Positions 1 to 47,156 of a DNA stretch of 47,156 bases are shown in pieces. The notes under the pieces were generated by a model that worked only from the letters and a program-made list of their open reading frames with translations, made no database searches and had not been told where the DNA came from. The position numbers were made by a program, and so were the translations under genes. The stretch covers positions 1 through 47,156 of the forward strand of contig JBHIFL010000030.1 of the NCBI GenBank assembly GCA_046761065.1, in the 5' to 3' direction. How positions within the stretch are numbered: the stretch's first letter is position 1; each line of letters starts with the position of its first letter. This DNA is from Candidatus Heimdallarchaeota archaeon (GTDB lineage: Archaea > Asgardarchaeota > Wukongarchaeia > Wukongarchaeales > JBHIFL01).

Positions 1-379
1 TGTGGTGGGGGCGGAGCTTCCTTCCCCTCTCGGAGGTGATTTAGTCAACAAGTTCTGTGTATACAGTACTTCTGTGATTCGATTTTTCCGTTCTGGAGTC
101 TAGCGGAAGAATGGGAGGCAAGTCATATAGTAGTTGTTACCGAACTCTCTCGTATAAGTTCTAATCACCTCAAGAGCCGACGAAAACTAACTTTGCTAGC
201 TCGTCAAGACCTAATAAAGCATTCACTTGCTCGATTTCCTGTTGGTGGGCCCAACGATCACTTTAAGGGGTACACCTTCACCGAAGACGAGTATTGGCTC
301 ACTTTGCTGGCGATCTCAGCCCATCAGACCAGCATCGAGGCGGCCCAGCTCTGAACTGGAGTTTCAATGTGTGTGGAGC

Positions 380-770
380 TGGTGAATTCCCTAAAAACAC
401 GGGCAGTGCATGAGAGTTGCAACAGCCGCTTCTTGAGTCGGCCATATCTGAGGCCGCAGTCAGGCCCCCGTAAATAAGAGTCTGTTTCTAAACCGCTCAT
501 ATACGGTCTTAAATCGCGTAACTATAACTGATGGATCCTCAACGACGATGGAAAGGGGGAGTTCTCCTTTTTTTATTCGGTCGCATACATTGGCGATGCC
601 ATTCTCGTGCAGCTCGAGATTCATTGCATCAATGTCTGTCCGGGCTATTCCAATCCGAAGGAAAATTTCATTAGTTTCAAATTCTTTCGTCTCCACCCCC
701 TTTAAATATGTCGGGTTGCCTGCTTATTCACAAGTGAGGACATCGGAAAGGCTCCGCAATAGTAGAATTC
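380..770 (-). pseudogene. Fragment of an archaeal MetE-like (cobalamin-independent methionine synthase catalytic domain) gene
   Basis: ORF 460..696 (FLRIGIARTDID) continues across frameshifts into GPDCGL and WPTQEAAVATL, the C-terminal PDCG(L) motif of MetE-like proteins. Upstream in-frame TAA (DVLTCE*AGNP). Boundaries approximate. Confidence 0.55.
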
Positions 771-836
771 CAAAATATAGTATTAGCAGTACGATACTGC
801 CAGTCACTCCGATTACTATTGGTTTTATCTGACATT

Positions 837-1325
837 TTAATTTCCAGCACCCAGCACCAGTTTTTCCATGCCTCCGCAGCCGTCTTCTTCAAATTGTAAC
901 CCGCACCTCCCAACATAGCACGCATCTCCAGCGTAGCCGTTCTTGTTGGTAAAACTAACCCATCTGGATATAACATCTTTCAACTGATCCGCATTATAAC
1001 CATGCTCTACTATTAAGAAATTCGATAGCCCCCAAATGGTTTTAGAAAGAATGCAAGGACAGCAGCAGGTCAACATGGAATAGTCATCACAGCACGGAGC
1101 AGGTATGGACGACAGGGCATCACTCTTTATTTTCTCCTGTTCCGGCGTTAAAGTTATCGAATCATAGTAGGATATAAATTCAGGCGCTTGCAGCCGAACG
1201 TCATAAAATTTAATGCCACTTTTCTTTGGCGGTTCTATATCTTCTGACGCTACTCCTACGTAATATACAACTAGAGCAACAATAATCAATGCGGCTCCAA
1301 CTGCCAAATATTTTTTTTGTATCAT
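837..1325 (-). CDS. Membrane-anchored Cys-rich protein, putative metal-binding
   Basis: N-terminal hydrophobic helix; 9 Cys (PCC, TCCCPC, CYVGRC, GCGGM); GAGGGA SD-like site; directly downstream of the copA remnant. Confidence 0.75.
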   Translation of the reverse strand: MIQKKYLAVGAALIIVALVVYYVGVASEDIEPPKKSGIKFYDVRLQAPEFISYYDSITLTPEQEKIKSDALSSIPAPCCDDYSMLTCCCPCILSKTIWGLSNFLIVEHGYNADQLKDVISRWVSFTNKNGYAGDACYVGRCGLQFEEDGCGGMEKLVLGAGN

Positions 1326-1341
1326 TTTAATCCCTCAACTT

Positions 1342-2124
1342 TTAGTTCTTCTTTTTCTCTGGAGTAAAGTTTCGTAATCGCAGAGAGGTCGTAACTACAG
1401 ATACCGAGCTAAATACCATTGCCGCTGCAGCAAATACCGGATTTAAGAGTATCCCGAAGAATGGATATAAAACTCCAGCAGCCATGGAGATTAATGATGT
1501 ATTGTAAGAAAAATGCCCAAAAGAGATCTGCTTGATGGTGCGTATGGTTCGCTTGCTCAGTTCGATGGAAGTAACAACGCCTAATAAATCGCCTGCAATC
1601 AAGGTAATATCAGATGCCTCCATCGCCACGTCTGTACCAGTGCCGATGGCTATTCCCACATCCACCTACGCTAAAGCTGGGGCATCGTTTATGTCGTCGC
1701 CCACCATGGCTACAATTTTACTTCATCCTGAAGTTCTTTGACCGCTTTCGCTTTGGCCTCTGGAAGAACTTCAGCTAGGACTCTATCGATGCCAACCTGT
1801 TCTGCTATCGCCTCGGCGGCTTTCCTGTTATCTCCCGTTATCATCACTACTTCCAGCTCTAATTTATGCAATCTTTCGATCGCCTCTTTGGAATTCTCCT
1901 TTAGCGTATCTGCAACCGCAACGATACCGGCTGTAACTCTGTCAATGGCAATGAACATTGGTGTCTTTCCATCTCTGGATAATTCCTCAGCCTTTTTACC
2001 AAGACCCCCGATATCAATCTTCTCGTCCTTCATTAACTTTGGGTTACTCAGTAGGGCAGATTTACCATTAACCGTTGCCCTTACGCCATGTCCGGATATC
2101 ACGGCGAATTCCTTGGGTTTCGGT
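1342..2124 (-). pseudogene. copA: 3' fragment of a Cu(I)-translocating P1B-type ATPase (CopA-like)
   Basis: ORFs 1710..2102 (VADTLK, MITGDN, AEVLP) and 1342..1665 (GTGTDVA, YN, MxxSS) are joined by a frameshift and an in-frame TAG after MVGDDINDAPALA. The N-terminal part is missing. Confidence 0.9.
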
Positions 2125-2382
2125 GTCGTAGTTGGAGTCGGGTATAGCCAGTGCTCTCTGCATTTCTACGGTTCAGGTTGATCCATCGTGATACCCATTA
2201 GATGTAATAACGTTTCGATCGCCGAAGGTTGCTTGGAAACCCATGATATGATATTGTATTCGCTTCGCCTTCATGATATCTTGCGGTGGTGTTGATGAAT
2301 TCATTGTCTGCGATGGAGTGGGGAAGGGAGGCTACCGTTAGTTTCTGGGCGCCCGGTGTGCTCGCAATCGCTAGTCCTTCAC
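2125..2382 (-). pseudogene. Internal fragment of a paralog of the heme-DOMON gene at 8593..9732
   Basis: Aligns by eye with 8830..9083 (e.g. shared gtaataacgtttcgatcgccgaaggttg), with a TGG>TGA stop, a 5-bp duplication and a 1-bp deletion. Confidence 0.9.
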
Positions 2383-2411
2383 GACCAATGGATATAAACA
2401 GCTTTCTCTCA

Positions 2412-2834
2412 TCACTGATGTAGTTGTCCTGTAGTAATGCAATTTGGACTATCCGCAAAGGTACTAAACTGGGTATAACCTTCTAAGGTTGTGTTATTTA
2501 GGTCTACCCACATTTGGATCTGGTAGGATTTCTGTGCAGGTACTGTCACGGTAAAGAACCCATTATTACCCGTAGTGGCTTCGCCTTCTCTATGCACAGA
2601 TCTGTCGCCACTGTCTATGACATATCTAACTACGATGTTAGACAACTCTCCCGTACAACTAGCTGCGTGCTGGTCGCAAGGATGGGTGTTATTAATATAA
2701 GGAGCTATGTAAACTGCTGTTTCACCCTGTAGCTGATCGAATTGCTGAGGACGGAGGCTGTACCTGGTATAGAATACAATTCCTATGCTGAAAAGGCATA
2801 CCACAAACACTATTGCTTTAACCTTTACCTTCAT
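2412..2834 (-). CDS. CueP-family copper-binding protein, membrane-anchored
   Basis: IAPYINNTHPCxxHAASCTGEL, NNGFF and STFADSPNCITTGQL match CueP-family motifs; N-terminal TM; GGAGGT SD before ATG 2834. Confidence 0.75.
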   Translation of the reverse strand: MKVKVKAIVFVVCLFSIGIVFYTRYSLRPQQFDQLQGETAVYIAPYINNTHPCDQHAASCTGELSNIVVRYVIDSGDRSVHREGEATTGNNGFFTVTVPAQKSYQIQMWVDLNNTTLEGYTQFSTFADSPNCITTGQLHQ

Positions 2835-3036
2835 GGTTGTGCTACCTCCTATCACATGACTTACCCGTCTTTACATCCTCACCCACTTCATACATCACTT
2901 TGGTACTACAAAAGAACTGGTTTCCAATTATGGAACAGCCCAAATAAGAACGATAGTGATATGTGGGCTCATGCAATACCTTGTCTTCATTTATCCAGTG
3001 TTTGCTGGTTTAGGTATTATTTGAATGTAAGAATTT

Positions 3037-3528
3037 TCAAATGCAGCTTTTTGATATGCTTCCTTTGTCAGGCCATCCGGAATCCTTTTTCCAATTTGTA
3101 AGCGTTTGCGCAGGAGCTGCAACAGAAAGTCATCTTCTGGCTTCCAATGATTTTGGTGTTCCTCCATTGAACAGATTGCACCCACAATTGGTGCAAATGG
3201 TAAGCCATGGTTTAATGGCTGCTGAAACAAGCGCGGCAAACCTTCGAAATAACTTCTCACAGAGGGTGTTCCCCTCTTCTGTGAGCGTGTATTCTTTCTT
3301 TTCCTTTTTTCCTACCCTCTTTATGTCAAACTTAACGAGTCCACGATCTTGAAGCTTCTGTAAAAAGGGATAAACAAGACTTGGGCTTACATCTTTCCCC
3401 AGTCGTTTCTTAAATTCGTTCAAAATACCATACCCATGTCTTGGGCGTTCATAGAGCAACAAAGAATCTGAAATCGGGAAAAGTCCCCTAAAAAAAGTTT
3501 CTACAGTTAGTTTATTCACTTTTATCAC
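3037..3528 (-). pseudogene. Frameshifted PadR-family regulator with C-terminal TRASH-like Cys motif
   Basis: Paralog of 12508..12969 (LLLYExPRHGY, SPSLVYPFLQ, CxNCG). FLGDFSRFQIL and KMTFCCSSCANAY appear only in shifted frames. Confidence 0.85.
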
Positions 3529-3681
3529 CTCATTGAATTAACGTAAGTCATATGCGTATGCTTTGCAATTTTGATCGGATTTGCGTGATCAGTGGTCTAT
3601 CCTTCAACTTAAGGCAGGCCTAGATAAAAAAAAGAGAGAAATTGAGTGAACCCTGTCAGTTGGTTCGATTCGGTGGTTGTG

Positions 3682-3846
3682 TTATTTTAGAAACTTGTCA
3701 AGGTCTTTGTCAAACGCTTTCTTACATCCAGGTTTACAAAAGAAGTATGTTGTCCCTTGATATTCCGACGTGAACTTCGCAGTCTTCTCAGCGACAGTCA
3801 TTTTACAAACTGGATCTATTGCCGCGTGTTTCGCATTTACTTTCAT
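3682..3846 (-). CDS. YHS-domain small copper-binding protein (54 aa, not in ORF track)
   Basis: Translates as MKVNAKHAAIDPVCKMTV...YQGTTYFFCKPGCKKAFDKDLDKFLK, with the DPVCxM and YxFCxxxC YHS motifs. Confidence 0.9.
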   Translation of the reverse strand: MKVNAKHAAIDPVCKMTVAEKTAKFTSEYQGTTYFFCKPGCKKAFDKDLDKFLK

Positions 3847-3871
3847 ATTTTTGCTTCTCTCATGTTATGAT

Positions 3872-4051
3872 CTAATTTTCCGAGTCTTCTTGGCAGTCCT
3901 CCTCATTGCTCATCATGACACGACTGTCTTCAGACGTCATGTAACTCCCAAGCATAGATGGCTAATAGATCGTTGTCATTACTCCACTAATGAATAATCC
4001 TGCCCCGAGGACGATTGTGAGGGCTATGACCAAAGCATATGGTTTTTTCAT
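3872..4051 (-). pseudogene. Small membrane protein with internal amber stop
   Basis: MKKPYALVIALTIVLGAGLFISGVMTTIY*PSMLGSYMTSEDSRVMMSNEEDC; AGGTGA SD; first gene downstream of the promoter with GATATATC boxes. Confidence 0.5.
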
Positions 4052-4064
4052 ACGATTCACCTAA

Positions 4065-4102
4065 GATATATCGTATAAAGATACGTCTATGAATTATATA
4101 AA
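4065..4102 (-). promoter_or_regulatory. Operator pair GATATATC-N7-GATACGTC plus TATA box
   Basis: Boxes at 4065 and 4080; TTTATATA on the minus strand at 4095-4102. Confidence 0.65.
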
Positions 4103-4264
4103 AACATTTTGATTTCGATATATGGCTTTGCTTATTAGTCTAATAAAAACCACAGTTCAACATTCGGGGCAATCTCAATTATGGTTTTCAAGTAATCTAC
4201 TATTAAAACAAAATAATTCATTTTTCGTACATCTACCCCGATTCTTTATATACTGTCTCTCAAG

Positions 4265-4321
4265 GATATATCATCTAAAAAACATTTATATATCCTCAGA
4301 TCTCTCTATATGAGATATATC
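4265..4321 (+). promoter_or_regulatory. GATATATC boxes flanking the TATA box of the Rieske gene
   Basis: GATATATC 4265, TTTATATA 4285-4292, GATCTCTC-N7-GATATATC 4299-4321. Confidence 0.65.
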
Positions 4322-4364
4322 TTATACAGGCATATTGCAAAATCAATATTGGAGGAGAACGTAG

Positions 4365-4943
4365 ATGAAAAAGATCCGGTCGAGAGAGAATGAGCAACCT
4401 CCAACATCTAATTTCCTTAGGGAAAAACGCTATGCGATTACGAGGAGAATGTTGCTTAAAGCAGGCATTGGAGCATTAGCTCTTACACCCTTTGGCTTCT
4501 CCTTACTGGCGGAGCCTCGCACCCCTCAGGAGTTCAAGATAGGACGGCATGCGATTTCCCCCCTTCCCGAGGAAAAACGAGCCACGTTTTTCATTTACCA
4601 CGCTACCAAAGCCTACGTGGGCGAACCCGCCCAACTCATAAATCTGGGGGATCCCACGATTGGTCTTGATGGCTACATTGCATTTATTGTCCGCTGTACC
4701 CATTATGCGTGCGTTGCCTATTACAAGACACGGGAGGAGATTGAACGACTCCGTATAGGCACTGGGTTCCAATGGCCCGGCTGGACAGACGATCTTCCTG
4801 GTGCAATCTATTGCGCTTGTCATGCAGGTGGATTCTCTCCTCTCGATGGGAGTGTCCTTGGCGGACCTCCCCCCAAACCGATTCCTGAGATCACAATTGA
4901 ATGGGAAGACGACAATATCTACGCGACGGGCATAAAGACTTGA
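4365..4943 (+). CDS. Tat-exported Rieske [2Fe-2S] protein
   Basis: TRRMLLK twin-arginine motif plus hydrophobic helix; box I CTHYAC, box II CACH, GPPPKP loop; GGAGG SD. Confidence 0.9.
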   Translation: MKKIRSRENEQPPTSNFLREKRYAITRRMLLKAGIGALALTPFGFSLLAEPRTPQEFKIGRHAISPLPEEKRATFFIYHATKAYVGEPAQLINLGDPTIGLDGYIAFIVRCTHYACVAYYKTREEIERLRIGTGFQWPGWTDDLPGAIYCACHAGGFSPLDGSVLGGPPPKPIPEITIEWEDDNIYATGIKT

Positions 4944-5020
4944 GAGAGAGGACCAACCAACCAAAAATGCAACACCGCCCTTCGGCAGTATTTAGTTTAG
5001 TTTTTCAAGAGTTCGTTAAC

Positions 5021-5058
5021 AATATATCCCAAAAAGATATATTATTAAAAGATAGTTG
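5021..5058 (+). promoter_or_regulatory. 15-bp-period operator array
   Basis: AATATATC-N7-GATATATT-N7-GATAGTTG upstream of the DUF2933 gene. Confidence 0.6.
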
Positions 5059-5106
5059 TGATACTTGTTAAGATCATCGAAAGAAAACTACTATGGGGAA
5101 CATGAA

Positions 5107-5316
5107 ATGGAATCTCATACGATACCTTCACATCATCCGAGAAGCTCTGAACATGGTTCGAACCGCCATAAATTTTGGATACTTATATGCGGCCTAACAA
5201 TGCTTGCCGTTTTAGCCCTTTTAGTAATTTATCGTCAAGCTAGTTACTTGGTACTGGGGCTATTTCTCCTATGCCCGTTACTGCACCTCCTAACGATGCG
5301 AGACTCTCACCAGTGA
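5107..5316 (+). CDS. DUF2933-like small membrane protein
   Basis: His-rich N-terminus, two TM helices, LLCPLLHLLTM motif; typical partner of the downstream ICMT-like gene in copper clusters. Confidence 0.8.
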   Translation: MESHTIPSHHPRSSEHGSNRHKFWILICGLTMLAVLALLVIYRQASYLVLGLFLLCPLLHLLTMRDSHQ

Positions 5317-5347
5317 ATGTTGAGCGACTGGATGGCAGAGTAGGGAT

Positions 5348-6001
5348 ATGACGATGGAAGACTATGCCTATGGAAATTGGTTCGCAGTAATAATCAGTAT
5401 CGGGCTTTTTTCATTCTTTATTCTAAGCTTTTTTACTCCCTTGAAGCGCCGCGATTGGAGCTCGGCGGGCTTGTATACCGCATTTATCATCGCCTTGTTT
5501 ACAGAGATGTTTGGATTTCCCCTTACGATCTTTCTGTTATCCTCCTTCTTCGGGGCACAACTATCGTTTGGGCACTTAGAAGGCCATCTCTTAGCCACTG
5601 CTATGACACATTTTGGGTTCAAAATAGAAGCAATGTGGTTGTTAGTAATGGTGATAAGTTCTCTGCTAATATTAATCGGGGTTGGCTTGATGGAACGGGG
5701 TTGGCGACGAATTCACATTTCCAATGGGGAACTTGTCACTATGGGGGTTTATGCGTATATCCGCCACCCTCAATATCTTGGGCTTCTGCTCGTCACGGTC
5801 GGATTTCTGGTCCAATGGCCCACCTTGATTACATTAGCAATGTGGCCTTTCCTCGCTTTAATGTACTATCGGCTAGCTCACCAGGAAGAGCGCGAATTGG
5901 AAGCCGCCTTTGGATCGAAATACCGGGTATACAAACAGAGAACTCCGGGCTTTTTCCCACATCTTGACCGCTTCACCTCAAGGAGTGATAAATCCCAGTA
6001 A
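5348..6001 (+). CDS. Isoprenylcysteine carboxylmethyltransferase (ICMT/PEMT) family membrane protein
   Basis: ALFTEMFGFPLTI, GVYAYIRHPQYLG, EERELEAAFG..Y motifs. Confidence 0.9.
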   Translation: MTMEDYAYGNWFAVIISIGLFSFFILSFFTPLKRRDWSSAGLYTAFIIALFTEMFGFPLTIFLLSSFFGAQLSFGHLEGHLLATAMTHFGFKIEAMWLLVMVISSLLILIGVGLMERGWRRIHISNGELVTMGVYAYIRHPQYLGLLLVTVGFLVQWPTLITLAMWPFLALMYYRLAHQEERELEAAFGSKYRVYKQRTPGFFPHLDRFTSRSDKSQ

Positions 6002-6021
6002 TTTTTCGAGGTATTGGAGTT

Positions 6022-6273
6022 ATGGGTCGTTCTATAGAATTTGAGGAAGTAATGAACAGACTGCCACCATCGGCGAGAAAAATCTATCTAATCCTTGCTG
6101 CTGAGGAAAAGGGATTAACAACCAAAGAAGTCTTGAACCGTGTGACCTATGCCAGCCGAACAGTACGATACGCTCTAAAGAGGCTCTTGGCTATGAAACT
6201 TGTCCGAAAACTTCCTTACTTGATGGACATGCGCCAATCTAAATATATGATAAATGAGATATACCTGGAATGA
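6022..6273 (+). CDS. Small archaeal winged-HTH protein
   Basis: LPPSARKIYLIL, RTVRYALKRL, DMRQSKY pattern; GAGGT SD. Confidence 0.8.
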   Translation: MGRSIEFEEVMNRLPPSARKIYLILAAEEKGLTTKEVLNRVTYASRTVRYALKRLLAMKLVRKLPYLMDMRQSKYMINEIYLE

Positions 6274-6329
6274 GGGGAGGGGTGAATTAATTTGGTAATG
6301 AGACAAATCAGTTAAAAAAACAGAACACA

Positions 6330-6969
6330 ACAAAACGCTACATACCAACTTAAACCCGAATTTCCTTAATTTTCTGATGTTTAACTCTAATTTACCACAT
6401 GTTTTCGCATGTTCTAGTGTTAATTAATGCGTCTGCAGTTGTACAATGTCGTGCAATTCGTCGGCGCTTGGCACCGTTTAATGCTTTGTGAGGTAGGTAA
6501 TTGTTGGACTTGAACGATCAATTGTTGATAGAAGGGACTTCAAAATTTCACAGTAGCCTCCTTATAGGCACAATAACAATCAAAAAGTTCCGTTTGGAAT
6601 CCTTCGATGTCTAACATTTCATGTACTAAGTATTTCGGCTTAAGTGGGTCAGAATAATTTGTCGGTTGGGAATCCTCCAATTGGTAGCCCTGAACTTACA
6701 ACCTTGTGTAATTTAAATGTAAAAGTCTTTGTTGTATTCGAATAGTAAAGCAATCAACAGGCGTTCTAGTCCTCCGTCGTCCCTGTGTATAACCGAAGAC
6801 TCCGCCTTATACATTTATAGGTCTAAATTCAGGAGGAAAACCGTTTTTCCATTCCCCGTTATCTCAATAACGAGAATATGATTTCTTTCTTTGAGTAACC
6901 AGGTTGTATCAGTGAATTTTCGGTAGGAATAACGAACTCTTTTCCTTTAGCGGTAAGAACACGTTTCAT
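6330..6969 (-). pseudogene. Degraded P-loop ATPase gene remnant
   Basis: Short broken frames, including RNHILVIEITGNGKTVFLLNL (Walker A-like); many stops and frameshifts; limits uncertain. Confidence 0.4.
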
Positions 6970-7224
6970 AATGATTTAACTTGTTTCATGACTCCTTGCT
7001 GGTCTAAAATCTAAATCTAGGTCTTTTAGTAAGTGGTGAATTCCCAGAACTCAACACCTCGATCTGTTTTGGTTTTTCAGATTCCAAGTTTGAGTATGGT
7101 TAGTTGTTCTCACTTCATTACAGGAACATTCCTCACAGGAACATTGAATCGATTCGATGTTTTCTAGGATAGTAATTTGAAGGTCTGGAAACGCGGTTCT
7201 CAAAATTCTTTGAATGGTATATCA

Positions 7225-8373
7225 CTATGCAGATTGGATAGCTGGCTCTGGTCGTGACTTTGTTTCTGGACTTGTCTTCTGATTGGGGGATGTGTTAGAC
7301 TTCAACCTTGTGGTGAGGAACAGAACTCCGACCACTGCCATTATATGGTACCGGATGAAGAATGTCTGCACGAACATAACTCCGCCGAAGAAGATTAGTA
7401 GTAGTCCCCTGAATTGTTGAGAGTAGAAATCGTCCGGACTGGCGTCGACCTTTCCATGCAAGAGAATGCAACCGGTCAAGTAAAGGCCAAAGGCGAGGAA
7501 ATATGCGGATAGAAGGGTTGCGTTCGCCGGGAATGAGAAGCCCATGACATAAGCAATTAGGAGTGTGAAGATGTCCGCAAAAGTGAGAGTCTCTTCCTCT
7601 CCAACAATCTTCAAGGGTGATAAGACGAGTCCTATTAGCATGGCAGTCACGATCCATGTTCCAAGGAATCCTACCAGTTCTTGCTTGCTTCTCGGAATAC
7701 GCTCCGGGGTGCGACTTTTCACAGCAAAAATGAACACAACAAAGGCCGCGACTAAGAGGAGGTATTGTCCTATTCCGTAGAATTCTTCGCGCAACAGGTT
7801 GCCTATGATGTACTTTGAGGCGATTCGTTGCAGGATACGGTAGTAAAACATCATCAGATAGATAATCAGTATCAAGAAGAGCATCAGGCTGCGGAAGATA
7901 CTACTTCTTTGGCGTCGTGTTCTAATTGGCCTTAGCTCCCCAATGATTGTGTGCAGGAGGATCACCGCAATTATTACCACGGCAGCGAGATCAACAACCA
8001 AAGTTATTATGAGACTAGGTTTTAAAAGCACGGTAGTGCTGAAATACATCAGGATTCCATTCGCTATCAAGAGGAGAAGGAGGAAAGCAACAAATCGCAA
8101 GATTCTGCGGTCTTCCAGCCTTAGGAACACGTAGGCAATGGCAGCAAGAACAATGAACTGGACCGCAAAGAGCATATATGTGGCCAGTTCGCCAATCCCG
8201 ATGAGAAAATTGTAGATCTTTGAGGGATATCCAACTGGGAGTTGCGGTACAATCCGGTAGATCACACGGCTCAGAGAGAACTCGATAACAGCGAATAGCA
8301 GATAGATTCCAAAGTACAGGTCTCTGGCATCTTCATTGAACAAGTCCTCAATCTTGGGCATATCAATCAACAC
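7225..8373 (-). CDS. Polytopic membrane protein (~10 TM), function unknown
   Basis: 382-aa ORF of alternating hydrophobic helices; downstream of the DOMON gene. Confidence 0.8.
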   Translation of the reverse strand: MLIDMPKIEDLFNEDARDLYFGIYLLFAVIEFSLSRVIYRIVPQLPVGYPSKIYNFLIGIGELATYMLFAVQFIVLAAIAYVFLRLEDRRILRFVAFLLLLLIANGILMYFSTTVLLKPSLIITLVVDLAAVVIIAVILLHTIIGELRPIRTRRQRSSIFRSLMLFLILIIYLMMFYYRILQRIASKYIIGNLLREEFYGIGQYLLLVAAFVVFIFAVKSRTPERIPRSKQELVGFLGTWIVTAMLIGLVLSPLKIVGEEETLTFADIFTLLIAYVMGFSFPANATLLSAYFLAFGLYLTGCILLHGKVDASPDDFYSQQFRGLLLIFFGGVMFVQTFFIRYHIMAVVGVLFLTTRLKSNTSPNQKTSPETKSRPEPAIQSA

Positions 8374-8564
8374 TTTTGCATAATAAACAGGGATCGAGAC
8401 TTGATATTTTTTCCTATTCTTAGTGATTGCAGATTAAACCCAGGACACAGTTAGGAGCGGTTTTCCAGTTAGTTCCTCTTCTTCTAGGGACGCTCAAGTG
8501 GGGAGAAGAGGATTGATGTCAGAGACTTGACTTGGCACCAAGAGGTTAGAGAATATAACTTATT

Positions 8565-8590
8565 TCAAAAAAAAGGGAGAAAAAAGAGCT
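8565..8590 (-). terminator. Oligo-T archaeal terminator after the DOMON gene
   Basis: Minus strand reads CTCTTTTTTCTCCCTTTTTTTTGA immediately after the stop codon. Confidence 0.55.
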
Positions 8591-8592
8591 AT

Positions 8593-9732
8593 TTACTTGC
8601 TCTTCTTCGTTCTTGCTGCTATGCTGGATACAATTCCTATGGAAGCTACGATAATCGCGATTAACCCTATGCTCGATAGTTCTGGCACGGTAGTAACACT
8701 TACACTTTGGCTTACGACCGTGAGCGTCTTCCAACTCGATGTTATGGCCTTGAATCCGTGGTCATCTTCGTTTCCTCCTTCAAAGACAGCTATAGCAAAG
8801 CTTATCTCTGTGTCCGTAGGGAAGTCAACGTCGTAGTTGGGGTCGGGTGCTGCCAGTGTTCTCTGCGTCTCAACTGTCCAAGTTGACCCATCGTGATATC
8901 CCTTAGCAGTAATAACGTTTCGATCGCCGAAGGTTGGTAGAAATCCCATGATGTTGTATTCGCTGTCGCCTTCATGGTATCTTGCGGTGGTGTTGATGAA
9001 TTCATTGTCTGCTAGGGAGTGGGGATGGGAGGCTACTGTTAGTTTTGTGGCACCCGGTGTACTCGCAATCGCTAGTCCTTCACTGGTGTAGTACACCACG
9101 TCGCCGACCTGCCCACCGAGCTGGGTAAGGTTAAAATTTCCTGCCCAATCCTCTTTATAGTAGCTTGTATCAGAGTAGACTGCAGAATTTGGCGGTACAC
9201 CGTATTGCTCGGTACTTGCCAAGTTGAATGTGATTCCTCTCCGACTCACGTAGGTAAAGTTTGCTCCTCCCGAATCGGTTCTAGCTGCCTTCCAATGCCA
9301 CTCATCCGCGATTCCGGCGAGCATCGCGCTGTTAGCCGCCATGCAGGGGATGGCTGAACTGGGCGTAGTTTCCATCGAAATCATAAGTGCTACTCTGTCT
9401 TCCTTTCCTACCGTCTTGTCGTTACTCTTTGTGCTGTCTGACCAGTGAAACTTCCAGAAAATGTCTGTTCCGTCATGCGCTACCTGTACTTCCACAGAAC
9501 TCACGTAGTTATCTTTGGTACCTGGAGTCTTTGAGAGAGTGAAGGTCTGAGTCGGAACCTCTGCCCAAAACGACTCGGTAGTCATTCCGTCTACCGTTAT
9601 GGGTCCTGTTACTTTGTATGCTGTCACATCTGGGCTTGTCTGGGCAGCTACTGATCCATTAAAGTAAAAACCTACGGCCAGAATACCCACAAGCAGTAGG
9701 AGAATCCCTGCAGGTTGGATCTCTTTTTTCAT
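8593..9732 (-). CDS. Secreted heme b-binding DOMON-like (ethylbenzene dehydrogenase gamma / EB_dh) protein with C-terminal membrane anchor
   Basis: Signal peptide; ITVDG..E..W, FHWSD, EDRVALM, DEWHWKAART, WTVE..RTL motifs; candidate Met and Lys heme ligands; VPEL-TM-basic tail resembling PEF-CTERM. Confidence 0.8.
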   Translation of the reverse strand: MKKEIQPAGILLLLVGILAVGFYFNGSVAAQTSPDVTAYKVTGPITVDGMTTESFWAEVPTQTFTLSKTPGTKDNYVSSVEVQVAHDGTDIFWKFHWSDSTKSNDKTVGKEDRVALMISMETTPSSAIPCMAANSAMLAGIADEWHWKAARTDSGGANFTYVSRRGITFNLASTEQYGVPPNSAVYSDTSYYKEDWAGNFNLTQLGGQVGDVVYYTSEGLAIASTPGATKLTVASHPHSLADNEFINTTARYHEGDSEYNIMGFLPTFGDRNVITAKGYHDGSTWTVETQRTLAAPDPNYDVDFPTDTEISFAIAVFEGGNEDDHGFKAITSSWKTLTVVSQSVSVTTVPELSSIGLIAIIVASIGIVSSIAARTKKSK

Positions 9733-9764
9733 TTAAACACCTCCGGATTAACCTCTCATAAATC

Positions 9765-9817
9765 GATATAAATTTTTTGGATATAACTTAAATCGATGTA
9801 AACGTATCAGATATGAA
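9765..9817. promoter_or_regulatory. Four-box 15-bp-period operator array
   Basis: GATATAAA (9765), GATATAAC (9780), GATGTAAA (9795), GATATGAA (9810) upstream of the DOMON gene. Confidence 0.6.
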
Positions 9818-10007
9818 TATTGTCTATGCTTTCTGTAGTGATTTGTTTTTTACCTTATATAATAAATTTTGAGCCAATTTTTAAAGACAAACAAAAAATA
9901 ATCAGAGACATAAATTTTTTAGGTTCAACAAGTTTTTCTAGAAAAATAAAGAGCTATAGAGGCATTATTATTTATTGGTCATCATTGAAACTCTTATATA
10001 TGGTTCA

Positions 10008-10030
10008 GATATATCTATTAAAGATATAAT
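10008..10030 (+). promoter_or_regulatory. Operator pair upstream of the ABC-PadR operon
   Basis: GATATATC-N7-GATATAAT. Confidence 0.65.
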
Positions 10031-10116
10031 ATTATGAATGTATTGAACAGCTTTTTCTCGCCTCCGCAGCGAGCAACGCTGCTGACTAAGCCAACTTTAT
10101 GTGAGGTAGGTTAAGA

Positions 10117-10827
10117 ATGGAATCGAATGTCATTATCGAAGCTGAACATGTTGAATTCGCGTACACGAAGAATCAGAAAGTTCTGAAGGATGTCACATTT
10201 AAGGCGAAAACTGGCGAAATTGTGGGAATTTTAGGAGAGAACGGTTCAGGGAAGAGCACGCTCTTGAAGATACTTGTAGGAATTCTGAAAGAAGACCGGG
10301 GCAAGATCCAACTTTACGGAACACTGGGATACTGCCCTCAGGAGATCTTACTATTTGATTACCTCACTGTTACAGAGAATCTAGAACTGTTCGGAGCAGG
10401 GATGGGGCTTTCAAAGCAGTTCCTCAGTGAAAGGACCAAGGAGCTCATGAAACTTCTAAATTTCGAAAAATATGAAAATGAACTGGTTCGCAATCTGAGT
10501 GAAGGGACGAAGCAAAAGGTGAACTTTGCCATTTCGATCTTGCATGACCCAGACATCCTTCTCCTAGATGAACCCTACCAAGGATTTGATTATGATACCT
10601 TTCAGAGGTTTTGGGAACTTCAAGGGAAACTTCGCCAGCGTGGAAAAACCGTATTGATCGTGAGTCATCTGATCGAAGACCGAAGTCGATTGGATAAGAC
10701 CGTAACCTTGCGAAATGGGTTCTCTATGCCGTGTGACCCAGATTGTACCTGTTCTTCTTGTTTGCAACTTAGAAGGCGAAGGATTGCGACGGGTTCAGCT
10801 GTATCGGAGGAGAGGGAATCAGAATGA
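10117..10827 (+). CDS. ABC exporter ATP-binding subunit with Cys-rich tail
   Basis: GENGSGKS, LSEGTKQK, LLLDEP, VSH; tail PCDPDCTCSSC. Confidence 0.92.
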   Translation: MESNVIIEAEHVEFAYTKNQKVLKDVTFKAKTGEIVGILGENGSGKSTLLKILVGILKEDRGKIQLYGTLGYCPQEILLFDYLTVTENLELFGAGMGLSKQFLSERTKELMKLLNFEKYENELVRNLSEGTKQKVNFAISILHDPDILLLDEPYQGFDYDTFQRFWELQGKLRQRGKTVLIVSHLIEDRSRLDKTVTLRNGFSMPCDPDCTCSSCLQLRRRRIATGSAVSEERESE

Positions 10828-11645
10828 CATATCTACTTACAAGTACAATGATCGCAGATGCAAGCCCTCTTCAGCGGTTCAGAGTGATCTGTCGCCTCAT
10901 GATGAAAGAATTTTTTCGAAATCGCTTTGCGATCTTCACCATGCTCCTGCTCCCGATCTTCACTCTCGTCATTGCTTTTGTAGCTACTAAGGACGTCCTG
11001 ATGCTCGTGGCACTCGACAGTGGGGAAGTGATTTCAATCAGTATGCTGGAGGTTCACGTAGTTACTGCTACCTTGACGGGCATTGCCATAATGACTGCGA
11101 TGGCAGGGTTCTATATCACGATAAGCTCCGCAAAGAGGGATCGTCGACTTTTCCTTTCAGGATATAGAGCAATTCATATCGTAGGAGCCAAGGCTCTGAT
11201 CTGTGGTGTGGTTCTTTTAGCGGGCTCCTCCCTCGTGTATTCATTAACGGTGCTCTTTGTAAGCCCAAAAAATCACCTGATTGCTTATGGGGCTGTATTA
11301 CTAGTGGGCTTTGTCTATGTTTTCTTGGGAATCTTGGTGGGGTCATTGGTTCCGAGAGAGTTTGAGGGGTCATTACTGGTGTTGTTGATCTCGTTCATTG
11401 ATACGATGCTAATCACCAACCCCATGAGTTCAGGGTCTTATAGAACACTTTTCAGCAAGATGTTTCCAGGTTATTCTCCCGTGCAGATAATGTTGGAGGC
11501 CACTTTCACGCCTCCGGTCTCAAATCTGGTTTTCCCAACAGCTGGATCGTTGCTATACACCCTAGTTTTGGGGATAGCGGCGCTTTGGATTTTTTGTAAA
11601 AGGAACAAGATTGCACGAAAAGGCACTCTTAGGAGGTATGCGTAG
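10824..11645 (+). CDS. ABC-2 type permease
   Basis: About 6 TM; ATGA overlap with the ATPase gene. Confidence 0.85.
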   Translation: MTYLLTSTMIADASPLQRFRVICRLMMKEFFRNRFAIFTMLLLPIFTLVIAFVATKDVLMLVALDSGEVISISMLEVHVVTATLTGIAIMTAMAGFYITISSAKRDRRLFLSGYRAIHIVGAKALICGVVLLAGSSLVYSLTVLFVSPKNHLIAYGAVLLVGFVYVFLGILVGSLVPREFEGSLLVLLISFIDTMLITNPMSSGSYRTLFSKMFPGYSPVQIMLEATFTPPVSNLVFPTAGSLLYTLVLGIAALWIFCKRNKIARKGTLRRYA

Positions 11646-11647
11646 AA

Positions 11648-12493
11648 ATGTTGCCGGGAGAACGCAGGATTCACACAACAAGAGGAGCTCGGACGAGAAC
11701 AATTCTTCTCTTACGGATGCTTGCAAGGGATTTCTTGCGGCAGAGAACCATCCTGCTATTTTCGTTGTTTTTTGTCAGCATCCTGCCACTGGTCGGGTAC
11801 ATCGTCGTGGACGCGGATGCGCCGCCACTCCCATACTTACTTGATGGACAGGTCATCTTGGCTTCAGCGCGGGGACTCAGCACTCTGCAGATGACATTTA
11901 CGGGGATTGCGTTTGTCGCATCATTTGTTGGATTCTCTTTAGTCCTAGACTCCCACACGCTTGACAAACGATTGGTTACTGTGGGCTATCGACCGTTCGA
12001 AGTGATGAGGGCAAAACTTCTACTCCTCTTCAGCATTGTCCTCCCACTCTTAGCCTATACTTTCACCTTTAGTCTTCTATTCTATATCCCCACAGATTCC
12101 CTTTCTGTTGTTGTGGGACTTCTCCTCGGAGGCTTGATTTTTGGGGCTCTTGGCATCCTCTTTGGTCTGGTGTTCAAGAATAAGCTTACGGCAACGTATG
12201 CCATGCTCATCACCGTGGTGGTAGACGTGGGCTTTTTGGAAAGTCCGGTCTTCTCGGATCTCTATACCGCCAGATTTATGACTGTGATGCCTGGGTTTTA
12301 CCCGATGCGGTTGATCGTGGAAGCCGGATTCCAAACGGTTATACGCCCATGGGATCATATCATACATGGGATGGCTTATTTCAGCCTTTTAATGGTACTG
12401 GGTCTGGTGCTTTTCTGGAAGCATGCCTCCATTCAAAGAAGATGGGAGGAGGAGTGGGGTGATATACCCGGAAAAGCCAGTCCCACAGATTAG
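11648..12493 (+). CDS. ABC-2 type permease (second, paralogous)
   Basis: About 6 TM; shares D.RL...GYR and PG..P motifs with the previous gene. Confidence 0.85.
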   Translation: MLPGERRIHTTRGARTRTILLLRMLARDFLRQRTILLFSLFFVSILPLVGYIVVDADAPPLPYLLDGQVILASARGLSTLQMTFTGIAFVASFVGFSLVLDSHTLDKRLVTVGYRPFEVMRAKLLLLFSIVLPLLAYTFTFSLLFYIPTDSLSVVVGLLLGGLIFGALGILFGLVFKNKLTATYAMLITVVVDVGFLESPVFSDLYTARFMTVMPGFYPMRLIVEAGFQTVIRPWDHIIHGMAYFSLLMVLGLVLFWKHASIQRRWEEEWGDIPGKASPTD

Positions 12494-12507
12494 CTTACTC
12501 TATTGGG

Positions 12508-12969
12508 GTGATTAGTATGAGTATAATTGATGAAACGGAATTTCTTTCCGACTTTTCGCGGTTTCAGGTCCTCTTACTGCTTTACGAGCAGCCAAGGCAC
12601 GGCTATGACATCTTGAGTGAATTCCGGAAACGAATTGGGAAAGAGATCAGTCCGAGCTTGGTGTACCCCTTCTTGCAGCAACTTCAGGAGAAAGGTTTAG
12701 TGACCGTCTCGGTGAAGAAGATTGGGAAAAAAGAGAAGAAAGTTTATGAACTCACCACAGAAGGACAGACTTTGTGTGAACATCTGTTCAAGCGATTCTC
12801 TAAGCTGGTATCCACTGCAATTGAGCCAAATTTAGACACGTGTGCAAATTGTGGATCCAAAATCTTTGAAGGAAGTCATATCGAGACCGTCACAGGCCAA
12901 AAGATGGTTTTTTGTTGTGAACATTGTGCCAAGGCTTATCTAGTCGAACGAGGAATTTTAGGGGAGTGA
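12508..12969 (+). CDS. PadR-family transcription regulator with C-terminal TRASH-like metal-binding domain
   Basis: PRHGYDI, SPSLVYP.L, KVYELT..G; CANCG...FCCEHCA. Confidence 0.9.
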   Translation: MISMSIIDETEFLSDFSRFQVLLLLYEQPRHGYDILSEFRKRIGKEISPSLVYPFLQQLQEKGLVTVSVKKIGKKEKKVYELTTEGQTLCEHLFKRFSKLVSTAIEPNLDTCANCGSKIFEGSHIETVTGQKMVFCCEHCAKAYLVERGILGE

Positions 12970-13259
12970 AGTCTTGCGAAACTCATAGGGGGATGGGGAT
13001 ACATGTGTTCACATCGAACTTTTGATAGCGCTGTTGTACCCTCCTAAGCGATTGTAGAACAATTAGGATGAATTGGAGCATATCCAGCATGATATCAATC
13101 CCCTAGATCAGAGAAAAGTTATTTTGGAAGAAGACCAACCCGTATTTCCTTCAAGTAAGGCACGCATGACCAGCTATGTCTCTATTTGTAATAAAACTCC
13201 GTAATATGGATTATACCTTTAGCCTACAATTTGATAAGTAAAACCAATACTTTTTTTAA

Positions 13260-13297
13260 GATAGATCAAATTATGATATATCGATAAATAATATATC
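13260..13297 (+). promoter_or_regulatory. Three-box 15-bp-period operator array
   Basis: GATAGATC-N7-GATATATC-N7-AATATATC upstream of the Met-rich gene and copB. Confidence 0.7.
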
Positions 13298-13363
13298 TAT
13301 GAGAAAATGGAAAAACGTAAATGGTATTTGAATTTGTGTAAATCCTACGGAGGATTGAGATAG

Positions 13364-13813
13364 ATGAAAACGGAAATTAAAGAAAATTACAACGAGGGTG
13401 CATATATCTTATCCCTGCTTAGCGGCATCCTTATTGCACTCCAATCATTACTCTGGGGCTTTGGCTTTGGGATGATGGGGGGCATGGGGATGATGGGCGG
13501 GGGAATGTTTGGCCCCACAATGGGCAGTGGCTGGATGTATGACCATATGGTGGAAGAAATGGGAGAAGAATTCATCCAAGGCATCTGGTGGTCCGGGATG
13601 GGCAGCCTTTATTCTTGGTTGTTCGGTGCGTTCACGCTTGTGACCATCATCTTTGGAGTCGTCGTGATTTATGGCGCTACCCGGATCCGAAAAGGGGAAA
13701 GTAAGAGTGGAGGGACAATTGTGCTGGTCCTTGGTGTCCTTACCATCCTCCTCGGCACCTGGCTGGGAGGGGTACTCGCACTTCTTGCCGGGGTCTTAGC
13801 CCTGGGCGACTAA
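13364..13813 (+). CDS. Met/Gly-rich membrane protein, putative Cu(I)-binding
   Basis: GMMGGMGMMGGGMFGPTM..WMYDHM loop between TM helices; GGAGG SD; T-rich tract after the stop. Confidence 0.8.
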   Translation: MKTEIKENYNEGAYILSLLSGILIALQSLLWGFGFGMMGGMGMMGGGMFGPTMGSGWMYDHMVEEMGEEFIQGIWWSGMGSLYSWLFGAFTLVTIIFGVVVIYGATRIRKGESKSGGTIVLVLGVLTILLGTWLGGVLALLAGVLALGD

Positions 13814-13912
13814 AGTTCTTCTCTCCTTTTTTTGTCTTTTTTAAAAAAGTATTATTGATTAATTCAAAGTTCATCATTGCTTATATTCCAAAAATCACTT
13901 GAAGGGTTGTTT

Positions 13913-16162
13913 ATGCAGGATCCTCTTGAAACGATAAAATTGGAGATTCGGGATTATTTGTCTCCAGAGTGCTCTTGTAAGGTAGAAGATATGGTAAACA
14001 CGATTGAACATGTCACAGATTCTGCGTTTGATCCGGTAAACAATTTATTAATGGTTACCGTTACTACAGGCAAGGTTACTGCGGAAGATATTATAGCCAA
14101 GTTAAAACAGTGTGCGGTTCGGTGTGAACTGGGACGACCAGCTCATGAACAAGCGCATCGGGAACATGAAGCTATGAAAATGAAACATCCAGCCTTGCAT
14201 GATCACCATGCTATGATGGAGGCGGAGATGAAGCAACGCTTTTTCGTCACCTTACTGGTCACCATTCCTGTTTTACTGCTATCTCCCACGATCCAAAAAT
14301 GGGTTGGGTTCAGTCTTCCCGCCTTTCCGGGAGCTAGGTATCTGCTCTTTTTTCTGGCGACCCTTATCGCCGGGTATGGTGGGATCGTGTTCTATCGAGG
14401 GGCGAACAAATCCTTAAGACTCCGGGTCTTGGACATGAACGTTCTGATCAGCATCGCCGTTATCTCCGGGTATTTATATAGCGTTGGCGCGACCTTTTTC
14501 TTCGAAGCCGTCGACTTTTACTGGGAGATTAGTACTCTAGTTGTCTTTCTCCTCTTCGGGCATTGGATGGAGATGAAAGCCGTCCGAGGTGCGTCTGGAG
14601 CGTTAAAAGAACTGGTGAAATTGATTCCTCCCACAGCTAATCTGATAGAGAATGGGGAAGTGGTGGAAGTACCGACTTCTGAGCTTCAAGTCAACCACAT
14701 TCTTTTGGTCCGACCAGGGGAAAAAGTACCCATCGATGGAGTCGTCATAGAGGGCGAAACAAACGTCAATGAGGCGATGATTACTGGGGAGTCGAAACCC
14801 GTAAATAAAACCAGAGGAAGCGAAGTCATTGGGGGCACAATTAATGGTGAAGGTGCCATACGAGTTCAAGTAACAAAAACCGGTGAAGAAACCACCTTAG
14901 CGCAAATCATTAAGCTCGTCCAGGAGGCTCAAACCTCAAAGCCCCGCACTCAGAAACTGGCGGATCGGGCTGCACACTACCTGACCCTGGTGGCGATTTT
15001 AGTTGGTGGAGCCACCTTTGCGTTCTGGTGGGGCATCATCGGAACGGAAGGCCTTTTCGCCCTTACCCTCACTATCACAGTAATTGTGATTGCCTGTCCC
15101 CATGCATTGGGATTAGCCATCCCCACCGTCACCTCCATCTCCACCACCATGGCGGCTCAGAAGGGCATGCTGGTGAAAAACGCCGAAGCATTAGAACGCT
15201 CGAAAGAACTAGACATTGTCGTGTTTGACAAAACCGGCACCTTGACTAAAGGCGAATTTGGCGTAACGGATATCGTGGAAGTAGGAGACTGGACGGAATC
15301 CGAGCTGTTAAGCACCGCTGCGGCCATTGAAACTAACTCCGAACACGTCATCGCTAAGGGTATTGTCAAAAAAGCCCAAGAAGCTGGAGTTCATACCAAA
15401 AAGGCAAAGCAATTTGAGGCCATCCCTGGAAAAGGGGCTACAGCCTTCGTAGACGGGGAAGAGACCTACATTGGCAATGCGAACCTAATACGGCAATTAG
15501 GAATCAGTCCTGAGGCGCATGAAGAAGAGGTTGCGCGGCTTTCGTCTCAAGGCAAAACCGTGGTGTATATTGCCACCAAACAGGAGTTGCAGGGCTTAAT
15601 TGCGCTGGCCGATTTAATCCGAGACGAGTCCCGTGAAGCAGTCCGATCTCTCCGAGCCGTTGGGGTCGAAGCCGCCATGCTGACGGGTGATAATCGCCAA
15701 ACCGCAGAGTTCGTGGCCAAGGAGTTAGGCTTACACACCTTCTTCGCCGAGGTGTTACCCGAGGACAAAGCCCAGAAGATCAAAGAATTGCAAGGGCAAG
15801 GCAAACGGGTCGCCATGGTGGGCGATGGCATCAACGATGCCCCTGCCTTGGTTCAAGCCGACGTGGGGGTTGCCATTGGGGCGGGTACTGATGTGGCCAT
15901 CGAATCAGCCGATATCGTCTTGGTTAAAAATGACCCTCGGGACGTGGCTAAGCTCATCGCTCTCAGCAAGAAAACCATGCGCAAGATGCAAGAAAACTTG
16001 GTGTGGGCGACCGGCTACAATGCCGCCGCGATTCCCCTCGCCGCCGGAGCCCTACTGCCTTTTGGAATACAGTTACGTCCGGAATGGGCAGCTCTGATCA
16101 TGGCGGCAAGTTCTATTCTCGTGGTAAGCAATGCACTTCTGCTGAAAAGGGCGGAACTCTGA
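13913..16162 (+). CDS. copB: Copper-translocating P1B-type ATPase, CopB (P1B-3) type
   Basis: TGES, CPHALG, DKTGTLT, TGDN, GDGIND, YN, MAASS; His/Met-rich linker; N-terminal Cys-containing domain. Start taken at ATG 13913. Confidence 0.92.
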   Translation: MQDPLETIKLEIRDYLSPECSCKVEDMVNTIEHVTDSAFDPVNNLLMVTVTTGKVTAEDIIAKLKQCAVRCELGRPAHEQAHREHEAMKMKHPALHDHHAMMEAEMKQRFFVTLLVTIPVLLLSPTIQKWVGFSLPAFPGARYLLFFLATLIAGYGGIVFYRGANKSLRLRVLDMNVLISIAVISGYLYSVGATFFFEAVDFYWEISTLVVFLLFGHWMEMKAVRGASGALKELVKLIPPTANLIENGEVVEVPTSELQVNHILLVRPGEKVPIDGVVIEGETNVNEAMITGESKPVNKTRGSEVIGGTINGEGAIRVQVTKTGEETTLAQIIKLVQEAQTSKPRTQKLADRAAHYLTLVAILVGGATFAFWWGIIGTEGLFALTLTITVIVIACPHALGLAIPTVTSISTTMAAQKGMLVKNAEALERSKELDIVVFDKTGTLTKGEFGVTDIVEVGDWTESELLSTAAAIETNSEHVIAKGIVKKAQEAGVHTKKAKQFEAIPGKGATAFVDGEETYIGNANLIRQLGISPEAHEEEVARLSSQGKTVVYIATKQELQGLIALADLIRDESREAVRSLRAVGVEAAMLTGDNRQTAEFVAKELGLHTFFAEVLPEDKAQKIKELQGQGKRVAMVGDGINDAPALVQADVGVAIGAGTDVAIESADIVLVKNDPRDVAKLIALSKKTMRKMQENLVWATGYNAAAIPLAAGALLPFGIQLRPEWAALIMAASSILVVSNALLLKRAEL

Positions 16163-16356
16163 AACTAAAGATTGGGGTAAGTATAGATGAAGCGGTGAAA
16201 ACGCAGGCATGACCACACCAAAAATCGTTCCGCAATCTGTTCCTCTCCTCATAGGCAGAAGGAGTCACCTTCCCCAAGTGTAAAATTCTATGTCCCCTCC
16301 TCATTGGCGAAAAATTACCAGCATTATTGCGATTGTCCTCTTTATCTTATCTTATG

Positions 16357-16797
16357 TTAGTAGTTCGAAGAAGTAGATTCGTGCAGGTAAAACCATATTA
16401 AAACAGATAATATAAGGATCCCGGTGATAACACCTAGCCCTATTCCAAGGATGAGGAGAAAAGTTGCTGGAGGGAACCTACGTACCGTACTCAGGATTAG
16501 AGTGGCAAGAAAGAAGAGTAAGAGAATTCGGTAATTGGCTTTTGATAAAAGTAAGAGGCTGCCACGGGTTATTCTCTTCCGAAAAAATGCAATGGAAAGA
16601 CCAACTCCCAACCCTATTGTAATCCCTTGGAGTTGAGGGGTAATTAATAAGGAAAAAGCCATTGAGTTAATAAGTTGGAGCCCTATCCAATCACTGATCC
16701 CGAGACAGAGTGTTAAGAGTGCTAACAAGAAAGGCGGGTCAAGTTCCTGTCGGTTAGTCCGCGGAATTCCATTTGGTTTATTTTGATCCAATCTCAC
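16357..16797 (-). CDS. Hypothetical 4-TM membrane protein
   Basis: Hydrophobic ORF overlapping the 3' end of the ATP-grasp gene. Confidence 0.65.
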   Translation of the reverse strand: MRLDQNKPNGIPRTNRQELDPPFLLALLTLCLGISDWIGLQLINSMAFSLLITPQLQGITIGLGVGLSIAFFRKRITRGSLLLLSKANYRILLLFFLATLILSTVRRFPPATFLLILGIGLGVITGILILSVLIWFYLHESTSSNY

Positions 16798-17992
16798 GAA
16801 CCTCTACAAGGTGTTGAGAATCATCTAACAAATTTGAGAATACTTTTTCCCGTGATCTTCCGCTGGTAAGCAGGGTACAAACCGGATCACCTCTATTTAG
16901 GATGACACCTGGAAGTGATCGGTCAACCACTTGACTGTTTTTTATTTGGTGTGGAATTGAGCTCATCGGTCCGGTCTTTTTTGCGTAGATCACTGCTTTC
17001 CCGGCAACCCTGTTGGGGGTTGGTAGCGAATCTGGTAAGTCGCCTTGGCAAGCCTTCAGATGTAACTCTACTAGGTTGATGTCATATGCCTTTTCAATGA
17101 TTTCGAGGGTTCCTTGGAGGCGTGGGTTCAATTCCATTAGGAAGAGCTCATCCTTACAAATGACAAAATCGAACCCATTGCTACCCACTAGTTCCAGCTT
17201 GCTTCCTAACGACTCTAATGATGTCACGAGTTCTGGCTCCAATTGGCGTGCAAAAGGCGTGATATTTCCTGTGTACATGAATTCACTCGGAGCTCCGAAT
17301 GCCTTGAGCCCAACCAATTGTTCATTGAAGGTCACGACTCGGCACTCCTGTCCATTTCCGACGAGGCTCACACTCGCGGGGATACCGTCGATGAAGTCTA
17401 GAATGAACAAACAATTCCTCGTTTTTAGTATATGCGTTGCAATTGCTTTTACACTCTCTGTATTTTCGCATTTGTAGGTGTCAATGCCAGCACTGCCTCC
17501 TGCTGGTCGTAGCACAACCGGCAACCCTATCCCTTGGGCAATCTCGCAGGCTTCCTCAGGGCTCCTTGCCTGTTCCATCTGGGGGGCACTAAGGTTGCAT
17601 TTCTGTGCTAAACGGTAGAGAACACGTCGATCCCGTAGCTGTGGTAGTCGTTCAGGTGAATTCCCGACAAGGGGGCATTTCTTTGAGATTTTAGCCCAAC
17701 CTTCAAAATAATCGTCTAATCCGCTTCCTTGAATGATCCCATCGACCTCTTGTTCTTCTAACATGATCTGTGCAAGGGTCATTAAATACTCCTGTGCAGG
17801 TCGACCAAGTCGCCTCATTAGCGGCTGCCCTGGGCGCTGCCATAGGACCGAAAACACATCCTCTACTGCTAGTTTTAAATCTAGGTCACCAAAAAAATCG
17901 ATAACTGCGACCCGATACCCTGCGTTCTGAGCTGAAATTGCAATCGGCCTTGAATTAAATCCAATAATGAGGTATTTTTCTTCTGGTTGCAT
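16778..17992 (-). CDS. ATP-grasp carboligase (COG2232-like, H4MPT/methanofuran-associated family)
   Basis: GFNSRPIA.SA...GY..IDFFGDLD, GNITP, LVGSNGFDF, ELNPRLQGT, GDPVCT. Confidence 0.8.
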   Translation of the reverse strand: MQPEEKYLIIGFNSRPIAISAQNAGYRVAVIDFFGDLDLKLAVEDVFSVLWQRPGQPLMRRLGRPAQEYLMTLAQIMLEEQEVDGIIQGSGLDDYFEGWAKISKKCPLVGNSPERLPQLRDRRVLYRLAQKCNLSAPQMEQARSPEEACEIAQGIGLPVVLRPAGGSAGIDTYKCENTESVKAIATHILKTRNCLFILDFIDGIPASVSLVGNGQECRVVTFNEQLVGLKAFGAPSEFMYTGNITPFARQLEPELVTSLESLGSKLELVGSNGFDFVICKDELFLMELNPRLQGTLEIIEKAYDINLVELHLKACQGDLPDSLPTPNRVAGKAVIYAKKTGPMSSIPHQIKNSQVVDRSLPGVILNRGDPVCTLLTSGRSREKVFSNLLDDSQHLVEVREIGSK

Positions 17993-18227
17993 TAAGATCC
18001 CAAACGAATAGAGTTGTGAGATTATTATTTGATAATTCATTATATGATAGGGTTTTAGAAAGCGTTAGAAGCGAAGAGCAAAATTGATGCTTTCAAATTC
18101 ACAAATTGATTTGATATTATCATTCTTATTCATACTAGAAAGCTATTTAACCAACACTTTAGTCAATGTCAGATTGGTTTCATCTGATTGTAATAAAATT
18201 TAGGTCCATGAAGTGGAGGCAAAAAAT

Positions 18228-19703
18228 ATGACTATAAAATCACGCGAAGACTATATCAAGCGATTAAAGAAGATGAAGAACAACGTGTATGTAGGTGGGG
18301 AAAAAGTAAGCCGCCTAGATCCGCGTTTGCTTCCAGGTATTAATGTAGTGAGCGTAACCTTTGATATGGTGCACAACCCGGACTTTGAAGACATTTGCAC
18401 CGCCACCTCTCATCTTACGGGAGAACGAATTAATCGCTTCTGTCATATCCACCGGAGTAAGGATGATTTATTAAAAAAACAAGAGATGACACGCCTGTTG
18501 TGTCACCGCACTGGTGGGTGCATTCAACGGTGTATGGGTATCGATGCCATGAACGCCCTTTCGGTTATTACAAAAATGTTGGATTTGCGCCATGAAACGG
18601 ACTACTATGACCGTTTCATGACCTATCTCAAATACTTCCAAGATGATGATCTCGTGGCAAATTGCGCCCAAACAGATGTGAAAGGCGACCGAATCAAACG
18701 TCCGCATCAACAGGAGGACCCCGACCTCTATTTACGCGTGGTGGAACAACGAAAAGATGGGATCGTGGTACGAGGCGCAAAGGCTCATAACACGATCGCG
18801 CCGTATGCCGACGAAATTATCGTGGTGCCGACTCGCACCCTCACCCCAGAAGAAGGGGACTGGGCTGTGGCGTTCGCCATTCCTGCCGATACTGAGGGCG
18901 TGAAACTCGTAGTTCGCCCAGCTTACCAACACAAACGGTCCAAACTGGACGCGCCAATCGCCCAGTTCGGTGATGCCGAATCGTTTACGATTTTTGATGA
19001 TGTTTTTGTCCCCCGGGAACGAGTGTTTATGAACGGAGAATGGAAGCTTGGGGGGCCCCTTGCCTTATTGTTTGCCTTGTATCATCGCCATAGCTATACG
19101 GGATGTAAACCAGCCATGAGCGACGTTTTGGGTGGTGCTGCCGCTTTAATCGCCGAATGCAACAATATTGAAAAAGCCACTCATGTTCGGGACAAATTAT
19201 CCCATTTTATTGGGCTATCCGAACTCGTCTACGCTGCCGGCATCGCTAGCGCCCAATACGCTATCCAATCGCCCTCTGGCACGTACATCCCTGACCCAGT
19301 GTATGCCAATGCTGGAAGACGATTAGCTGGTGAGAATATCTACCACGAATACGAGCTGCTCGCAGACCTTGCTGGGGGTCTGGCCGTTACGCTGCCGCTT
19401 GAGGCTGACTTCTATCACGAAGAACTAGGGGATTTGCTTAATAAGTACATCATGCGGAATCCCAAGCTCTCGGCGGAATATGTGCATAGAGCATTTCGGT
19501 TTGTTGAAAACATTCTCGCCTCCGAGCTGAGTGGGGTGATGCAGGTAGCAGGCGTGCATGGGGGTGGCTCTCCCGTAATGGAAACCATCATGATGATGGG
19601 CACCTATAACATTGAGAAACTCAAAGACATCGCCAAATATCTAGCTGGGATCAAGAAAGACCTGCCTAGAATCAAGCGTGATGATCTTGTGAAGTGGCTA
19701 TAA
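18228..19703 (+). CDS. abfD: 4-hydroxybutyryl-CoA dehydratase family (FAD, [4Fe-4S])
   Basis: GCIQRCMG and HRHSYTGCK carry the three Cys plus His cluster ligands; TDVKGDR, GAKAH, HGGGSP. Confidence 0.85.
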   Translation: MTIKSREDYIKRLKKMKNNVYVGGEKVSRLDPRLLPGINVVSVTFDMVHNPDFEDICTATSHLTGERINRFCHIHRSKDDLLKKQEMTRLLCHRTGGCIQRCMGIDAMNALSVITKMLDLRHETDYYDRFMTYLKYFQDDDLVANCAQTDVKGDRIKRPHQQEDPDLYLRVVEQRKDGIVVRGAKAHNTIAPYADEIIVVPTRTLTPEEGDWAVAFAIPADTEGVKLVVRPAYQHKRSKLDAPIAQFGDAESFTIFDDVFVPRERVFMNGEWKLGGPLALLFALYHRHSYTGCKPAMSDVLGGAAALIAECNNIEKATHVRDKLSHFIGLSELVYAAGIASAQYAIQSPSGTYIPDPVYANAGRRLAGENIYHEYELLADLAGGLAVTLPLEADFYHEELGDLLNKYIMRNPKLSAEYVHRAFRFVENILASELSGVMQVAGVHGGGSPVMETIMMMGTYNIEKLKDIAKYLAGIKKDLPRIKRDDLVKWL

Positions 19704-19823
19704 GCTTATCTGCTTTTTAGAGTAGAAAAGCTAATGAAAAAAGAAAAAAAGTCAAAAGTAAAGAATATTTATTGTACAGTGATCTATAATATCCAAATAA
19801 CGAACACACGGGAGGTATTTCCC

Positions 19824-20552
19824 GTGCTGAAGTGTAAGCCTTTTCAATGGTTTATTGTAGGAGTAATTATCTCAGTTGGCATTCTTTCTTTCTCGGGGCC
19901 AATGCAAGTATTATCTGGACACCCTGTTGACAAACAGAAGGTTCTTTTTATAATTGCATTCGAGGGGTTTAAAGACGAGGAACTTGAAGTGCCGAAACAG
20001 ATTTTGGAACAAGCTGGTGCAACTTCGGTGATTGCGAGTGACCAGAAGGGAATGGCTAAAGGGGCTGACGGGACACAGATTCTCGTGGAGATCTCTCTTG
20101 ATGAAATCAATGTTGATAATTACGCGGCAATTGTCTTTGTAGGCGGACCAGGGACACCAGATCATCTTTGGGGGAATTCGGATGCCATTAACATCGCTCA
20201 GAATGCCTATGCAAAGGGAAAAATCATTGGAGCCATCTGCTTAGCGCCTGGGGTCTTAGCTGAAGCTGGGATTCTTGAAGGGAAACGAGTCACAGCCTTT
20301 CATACAGCCAAAGACAAACTTGAACAAGCAGGAGCGACATTTGTTGACCAAAATGTGGTTATTGATGGTAATATAATAACTGCTAATGGTCCCGGAGCTG
20401 CGGACAAATTTGCGGAAGCAATAGGAGACCAATTATTTAAAGTAAGCACAGGAGAAACCGAGGTCGAGGAAGGTCAATTTATTCTACAGTTCATGGTTGC
20501 TGTAACCCTTGGACTGCTCCTTGGGATCAGGCCTCTTAAAAGAAAAGAGTAA
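19824..20552 (+). CDS. DJ-1/PfpI family protein with N-terminal signal/TM and C-terminal TM
   Basis: FKDEEL, FVGGPG, GAICLAP, IITANGP; GTG 19824 follows a GGAGGT SD. Confidence 0.85.
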   Translation: MLKCKPFQWFIVGVIISVGILSFSGPMQVLSGHPVDKQKVLFIIAFEGFKDEELEVPKQILEQAGATSVIASDQKGMAKGADGTQILVEISLDEINVDNYAAIVFVGGPGTPDHLWGNSDAINIAQNAYAKGKIIGAICLAPGVLAEAGILEGKRVTAFHTAKDKLEQAGATFVDQNVVIDGNIITANGPGAADKFAEAIGDQLFKVSTGETEVEEGQFILQFMVAVTLGLLLGIRPLKRKE

Positions 20553-20610
20553 AAATAAGCAATCTCGGCTTTTTCTACTTGTAGTAGGTTAAAAACTCAA
20601 GAGTTCCCCA

Positions 20611-21411
20611 CTATCTGAATTCTTTCATTTTACTCACTATGTGCTGAACCCTTTTGCTATCGACGGGATTCGTCGTCACTCCCTCTTTCTTGAACCATGT
20701 ACCAATGATAAACCCATCTGTATAATCTAGATAAGTTTCCAGATTGGAAGGGGTCACTCCGCTGCCTACAAGGATTGGAACCTCCGGGACCGCCGCTTTG
20801 ACCGTTTTCACACGTTCAATAGCAGGTGCAACACCTGTTTCCGTTCCACTTACGATCAAAGCATCTGCAATACCTCGATAATACGAATCTTTCGCGGTTT
20901 GCGTAAGTGATTGAACTCCCAGAGGAGTTGCATGCTTTACAAGGACATCCGCAAAGATTTTAACCTCGCTTTGAAGTTGGGTACGCAATCTCAGGGTTTC
21001 ATGGGCCCTACCTTGGATGAGGCCTTGATCCGTAACCATCGCCCCAGTGTGGATATTGACCCGGATGAACTCGGCGTCTGTTGCACTGGCAACCGCCATC
21101 GCCGCCATGGCATCATTTCGGAGGACATTGATCCCTAGTGGGAGCTCAAATCTTCTTTTCACTTCGTTAGATATACGAGTCATATATGCAATTGTATGAG
21201 CAGGAACATGATCTGGGAAAAAGGGGACATCCCCGAAGTTTTCCACAAGTATTCCATCGACCCCACCCTTGGTCAAAGTTTGCGCATCTGTTAAAACGGT
21301 CTTCTGAACACTTTTGAAACTCCCTGAAAAAGAGGGTGAGCCAGGCAACGGTCTTAAGTGGAGCATCCCGATAATTGGCTTTTTTACCTGAAAGAGGTCT
21401 TCTAATCTCAT
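20611..21411 (-). CDS. btpA: BtpA/SgcQ family TIM-barrel protein
   Basis: IIGMLHL.PLPGSP, VENFGD.PF, GINVLRND, ADVLVKH, VGSGV. Confidence 0.9.
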   Translation of the reverse strand: MRLEDLFQVKKPIIGMLHLRPLPGSPSFSGSFKSVQKTVLTDAQTLTKGGVDGILVENFGDVPFFPDHVPAHTIAYMTRISNEVKRRFELPLGINVLRNDAMAAMAVASATDAEFIRVNIHTGAMVTDQGLIQGRAHETLRLRTQLQSEVKIFADVLVKHATPLGVQSLTQTAKDSYYRGIADALIVSGTETGVAPAIERVKTVKAAVPEVPILVGSGVTPSNLETYLDYTDGFIIGTWFKKEGVTTNPVDSKRVQHIVSKMKEFR

Positions 21412-21595
21412 GCGTGCTCCCTTCTTTCTAGGGCCTTCTTTAGAATCATCTTTTAATTCGTACAATTTGTACCAAGAACACGTTTCCTTTTCCCCTGCGG
21501 AACTCTTCCCGGGTTTTTCTCAAGGGCTTCCTTCGGTCGCTTTAAATTTGGCAGGCATTTTTCCGGGAGATACCACATTCCGGCTTTTCCTTTAT

Positions 21596-22012
21596 TTACA
21601 ATTCAGTAAGTAATGGAATCAATCCTTTAAAATGATCGTCAAAGGTTGCGACATAGATATTTCCTTCAAACAATTTCGATAAAGCGAGAATTGAGCAATC
21701 TGTGAACGAAAGTCCTCGATCACAGTATTTGAGGAAGAGTTCCCATGTAGCAAAGAATTCTGTCTCGCAAATATGGATTAATTTTATTCGGGGTGAATCA
21801 AGGATGAATTCCCATATATCCTCCAGTAAACGTTTATCACGAGTTCTGACCAGTGTTAAAGTAGCTGTCTCATCAAATACAAAGTTTGATACAAAGATCT
21901 GCCCAAATTTCCCAGTTAAACATTCTTTCATTAGGTCTCTGGCCTGCGGATGGTTAAAATCATCTTCATTCCGAGTTGCGAGAATAAATCCCGTATCTAA
22001 AAGAACGACCAA
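21596..22012 (-). CDS. vapC: PIN-domain toxin (VapC)
   Basis: LLDTGF, FDET, LSFTDC, ATFDDHF; TTG start just after the antitoxin stop. Confidence 0.9.
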   Translation of the reverse strand: MVVLLDTGFILATRNEDDFNHPQARDLMKECLTGKFGQIFVSNFVFDETATLTLVRTRDKRLLEDIWEFILDSPRIKLIHICETEFFATWELFLKYCDRGLSFTDCSILALSKLFEGNIYVATFDDHFKGLIPLLTEL

Positions 22013-22013
22013 C

Positions 22014-22289
22014 CTACGCACCTTTTCGTTGGTATAAATAATCATCAACTGTAGTTGATGTATCGCGAATTCCCCATTTCCTTGGTTTTTGTAAAAGAAT
22101 CCAAGCGGGATCTGTCTCTAAATCACTTGTATCTTCTGGGATTTGTACCTTCTCGTATTTTTTGGCCGCTTGTTTAATTAATTGCCCCAACAGTTCTTTT
22201 TTTGTCATTTTCTTTCCCAAGAGTATGTAGCGCGCTCGTAATCGTTCCAATAATATCTCATCTTCCTCATCTAATCGCACTGTGCTCAT
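22014..22289 (-). CDS. Putative antitoxin (VapB-like)
   Basis: 91 aa; N-terminal STVRLD strand-helix; ends TVDDYLY; directly upstream of vapC. Confidence 0.8.
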   Translation of the reverse strand: MSTVRLDEEDEILLERLRARYILLGKKMTKKELLGQLIKQAAKKYEKVQIPEDTSDLETDPAWILLQKPRKWGIRDTSTTVDDYLYQRKGA

Positions 22290-22368
22290 CTTTACATGAT
22301 CTCCATTAAGGGACTTAGGTTGCAGTTTCAGAATTCAATTTAGGCTGCTTATTTTATTGAGTTTATTA

Positions 22369-22422
22369 GTATAAAAGTATAATTGTATAAAAGATATTGG
22401 TACAGGTGGAAAATGTATAAAA
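22369..22422. repeat. Tandem GTATAA(AA/TT) 8-mers in the TA promoter
   Basis: Copies at 22369, 22377, 22385 and 22415. Confidence 0.5.
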
Positions 22423-22884
22423 TAATCCTAAAGTATTTAATTCGATCATTATTTGTTATAATCGCCTTGATTCGAAAACCAAAATTTTAGGAATGGTACT
22501 ATTACTATAAGCCGCTCCAACGTCTTTTAAGTGCTATACCAGAAATAGTATGGTAATTTTTAGCTACTTATGAGTGTATAATAAAAGGGTATCAGAGCAG
22601 CAATCAAAGAACTGTCGTAATCTAGAAAATGAACGTATAGAACGCCATCGATCGATCTACATCGATTCATTAATCGGTGGCATGAATTATTCTTCTCATT
22701 ATCATTAATTATACTTTGAATGATTTGTTAAAGGGTCGCTTAAACCTTTCATCAGTTGTAATCACGGTTGAATTACCGTGAACCTGACAGGGAAATGATT
22801 AGGTCTATAAGAAGCGAGTAGTGACTAATAAATCTTCCCAGGAGGATACCCATGCAGATCGAATGACTCCTAAAGGTGAAAAAC

Positions 22885-23394
22885 TTATTCAATCAGTTCT
22901 GGTGCAGCTTTTCTCACTGCTTTCGCAATTATCAGCGAAAGAATAATTCCTGAGCCCGCTTGGCCTAAATTGAAGGGTAATTCTTCAATAGCCCCGGCAA
23001 GCCCACCATACCACGGCATTAAAGCTTCTCCAGTAAAATACCCGGCAACCATAATGGCAGCACCCACAATGACCGCTAGGACATTGCGCCACGGGGTCTC
23101 AGAGTTACGGAGGCGTCCTGCGACGAACCCTTCCATACCTTTAACTACAAAGGTGAGGGGCGCAAATAACGGGAACCCAATCAGGTCAGCGAAAGCCGAA
23201 CCGACACCTCCCGCGAACGCGCCCACACGCCAGCCAAAAAGGAGGGCGGCAGTTAAAACCATAGTGTCTCCTAAGTTGAAATACCCTCCGGTGCCAGGAA
23301 TTGGCACGCGAATGACTAAAGTCGTCGCGGCTACAGTGGCAGCAAAAACAATGGATGCAGCAATTTCTTTTGAGTTAACCATTTGAATTTTCAC
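22885..23394 (-). CDS. ECF transporter S component (COG4720; HmpT/PdxU2-like)
   Basis: AATVAATT, VPIPGTGGYFNLGD, GGVGSAFADLIG, APLTFVVKGMEG, PFNLGQ. Confidence 0.88.
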   Translation of the reverse strand: MKIQMVNSKEIAASIVFAATVAATTLVIRVPIPGTGGYFNLGDTMVLTAALLFGWRVGAFAGGVGSAFADLIGFPLFAPLTFVVKGMEGFVAGRLRNSETPWRNVLAVIVGAAIMVAGYFTGEALMPWYGGLAGAIEELPFNLGQAGSGIILSLIIAKAVRKAAPELIE

Positions 23395-23513
23395 CTCTAT
23401 ATGATTCAGTAAGTAATGAAGAATGTGTGGAGAGGAGGGTGATAGCTAAATATATATAAACTATTCTCTAACTATAGAATAAACCCTATATATTGAAACA
23501 GGAACCACTACTA

Positions 23514-25001
23514 ATGGCTGCAGAGATAATGTACAAATGCACCCGTTGTGGAGAGATCTTCAAAGGAGAAGAGTTCCTACAGCTATGTCCAAAATGTAAG
23601 GGAATCTTGAACATTAGCTATGATTACGAGGCAATTCAGCAACACCTCACCCCGAAGATCTTACAGGAGCGGAGTCTAGGCATCTGGAAATATGCGGAGC
23701 TCCTCCCTCTAGCAAGTCGAGCAAACATCGTGTCACTGGGAGAGGGCGGGACCTTCCTCCACAAATGTGAGCGCCTAGGCCGTGAACTCGGCCTAACAAA
23801 TCTATACATTAAGAATGAAACGACAAACCCAACGGGTTCGTTTATTGATCGAGGGACAGCGGTTGAAGTTTCCAAAGCCAAAGAGCTGGGCATCCGGGCC
23901 TTGACCTGTGGGACTACTGGAAATCTGGGGGCCTCCCTTGCCGCTTATGCAGCTAAAGCGGCGATGACATGTACGGTGTATTTGTCAGAACCCATTGATC
24001 AGGGCAAGCTTTACCAAATGATTGCATTTGGGGCGACTATTAAGTCAACCAGGGTGTTTAATGAAACTCAAGTTAAGGAGGAAAGCGTAAAGTCGCATAC
24101 ATTGCCAGTCACACCGGCAGACCCCACATTTCTCGAAGGAGTTAAGACAACGGGGTTTGAGATCTGTGAGCAACTTAACTGGAGTGCTCCAGATCAAATC
24201 ATTGTGCCAATGGGGAATGGGGGGCATCTTTCCATGATTTGGAAGGGCTTAAAGGAGTTAAATTTATTGGGGCTCCTATTAGACCTATCCACAACCATGG
24301 TTGGAGTCCAAACTGCGGGCTGTGCGCCAATTGTGCGGGCAATTCAGAAGGGAGCAAAGGAAGTCACCCCGGTGGAGAAGACCAACACGATTGTTAAGGA
24401 TCTAAGCTTTAAAAACCCCTTGATGGGCTACCTAGCCGTCAACAGGTTACAAGAGTCAGGAGGGACGGCAGTAGCGGTTTCAGATCAGCAAATGCTCAAA
24501 GCAGCTCACCATCTTGCTGAAACAGAAGGCATTTTCGCGGAATTAGCAGCTGCATCGACTATTGCATGTGCGAAATGGCTAGTAGAACGAGGAGAACTAG
24601 ATCCAGGCGAAGTGGTGGTGTGTGTGATTACCGGAATGGGTCTGAAGGACCCAACTGCCATGCGAAGGTTCACCGAACGGTCAAAGAAACTAAGAGGATT
24701 TCTCCACCCGAGTACTGAAAGAACGTTCTCGACGAGGATGGGGGAAACAAAACAACTAATCCTTGAACTCTTAGCAGACAAAGAACAGTATGGGTATTTT
24801 ATTTGGCAAGAACTCACTCACCGATTTGACATTAAAATCAAAATCCCCACGGTGTATCAACATCTGGCCGAGTTGGAAAGGCAAGGTCTGATTAGACAAA
24901 CCAGAATGGAAAAAATGTTTGGGAAGCCAGAGAGGAAGTACTATGCCTGCACAGATCGAGGAAAGGTCGTATTAAGCGCCTTAAAACGAATGAGAGAATG
25001 A
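23514..25001 (+). CDS. Threonine synthase-like (fold-type II PLP) domain lacking the catalytic Lys, fused to a C-terminal PadR-like wHTH
   Basis: Zn ribbon, SLGEGGT, NPTGSFIDRG (canonical K is I), VPMGNGG, ITGMGLKD; then KQLILELL..YGY.IW, PTVYQHLAELE..GLI, RKYY..T..G. Confidence 0.9.
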   Translation: MAAEIMYKCTRCGEIFKGEEFLQLCPKCKGILNISYDYEAIQQHLTPKILQERSLGIWKYAELLPLASRANIVSLGEGGTFLHKCERLGRELGLTNLYIKNETTNPTGSFIDRGTAVEVSKAKELGIRALTCGTTGNLGASLAAYAAKAAMTCTVYLSEPIDQGKLYQMIAFGATIKSTRVFNETQVKEESVKSHTLPVTPADPTFLEGVKTTGFEICEQLNWSAPDQIIVPMGNGGHLSMIWKGLKELNLLGLLLDLSTTMVGVQTAGCAPIVRAIQKGAKEVTPVEKTNTIVKDLSFKNPLMGYLAVNRLQESGGTAVAVSDQQMLKAAHHLAETEGIFAELAAASTIACAKWLVERGELDPGEVVVCVITGMGLKDPTAMRRFTERSKKLRGFLHPSTERTFSTRMGETKQLILELLADKEQYGYFIWQELTHRFDIKIKIPTVYQHLAELERQGLIRQTRMEKMFGKPERKYYACTDRGKVVLSALKRMRE

Positions 25002-25076
25002 TTATAGGAACAATCCGGAAAATCGGCAGTTGGAGTTGGCTTTAAAGGATAGTCATTCGGGTTTTCTTGAAAAAGC

Positions 25077-25895
25077 TTAAAAGAGGATTGAAAGGTCGAA
25101 AAACCAATAAAGAATACTGATTAACAGAGTTACAAGAACCAAAATCAAGACAAACCAATCAATTGCCTCCATTTTGACCTCTGAATAATAAGATCGTTTT
25201 GGTGCTGCCCCAAAGCCACGTGCTTCCATCGCCTCAGCCAAGCGGTAAGATCTTTTTAGAGCTACGATGACCAAAGGAATAAGCAACCCTGCATATCGTT
25301 TGATTTTCGTGAAAAAACGGCAGTGTTGAAATTCCACGCCTTTGACCATATTCGCTTTGATGATGGTCTCCGCATCGTCGATCAAAACAGGGATGAAGCG
25401 AGCGCTAGCTACTATTCCAAAAATTAATTCGTAAGGAAAACCGATTTTACGGAGTGCAATTCCAAGATCCTCTAAATCCGTTGTCAAAATGAAGAAAATA
25501 ACTATACCTGTAAATATTAGCAATTTGAAAGCAAGGAGAGTTCCATATTCTATCCCATATAAAAAGATTTCCCCCCAACTTAGCGGATCCCAAATATTCA
25601 GTGGTTTAGGTGATAAAGAATATCCGTAGATAACGGTATTCGCGAAAAAAATGAAAATGACAAAATAAAAAACACTCCTCATGATACTTGTCCATTCTTG
25701 AAGGATCCTAGCCCCCATAGCAAGGAAAATGAGTCCGAGAAACACGCCTAGTAGCAAGGAGAAGCGTACAAATAAAAGTGAAAGGATGATTGCCATTACC
25801 ATGAGACAGAGTTTCGTTCGAGGATCTAATCCATGGAAAAAAGATCGTTTGTCTTGGGCAAGCAGGATAATATCCGAGAAGGCCAAAGAGCTCAC
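25077..25895 (-). CDS. ecfT: ECF transporter T component
   Basis: LDPRTKL, RFIP, AEAMEARGF. Confidence 0.92.
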   Translation of the reverse strand: MSSLAFSDIILLAQDKRSFFHGLDPRTKLCLMVMAIILSLLFVRFSLLLGVFLGLIFLAMGARILQEWTSIMRSVFYFVIFIFFANTVIYGYSLSPKPLNIWDPLSWGEIFLYGIEYGTLLAFKLLIFTGIVIFFILTTDLEDLGIALRKIGFPYELIFGIVASARFIPVLIDDAETIIKANMVKGVEFQHCRFFTKIKRYAGLLIPLVIVALKRSYRLAEAMEARGFGAAPKRSYYSEVKMEAIDWFVLILVLVTLLISILYWFFDLSILF

Positions 25896-26686
25896 CTGTA
25901 TGTGTAGAGTTGAAGAAGTTCTTCTTGTGGATTAAATCCCTTTGAGATTAGAGCTTTTTGTATCACAATTCGTTGTGGAACGACAAGATTAGTCTTTTTC
26001 AATACTTCTCCTCTACTTAAAAGCACAGCTGGGTCACCATCTGCAAGTTTTGTGCCGTTCGAAAGGAGGATAAGGCGGTGCAAGTTCTCACTCACAAAAT
26101 CTTCTTCATGAGTATTTATCACTAGAGTCACCCCTTCTGCGTTTAGGGAAAGAAGAACTCGCGAGAATAAGAGGCGTTGCCTTCCATCTTGACCCAAGAA
26201 TGGTTGATCTATTAAGAGTAAGGAGGGCTGCCGGATAAGAACCGAAGCAATTGTCACACGTTGTTGTTCGCCACGACTCAGAGTAATTACTCGTCGTTGC
26301 TTGAGGTGTTCGAGTTCCAGCAATTCTAAAACCGAATTAGTTCTACGTTTCAATTCGGTAGAGGATAATTTAAGGGTCTTAGCAGCGTAATGGAGTTCTT
26401 CTTCAACAACTCCCATGATAAACTGATGATCAGGGTTTTGAAAGACATATCCAACAAATTGAGCTAGTTCTGCGACTGTTGTATCCCTCGTATCCATCCC
26501 ATCAATGAGCACACGCCCATTTGTAGGAGTCAACAAACCGATAAAGTGCTGAAGTAATGTGGTTTTCCCCGATCCGTTTTGACCCATGATTGCGACAGCC
26601 TCCCCTCTTTTAATTGATAGATCAATGCCTCTCAGAGCATGGGTTCCATCGGGATATATAAAATGCAAATCTTCGGTAACAATCAA
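25892..26686 (-). CDS. ecfA: ECF ATPase subunit with degenerate Walker B (DQP)
   Basis: GQNGSGKT, VFQNPD, LSRGEQQR, LLIDQP, NTH. Confidence 0.92.
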   Translation of the reverse strand: MIVTEDLHFIYPDGTHALRGIDLSIKRGEAVAIMGQNGSGKTTLLQHFIGLLTPTNGRVLIDGMDTRDTTVAELAQFVGYVFQNPDHQFIMGVVEEELHYAAKTLKLSSTELKRRTNSVLELLELEHLKQRRVITLSRGEQQRVTIASVLIRQPSLLLIDQPFLGQDGRQRLLFSRVLLSLNAEGVTLVINTHEEDFVSENLHRLILLSNGTKLADGDPAVLLSRGEVLKKTNLVVPQRIVIQKALISKGFNPQEELLQLYTYR

Positions 26687-27528
26687 TAGAACTCCTCCAA
26701 AACCGTAACCAACTCTTCAGGAGTTAGCGGTAATGAATTCAAGTGGGCTTTAAGGGTAGGAAGTCTTAAAGCATAGAGTGTGGCAAGAGGCAAGCTGATT
26801 CCAAGTTTTTCCCATCGATTCTCCTCCATCAAGATTTTCCGAGGCTCCCCGCAGGCAAGGAGTTCACCATCAACGAGTAAAACGAGTTTATCTGCAATAG
26901 GTAGGGTTTCATGAAGGCGATGTTCAACCAAGACAATTGTGAGGTCCTCTTGTTTCAAGGTATCCAAAACTGAGATGATTTCCAACCGGCTTCTTGGATC
27001 TAATTCAGACAACGGTTCGTCAAGAACTAATATTTCAGGTTTCATAGCTAATGCAGCCGCAATTGCAACCTTCTGCTTTTGTCCTCCTGAGAGTTTGGGA
27101 ATACGTTTATCTAGCAACTCAGAAAGGTTGAGTGCCTCAATAACCTCTTCTAACCGGGTTTTGATTTCTTCTTTTGGGAGTCCTAAGTTTTCAAGGCTAA
27201 AAACAAGTTCTCTTTCAACCGAAAGAGAAAAGAGTTGATCCTCTGTATTTTGAAAAACAAATCCCACATGTCCCGCCATTTCGCGTACTTTTTTTTCCCT
27301 AGGATCGATCCCAAGAACTTGTATTGTTCCCTGCATTTGACCTGGGTAAAAGTGTGGAATCAACCCATTGAGACATCTAACTAAGGTGGATTTTCCCGAA
27401 CCGGTTGGACCAGTGATTAGAACAAATTCGCCACGTGAGATTTTTAAGGTGATATTCAAAAGAGACCAGTGTTTGGCACTCAAATATTTGAAATAAAGAT
27501 TTTTAATACTAATTACCAACCGATTCAC
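26683..27528 (-). CDS. ecfA: ECF ATPase subunit (canonical motifs)
   Basis: GPTGSGKS, LNGLIPH, VFQN, LSGGQKQK, LDEP, VEH. Confidence 0.93.
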   Translation of the reverse strand: MNRLVISIKNLYFKYLSAKHWSLLNITLKISRGEFVLITGPTGSGKSTLVRCLNGLIPHFYPGQMQGTIQVLGIDPREKKVREMAGHVGFVFQNTEDQLFSLSVERELVFSLENLGLPKEEIKTRLEEVIEALNLSELLDKRIPKLSGGQKQKVAIAAALAMKPEILVLDEPLSELDPRSRLEIISVLDTLKQEDLTIVLVEHRLHETLPIADKLVLLVDGELLACGEPRKILMEENRWEKLGISLPLATLYALRLPTLKAHLNSLPLTPEELVTVLEEFY

Positions 27529-27920
27529 TCGCCTATGTTTATTTCATCTGCTCTCATCGTCCCTCCATCTCAGCAATTGCCCAAGTTGTACTGCTCTTAC
27601 GGTGACAGCATTATACTAAGACATCTACCCTTTTTTGTAGTTTAGATATAAAACATCTAAAAATTCTTCCCTAAATATAGGGTGAATCTGATATTGAGTG
27701 AGTAATGAAGATCTACTAATAGATCAACGTTTATTGCCATACTGTGTCTATTATGGGGAAACACGCAAGGGAGACTGGTTCTTTCAATACAAATATGGAA
27801 ATGGAATGTTATACATATATTATGATTACGGGCCATTTTACTTCTCTAGGATATGATAATCGATGCAATCAAAACACTCAGAGTGAATTATAACACTTCG
27901 AAAAATATTCCTTAAAGAAA

Positions 27921-28607
27921 TCACAAGACAATTCGCGCATCGACTATTATAACACCCTTTTTGAGAGCGAAAACAGGATTCATGTCGAATTCGGTTATTT
28001 TATCATATTTTGTAACAAACTCCGCAGTTTTTAGGATAAGCTCCTCGATTGCTTCCTTGTCCGCGGGAAGTCGGCCTCGAAAGCCATCCAGGACCTTCGC
28101 CGCTTTAATTTCGGCAATCATTTCCTTGGCGTCGTAACGAGTCAAAGGAACCAAACGAAAACTTACGTCTTCTAAAACTTCAACAAAGACACCGCCCAAT
28201 CCAAACATGATGATGCGGCCAAAGACGGGGTCTATAGTCGACCCGATGATTATTTCTGTACCATTTTTAATCATTTCTTCCAACAAAATGCCATCGATTT
28301 TAGCTCCTTTTGCTTTTTCATGAGCTGCCGCGGTGATTTGGTCATATGCTTCCATAACTTCATCTAGATCCCGAAGTCCGACTTTTACTCCAGCTATATC
28401 GGTTTTATGCACAATCTGGGTTGATACTATTTTTGCAACAAGAGGAAAACTCAGTTTTTGTGCGATTTGAATAGCTTCCTCCTTTGAAGATGCAAGTTCG
28501 AACCTATTGACAGGAAACCCCTCTAATTCGAGGATTTTTTTGGATTCATATACTGATAGTACTTTTCGCCCCTCATTTCGGACGGTTTCAAAGATTTTTG
28601 CACCCAA
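27921..28607 (-). CDS. acdB: ADP-forming acyl-CoA synthetase beta subunit (ATP-grasp)
   Basis: KIVS..IVHKTD..GV, FG..IMFGLGGVFVEVLEDVSFR, DMNPV, VDARI. Confidence 0.9.
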   Translation of the reverse strand: MGAKIFETVRNEGRKVLSVYESKKILELEGFPVNRFELASSKEEAIQIAQKLSFPLVAKIVSTQIVHKTDIAGVKVGLRDLDEVMEAYDQITAAAHEKAKGAKIDGILLEEMIKNGTEIIIGSTIDPVFGRIIMFGLGGVFVEVLEDVSFRLVPLTRYDAKEMIAEIKAAKVLDGFRGRLPADKEAIEELILKTAEFVTKYDKITEFDMNPVFALKKGVIIVDARIVL

Positions 28608-28842
28608 TTTACCACCCCTAGAAGATTGTAAATTGCTACGGGTGAGGAGCATATATGCATTTTCACAGATAATATAATTCAAGTTGGATCAGATTCAAAT
28701 AGTTTCTAGTCAAAAAGTGATTGGGCCATTAAAATTCCATATTTTAGCAAAAAGGCGGATTCTCAGATTAAAGGATTTTATAAAAACAAAGGAACAATAA
28801 GGGATTAGTAATATGATTTTGAACGCTTTTGTGCATGTCTGA

Positions 28843-30186
28843 CTACGTAACATCTATCGGTTCTTGCATGGTGAGTAGGTAAACCGTTCTTTCTTGATGC
28901 AAACAATCTCTAAGAACTTCCCCTGCGTCGGGCTGGCAATGGACGATAAAAACCATTTGCGGATCCAATTGTGATATATTAGATCGAAGTCCTTCAGGGG
29001 GAGCATGTGACGAGAAGTTGAATGTTTCTACTTGAGCATTCAACTGGATCACCGTCTTGATTCCGTCAGGACTTGTTAGAGTAATAGATCGCTCTCCGTT
29101 AAGAAGTAAACGTCCGATCGTATCTTCGACTTGATATCCGACAAGCGTGAGCAAGGTTTTCGGGTCTGTTCCTCGATATCTCAAGTAACTATGAATCGGA
29201 CCTCCTTCAAGCATACCGGAAGTCGTGATGACAATATTTGGCGAAGCGCTTTTCATGAGTTCGTATCGGGTTGCTTCTTTAGGTCCATTTTGTTTCCGAA
29301 TTGGGATGAGCATTTCATGGTCAAAAGGAGTTGAAAGTGATCGTTCTGCACTCCATTGAAGGATGTGCGGGCTGACCCACTCGGGGAAGAAGTATCGTTT
29401 GTAAATTTTGTTCACATCGAGAATCATTCCATCTACATACGTTTGAATCATGTCCTCAAACCCTGTGGCTATCACCACCTGTATCTCTTGACTTCGCCCG
29501 ACAGCAAATGAGGGGATCAGCACTTTGCTTTTCCGTGCAATTGCTCTTAAGATGGTTCTCGTCAAGATCGGAATGACGTCTTTTCTTGGAGGAATAGGGC
29601 GTATCGCATTCGTTGCTTCGGTAATGACGACATCAACTTCTTCGGTTGGATGACGAGCTGGATCATGCCAAATTGTTGGCTGGGTATTAAAATCGCCAGT
29701 ATAAAGAAGGGATGTCCCGTCCCACTCGAGAAGGATCATCGCACTTCCAAGAATATGCCCCGCATCGTAAAACGTTGCAGTCACACCATCGGATACCTTA
29801 AATTTATCTTCATACGAGTGCGTGTCGATATGGTCCAGTGCGAGTGCAACATGCTCCGCATTGAAATGACGCTCCCCCTCTATTTTCAGGTGGTCATGCC
29901 AAAGGATTGTCGCTAGGTCCTTTGTGGGGGTCGTCATATGTACTTTCCCCTGATAGTTACGACCGAAGAGGCCTGGAACATAACCACTATGATCCATATG
30001 CGCGTGACTAATGATTACCCCACTTAACTCTTCAATACACGCTTCAAGGCCTTCTGGAGCACTCGAGGGGGCTTTATGGTTTATTTTGATTCCACAGTCT
30101 AGCAGGATCTTTCTGTTTTTATCCTCAACAAGAATGCAGCTTCTTCCAACTTCTTTTGCTGCACCATACGCAGTAATCTTTAACAT
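28843..30186 (-). CDS. Beta-CASP metallo-beta-lactamase ribonuclease (aCPSF2-like, no KH domains)
   Basis: EVGRSC, SHAHMDH, AGHILGS, YTGD, FAVGRSQE, SGMLEGG, FSSHA. Confidence 0.9.
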   Translation of the reverse strand: MLKITAYGAAKEVGRSCILVEDKNRKILLDCGIKINHKAPSSAPEGLEACIEELSGVIISHAHMDHSGYVPGLFGRNYQGKVHMTTPTKDLATILWHDHLKIEGERHFNAEHVALALDHIDTHSYEDKFKVSDGVTATFYDAGHILGSAMILLEWDGTSLLYTGDFNTQPTIWHDPARHPTEEVDVVITEATNAIRPIPPRKDVIPILTRTILRAIARKSKVLIPSFAVGRSQEIQVVIATGFEDMIQTYVDGMILDVNKIYKRYFFPEWVSPHILQWSAERSLSTPFDHEMLIPIRKQNGPKEATRYELMKSASPNIVITTSGMLEGGPIHSYLRYRGTDPKTLLTLVGYQVEDTIGRLLLNGERSITLTSPDGIKTVIQLNAQVETFNFSSHAPPEGLRSNISQLDPQMVFIVHCQPDAGEVLRDCLHQERTVYLLTMQEPIDVT

Positions 30187-30363
30187 CTCGATCTCCTCAA
30201 AGAAACAAAATACTGGGAATACAGAAAAGCGCCGATTCAATCAGATATTTCTTGAAATTCCCTCAAAACAAATTCTTTGTTGAGAACGTATTTTTAATAT
30301 CTGTTATCACTTTAAAATGTGTTTTTTAAAAAATCTAGGGGTATCAACTTTTATTAAACCTTG

Positions 30364-31251
30364 TTAATTGGGCGATGTCAGAATCGAACATCCATTTTTG
30401 GCAACTAAAACTGTATGTTCAGATTGGCTAATCATCCCTTGATCTTGATCAATTAGAATAGGATAAGAGATAATATTTCGATCTTTTTTAAGGATCTGGA
30501 GGAGTTTTGTGTGAGATGTTTGAGGGAAATATTTCATAACCCATCGGGTGCAAAATGGAAGTCTTTTTCGAGTACTCCAAATAGTTTGAGTCATTTTTTC
30601 GTTTCCAGGGGAATGTAAACTAAAAATATAACTGATAGGAGCGGATACTACCCAACCACTCTGGCCTGTCGTTACAAATGGTTCTATAGCTACTATCATA
30701 TCAGTTTTAAGTTTTTTTCTGAGAGTTACGTGCTTCACATTAGGAATAGTCATACCAGTGTGAAGGGTGTACCGATTAATTCTATGTCCAGTGAGGTTCT
30801 TTACTGGAACATATCCAGCTGATTCTATTACGTATTGTATGGCGCTAGAAAGCTTAGAAACCCGGACCCCATCTTTTACTAATGAAATTGCTTTGTTTAA
30901 CGCCTCTTGGCTAACCTGTATCAAATCTTCCAATTTTTTTGACAGGGCAATGGATACAGCGGTATCAGTTATCCAACCTTCGATTGAAGCTCCGATATCT
31001 AGTTTAACTACTCCATAAGACGGGAGAACTGATTTATCAAAAGGGGGCGAAGTATAGTGGGCAGCTTGCTCATTAATAGAGATATTCGCTGGAAATGCAG
31101 GCATTGCAGCCATTTTTTGGATTGCATTCTCTATTTTCTCACAAATTCGCAATATACTGACTCCTGGCTTCAACCACTTTTTTGCCATCGTCAGGATTGT
31201 TGCTATGATTCTTCCTGACCGTTTCAAAGCCTCTAATTGTTTTGGATCCAA
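30364..31251 (-). CDS. map: Methionine aminopeptidase type II
   Basis: PAFP.N, AAHY, KLDIG, ITDTA, NLTGH, AIEPF, QSEHT. Confidence 0.93.
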   Translation of the reverse strand: MDPKQLEALKRSGRIIATILTMAKKWLKPGVSILRICEKIENAIQKMAAMPAFPANISINEQAAHYTSPPFDKSVLPSYGVVKLDIGASIEGWITDTAVSIALSKKLEDLIQVSQEALNKAISLVKDGVRVSKLSSAIQYVIESAGYVPVKNLTGHRINRYTLHTGMTIPNVKHVTLRKKLKTDMIVAIEPFVTTGQSGWVVSAPISYIFSLHSPGNEKMTQTIWSTRKRLPFCTRWVMKYFPQTSHTKLLQILKKDRNIISYPILIDQDQGMISQSEHTVLVAKNGCSILTSPN

Positions 31252-31632
31252 TGATTTCGCCCAGATGGCTTCATTTCAGATTTGATCAAGAATAAAATAA
31301 ACGAAATATCAACGAAAGTTAACTTAGTCTTATTTTTGATGTCTAATTTTCGAGACATAAAAACTTTGACTAAACTTATAATTGGTTGTAATACACCATA
31401 GAGTGGTTATGTTTCTATTTTTATAGGAATAGGTTTAAGTTACGTCAAAAAAACGCTGTGTGAACTCTTAGACGTCATTTTCCAATCGGTACCATTAGAT
31501 TTTCTATATTTGGGATATTCTTGGTTAAATACTTAAGCTTTAGAACGACATCCTGAATGGCATATTATTTATTTATGAATGTGTATATAATAACACAACA
31601 AATATGAACACAAAGAATTGGTGGGTGAGGAA

Positions 31633-31965
31633 ATGACTATCACACCCGGGAAGCAGCAGAACTCTCTTTTGCAGGTAGTTTTAACAAAACATGCTGCAAA
31701 ACGACTATCTCAACGTCTAGGGCGTGATGCGATTACAAAGATTCGTAAATATCTATTAAATAAGAGAGTAGCTTTATTCAGAAAAGGGAAACAATTCTTT
31801 CTCACCATTCCAACAATGGGGACATTCGTAGGAGTTCAAGAGAATCAGAAATTCATTGTAAAAACTGTGCTCTATAGTTTCTTAGAGCAATCAAGAAACT
31901 TTCAATTTGTCGATGAGTACTCCGGTGCTATTATTATGATGCCTTTGCGCTATAAATGGGTGTAA
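31633..31965 (+). CDS. Small basic hypothetical protein
   Basis: GGTGAGG SD; VVLTKHAAKRLSQR and IVKTV resemble RelE/DUF4258-like folds. Confidence 0.6.
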   Translation: MTITPGKQQNSLLQVVLTKHAAKRLSQRLGRDAITKIRKYLLNKRVALFRKGKQFFLTIPTMGTFVGVQENQKFIVKTVLYSFLEQSRNFQFVDEYSGAIIMMPLRYKWV

Positions 31966-32093
31966 ACATTATTGATTTATGAAAGCAAAATGACTGCTAA
32001 AATCCAAGATTTATGATATTATTCCATTCATCACTTTTGTTATCAAAAAGAGAATATTATGGGTAGGGATTTATGATATTTGGTTTTCTAGAA

Positions 32094-33503
32094 TTAAAAT
32101 TTTGATTCGAACCAATCTATCGTGAGGAATGGGGGGCGTTCATAGGGGAGATCGAGATTCATTAGATTCGCCAAAATAGCTGGGATATCGTGGTGGATTA
32201 GGCGAGAATTCTCCTGAAATTCGCTGGGGAGCTGGACGGGCTCATAAGTGCCATTCTTGTACCATGCCAAGATGAGTGGAACACTGGCTGAGTCCGGCCC
32301 ACTACCACCGTGATCAGCTTTTCGGCCTTGTTTGAACCCACACCAATCTTGGGCCATGATAATTATATCACCAAATTGAGGTGGATCATAAGGCATGGTT
32401 CTTCCAAAAGCCGAATCGATTAAGTCCTTGGGAGGAGGAGTTTGAACCCACTTGATATCAGGGTGTTTTTCAAGTTTTGTAAATTCTCGAACAATTTTTT
32501 TAAATTTAAAACTTTCTCTAACTTCACTTCTGAGAAAGATTCTTGCAGCTTCCCGCCCGTCTGTCACTAAAACATAATCCTCCTCACCAAGACCTGCTCG
32601 CATGGCAGATCTGGTTGTAGCCTCCTCAATCGGGTATGACCTCGTTGTTGTCGAGTTCCCATGATCTCCGGTTATGACCAATAATGTATCACCGTTAAAA
32701 GATTCGACCATGTTTTTTATAATCAAACCGGTATTCGACAACACTTTCGCAAACTCTTTACTTTCAACAGTAAAAGAATGCGCAGTCTTGTCTAGACCCG
32801 ATATCGTTCCAGTTGCAAGGAAAGGTTGCATGTCACTTAGAAGTCGTATTGTTTCTTGTGCCAAAACGTTATCAAGGGTTATAAACTTCTGCATACCTAT
32901 GCTCTGACCTGCGCGTACAGCATCCCGAATTTCATTTCTTTTTTGGGCGAGTTCTGTGAATTTTCCTGGTTTTCCATCAACATATCTCAACACAGGGAGT
33001 AACACAGCCCCTTTTCTGAAGGGGGAATGAGAAAAATCCCAAGTATTATTATTGAAGCTTATTTTGCCTTCAAGGCGATTTGTAATAATCCCACCTTCAT
33101 CTCCTATGTCTTCCAACAATTGATCCAAAGACTCGTCACTTAATCCGAGTCCTTTATTTGCGAATAAAATATTCTCATGATATCCTGATTCCACTGCCGC
33201 ATCATATAATGTTCTGATATTAAAGAAATCTTCGATACGGGGACTAGTTGGGCACATTTTTTCAAAATCAGCAATTCTATTACCCAATAGGTTTGTTTCC
33301 CATGCTGACAAACCTGATGCCAAGATCAGATGTCCTGATCTACTAACTGTTAGAAGATCTACAGTAGCAATCCGTTTTCCAGTTTTGAAAAGTTTTTGAA
33401 AGTAGAAAACTCCTGGGAGCTCTGGAAAATTTTGTAAGCTATATTCTACACCACTGGGACTTAATCCATCAATTTTAATGAACAATAAATGCTTTTCAGT
33501 CAA
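32094..33503 (-). CDS. Alkaline phosphatase superfamily (NPP/phosphodiesterase-like) protein
   Basis: IKIDGL, LDKTAH, ITGDHG, GDII, DHGG metal-ligand motifs. Confidence 0.75.
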   Translation of the reverse strand: MTEKHLLFIKIDGLSPSGVEYSLQNFPELPGVFYFQKLFKTGKRIATVDLLTVSRSGHLILASGLSAWETNLLGNRIADFEKMCPTSPRIEDFFNIRTLYDAAVESGYHENILFANKGLGLSDESLDQLLEDIGDEGGIITNRLEGKISFNNNTWDFSHSPFRKGAVLLPVLRYVDGKPGKFTELAQKRNEIRDAVRAGQSIGMQKFITLDNVLAQETIRLLSDMQPFLATGTISGLDKTAHSFTVESKEFAKVLSNTGLIIKNMVESFNGDTLLVITGDHGNSTTTRSYPIEEATTRSAMRAGLGEEDYVLVTDGREAARIFLRSEVRESFKFKKIVREFTKLEKHPDIKWVQTPPPKDLIDSAFGRTMPYDPPQFGDIIIMAQDWCGFKQGRKADHGGSGPDSASVPLILAWYKNGTYEPVQLPSEFQENSRLIHHDIPAILANLMNLDLPYERPPFLTIDWFESKF

Positions 33504-33840
33504 TTTAGTTACGCCGATCCGTCTGGTATATCCAGTCTATAAAGACTTGAACATCCCTCCTCTATAAACTTACTCAGATTTTGATTTATTGATCTTTATA
33601 GTCATGCACAAAACATGTTCTATGTTAGAATAATAAAAGATAGGGTAAACACCATTAAAGCCCCTTTTGAAACTGGTTGAACCATGGTACTGCAATAATG
33701 GTTTAAAAAACCCTTCATATTATAAAAGCATCTATTACGAATCGATTAGAAACATTTTTTCTTTAGAACAAGTATATTGACAAAATAGGGTTATCTAACA
33801 TGGGGGAGAATTTACCCCAAAATATTCTGAGGCAAGGTCG

Positions 33841-34398
33841 GTGAAGCAAGCCAACATCCTTAAAATTGTAGTTGCAGGCGAAGGTGCTGTTGGCAAGACT
33901 AGCCTGATCCGACGCTATGTTTACAATGACTTTATCGACACAAAAATGACAATTGGGGTTTCATTTACCTCTAAAGAGATTACCATTGGGGATCAAGCCA
34001 TCAAACTCTCATTATGGGATTTTGCTGGTGAAACAAATTTTCGTTTCGTTTTAGAGCGTTTTTGTTTTGGGGCTGCCGGCGCTATCCTCGTGTTCGATTT
34101 AACCCGGGTTAGTTCTTTTTATGCACTACCAGAATGGGTAGAACTCATAAAAAGGGGGGCTGGAGAGATCCCCATAATCTTGGTAGGCAATAAACGTGAT
34201 TTGATCCGACAAGAAAATACAAGCTTCACAAAACCCGCAATTGAGACTTTCATTCGGAAGTTCGGATTAAAAGAATATATCGAGGCCTCTGCTCGAGAGG
34301 ATACCAATATCGACCAAGTGTTTCAAACACTCTTAACGCATATAAGAGAATCTCAAAGACTATCCATTCAGCGTAAGTCAAGACTTAGAAGCTCATAA
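33841..34398 (+). CDS. Rab-like small GTPase
   Basis: G1 GEGAVGKT, G2 TIGV.F, G3 WDFAGE, G4 NKRD, G5 SAR; no CaaX. Confidence 0.92.
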   Translation: MKQANILKIVVAGEGAVGKTSLIRRYVYNDFIDTKMTIGVSFTSKEITIGDQAIKLSLWDFAGETNFRFVLERFCFGAAGAILVFDLTRVSSFYALPEWVELIKRGAGEIPIILVGNKRDLIRQENTSFTKPAIETFIRKFGLKEYIEASAREDTNIDQVFQTLLTHIRESQRLSIQRKSRLRSS

Positions 34399-34464
34399 AC
34401 ACTATTACTAAATATAAACACATAAACGAATTCAAGCTCCAATTCTCTTTTTTTATCAACCGGT

Positions 34465-35013
34465 TTACGGCTTGTAGGGGTTTTCTGATCTTTCTATATT
34501 TTTTCCTCGTTCAGTTGGGACTATTTTAATTTGTGCGTTTTTGAATGTCTTATCCAACTCTTTTCCTCCTTGGAGTCGATCAAGAAATACCGCAAGTGCG
34601 CTGATTTCGCTGTGTGGTTGATTAGTAACTGCGACATTATAATCTGCTAGGGTAAAGATCTTGCCCGGTACTTTTCCTGCCCCTACTACAATCAGAAGTG
34701 AATCTTGCCCCAACCGTGGTCTAAGAATATCAAGGATAGGCAATAATTTTTGCCCATACATTGTTAGATGGACTACTATTCCATGGGTCTCCTTATGTGA
34801 TTTTACTAAGGATGTCCAATTTTTCACATAATCAACATAAAATGGGCCTCCAAATCTTTCGACAATCTTATTTAAGCGAGTAATCAGTTTTTCATCATAA
34901 TCTCCGGCAATGAATATTCTATCAGCACCAAATGCTCTAGCAACAAGTCCGCAATGGGTTGTGACTCGAAAATCTCGCTGAAGCCGATGACCTAATCTCA
35001 AGACCGATAGCAT
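34465..35013 (-). CDS. trm56: tRNA (cytidine(56)-2'-O)-methyltransferase
   Basis: VLRLGHR..RD.RVTTH..LVARAFGA, HLTMYG, VGA.KVP, NQPHSE. Confidence 0.95.
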   Translation of the reverse strand: MLSVLRLGHRLQRDFRVTTHCGLVARAFGADRIFIAGDYDEKLITRLNKIVERFGGPFYVDYVKNWTSLVKSHKETHGIVVHLTMYGQKLLPILDILRPRLGQDSLLIVVGAGKVPGKIFTLADYNVAVTNQPHSEISALAVFLDRLQGGKELDKTFKNAQIKIVPTERGKNIERSENPYKP

Positions 35014-35097
35014 ATCGGATTCACATCACATATGTCTCATTTAGTTATGTAAATCATGATCTCCGCAAACATGTTAGAGTCAATTTGTAATTATGGG

Positions 35098-35844
35098 CTA
35101 GGAATTTTGTATTTGGTCGATCATCTCGCGAGTTATTGTTCCTTTATGAAGGGCGGTACCTATCAGTACCCCATGAATGCCAAGGGCTTTTAATTCAAGT
35201 AATTCAGTTAAATTTTTGGTGCCTCCTCCCGTGATAATCCATTTCGAGGTATGGTTGAGCGCCGTCTTCACTGGAGTAAGTTGTACACCACCTTGAGTTC
35301 CAATTTGAGTTAGCTCCAAAACAATGAAACCGGCGACTTGGTTATAGTCAAATGTAGATAAAAGGGATTTAATTGGTTTATCAGCAATTGAAGGATCATT
35401 TGACTGGACTTTACCTTTCCATAAATCAATACTTATTACAATTTTGTGATTTTGTTTTAATCCTTCGATCCCCTCCAAGATTTCTTTGTGATCTAACATG
35501 GTCTCAGTTGCAATAATTGGATAATTAATCCCTAAATCAATGATGTGGTATAGATCCTCCTTCGTTCGGATGCCCGTATCGAGATATAAGCTGAGATTAG
35601 TCTTGGTTTGAATTTCCTTGATTAGGGCCCAATTTCGTGTTTTATATTGAATTCCATCTAAATCCGCAACATATATCGTCGAAATCCTATATTTGTGCTC
35701 AAGATTCGTGGCAAGCATTAGCGGATCACTCGAGTCACATAACACGCTTTTCAGCGGTCTGTATTTATTTCGTTCCCCACGATAAGCTTGAACAGCAATG
35801 GGATTTGGATAACCTTTGATATCCAACACAGGAATGATTTGCAT
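35098..35844 (-). CDS. HisA/HisF-like TIM-barrel protein (C1-cofactor-linked)
   Basis: IIPVLD, G.R..Y.P, YVADLD.I, IATET, SIDL, GGG, IGTALH.G; clustered with mfn genes. Confidence 0.85.
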   Translation of the reverse strand: MQIIPVLDIKGYPNPIAVQAYRGERNKYRPLKSVLCDSSDPLMLATNLEHKYRISTIYVADLDGIQYKTRNWALIKEIQTKTNLSLYLDTGIRTKEDLYHIIDLGINYPIIATETMLDHKEILEGIEGLKQNHKIVISIDLWKGKVQSNDPSIADKPIKSLLSTFDYNQVAGFIVLELTQIGTQGGVQLTPVKTALNHTSKWIITGGGTKNLTELLELKALGIHGVLIGTALHKGTITREMIDQIQNS

Positions 35845-35954
35845 ACCGATCCTCAAATAGTATTTCTAAGGAAGGACGAGTTTAAAAGATTATGGACAAC
35901 TTATAGTAACTTTGTATGCTATTATGTAGGAATAAAGTTTTTTAATAAACATAA

Positions 35955-37004
35955 TTAGTCATTCATAATCTGCCAACCAATTATAGCTGCAGTAGCGACA
36001 GCTGAACTAGTTTTTGAAGCTTCAAAACCCACGATATCTGATAAGTCAATAATATGATGCAACCCATGATTTTTTGCTGCCGGGACACCAAGAAATGTTG
36101 AACCAATGCCTGTAACGACGACTGAACAGCTTGTGTCCAACCGTGAAGCCACCTGCGAAATTCCATTTTCAATTTGTTCAAGCTGTTTTTCATAGATGAA
36201 TGCTGCAATTCTCTCAATCTCTTCGAGTGATAATGTCTCCGTATCTGCACAGACCAATCGGGCAAGACGTTCCATAGCGAATTGTACAGTTGCCGGTCTT
36301 CCATCCGCTGTTTCGCAGGTAAATTCTGAAGGTGTAATATTTCCAAGGATAAGATGTACATCACCCGAGGTGGAAAACAATTCTGAAGCTACTTGTGCGG
36401 TTTTTCCTCGTATTGGAATCTCAGAAACTACGCATGCAACATTCGTTCGCAGAGCACCTGTGTAAACAAGCTCTCCCACACATAAGCGCTCCAAATCGGT
36501 TTTTCCTATTGGGATCGGGATTCCAGCACGGATGGGGACAATGTCCGTTGTAGTACTTCCTATATCAATCAACAGGCACGTTGGGAACTTTTTTCCAACG
36601 AATAGAGCTGTCGTAAGCCAATTTGATGCGGCAAAAGATTCTGGGCTCTTCAACACCTCCTCGATTTTGTGAGCTCTCCCAGCAAGATCGAGGAAATAGG
36701 CACCTGGGAAGATATTTTCGACGGATTGAGCAATCCAAGTAACCCCTTCGCGTTTTGTTCGAAAACAATCGGAAAGTTCAGCAGTCATGGTCACGCCCAC
36801 AGCATCAAGAGGCAAATCTTTTGAAGCTTCCTTGATTTTTAGAAGGACATCTATGAATCTCTCCTTTTCTAGCCAGAATGGAAAATAACTTGACTTAACC
36901 TCAAGAATCTCAAAATCTGATTTCTCTTTCATTCGAACAGCTGCATATTTTGTATTTACACCACCGATATCCAACCCTAAAACATTCAAGTTAATCACAA
37001 CCAA
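35955..37004 (-). CDS. mfnF: Methanofuran biosynthesis protein MfnF (hydantoinase-like)
   Basis: GLDIGGVNTK, TMTAELSDCF.TK.EGV, AASNW, DIGSTTTDI, ELVYTGALRT, TADG. Confidence 0.88.
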   Translation of the reverse strand: MVVINLNVLGLDIGGVNTKYAAVRMKEKSDFEILEVKSSYFPFWLEKERFIDVLLKIKEASKDLPLDAVGVTMTAELSDCFRTKREGVTWIAQSVENIFPGAYFLDLAGRAHKIEEVLKSPESFAASNWLTTALFVGKKFPTCLLIDIGSTTTDIVPIRAGIPIPIGKTDLERLCVGELVYTGALRTNVACVVSEIPIRGKTAQVASELFSTSGDVHLILGNITPSEFTCETADGRPATVQFAMERLARLVCADTETLSLEEIERIAAFIYEKQLEQIENGISQVASRLDTSCSVVVTGIGSTFLGVPAAKNHGLHHIIDLSDIVGFEASKTSSAVATAAIIGWQIMND

Positions 37005-37013
37005 ACGTAAAAC

Positions 37014-37649
37014 ATGCGAGCTTTAATCAAATTTGGAGGTAGTCTGCAGCAATTCCCTCACGCCCTGAAGAAACTCTGCCAACATATAACTTTTGCATCA
37101 GATGAACATGATCTTTATATTTTACCTGGTGGTGGTGGATTCACCGATAAAGTCCGTGAACTTGATTACCAGTATAGATTAGATCAAACCACTACTCATT
37201 GGATGGCTATTGCAGCGATGGAAGCTTATGCTTATCTCTTGCATTCCCTCACCCCTGAATCATTGATATCTCATGAAATTCTAGAGGAACCGCCTAACAA
37301 ACCGAAGATTATCTTACCTTATATACATCTGAGAGCAGCAGATATATTTCCCCATAGTTGGGATGTCAGTTCTGATTCAATAGCCCTCTACTACGCTCAT
37401 CGGTTGAACTCAGCTTTGATTCTGCTTAAGGTTGTTGATGGCATAAATGATGCCCATGGAACACTTATTAATAAGTTGGCTGTTAATGAATTAAAAACAA
37501 TGGAAACGAACATTGTTGATGTGTCCTTCGCTGAAACGCTCCAGAAATATAAAGTTAAAGATTGTTGGATAATAAACGGACTAACTCCTAACAGACTCCT
37601 TGCATTACTTCAACATAAGCAAGTCCTTGGCACGAAATTAATTCTTTGA
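37014..37649 (+). CDS. mfnE: Amino-acid-kinase family furan phosphate kinase MfnE
   Basis: IKFGGSL, PGGG.F.D.VR, HWMAI.AM, PHSWDVSSDSI, KVVDG. Confidence 0.88.
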   Translation: MRALIKFGGSLQQFPHALKKLCQHITFASDEHDLYILPGGGGFTDKVRELDYQYRLDQTTTHWMAIAAMEAYAYLLHSLTPESLISHEILEEPPNKPKIILPYIHLRAADIFPHSWDVSSDSIALYYAHRLNSALILLKVVDGINDAHGTLINKLAVNELKTMETNIVDVSFAETLQKYKVKDCWIINGLTPNRLLALLQHKQVLGTKLIL

Positions 37650-37723
37650 ATAAATAAGTGACAAAAAGTGTCATCATGGCCATTATAATCCCAAGATATG
37701 AGCGCAAATTATGGATCCAAGGT

Positions 37724-38470
37724 TTAAAGGGTAAATTGCTCTATCGTAGGGTTTGAATTCCGGACGGTCCTAACAAATTGTTCGACCAATGTTTTTGTAA
37801 CCCTTCCTTTACGTCGATCACCTCTTTCGCATACAGCACTCCGTACCCCAATTATATCAGGTCCAATCTGCCGAAGGACTGAAATATCTGTAAGGTTAAG
37901 GTTTCCGGCAAGTGCAACTTGCAACCCATAATCGTGTGCACAGTTGGTAAATTCTTGGAGCTTTTCATAACTTAAAAAATGGAAAAGCCTTTTCCCATCC
38001 TTAATTGCAGTATCTAGCATTGCAACATCTGCACCTGCTACTTGGGTGATTTCTGGAATTTCCATCGGATTTACTGTTCCCACACGTTTGGCATCGGCGT
38101 ATCCGGCGCATACGATCTTTGATTGGAGGCCCACATTTGCTATCGAATTAACAATGTATGTCATTAAGTGAGTCGCATCGCTGATCGTTTTTGAGCCATA
38201 GAGACCTATTTTCACATAGTCAACACCTAACATGGCAGTACCGATAGCCGCAAGCGAAACCGTCCCTGGTAAATGAGGTACATCTCCAATAGCGGCAGAT
38301 ATTTCTATTTCAGCTGTTCCTTTTACCAAATGACAAGTTTCTAAAATGAGATGTGGATCCCCTGCTCCTAGAGAACCTTCCTCTGGGTTCTTCAAGTCTA
38401 TAATGTCCGCCCTCCCTTGAATAATCTGATGAACCTCATCAAAGTCTCTGGCGCTCACCAGGCATTTCAA
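37724..38470 (-). CDS. mfnB: (5-formylfuran-3-yl)methyl phosphate synthase MfnB
   Basis: ADIIDLKNP.EGSLGA, GD.P..PGT, DYVKIG, GYAD, MLDTAIKDG, DIIGVRSAVC. Confidence 0.93.
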   Translation of the reverse strand: MKCLVSARDFDEVHQIIQGRADIIDLKNPEEGSLGAGDPHLILETCHLVKGTAEIEISAAIGDVPHLPGTVSLAAIGTAMLGVDYVKIGLYGSKTISDATHLMTYIVNSIANVGLQSKIVCAGYADAKRVGTVNPMEIPEITQVAGADVAMLDTAIKDGKRLFHFLSYEKLQEFTNCAHDYGLQVALAGNLNLTDISVLRQIGPDIIGVRSAVCERGDRRKGRVTKTLVEQFVRTVRNSNPTIEQFTL

Positions 38471-38723
38471 ATCACATGCTCTCCTAAGCCCATAATATAA
38501 CACTGAATGATTTTTCAACCCCTTTACTTGGATCCTGACTAAATGGTTAAAGTAAGGTACTTGAGTTTCATTTTAGTGTGTTATCAAGCTTAGAAGTAAT
38601 TCGGTGTGAGGTAACGAAAAAATTATTCTTTTGGGAATAAATGTTCCTGTGCAGAACTATATGGATAAAACAAATCCCAAAATTCTGAAAAAGTTACTAT
38701 TTGCTCGAAAAATAAAAAAGGAG

Positions 38724-38858
38724 TGGAGCGGGTACGAATTTCGGGTCTCTGAGACGAACTCAGAGACAATTCGAACGTACGACCTACGGATCTTCAGTCC
38801 GTCGCCATCCATCTAGGTACGGCGGTTGAAACCGCCATAGACACTAGGCCACCGCTCC
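38724..38858 (-). tRNA. tRNA-Phe(GAA) with two non-canonical introns (38811-38841 D-loop; 38738-38769 T-loop)
   Basis: Acceptor stem GGAGCGG/CCGCTCC-A; anticodon arm ACGGA-CTGAAGA-TCCGT; T-arm GTACG/CGTAC. Removing 31 and 32 nt at BHB-like motifs gives a 72-nt cloverleaf. Confidence 0.9.
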
Positions 38859-38983
38859 ATTAGGTTTTACCTGTAATAGTTAGTCTTTTGCTCTTAATTT
38901 AAATTTATCTCCTTTGACGCTAAAGGCTTGTTGGCGATTCCATAAATCAACAATTTAATGTTAATCAATATACCAAGAGTCGG

Positions 38984-39012
38984 TTCGAATGTACGACCTA
39001 TAGATCTTCAGT
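38984..39012 (-). repeat. Partial copy of tRNA-Phe exon 2
   Basis: ttcgaatgtacgacctatagatcttcagt matches 38770-38798 at 26/29 nt. Confidence 0.8.
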
Positions 39013-39522
39013 TTCGGCAAATATAAGTAATATATTTAGCTTTCTGCCACTCTCTCACCATGTTATCAGTTCCTCGCTTGTTGATTGTCTGGATCCTTGT
39101 TTAGAGAGCTAAATATAATGTTCCTCCCTTTACTTTATGTATCTTTATTATATTTTATCTTATAATTACCTCTTAAAACACCACAAAATCCAGAATTTGA
39201 TACTTATTTGAATGATAAAAGCAATTATTACTTACATTTTTCTCATTTTTCAAGCCTTTAGGTAACAGATATTGTTCGTCAAACCTTATAAACTTTAAAT
39301 CAAATTCATTGCAGAGGTAGGAGCTCAAATTCGCTTTGATTTTAGTCTTTACTTTAATACATCTAATATATTTATATCCCTATTGTTAATTTCAATTGAT
39401 CTACCAATCTCATTCACCAAGCGTGCGTACGAGGATATATAATTTTAGAAATACGTCAAATGACCACATCAATTTAAAATTAGAATAAAAGATCTAACGT
39501 ATAAAAGAGAAGGAGGTAAAAC

Positions 39523-40032
39523 ATGGACACTATGGGCGTTATTTTATCTTGAAGAAGTATCAGGAAATATACTAAACAATCAATATCTGATCAAATGATA
39601 AAAGAGCTGCTAAAAGCAGCTATGAGCGCACCATGTGCGGGTAACAAACAATCATGGCATTTTGTAGTAATAAATAATCACAAGATCCTTGATGAAATTC
39701 CAAAATTTCATCCATACTCTCAAATGGTAAAAGAAGCCCCGGTTGCTATTGTAGTATGTGGCGATTTACAGCTGGAAGACCGCGAGGGTGTGTTAGTTCA
39801 AAACTGCTCAGCTGCCACGGAGAATATTCTAATTGCAGTTCAAGCAAAAGGATTAGGAGCAGTTTGGTTGTGTTTTTATCCTATCGAGGAGTGGATTAGT
39901 GGGATCCGAAACCTATTGAATCTTCCAGAGTATATTATTCCTATTACATTGATACCCATTGGTTATCCAGCAGAAAAAAAGTCTCGTGTAAACCGGTATA
40001 ATGAAATGAAGATCCATTATAACCAATGGTAA
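39523..40032 (+). pseudogene. Nitroreductase family gene with nonsense codon
   Basis: AGGAGGT SD; MDTMGVILS*RSIRKY with TGA at 39550-39552 in the RRSIR motif; continues in frame (AMSAP.AGN.Q.W, GLGAVW, IGYP). Confidence 0.88.
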
Positions 40033-40881
40033 TATAAAGAAATTGAAAAAGATAGAAATTAGTGATAAAACTCTATTTCTTATATCTGTGACATCGATTT
40101 AAGAAAAATGTAAGATGGAATAGAAAACCATATGATCATTGTATGCTGTGAAATTATGAACTATAACCACTCATCATCTCAATAACTCTGAACAACACTG
40201 CATAATCAAAGACGGGATTAAGGAAAATGGTACTTCGGTGCCAATATTCCTTTATTGGATGTATTGAAGATTATTGATTATTTAGATCTATATTCATGGA
40301 TCAAAGGAGTATATGTAGCTTTTTCAGATGTAAACAGCAACTATGAATAATGCCGATGATTAGAGAACACCCAACTAAATTTAGAATATTAACTCTTTTT
40401 GACATTAGAATGATGCAAACGAAGCTATTATTCATTCATATCTGTTGAAACGTATTTAACTAACAACCTATCTAATATTGAAAATATAAGTCCAATAATA
40501 TTCGACATGCAGGATAATGTTTATTGGAAAATTGGTAAACATATTATTTGAGTGTGGGATGTCTGAAAGGGCTTAAATAAAGAAAAATAGTATAATCAAT
40601 TAGACATAATACACACTAGCGAAACATTTTAAATAACTTAACCATCGTCTAAGTACAGGTGGCTCTAAAGGATGGATAGCGTTTTCAAAGGTATTTAAGA
40701 GAGGGAACAGGAACCATCCAGCTGATTTTCGAGCTATCAAAATCAAAGTATATTGGAATAAGAGATTGTCATCTTTAAACCACTATATCCGAGTTTATGG
40801 ACAGGTTTGGCCTATAAGGCTTAATAACAGCTTTTATCTTATTTTCATGAGTGTTTTTAGAATATTACGGAGGCTTCTTAA

Positions 40882-42528
40882 ATGACAGATCTTCGTCTTT
40901 CCCCCAAAGAATTGCAAATCCTTCAATTTTTACCATCAAAGGGCATGACAATTACTGAATTATGTCAAAAGATGCGAGATAGTCGCGAATTTCAAGTTCA
41001 ACTAGAAACTCAAGTGAGATCTATTATCCAAGGACTTTATGCAATGCAATTAGTGAGCTCCGAGAAACATAAAGTGGCCCAAACCTTTTCTCTTTCTGAT
41101 GAAGGGGCAAAGTACGCAAAAGTGGGGCTTCCAGAGAAAAGACTCCTGAAATATCTTTTAACTAAAGAGGTTCGCGATAAAAGTGTTCTCAAGACACTCT
41201 GGCAAGATAACATTCTCCAAATGGATAAAAAAGAGTATGGAATCGCCTTAAAATGGGCTCTCGAAAAGGGATGGATCCTATTTGAAGCGGGAAAAATTAT
41301 TTATCCTGAAACCAATCTTGAAAAACTCAAAGGCCCCGATGAAGTGCTTTTAAAACTTATTGTTGAGAATGAAACGTTTAAATCAGTCCCAAAAGAGTTA
41401 TCAGAGGGTATCAAACTTCTTTTAAAACGAGGTCTAATCTCAGCAGAAGATTTGTATGAAGAGATAATTCGGCCTACTGATTTGGGAAAACAGATTACTG
41501 AATCCCAAATTTCAATATGGATAAAGCGAAAATCGAAAATAACCAGCCGAGATATCGAATCAGGGGATTGGGAACGCACCTTGGGTGAGTTAAAAGCTTA
41601 TTCTTCAACAGAAATGCCGCCTTTATGCTATATAGGTAAAAAACACCCCTATCTCCACTTTTTGGAAAAGGTCAAGAGAATTTTGATAGGACTTGGCTTT
41701 GAGGAGGCGAGAGGTGGGCTAGTTGAAACGGAATTCTGGAATTTTGATGCATTATTCCAAGCTCAAGATCATGTAGCTCGGGAGATTCATGGAACTTATC
41801 ACCTTAAGTTTCCTCAGCAAGGCAGACTTATTGAGCCAGCTATTGTTGAAAGAGTTGGGGTTACACACGAGAATGGGTGGGAAACTAACTCTACAGGATG
41901 GGGTTATAAATGGTCCCCCGATCAGGCAATGAAACTAGTGTTAAGAACTCAAGGTACAGCGGTATCTGCTAGGTTCATAGCCAAGAAACCACCGCTTCCA
42001 GTCAAGATGTTCTGCATAGACAGGGTATTTCGACCGGAAAAGCTTGATGCTACGCATTCCATGGAATTTTTCCAATTAGAAGGAATTGTCATCGATGAAG
42101 GACTTACCCTGCGGCATCTTATGGGATTTATGCAAGAATTAGCCCTAGCTTTGGGATTAAAAAGCATCCGGTTTAAACCGGGTTATTTCCCTTTCACGGA
42201 ACCAAGTGTGGAAGCTTTTGTCTATCATGAAAAACTGGGAAGAGAAATTGAAGCACTTGGAGCTGGGATTTTCCGACCAGAAGTAACCTATCCGCTAGGG
42301 ATTAAGCAACCAGTCCTTGCGTGGGGGATCGGATTCGACAGACTTGCCATGGCCGCTTTGGGGATTTCTGATATACGAGATCTGTCTACAACGCCTCCTG
42401 GTGACCTAAGTGCATGGAAAGAAAACAAACGATTGCTTCAAGAGAAATTAGGCGTGAGTTCTTTGGAGCCAGGAGAACTCCCTGATGGGAAAAGCATAGA
42501 ATGGTTGAGATGGACCTCATATAGATAG
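40882..42528 (+). CDS. pheS: Phenylalanyl-tRNA synthetase alpha subunit (archaeal type)
   Basis: GLPE, FWNFDALF, FRPE..DATH..EF.Q.EG, YFPFTEPS, AWGIG.DRLAM. Confidence 0.96.
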   Translation: MTDLRLSPKELQILQFLPSKGMTITELCQKMRDSREFQVQLETQVRSIIQGLYAMQLVSSEKHKVAQTFSLSDEGAKYAKVGLPEKRLLKYLLTKEVRDKSVLKTLWQDNILQMDKKEYGIALKWALEKGWILFEAGKIIYPETNLEKLKGPDEVLLKLIVENETFKSVPKELSEGIKLLLKRGLISAEDLYEEIIRPTDLGKQITESQISIWIKRKSKITSRDIESGDWERTLGELKAYSSTEMPPLCYIGKKHPYLHFLEKVKRILIGLGFEEARGGLVETEFWNFDALFQAQDHVAREIHGTYHLKFPQQGRLIEPAIVERVGVTHENGWETNSTGWGYKWSPDQAMKLVLRTQGTAVSARFIAKKPPLPVKMFCIDRVFRPEKLDATHSMEFFQLEGIVIDEGLTLRHLMGFMQELALALGLKSIRFKPGYFPFTEPSVEAFVYHEKLGREIEALGAGIFRPEVTYPLGIKQPVLAWGIGFDRLAMAALGISDIRDLSTTPPGDLSAWKENKRLLQEKLGVSSLEPGELPDGKSIEWLRWTSYR

Positions 42529-42551
42529 ATCAAACACATGAGGTGGAAACA

Positions 42552-44291
42552 TTGCCAACTATTACCATTGGACATCGCGATTTGTGTGAATTAACTAACT
42601 TGCAGATGACTCTTGAAGAGCTCAAACAACAGCTTTTCCTTATGAAATGTGAAGCCGAGGTTCTTGGAGCAACCGACGGGGAAACGGCCTTGTCGGTTGA
42701 GGTAGCTGCAGATCGTATTGACCTACTCTCGGTTGAAGGAATTGCCCGGGAGATCAAAGGGTTGACTGGAGCGGAACTAGGACCTCCAAACTACCCAATT
42801 ACCCGTTCGAATATTGTTGTTAAACTTGACACTCGAGTACAACCAATTCGCCCATTCAGTTATTGCGCCATTGTAGAAGGAATTACATTAGACAAAGTTA
42901 CATATCATTCGCTCATGCAGTTACAAGAGCGGCTCCATGAATCACATTGTCGTGGACGAAGGAAAGGCGCAATTGGGGTCTATGACCTTGATTCCCTGAG
43001 GCCACCGATGCAGTATACAGCATTGCCTCCAACGGAAATCCGATTCACTCCTCTCATGTTAGAGTCGCACATGATGGATTCCCATGAAGGCGCCTCGACT
43101 GAGCGTTATGACATAATGAACGCCCTTGAGATTCTCGCGACACACCCTGCGGGGATTAAATATGGTGATCTAATAGCGACCCTGCCAGAATTCCCAATCT
43201 TAATGGATTCAAAAGGTCAAGTCCTTGCGATGCCACCTATCATTAACAGCGAAGAAACCCGTGTGGTTATGGAAACTCCTGAGTCGAAGGGGACGCGTAA
43301 TCTCTTCATTGATATCAGTGGGTTTGACGAAAAAATTCTCAGTCAAGCCTTGAATGTGATTGTGACAAGCCTTGCCGAAAGAGGGGGGACAATAAAAATG
43401 GTCACAATGGTCTATCCGGATCGAGAGGTGATGTCACCAGACTTGATCCCCCGCACTATGGCACTAAAAATTGAACATGCCAATAATTTGATAGGATTAT
43501 CCCTTAACTCCAAAGAAATGATTGAATGCCTCGAGATGATGCGGTTCCATGTCCTCTCAGAGAAAGGTGGTTTACTGGAAGTGGAAATCCCAGCATATCG
43601 TGCAGATTTTCTTCATGAGAACGACCTAATCGAAGACATTGCAATTGCTTACGGGTATGATCGGTTGATTCCCATCCTCCCAAAAGTCGTTACAACAGGC
43701 AAGGAAGCGGAAAAGTCTATCCTCATCCGGGATGTAAGAGATATAATGGTCGGAATGGGATTCATCGAGTTAGCCAACTATGTCATGACAAACGAGGAAA
43801 TCCTTTTTGACCGCATGGAACTCCCACGAGAACCCGTCGTAGAAGTCCTGAATCCCAAACCCGCCCGTTTCTCAGCACTTCGCAATTGGTTGCTCCCTGG
43901 GGCACTGCATTTTCTTGAAGCAAACATAGAATACCCATACCCACAGAAAGTATTCGAAGTAGGTGACATTGTCCTTCTAGATGAGTCTGAGGAGACAAAA
44001 ACTCGTACAGTCCTAAATGTGGCTGGAGCTATCTGTAATCCCAAAGGGGCGGATTTAAGTGAAATTTATGGTGTTGTGAACTCGCTTCTTACTAATCTAG
44101 GTGTCAAGTACAAACTAAGGGACAAAATCCACCAAAGTTTCATCTCTGGGCGTGTATTTGCTATTATCGCCGAACAGGAAGAAGTAGGTTTTTTTGGAGA
44201 ATTGCATCCGCAAGTATATAGTGTGAACTTTCAGATTCGAAAACCTGTGGCAGGTTTTGAATTGGAACTTTGGAAACTATTTGCGGTTTGA
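42552..44291 (+). CDS. pheT: Phenylalanyl-tRNA synthetase beta subunit (archaeal type)
   Basis: PTI, DRIDLLS.EG, QERLH...R.R..AIG.YD, PPIINS, YRADFLHE.DLIED.AIAYGY, GELHP. Confidence 0.96.
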   Translation: MPTITIGHRDLCELTNLQMTLEELKQQLFLMKCEAEVLGATDGETALSVEVAADRIDLLSVEGIAREIKGLTGAELGPPNYPITRSNIVVKLDTRVQPIRPFSYCAIVEGITLDKVTYHSLMQLQERLHESHCRGRRKGAIGVYDLDSLRPPMQYTALPPTEIRFTPLMLESHMMDSHEGASTERYDIMNALEILATHPAGIKYGDLIATLPEFPILMDSKGQVLAMPPIINSEETRVVMETPESKGTRNLFIDISGFDEKILSQALNVIVTSLAERGGTIKMVTMVYPDREVMSPDLIPRTMALKIEHANNLIGLSLNSKEMIECLEMMRFHVLSEKGGLLEVEIPAYRADFLHENDLIEDIAIAYGYDRLIPILPKVVTTGKEAEKSILIRDVRDIMVGMGFIELANYVMTNEEILFDRMELPREPVVEVLNPKPARFSALRNWLLPGALHFLEANIEYPYPQKVFEVGDIVLLDESEETKTRTVLNVAGAICNPKGADLSEIYGVVNSLLTNLGVKYKLRDKIHQSFISGRVFAIIAEQEEVGFFGELHPQVYSVNFQIRKPVAGFELELWKLFAV

Positions 44292-44327
44292 TTCTGTTAT
44301 TAGAGTTTAATCTGAGGAGGCTACATT

Positions 44328-45653
44328 TTGAGTAAAGACAAACCGGTTCTTCAATTGGTTACAGTCGGCCATGTAGACCACGGGAAATCCACTGCCTTTG
44401 GGCATCTACTCGTATTACTTGGCCAAATCGATAATAGGATAGTGAAAGAAGAAGAGGGCGATCGAAAGTATCTTTCACTTCTCGCTCAGCATAAAGAAGA
44501 ACGGGAAGTGGGTCGTACCATGGCACTCGATTGGATTAATTTTGAGACCCCAAAGCTATTTGTCTCTCTACTCGATGCGCCGGGGCATCGCGATTTTGTG
44601 AAAAGCATGATTAGTGGGGCGGCTCAAGCTGATGCTGCGATCTTATTCATATCAGCAAAGAAGGGAGAACTAGAAGCGGGTATTACCAAAGGGGAAGCGA
44701 AAAAACAGGTCAAAGGTGGTCAGACCCTAGAACACCTCTGGTTATGTCGAGTACTTGGTATCTCACAATTCCTTGTTGCTGTAAGTAAAATGGATGAGCG
44801 AGATTGGTCTCAAACGATTTATGAGCAAATCCAAGCCGATATTATTGAGCAAATGAAAAAATGGGGCGTAGATCCAACAAATGTACCTGTCATTCCAATG
44901 AGTGGATGGACTGGAGATAATCTGGTACGGCCAAGTGAAAATATGAAATGGTACAAAGGACCTACTCTTCTCGAAGCTATCGATGCATTAACGCCTCCCG
45001 ACCGAAAAAGACTTGAAAATCTTCCTCTCAGAATTCCGATTTTCAATATCTATAAAATAAGGGGAGTTGGTACCGTACCTATCGGTGTGGTGGAAACGGG
45101 GACGCTTCAGCCAAAGGACATCGTACGAATCGAGCCGTTGGGAAAAGAAAGTGAGGTTAAATCTATTGAAATGTATCGGAAACCTATCGATCTCGCTCGA
45201 CCCGGCGATGGGATTGGATTTGTCCTTAAAGGGATTAGTAAAGATGAGATAAAAAGTGGTTACGTCGCATGTTCCCCCGACCAACCGATTCCTGTGATCA
45301 CTCCAACCGGATACTTCTTAGCTCAAATCCTCCTCTCAGAGCAGCCTTCAGGTCGGGGCTTTGTGCGGACTGTCAATATAGGCATGACTCCGCTTATTAA
45401 TATTCACACGGCGGAAGTTCCATGTCGAATAGTTGAACTGATTGAAAAACTTGATAGTACAACAATGGAAAGTGTTGAACGGTCACCTCCTTTTCTTAAA
45501 CCTGGGGATGCGGCGTTAGTTAAGATGGTTCCAGTGAATAATGTGGCAATGGAATTGTATGCGAAAGTTCCTCAACTTGGCCGCTTCGCAATTCGCTCCG
45601 CAGGTCGGACAATAGGGGCAGGAATTGTCACAGAGATTATTCCTAAGTCTTAG
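44328..45653 (+). CDS. Divergent EF-1alpha-family translational GTPase
   Basis: GHVDHGKST, DAPGHRDF, SKMD (G4 variant), WYKGPTL, LPLRIP, LGRFA.R; complete three-domain EF1A layout. Confidence 0.9.
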   Translation: MSKDKPVLQLVTVGHVDHGKSTAFGHLLVLLGQIDNRIVKEEEGDRKYLSLLAQHKEEREVGRTMALDWINFETPKLFVSLLDAPGHRDFVKSMISGAAQADAAILFISAKKGELEAGITKGEAKKQVKGGQTLEHLWLCRVLGISQFLVAVSKMDERDWSQTIYEQIQADIIEQMKKWGVDPTNVPVIPMSGWTGDNLVRPSENMKWYKGPTLLEAIDALTPPDRKRLENLPLRIPIFNIYKIRGVGTVPIGVVETGTLQPKDIVRIEPLGKESEVKSIEMYRKPIDLARPGDGIGFVLKGISKDEIKSGYVACSPDQPIPVITPTGYFLAQILLSEQPSGRGFVRTVNIGMTPLINIHTAEVPCRIVELIEKLDSTTMESVERSPPFLKPGDAALVKMVPVNNVAMELYAKVPQLGRFAIRSAGRTIGAGIVTEIIPKS

Positions 45654-45758
45654 ATAGAAATGAGATTTAAACTAAGGTGTACTTGAATATTCTCTAATGA
45701 TTAACAAAAATCTATTAGATTAACAAAGTCACTTCAGTTAAGAAAAGGAATAATGAAT

Positions 45759-46841
45759 TTATCTATCTCTTAACCCTTGAATGAATTCTTCCACCATTTT
45801 TCTAGCTTCAAAATCAGGCACTTGAATGGGTGGATGTTTGAAGGCATACGCTGAAATGCTTGTTAACTGACCAGTGATTCCTCGGTCCAATGCGAGTTTC
45901 ACAGCCCGAAAGACATCGATCATTACTCCACCACTGTTAGGAGAATCCTCAACTGATAGTTTTGCCTCAATCGTCACTGGAGCGTCTCCGAACTTCCGTC
46001 CTTTGATCCAGACATAGCAAATTTTCTTATCTTCTAGGAACGGCACATAATCTGAGGGGCCAATTCGGGTTGGAACATCATATGGCAAAAGGCTAGTAAC
46101 AGCTTCTGTCTTGCTTACCCGTTTTGAAGATAACCGGGATTCGACTGTCATATTTTCAAAGTCGGTATTTCCCCCAAGATTAAGCTGATACATTTCGTCT
46201 ATCTGGACCCCACGATCGAGGCACAGCTTTGCCAGAGTACGATGCATGATGGTGGCCCCAAGCTGGCTCTTGATATCATCCCCGGCGATTGGGATCCCTT
46301 TCTCTTCAAACATCTTTGACCATTCTAGATCAGAGGCAATGAATTCTGGAATTCCGTTGACGAAAGCCACCCCCGATTTGAGGCAGGCCTTCGCATAGAT
46401 ACGGGAGCCTTCATAACTGCCAACGGGGAGATAATTTACCAACATGTCAGCCTCCGCTTCTTGGAGGATTTCAGCTACATCTACCGGTTCAATTTCCTGG
46501 GTATTATAACAAAAGAAGGATTTTCTCATGTGATCTGCAACTCCATCGGAAATGGGACCTGGTAGAACTTTCACTCCCGTCGAGGGAACATCTGTGATTT
46601 TTTGAGAACAATTTGGTTTCTCCCAAATAGCTGTGGCGATATCTCTACCAATTTTATGACGATTCACATCAAAGGCCGCTACCCACTCAATATCTCTAAC
46701 ATGATAGCCGCCAAAATCCACATGCATCAGTCCCGGGACTATTTGATCCGATTTGGCATTCTTATAGTACTCGACACCTTGAATAATCGAGGAAGCACAA
46801 TTTCCTAAGCCAGCAATTGCAACTTTGATCTTTTTACTCAT
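45759..46841 (-). CDS. ino1: myo-inositol-1-phosphate synthase
   Basis: GLGNCASS, NYLPVGS, GDDIKSQ.GAT, GGNTDF, EDSPNS. Confidence 0.95.
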   Translation of the reverse strand: MSKKIKVAIAGLGNCASSIIQGVEYYKNAKSDQIVPGLMHVDFGGYHVRDIEWVAAFDVNRHKIGRDIATAIWEKPNCSQKITDVPSTGVKVLPGPISDGVADHMRKSFFCYNTQEIEPVDVAEILQEAEADMLVNYLPVGSYEGSRIYAKACLKSGVAFVNGIPEFIASDLEWSKMFEEKGIPIAGDDIKSQLGATIMHRTLAKLCLDRGVQIDEMYQLNLGGNTDFENMTVESRLSSKRVSKTEAVTSLLPYDVPTRIGPSDYVPFLEDKKICYVWIKGRKFGDAPVTIEAKLSVEDSPNSGGVMIDVFRAVKLALDRGITGQLTSISAYAFKHPPIQVPDFEARKMVEEFIQGLRDR

Positions 46842-47156
46842 AAATCAACCTCCATTGATCGGTTTCAATCAAATAACGCCTAATACACTGGAATCAGGAG
46901 ATTTTTATCATATTAAGAAATTAAAGGTAATAATCTAAGGTTTCGATATCCTAACTGGATTTTAAAATAATTCTTATCTCCACCTAAGTCCTAGGCATTC
47001 TTTTGATTTATTTATCATCCGTTTTTTTAATATTTCCTTTAAACCGGATTTTTATATTTTATGATGAAAAAATATAATATTAGGCATGTGAGAGTTGATG
47101 ATTTAACAGAGATGTGTAAAAATGCTTAGCCCCGGATGGGTTTTAAAGCGTGCGGG

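Follow-up and report, generated by a model that had tools for sequence, protein, structure and literature searches.

The window, which is the whole 47,156-nucleotide stretch of Candidatus Heimdallarchaeota archaeon DNA that was analyzed, encodes a protein that is likely (probability about 0.76) to control vitamin B6 supply as a one-component transcription factor, a reading inferred in the absence of measurements of binding, activity or expression. Comparative evidence shows that it belongs to a conserved family of fusions between a threonine synthase (ThrC) fold lacking the Schiff-base Lys and a PadR domain, whose targets, an ECF S-component gene and/or pdxST, are marked by an operator that usually also marks the regulator's own promoter. 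Regulation of these targets by the protein is very likely; that the ligand is a B6 vitamer is inferred, and likely, and action as a holo-repressor rather than an apo-activator is favored only by a small margin, the sign of control being inferred. An earlier note, made from the sequence alone, had proposed a pseudoenzyme transcription factor controlling B6 import; this is supported and now extends to synthesis (pdxST), with B6 binding still inferred.

Domain architecture and the missing lysine

In the 495-aa Asgard archaeal protein a Zn ribbon precedes the threonine-synthase fold and a PadR winged helix-turn-helix (wHTH) (Table 1). The Pfam PALP profile (PF00291) matches with E 2e-66, above cut-off, and PadR (PF03551) with E 2e-14 and a score of 53.9 against a gathering score of 27; no GntR domain was matched in the Pfam profile search, the wHTH being a C-terminal PadR instead. 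The AF2 model has a pLDDT of 84, and its top Foldseek matches are threonine synthases. The Zn ribbon also occurs in long-type ThrC.

In the motif NPTGSF-I-DRG, alignment places Ile111 opposite Lys61 of the T. thermophilus enzyme. Contigs from four runs of one study, which may include the source sample, span the locus unbroken at 17-39x and carry no variant at the codon. Together with Lys loss across homologs, they rule out a sequencing error or a recently formed pseudogene. The PLP contacts N137, G234-x-G236 and T373 are retained, while Thermus ThrC N154/S155/R160 are replaced by T/P/F; among the Thermus substrate-phosphate positions (K116, N154, S155, R160, N188), K165 and N235 of the window protein are retained. 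The roles of these PLP-contact, substrate-site and substrate-phosphate residues of Thermus ThrC are general background. A family-specific Asp, D296, replaces Ala240 of ThrC, and wHTH residues K413, GY427-428 and YQH448-450 are near-invariant across homologs. A homodimer model scored 0.78, versus 0.00 for the best control, with a pLDDT of at least 82 and runs agreeing in at least 59% of contacts; the mark applied is reached by 20 of 30 solved pairs and by 1 of 23 single chains, and the score may possibly mirror resemblance to solved ThrC dimers. The genome holds four further ThrC-like genes, in three of which the Lys is read.

Several claims of the earlier note thus held: Ile in place of the PLP Lys, the unlikelihood of a single sequencing error (no variant at the codon and family-wide loss), the PMGNGG phosphate-binding loop (residues 232-237), the PadR-like wHTH, and the divergent HmpT/PdxU2-like S gene with converging ecfA/ecfA/ecfT. 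The 23395-23513 fragment that it named for EMSA falls short of the intergenic region, which is 23383-23513, since the probable starts are ATG 23514 for the regulator and ATG 23382 for S (with a GAGGTGA Shine-Dalgarno sequence), and it had missed both the Zn ribbon and the operator array.

Table 1. Features of the regulator locus (window coordinates).
Feature	Position	Strand	Basis
ECF S component, HmpT/PdxU2 (COG4720)-like, 165 aa	22885..23382	-	PF07155 and 4HZU_S matches
Shared TATA element, TTTATATA on -, TATATAAA on +	23449..23460	both	Sequence; resembles a weak operator half-array
Predicted operator array, 12-mers TCTAACTATAGA (23467-78) and CCTATATATTGA (23485-96)	23467..23496		Footprint and family consensus
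ThrC-fold pseudoenzyme-PadR protein, likely transcription factor, 495 aa	23514..25001	+	Sequence, profile matches, AF2 and fold comparison
N-terminal Zn ribbon C9, C12, C25, C28 (CxxC..CxxC)	23538..23597	+	Invariant in 40 homologs
PALP (fold-type II) domain, putative sensor	23730..24635	+	Profile match, alignments
ATT codon (Ile111) where the Schiff-base Lys is expected	23844..23846	+	Sequence, alignment, contigs of four runs
PadR-type winged helix	24759..24977	+	Pfam profile match, homolog alignment
ecfT (CbiQ)	25077..25895	-	PF02361, E 3e-28
ecfA' ATPase, Walker B reads LLIDQP	25892..26686	-	Profile matches
ecfA ATPase	26683..27528	-	Profile matches
Possible operator CCTAAATATAGG, ~140 nt upstream of ecfA	27670..27681		PWM 13.2, suggestive only

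Lysine loss across the family

The Lys is absent from all 120 of 120 close homologs. At 50% clustering it is lost in 67 of 69 wHTH-bearing representatives versus kept in 75 of 78 without a wHTH, and the residues accepted at position 111 are I, L, V, M, T, R, A and N; a minority of a second wHTH clade (at least 8 members) retains it. K211 and K378 are conserved equally in true ThrC and are therefore not compensating gains, and the S84/T85 equivalents vary freely. Thermococcales members of PRK05638 read NPTGSF-R-DR in 26 of 27 matches, and the same K-to-R change is seen in P0267. The window protein has, like PRK05638, the PALP plus C-terminal wHTH architecture without the Lys.

The family tree (quick search, midpoint root, seven partial or duplicate rows excluded; the L316 row is a neighbouring true thrC, included by mistake) requires 7 changes of pdxST association, at least 5 of them forced by strong branches, and the sister row of the window protein is a pdxST locus. 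Monophyly of the two wHTH clades is not shown by the tree. A locus search with the single window protein gave mostly ordinary ThrC.

Neighbourhoods and the ECF module

Among 76 regulator loci, an HmpT/PdxU2-like S gene neighbours the regulator in 44 and pdxST in 9, never both, against 2/30 and 0/30 at control loci of wHTH-less ThrC; in the nearest genome-level relative (73%), pdxST occupies the place held by S in the window. The checks on Lys loss and on ECF-S or pdxST neighbourhoods thus came out favourably. The window S component matches PF07155 with E 4e-30 and has HmpT/PdxU2 (4HZU_S, E 2e-15) as its sole PDB match; no other PF07155 gene turned up in the genome. PdxU and PdxU2 have been placed under PF07155 (PMC9997740), and HmpT binds pyridoxamine (PMC4860826). 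Compared with L. brevis HmpT/PdxU2 (4HZU), a member of the same family, pocket residues E41/H84/Q87/Y120/N140/Q143 become D/K/E/Y/N/Q (3 identical, 1 conservative, 2 changed) and S136 becomes E; these window-type residues are near-invariant in 42 regulator-linked S proteins, and the substrate of the subgroup is inferred. Without ligand data, the S component is a predicted subunit of a B6 vitamer importer and the predicted main target of the regulator.

PdxS was not found in 20 of 21 genomes with S beside the regulator; it is missing from 30 of 41 Asgard genomes regardless of the regulator, and kin are not independent. Neither PdxS nor canonical PdxK was found in the window genome (91% complete). 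The ecfT gene and two ECF ATPase genes converge on the regulator from the side opposite S, but this adjacency, which the earlier note had described, is lineage-specific (window and L365), with an A/A'/S cluster at L207.

A conserved operator at regulator and target promoters

The predicted operator, for which no binding data exist, is symmetric (TATARG-N6-CYTATA; extended form CCTATATATAGG) and abuts or overlaps the target TATA box. In divergent spacers its 12-mer is found within 2 mismatches at 38/41 loci, and TATARG-N6-CYTATA within 1 mismatch at 34/41, where the spacer-centred reading spans BRE and TATA. The best-conserved 12-mer of the window's clade precedes the target TATA by 7 nt, the length of one BRE; this distance is exact in 28 homologous loci, in about 9 of which TATA is 28-31 nt from an in-frame start. 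In the window, footprint comparison with L365, G040 (pdxST) and L368 defines 12-mers repeating with an 18-bp period around a site centred on the spacer (TATAGA-N6-CCTATA, 23473-23490). The window's copy of the operator is a degenerate one, with a PWM score of 9.5.

The exact pattern occurs at one place only, the regulator locus, in 9 of 10 genomes. When S leaves the regulator the operator stays with S (L112, L177, L211, L262; a variant form at L263), and in 8 genomes lacking the regulator the operator score at S is no higher than 0.2. An ordinary TATA box is ruled out, as each genome has the palindrome only once and its presence follows that of the regulator. Some regulator-positive genomes (G007, G017, G037, G027) lack the motif at pdxS or S. 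Operators are also found at EamA genes (L001, L327), with a perfect site at a predicted acetyltransferase gene (L327).

A large regulon in the window genome was rejected by a PWM scan, in which no hit exceeded 16.7 and 14 scored at least 13. There is no support for the hits preceding an AIR-synthase-like gene (C74, score 11.0), whose site does not recur at 29 related loci, or a second ECF module (C82, 13.6), nor for a tandem on C12. The site upstream of ecfA falls within 29 nt conserved without change in syntenic L365, and the evidence for co-regulation of ecfA/A'/T is suggestive only.

The Thermococcaceae as a test

We regard the Thermococcaceae promoter pattern as the strongest test of the regulator-target link. 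There the ortholog with the K-to-R change (PRK05638) is encoded away from both pdxS and S, yet the promoters of both carry TCAAG-N6-CTTGA, as in T. chitonophagus (WP_068578498.1). Within 1 mismatch, the site is present in regulator-positive genomes at 18/18 pdxS and 22/26 S promoters, versus 0/3 and 1/3 in regulator-negative genomes (the exception being a 1.4-Mb genome); the background frequency is 1.8%. Here the site lies over the TATA box or downstream of it. A conserved operator thus joins the regulator to S and pdxST even when unlinked, a favourable outcome for the DNA link in the absence of binding data. Identity of the Thermococcal S with the ribU that RbkR regulates in Thermococci (PMC5397151) was rejected, the shared operator being unlike the Thermococcal RbkR consensus TnnCA-N4-TGnnA.

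Comparison with known systems

PdxR/MocR regulators (PMC5320631) likewise join a wHTH to a PLP-enzyme fold used as sensor. Their core regulon (pdxST, pdxK, pdxU) is like the pdxST and pdxU-type regulon seen here, and their accessory genes (DMT transporters, acetyltransferases) find parallels in the EamA and acetyltransferase genes above. MocR proteins, however, combine an N-terminal GntR wHTH with a fold-type I domain, whereas the present family combines fold-type II ThrC, without the Lys, with a C-terminal PadR wHTH; the MocR family is reported to be absent from Archaea (PMC5320631). Archaeal ThiR, an inactive ThiN sensor, and RbkR also reuse an enzyme domain as cofactor sensor over a small synthesis and transport regulon, and RbkR sites (PMC5397151) are, like the present operator, palindromic, often tandem and next to TATA; both differ in fold, vitamin and N-terminal HTH, and RbkR is still an active kinase.

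PRK05638/NF004170 of Thermococcales, which the window protein matches over residues 14-497 of 502 (305.9 bits, under the curated cut-off of 421), shares its domain architecture but has Arg at the Lys site and another operator spelling; its enzyme name is likely a misannotation. ThrC proteins (2ZSJ, 6CGQ, 2D1F, 1UIM) share the fold (35-37% identity), cofactor pocket and predicted dimer, but not the lost Lys, degraded substrate site, Asp for Ala240 or added wHTH. No description of the ThrC-wHTH family was found in the open-access literature searched; earlier mention in RegPrecise or older literature is not excluded.

Proposed mechanism and alternatives

In the mechanism we propose, the regulator would dimerize through its ThrC domains; without the Lys it would be unable to form an internal aldimine or run threonine synthesis, and its cofactor pocket, which is intact, would bind PLP or PMP without a covalent link. 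The ligand-bound form would sit on the operator array over the BRE/TATA/start region, so that B6 sufficiency would repress uptake or synthesis genes and the regulator's own gene. In the window genome this would govern salvage via the S component and probably also the neighbouring ecfA-A'-T.

The closest competitor is a variant of this reading with opposite wiring, in which the apoprotein upstream of BRE recruits TFB, activating the target and repressing itself, and B6 cancels activation, as B6 binding reportedly does for Listeria PdxR. In its favor, the 12-mer precedes the target TATA by exactly 7 nt in 28 loci and leaderless spacing follows; this placement resembles the activator position of RbkR, whose sites ~5 nt from TATA were interpreted as activating (PMC5397151). 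Against it, sites overlap or follow TATA in Thermococcaceae and the Arg/Lys clade, and TATARG-N6-CYTATA spans BRE and TATA at most loci; we consider it the less likely wiring. It is unlikely that the same genes answer to another signal, such as an aldimine between PLP and an amino acid, or an amino acid itself, phosphorylated or not. K165 and G136-N137 of the substrate site survive, the regulator gene is divergent from true thrC in three Bathyarchaeia, and GabR-type regulators, which require PLP plus an amino acid, offer precedent; yet the R160, N154 and S155 equivalents are lost, S84/T85 vary freely, the spacers between thrC and the regulator gene at L316-L318 showed nothing matching the operator, and the targets that recur serve B6 synthesis and uptake.

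Import of hydroxymethylpyrimidine (HMP) or riboflavin by S would make the regulon pyrimidine/thiamine-centred, with pdxST secondary. HmpT was originally named for HMP (PMC4860826), ThiR-like, ThiT and ThiL-like genes lie near S at a few loci (L112, L126, L378), PF07155 is labelled a riboflavin S family, and there is the RbkR-regulated ribU. This reading is nevertheless very unlikely: the operator is common to pdxS and unlike that of RbkR, ThiD and ThiE were not found in the 91% complete genome, whose sole ThiN domain is in a ThiR-like protein, and no FMN riboswitch was found upstream of clostridial S homologs. That the protein has kept catalytic activity, combining two functions as RbkR does and relying on PMP or another residue, is all but excluded, a judgement that rests on inference. 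NCBIfam calls the architecture threonine synthase, the PRK08197 and TIGR00260 cut-offs are passed, and a few family members keep the Lys; but fold-type II chemistry requires this Lys, position 111 is permissive, K211/K378 do not compensate, and Lys-bearing ThrC paralogs are present in the genome.

Implications

No vitamin B6 regulator in archaea is described in the open-access literature searched, and B6 transporters and salvage kinases have been listed as open gaps (PMC9997740). The family offers a candidate B6 regulator in Asgard archaea, Bathyarchaeia, Nitrososphaerota, Thermoplasmatota and Thermococcales, and would indicate what class of substrate is taken up through an S component widespread in archaea. 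A bolder reading, which taken jointly we hold just more probable than its negation, is of an undescribed archaea-wide B6 regulator, a fold-type II PLP pseudoenzyme sensor with an operator and regulon testable in Thermococcales, in which the family-specific Asp296 may confer selectivity for pyridoxamine phosphate, and the operons suggest that the B6 salvage kinase still lacking in archaea is an S-linked PurM-like protein. The finding would also correct the PRK05638 'equivalog' annotation, which credits genomes with a threonine synthase that is probably false, and the Thermococcales regulon makes the proposal testable in culturable archaea.

Results

Architecture and lysine loss

The earlier note's description of the locus (regulator gene, ATT codon, divergent S gene for an HmpT/PdxU2-like ECF S component, converging ECF operon) held as stated. 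In the regulator an N-terminal Zn ribbon of the form CxxC..CxxC precedes a PALP domain (E 2e-66), and a C-terminal PadR winged helix (wHTH; E 2e-14) completes the protein. The closest homologs that bear a name carry the labels Ca. Borrarchaeum and Ca. Heimdallarchaeota, which makes the host an Asgard archaeon. In an alignment with Thermus threonine synthase (ThrC) the ATT codon falls at Lys61, and no variant was seen at this codon in four assemblies from one hydrothermal-vent study, each spanning the region unbroken. The lysine absence claimed in the same note also held, as a family-wide loss rather than an oddity of one sequence: the 120 closest homologs all lack Lys, having I (96), L (12), V (8), T (2) or M (2) instead, and among representatives at 50% identity it is missing from 67 of 69 scorable wHTH-bearing proteins and kept in 75 of 78 without a wHTH. 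A second clade has Arg at this position; because at least eight of its members retain Lys, the loss is the rule and not universal. Four further ThrC-like genes are present in the window's genome, with Lys read in three.

Table. Features of the regulator locus
Feature	Coordinates	Strand	Remarks
BtpA gene and PIN toxin-antitoxin-like pair	20611-22289		3' of S
S gene	22885-23382	-	divergent from regulator
Operator array	23467-23496		degenerate, two units; adjoins TATA at 23449-60
Regulator gene	23514-25001	+	495 aa: Zn ribbon, PALP, PadR winged helix
Codon at Lys position	23844-46	+	ATT
EcfA'	25892-26686		LLIDQP
Conserved block	27655-27690
Putative site	27670-81		5' of ecfA
Gene remnant	27716-27915	+	65-aa CxxC..CxxC gene; ATG changed to ATA, frame broken

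The cofactor contacts N137 (or D), G234-x-G236, E343 and T373 are conserved equally with true ThrC; in the wHTH-bearing family the equivalents of substrate-site N154, S155 and R160 are gone, and an acidic residue replaces Ala240 (D/E in 59 of 69 representatives). The cofactor and substrate-site roles given here are those of the Thermus enzyme. Structure modeling predicts a ThrC domain and a separate wHTH joined by a flexible linker. A homodimer via the ThrC domains scored 0.78 versus 0.00 for the best control. The mark applied is passed by 20 of 30 solved pairs and by one of 23 single chains; this dimer is supported in silico only, as a prediction whose score may reflect memory of solved ThrC dimers.

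Gene neighbourhoods

The divergent S gene belongs to PF07155, its sole PDB match being HmpT/PdxU2, and a convergent ecfA-ecfA'-ecfT operon lies on the regulator's other flank. Across 76 PALP+wHTH loci (including one duplicate, several truncated at contig ends) the regulator adjoins S in 44 and the B6 synthesis genes pdxS-pdxT (pdxST) in 9, and in one more its only such neighbour is an EamA transporter; S together with pdxST was found in none. Thirty wHTH-less ThrC loci have S in two and pdxST in none. The B6/ECF association proposed from the single locus held for S and, in addition, for pdxST; ecfA/A'/T adjacency is kept in one syntenic relative and is not a general feature of the family.

In the closest genome-level relative (73% identity) pdxST occupies the window's S slot. 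On a quick tree the pdxST label has to change seven times, and strong branches force five or more of these changes. The window's genome (91% complete) yielded no PdxS, and neither did 20 of 21 genomes having S adjoining the regulator; this absence is weaker than it appears, because 30 of 41 Asgard genomes are without PdxS.

In EcfA' the Walker B catalytic Glu is replaced by Gln, and the ATPase site may be degenerate. The syntenic relative locus (L365) has neither the PIN pair nor the DJ-1 gene. A 70%-identical ortholog (L368) keeps the two-unit operator and faces an Ldh_2-family gene, neither S nor pdxST. In three Bathyarchaeia (L316-L318) an Arg-type regulator is divergent from a true thrC belonging to a hom-thrC cluster, and S comes after the regulator.

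A PurM/AIR-synthase-like protein adjoins S or the regulator in nine Nitrososphaerota-type loci (L112, L126, L139, L140, L142, L146, L149, L152, L153) and does so too at 21 of the 22 S loci from clostridia (L342-L364). It scores under the HypE, ThiL and SelD cut-offs, and the PdxK cut-off is reached in 0 of 41 Asgard genomes. It is a possible non-orthologous B6 vitamer kinase, the kinase activity being inferred.

Operator

Common to the divergent spacers is CCTATATATAGG, with at most two mismatches in 38 of 41; in nine of ten genomes the locus is the only place with the exact pattern. The operator remains with S where S has separated from the regulator, and is missing before S in eight genomes without a detected regulator (four of them <82% complete). 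In 28 loci a TATA-like element stands exactly 7 nt from the operator, and in about nine its distance to an in-frame start is 28-31 nt, a spacing compatible with leaderless transcripts. The same DNA can alternatively be read as TATARG-N6-CYTATA, spacer-centred and covering BRE and TATA (at most one mismatch in 34 of 41). The window's array has a position-by-position counterpart in the pdxST relative.

The putative site 5' of ecfA is conserved in L365 and is not significant genome-wide. The 65-aa gene, a remnant in the window, is intact in L365 (11229-11426), and the promoter of this lost gene is a possible alternative cause of the conserved block. An operator-like CCCTTATATATGGG in the window's genome (G000:C82:10315; L229:4316) has an unclassified S-like membrane gene on one side and a fused ECF ATPase-ecfT module on the other; its score, 13.6, is not significant alone. 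In a Bathyarchaeon a second perfect operator (L327:7671) lies between divergent radical-SAM-like and GNAT-like genes (assigned by eye), and an EamA gene lies 3' of the first.

Thermococcaceae

The T. chitonophagus member of PRK05638, the NCBIfam model matching the regulator architecture, has Arg for Lys, and its gene lies between aCPSF1 and a kinase gene, distant from pdxS and S; S of this species is 46% identical to the window's. In 31 Thermococcaceae genomes TCAAG-N6-CTTGA (at most one mismatch; background 1.8% of windows) occurs in 18/18 pdxS and 22/26 S promoters of regulator-positive genomes, and where the regulator was not found in 0/3 and 1/3, respectively, the exception being a 1.4-Mb genome. 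No P value is given, since the pattern was derived from these very promoters and the genomes are related. This distribution places regulator, pdxS and S in one regulon, independent of gene adjacency. The site overlaps the TATA box or stands after it, which from sequence alone is inferred to be a repressor position. In Thermococcus-type genomes (L438-L458) S comes after a gene that by motif resembles a class III aminotransferase, and the operator lies in the gap.

Discussion

Architecture, lysine loss, target identity, operator and operator-regulator co-occurrence are shown. In the mechanism proposed, which is inferred throughout and has no binding data behind it, a regulator dimer would bind PLP or PMP non-covalently, domain closure would shift the placement of both wHTH domains, and the operator array, which spans BRE, TATA and start, would become occupied, turning off B6 uptake or synthesis with autorepression from the shared promoter. 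Alternatively, the ligand-free regulator may activate its target. Such an apo-activator is compatible with the 7-nt geometry of the window's clade, but the Thermococcaceae placement speaks against it, and the balance tips away from it. Repressor and apo-activator share one logic, high B6 switching the target off, and the sign of control may vary from clade to clade.

The regulator resembles in its proposed working bacterial PdxR, but fails membership of MocR on both domains (PMC5320631); its strategy is common to ThiR and RbkR, archaeal vitamin regulators built from enzyme domains (PMC5397151). NCBIfam holds the architecture solely as 'threonine synthase', ESM Atlas entries carry automatic names, and no description of the family was found in the open-access literature searched (subscription literature and RegPrecise lay outside that search). 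A P. furiosus study predicted cobalamin, riboflavin and thiamine regulons and no B6 regulon. With ligand and DNA binding inferred, the comparative evidence indicates that the family is real and is a variant of the known vitamin-regulator strategy.
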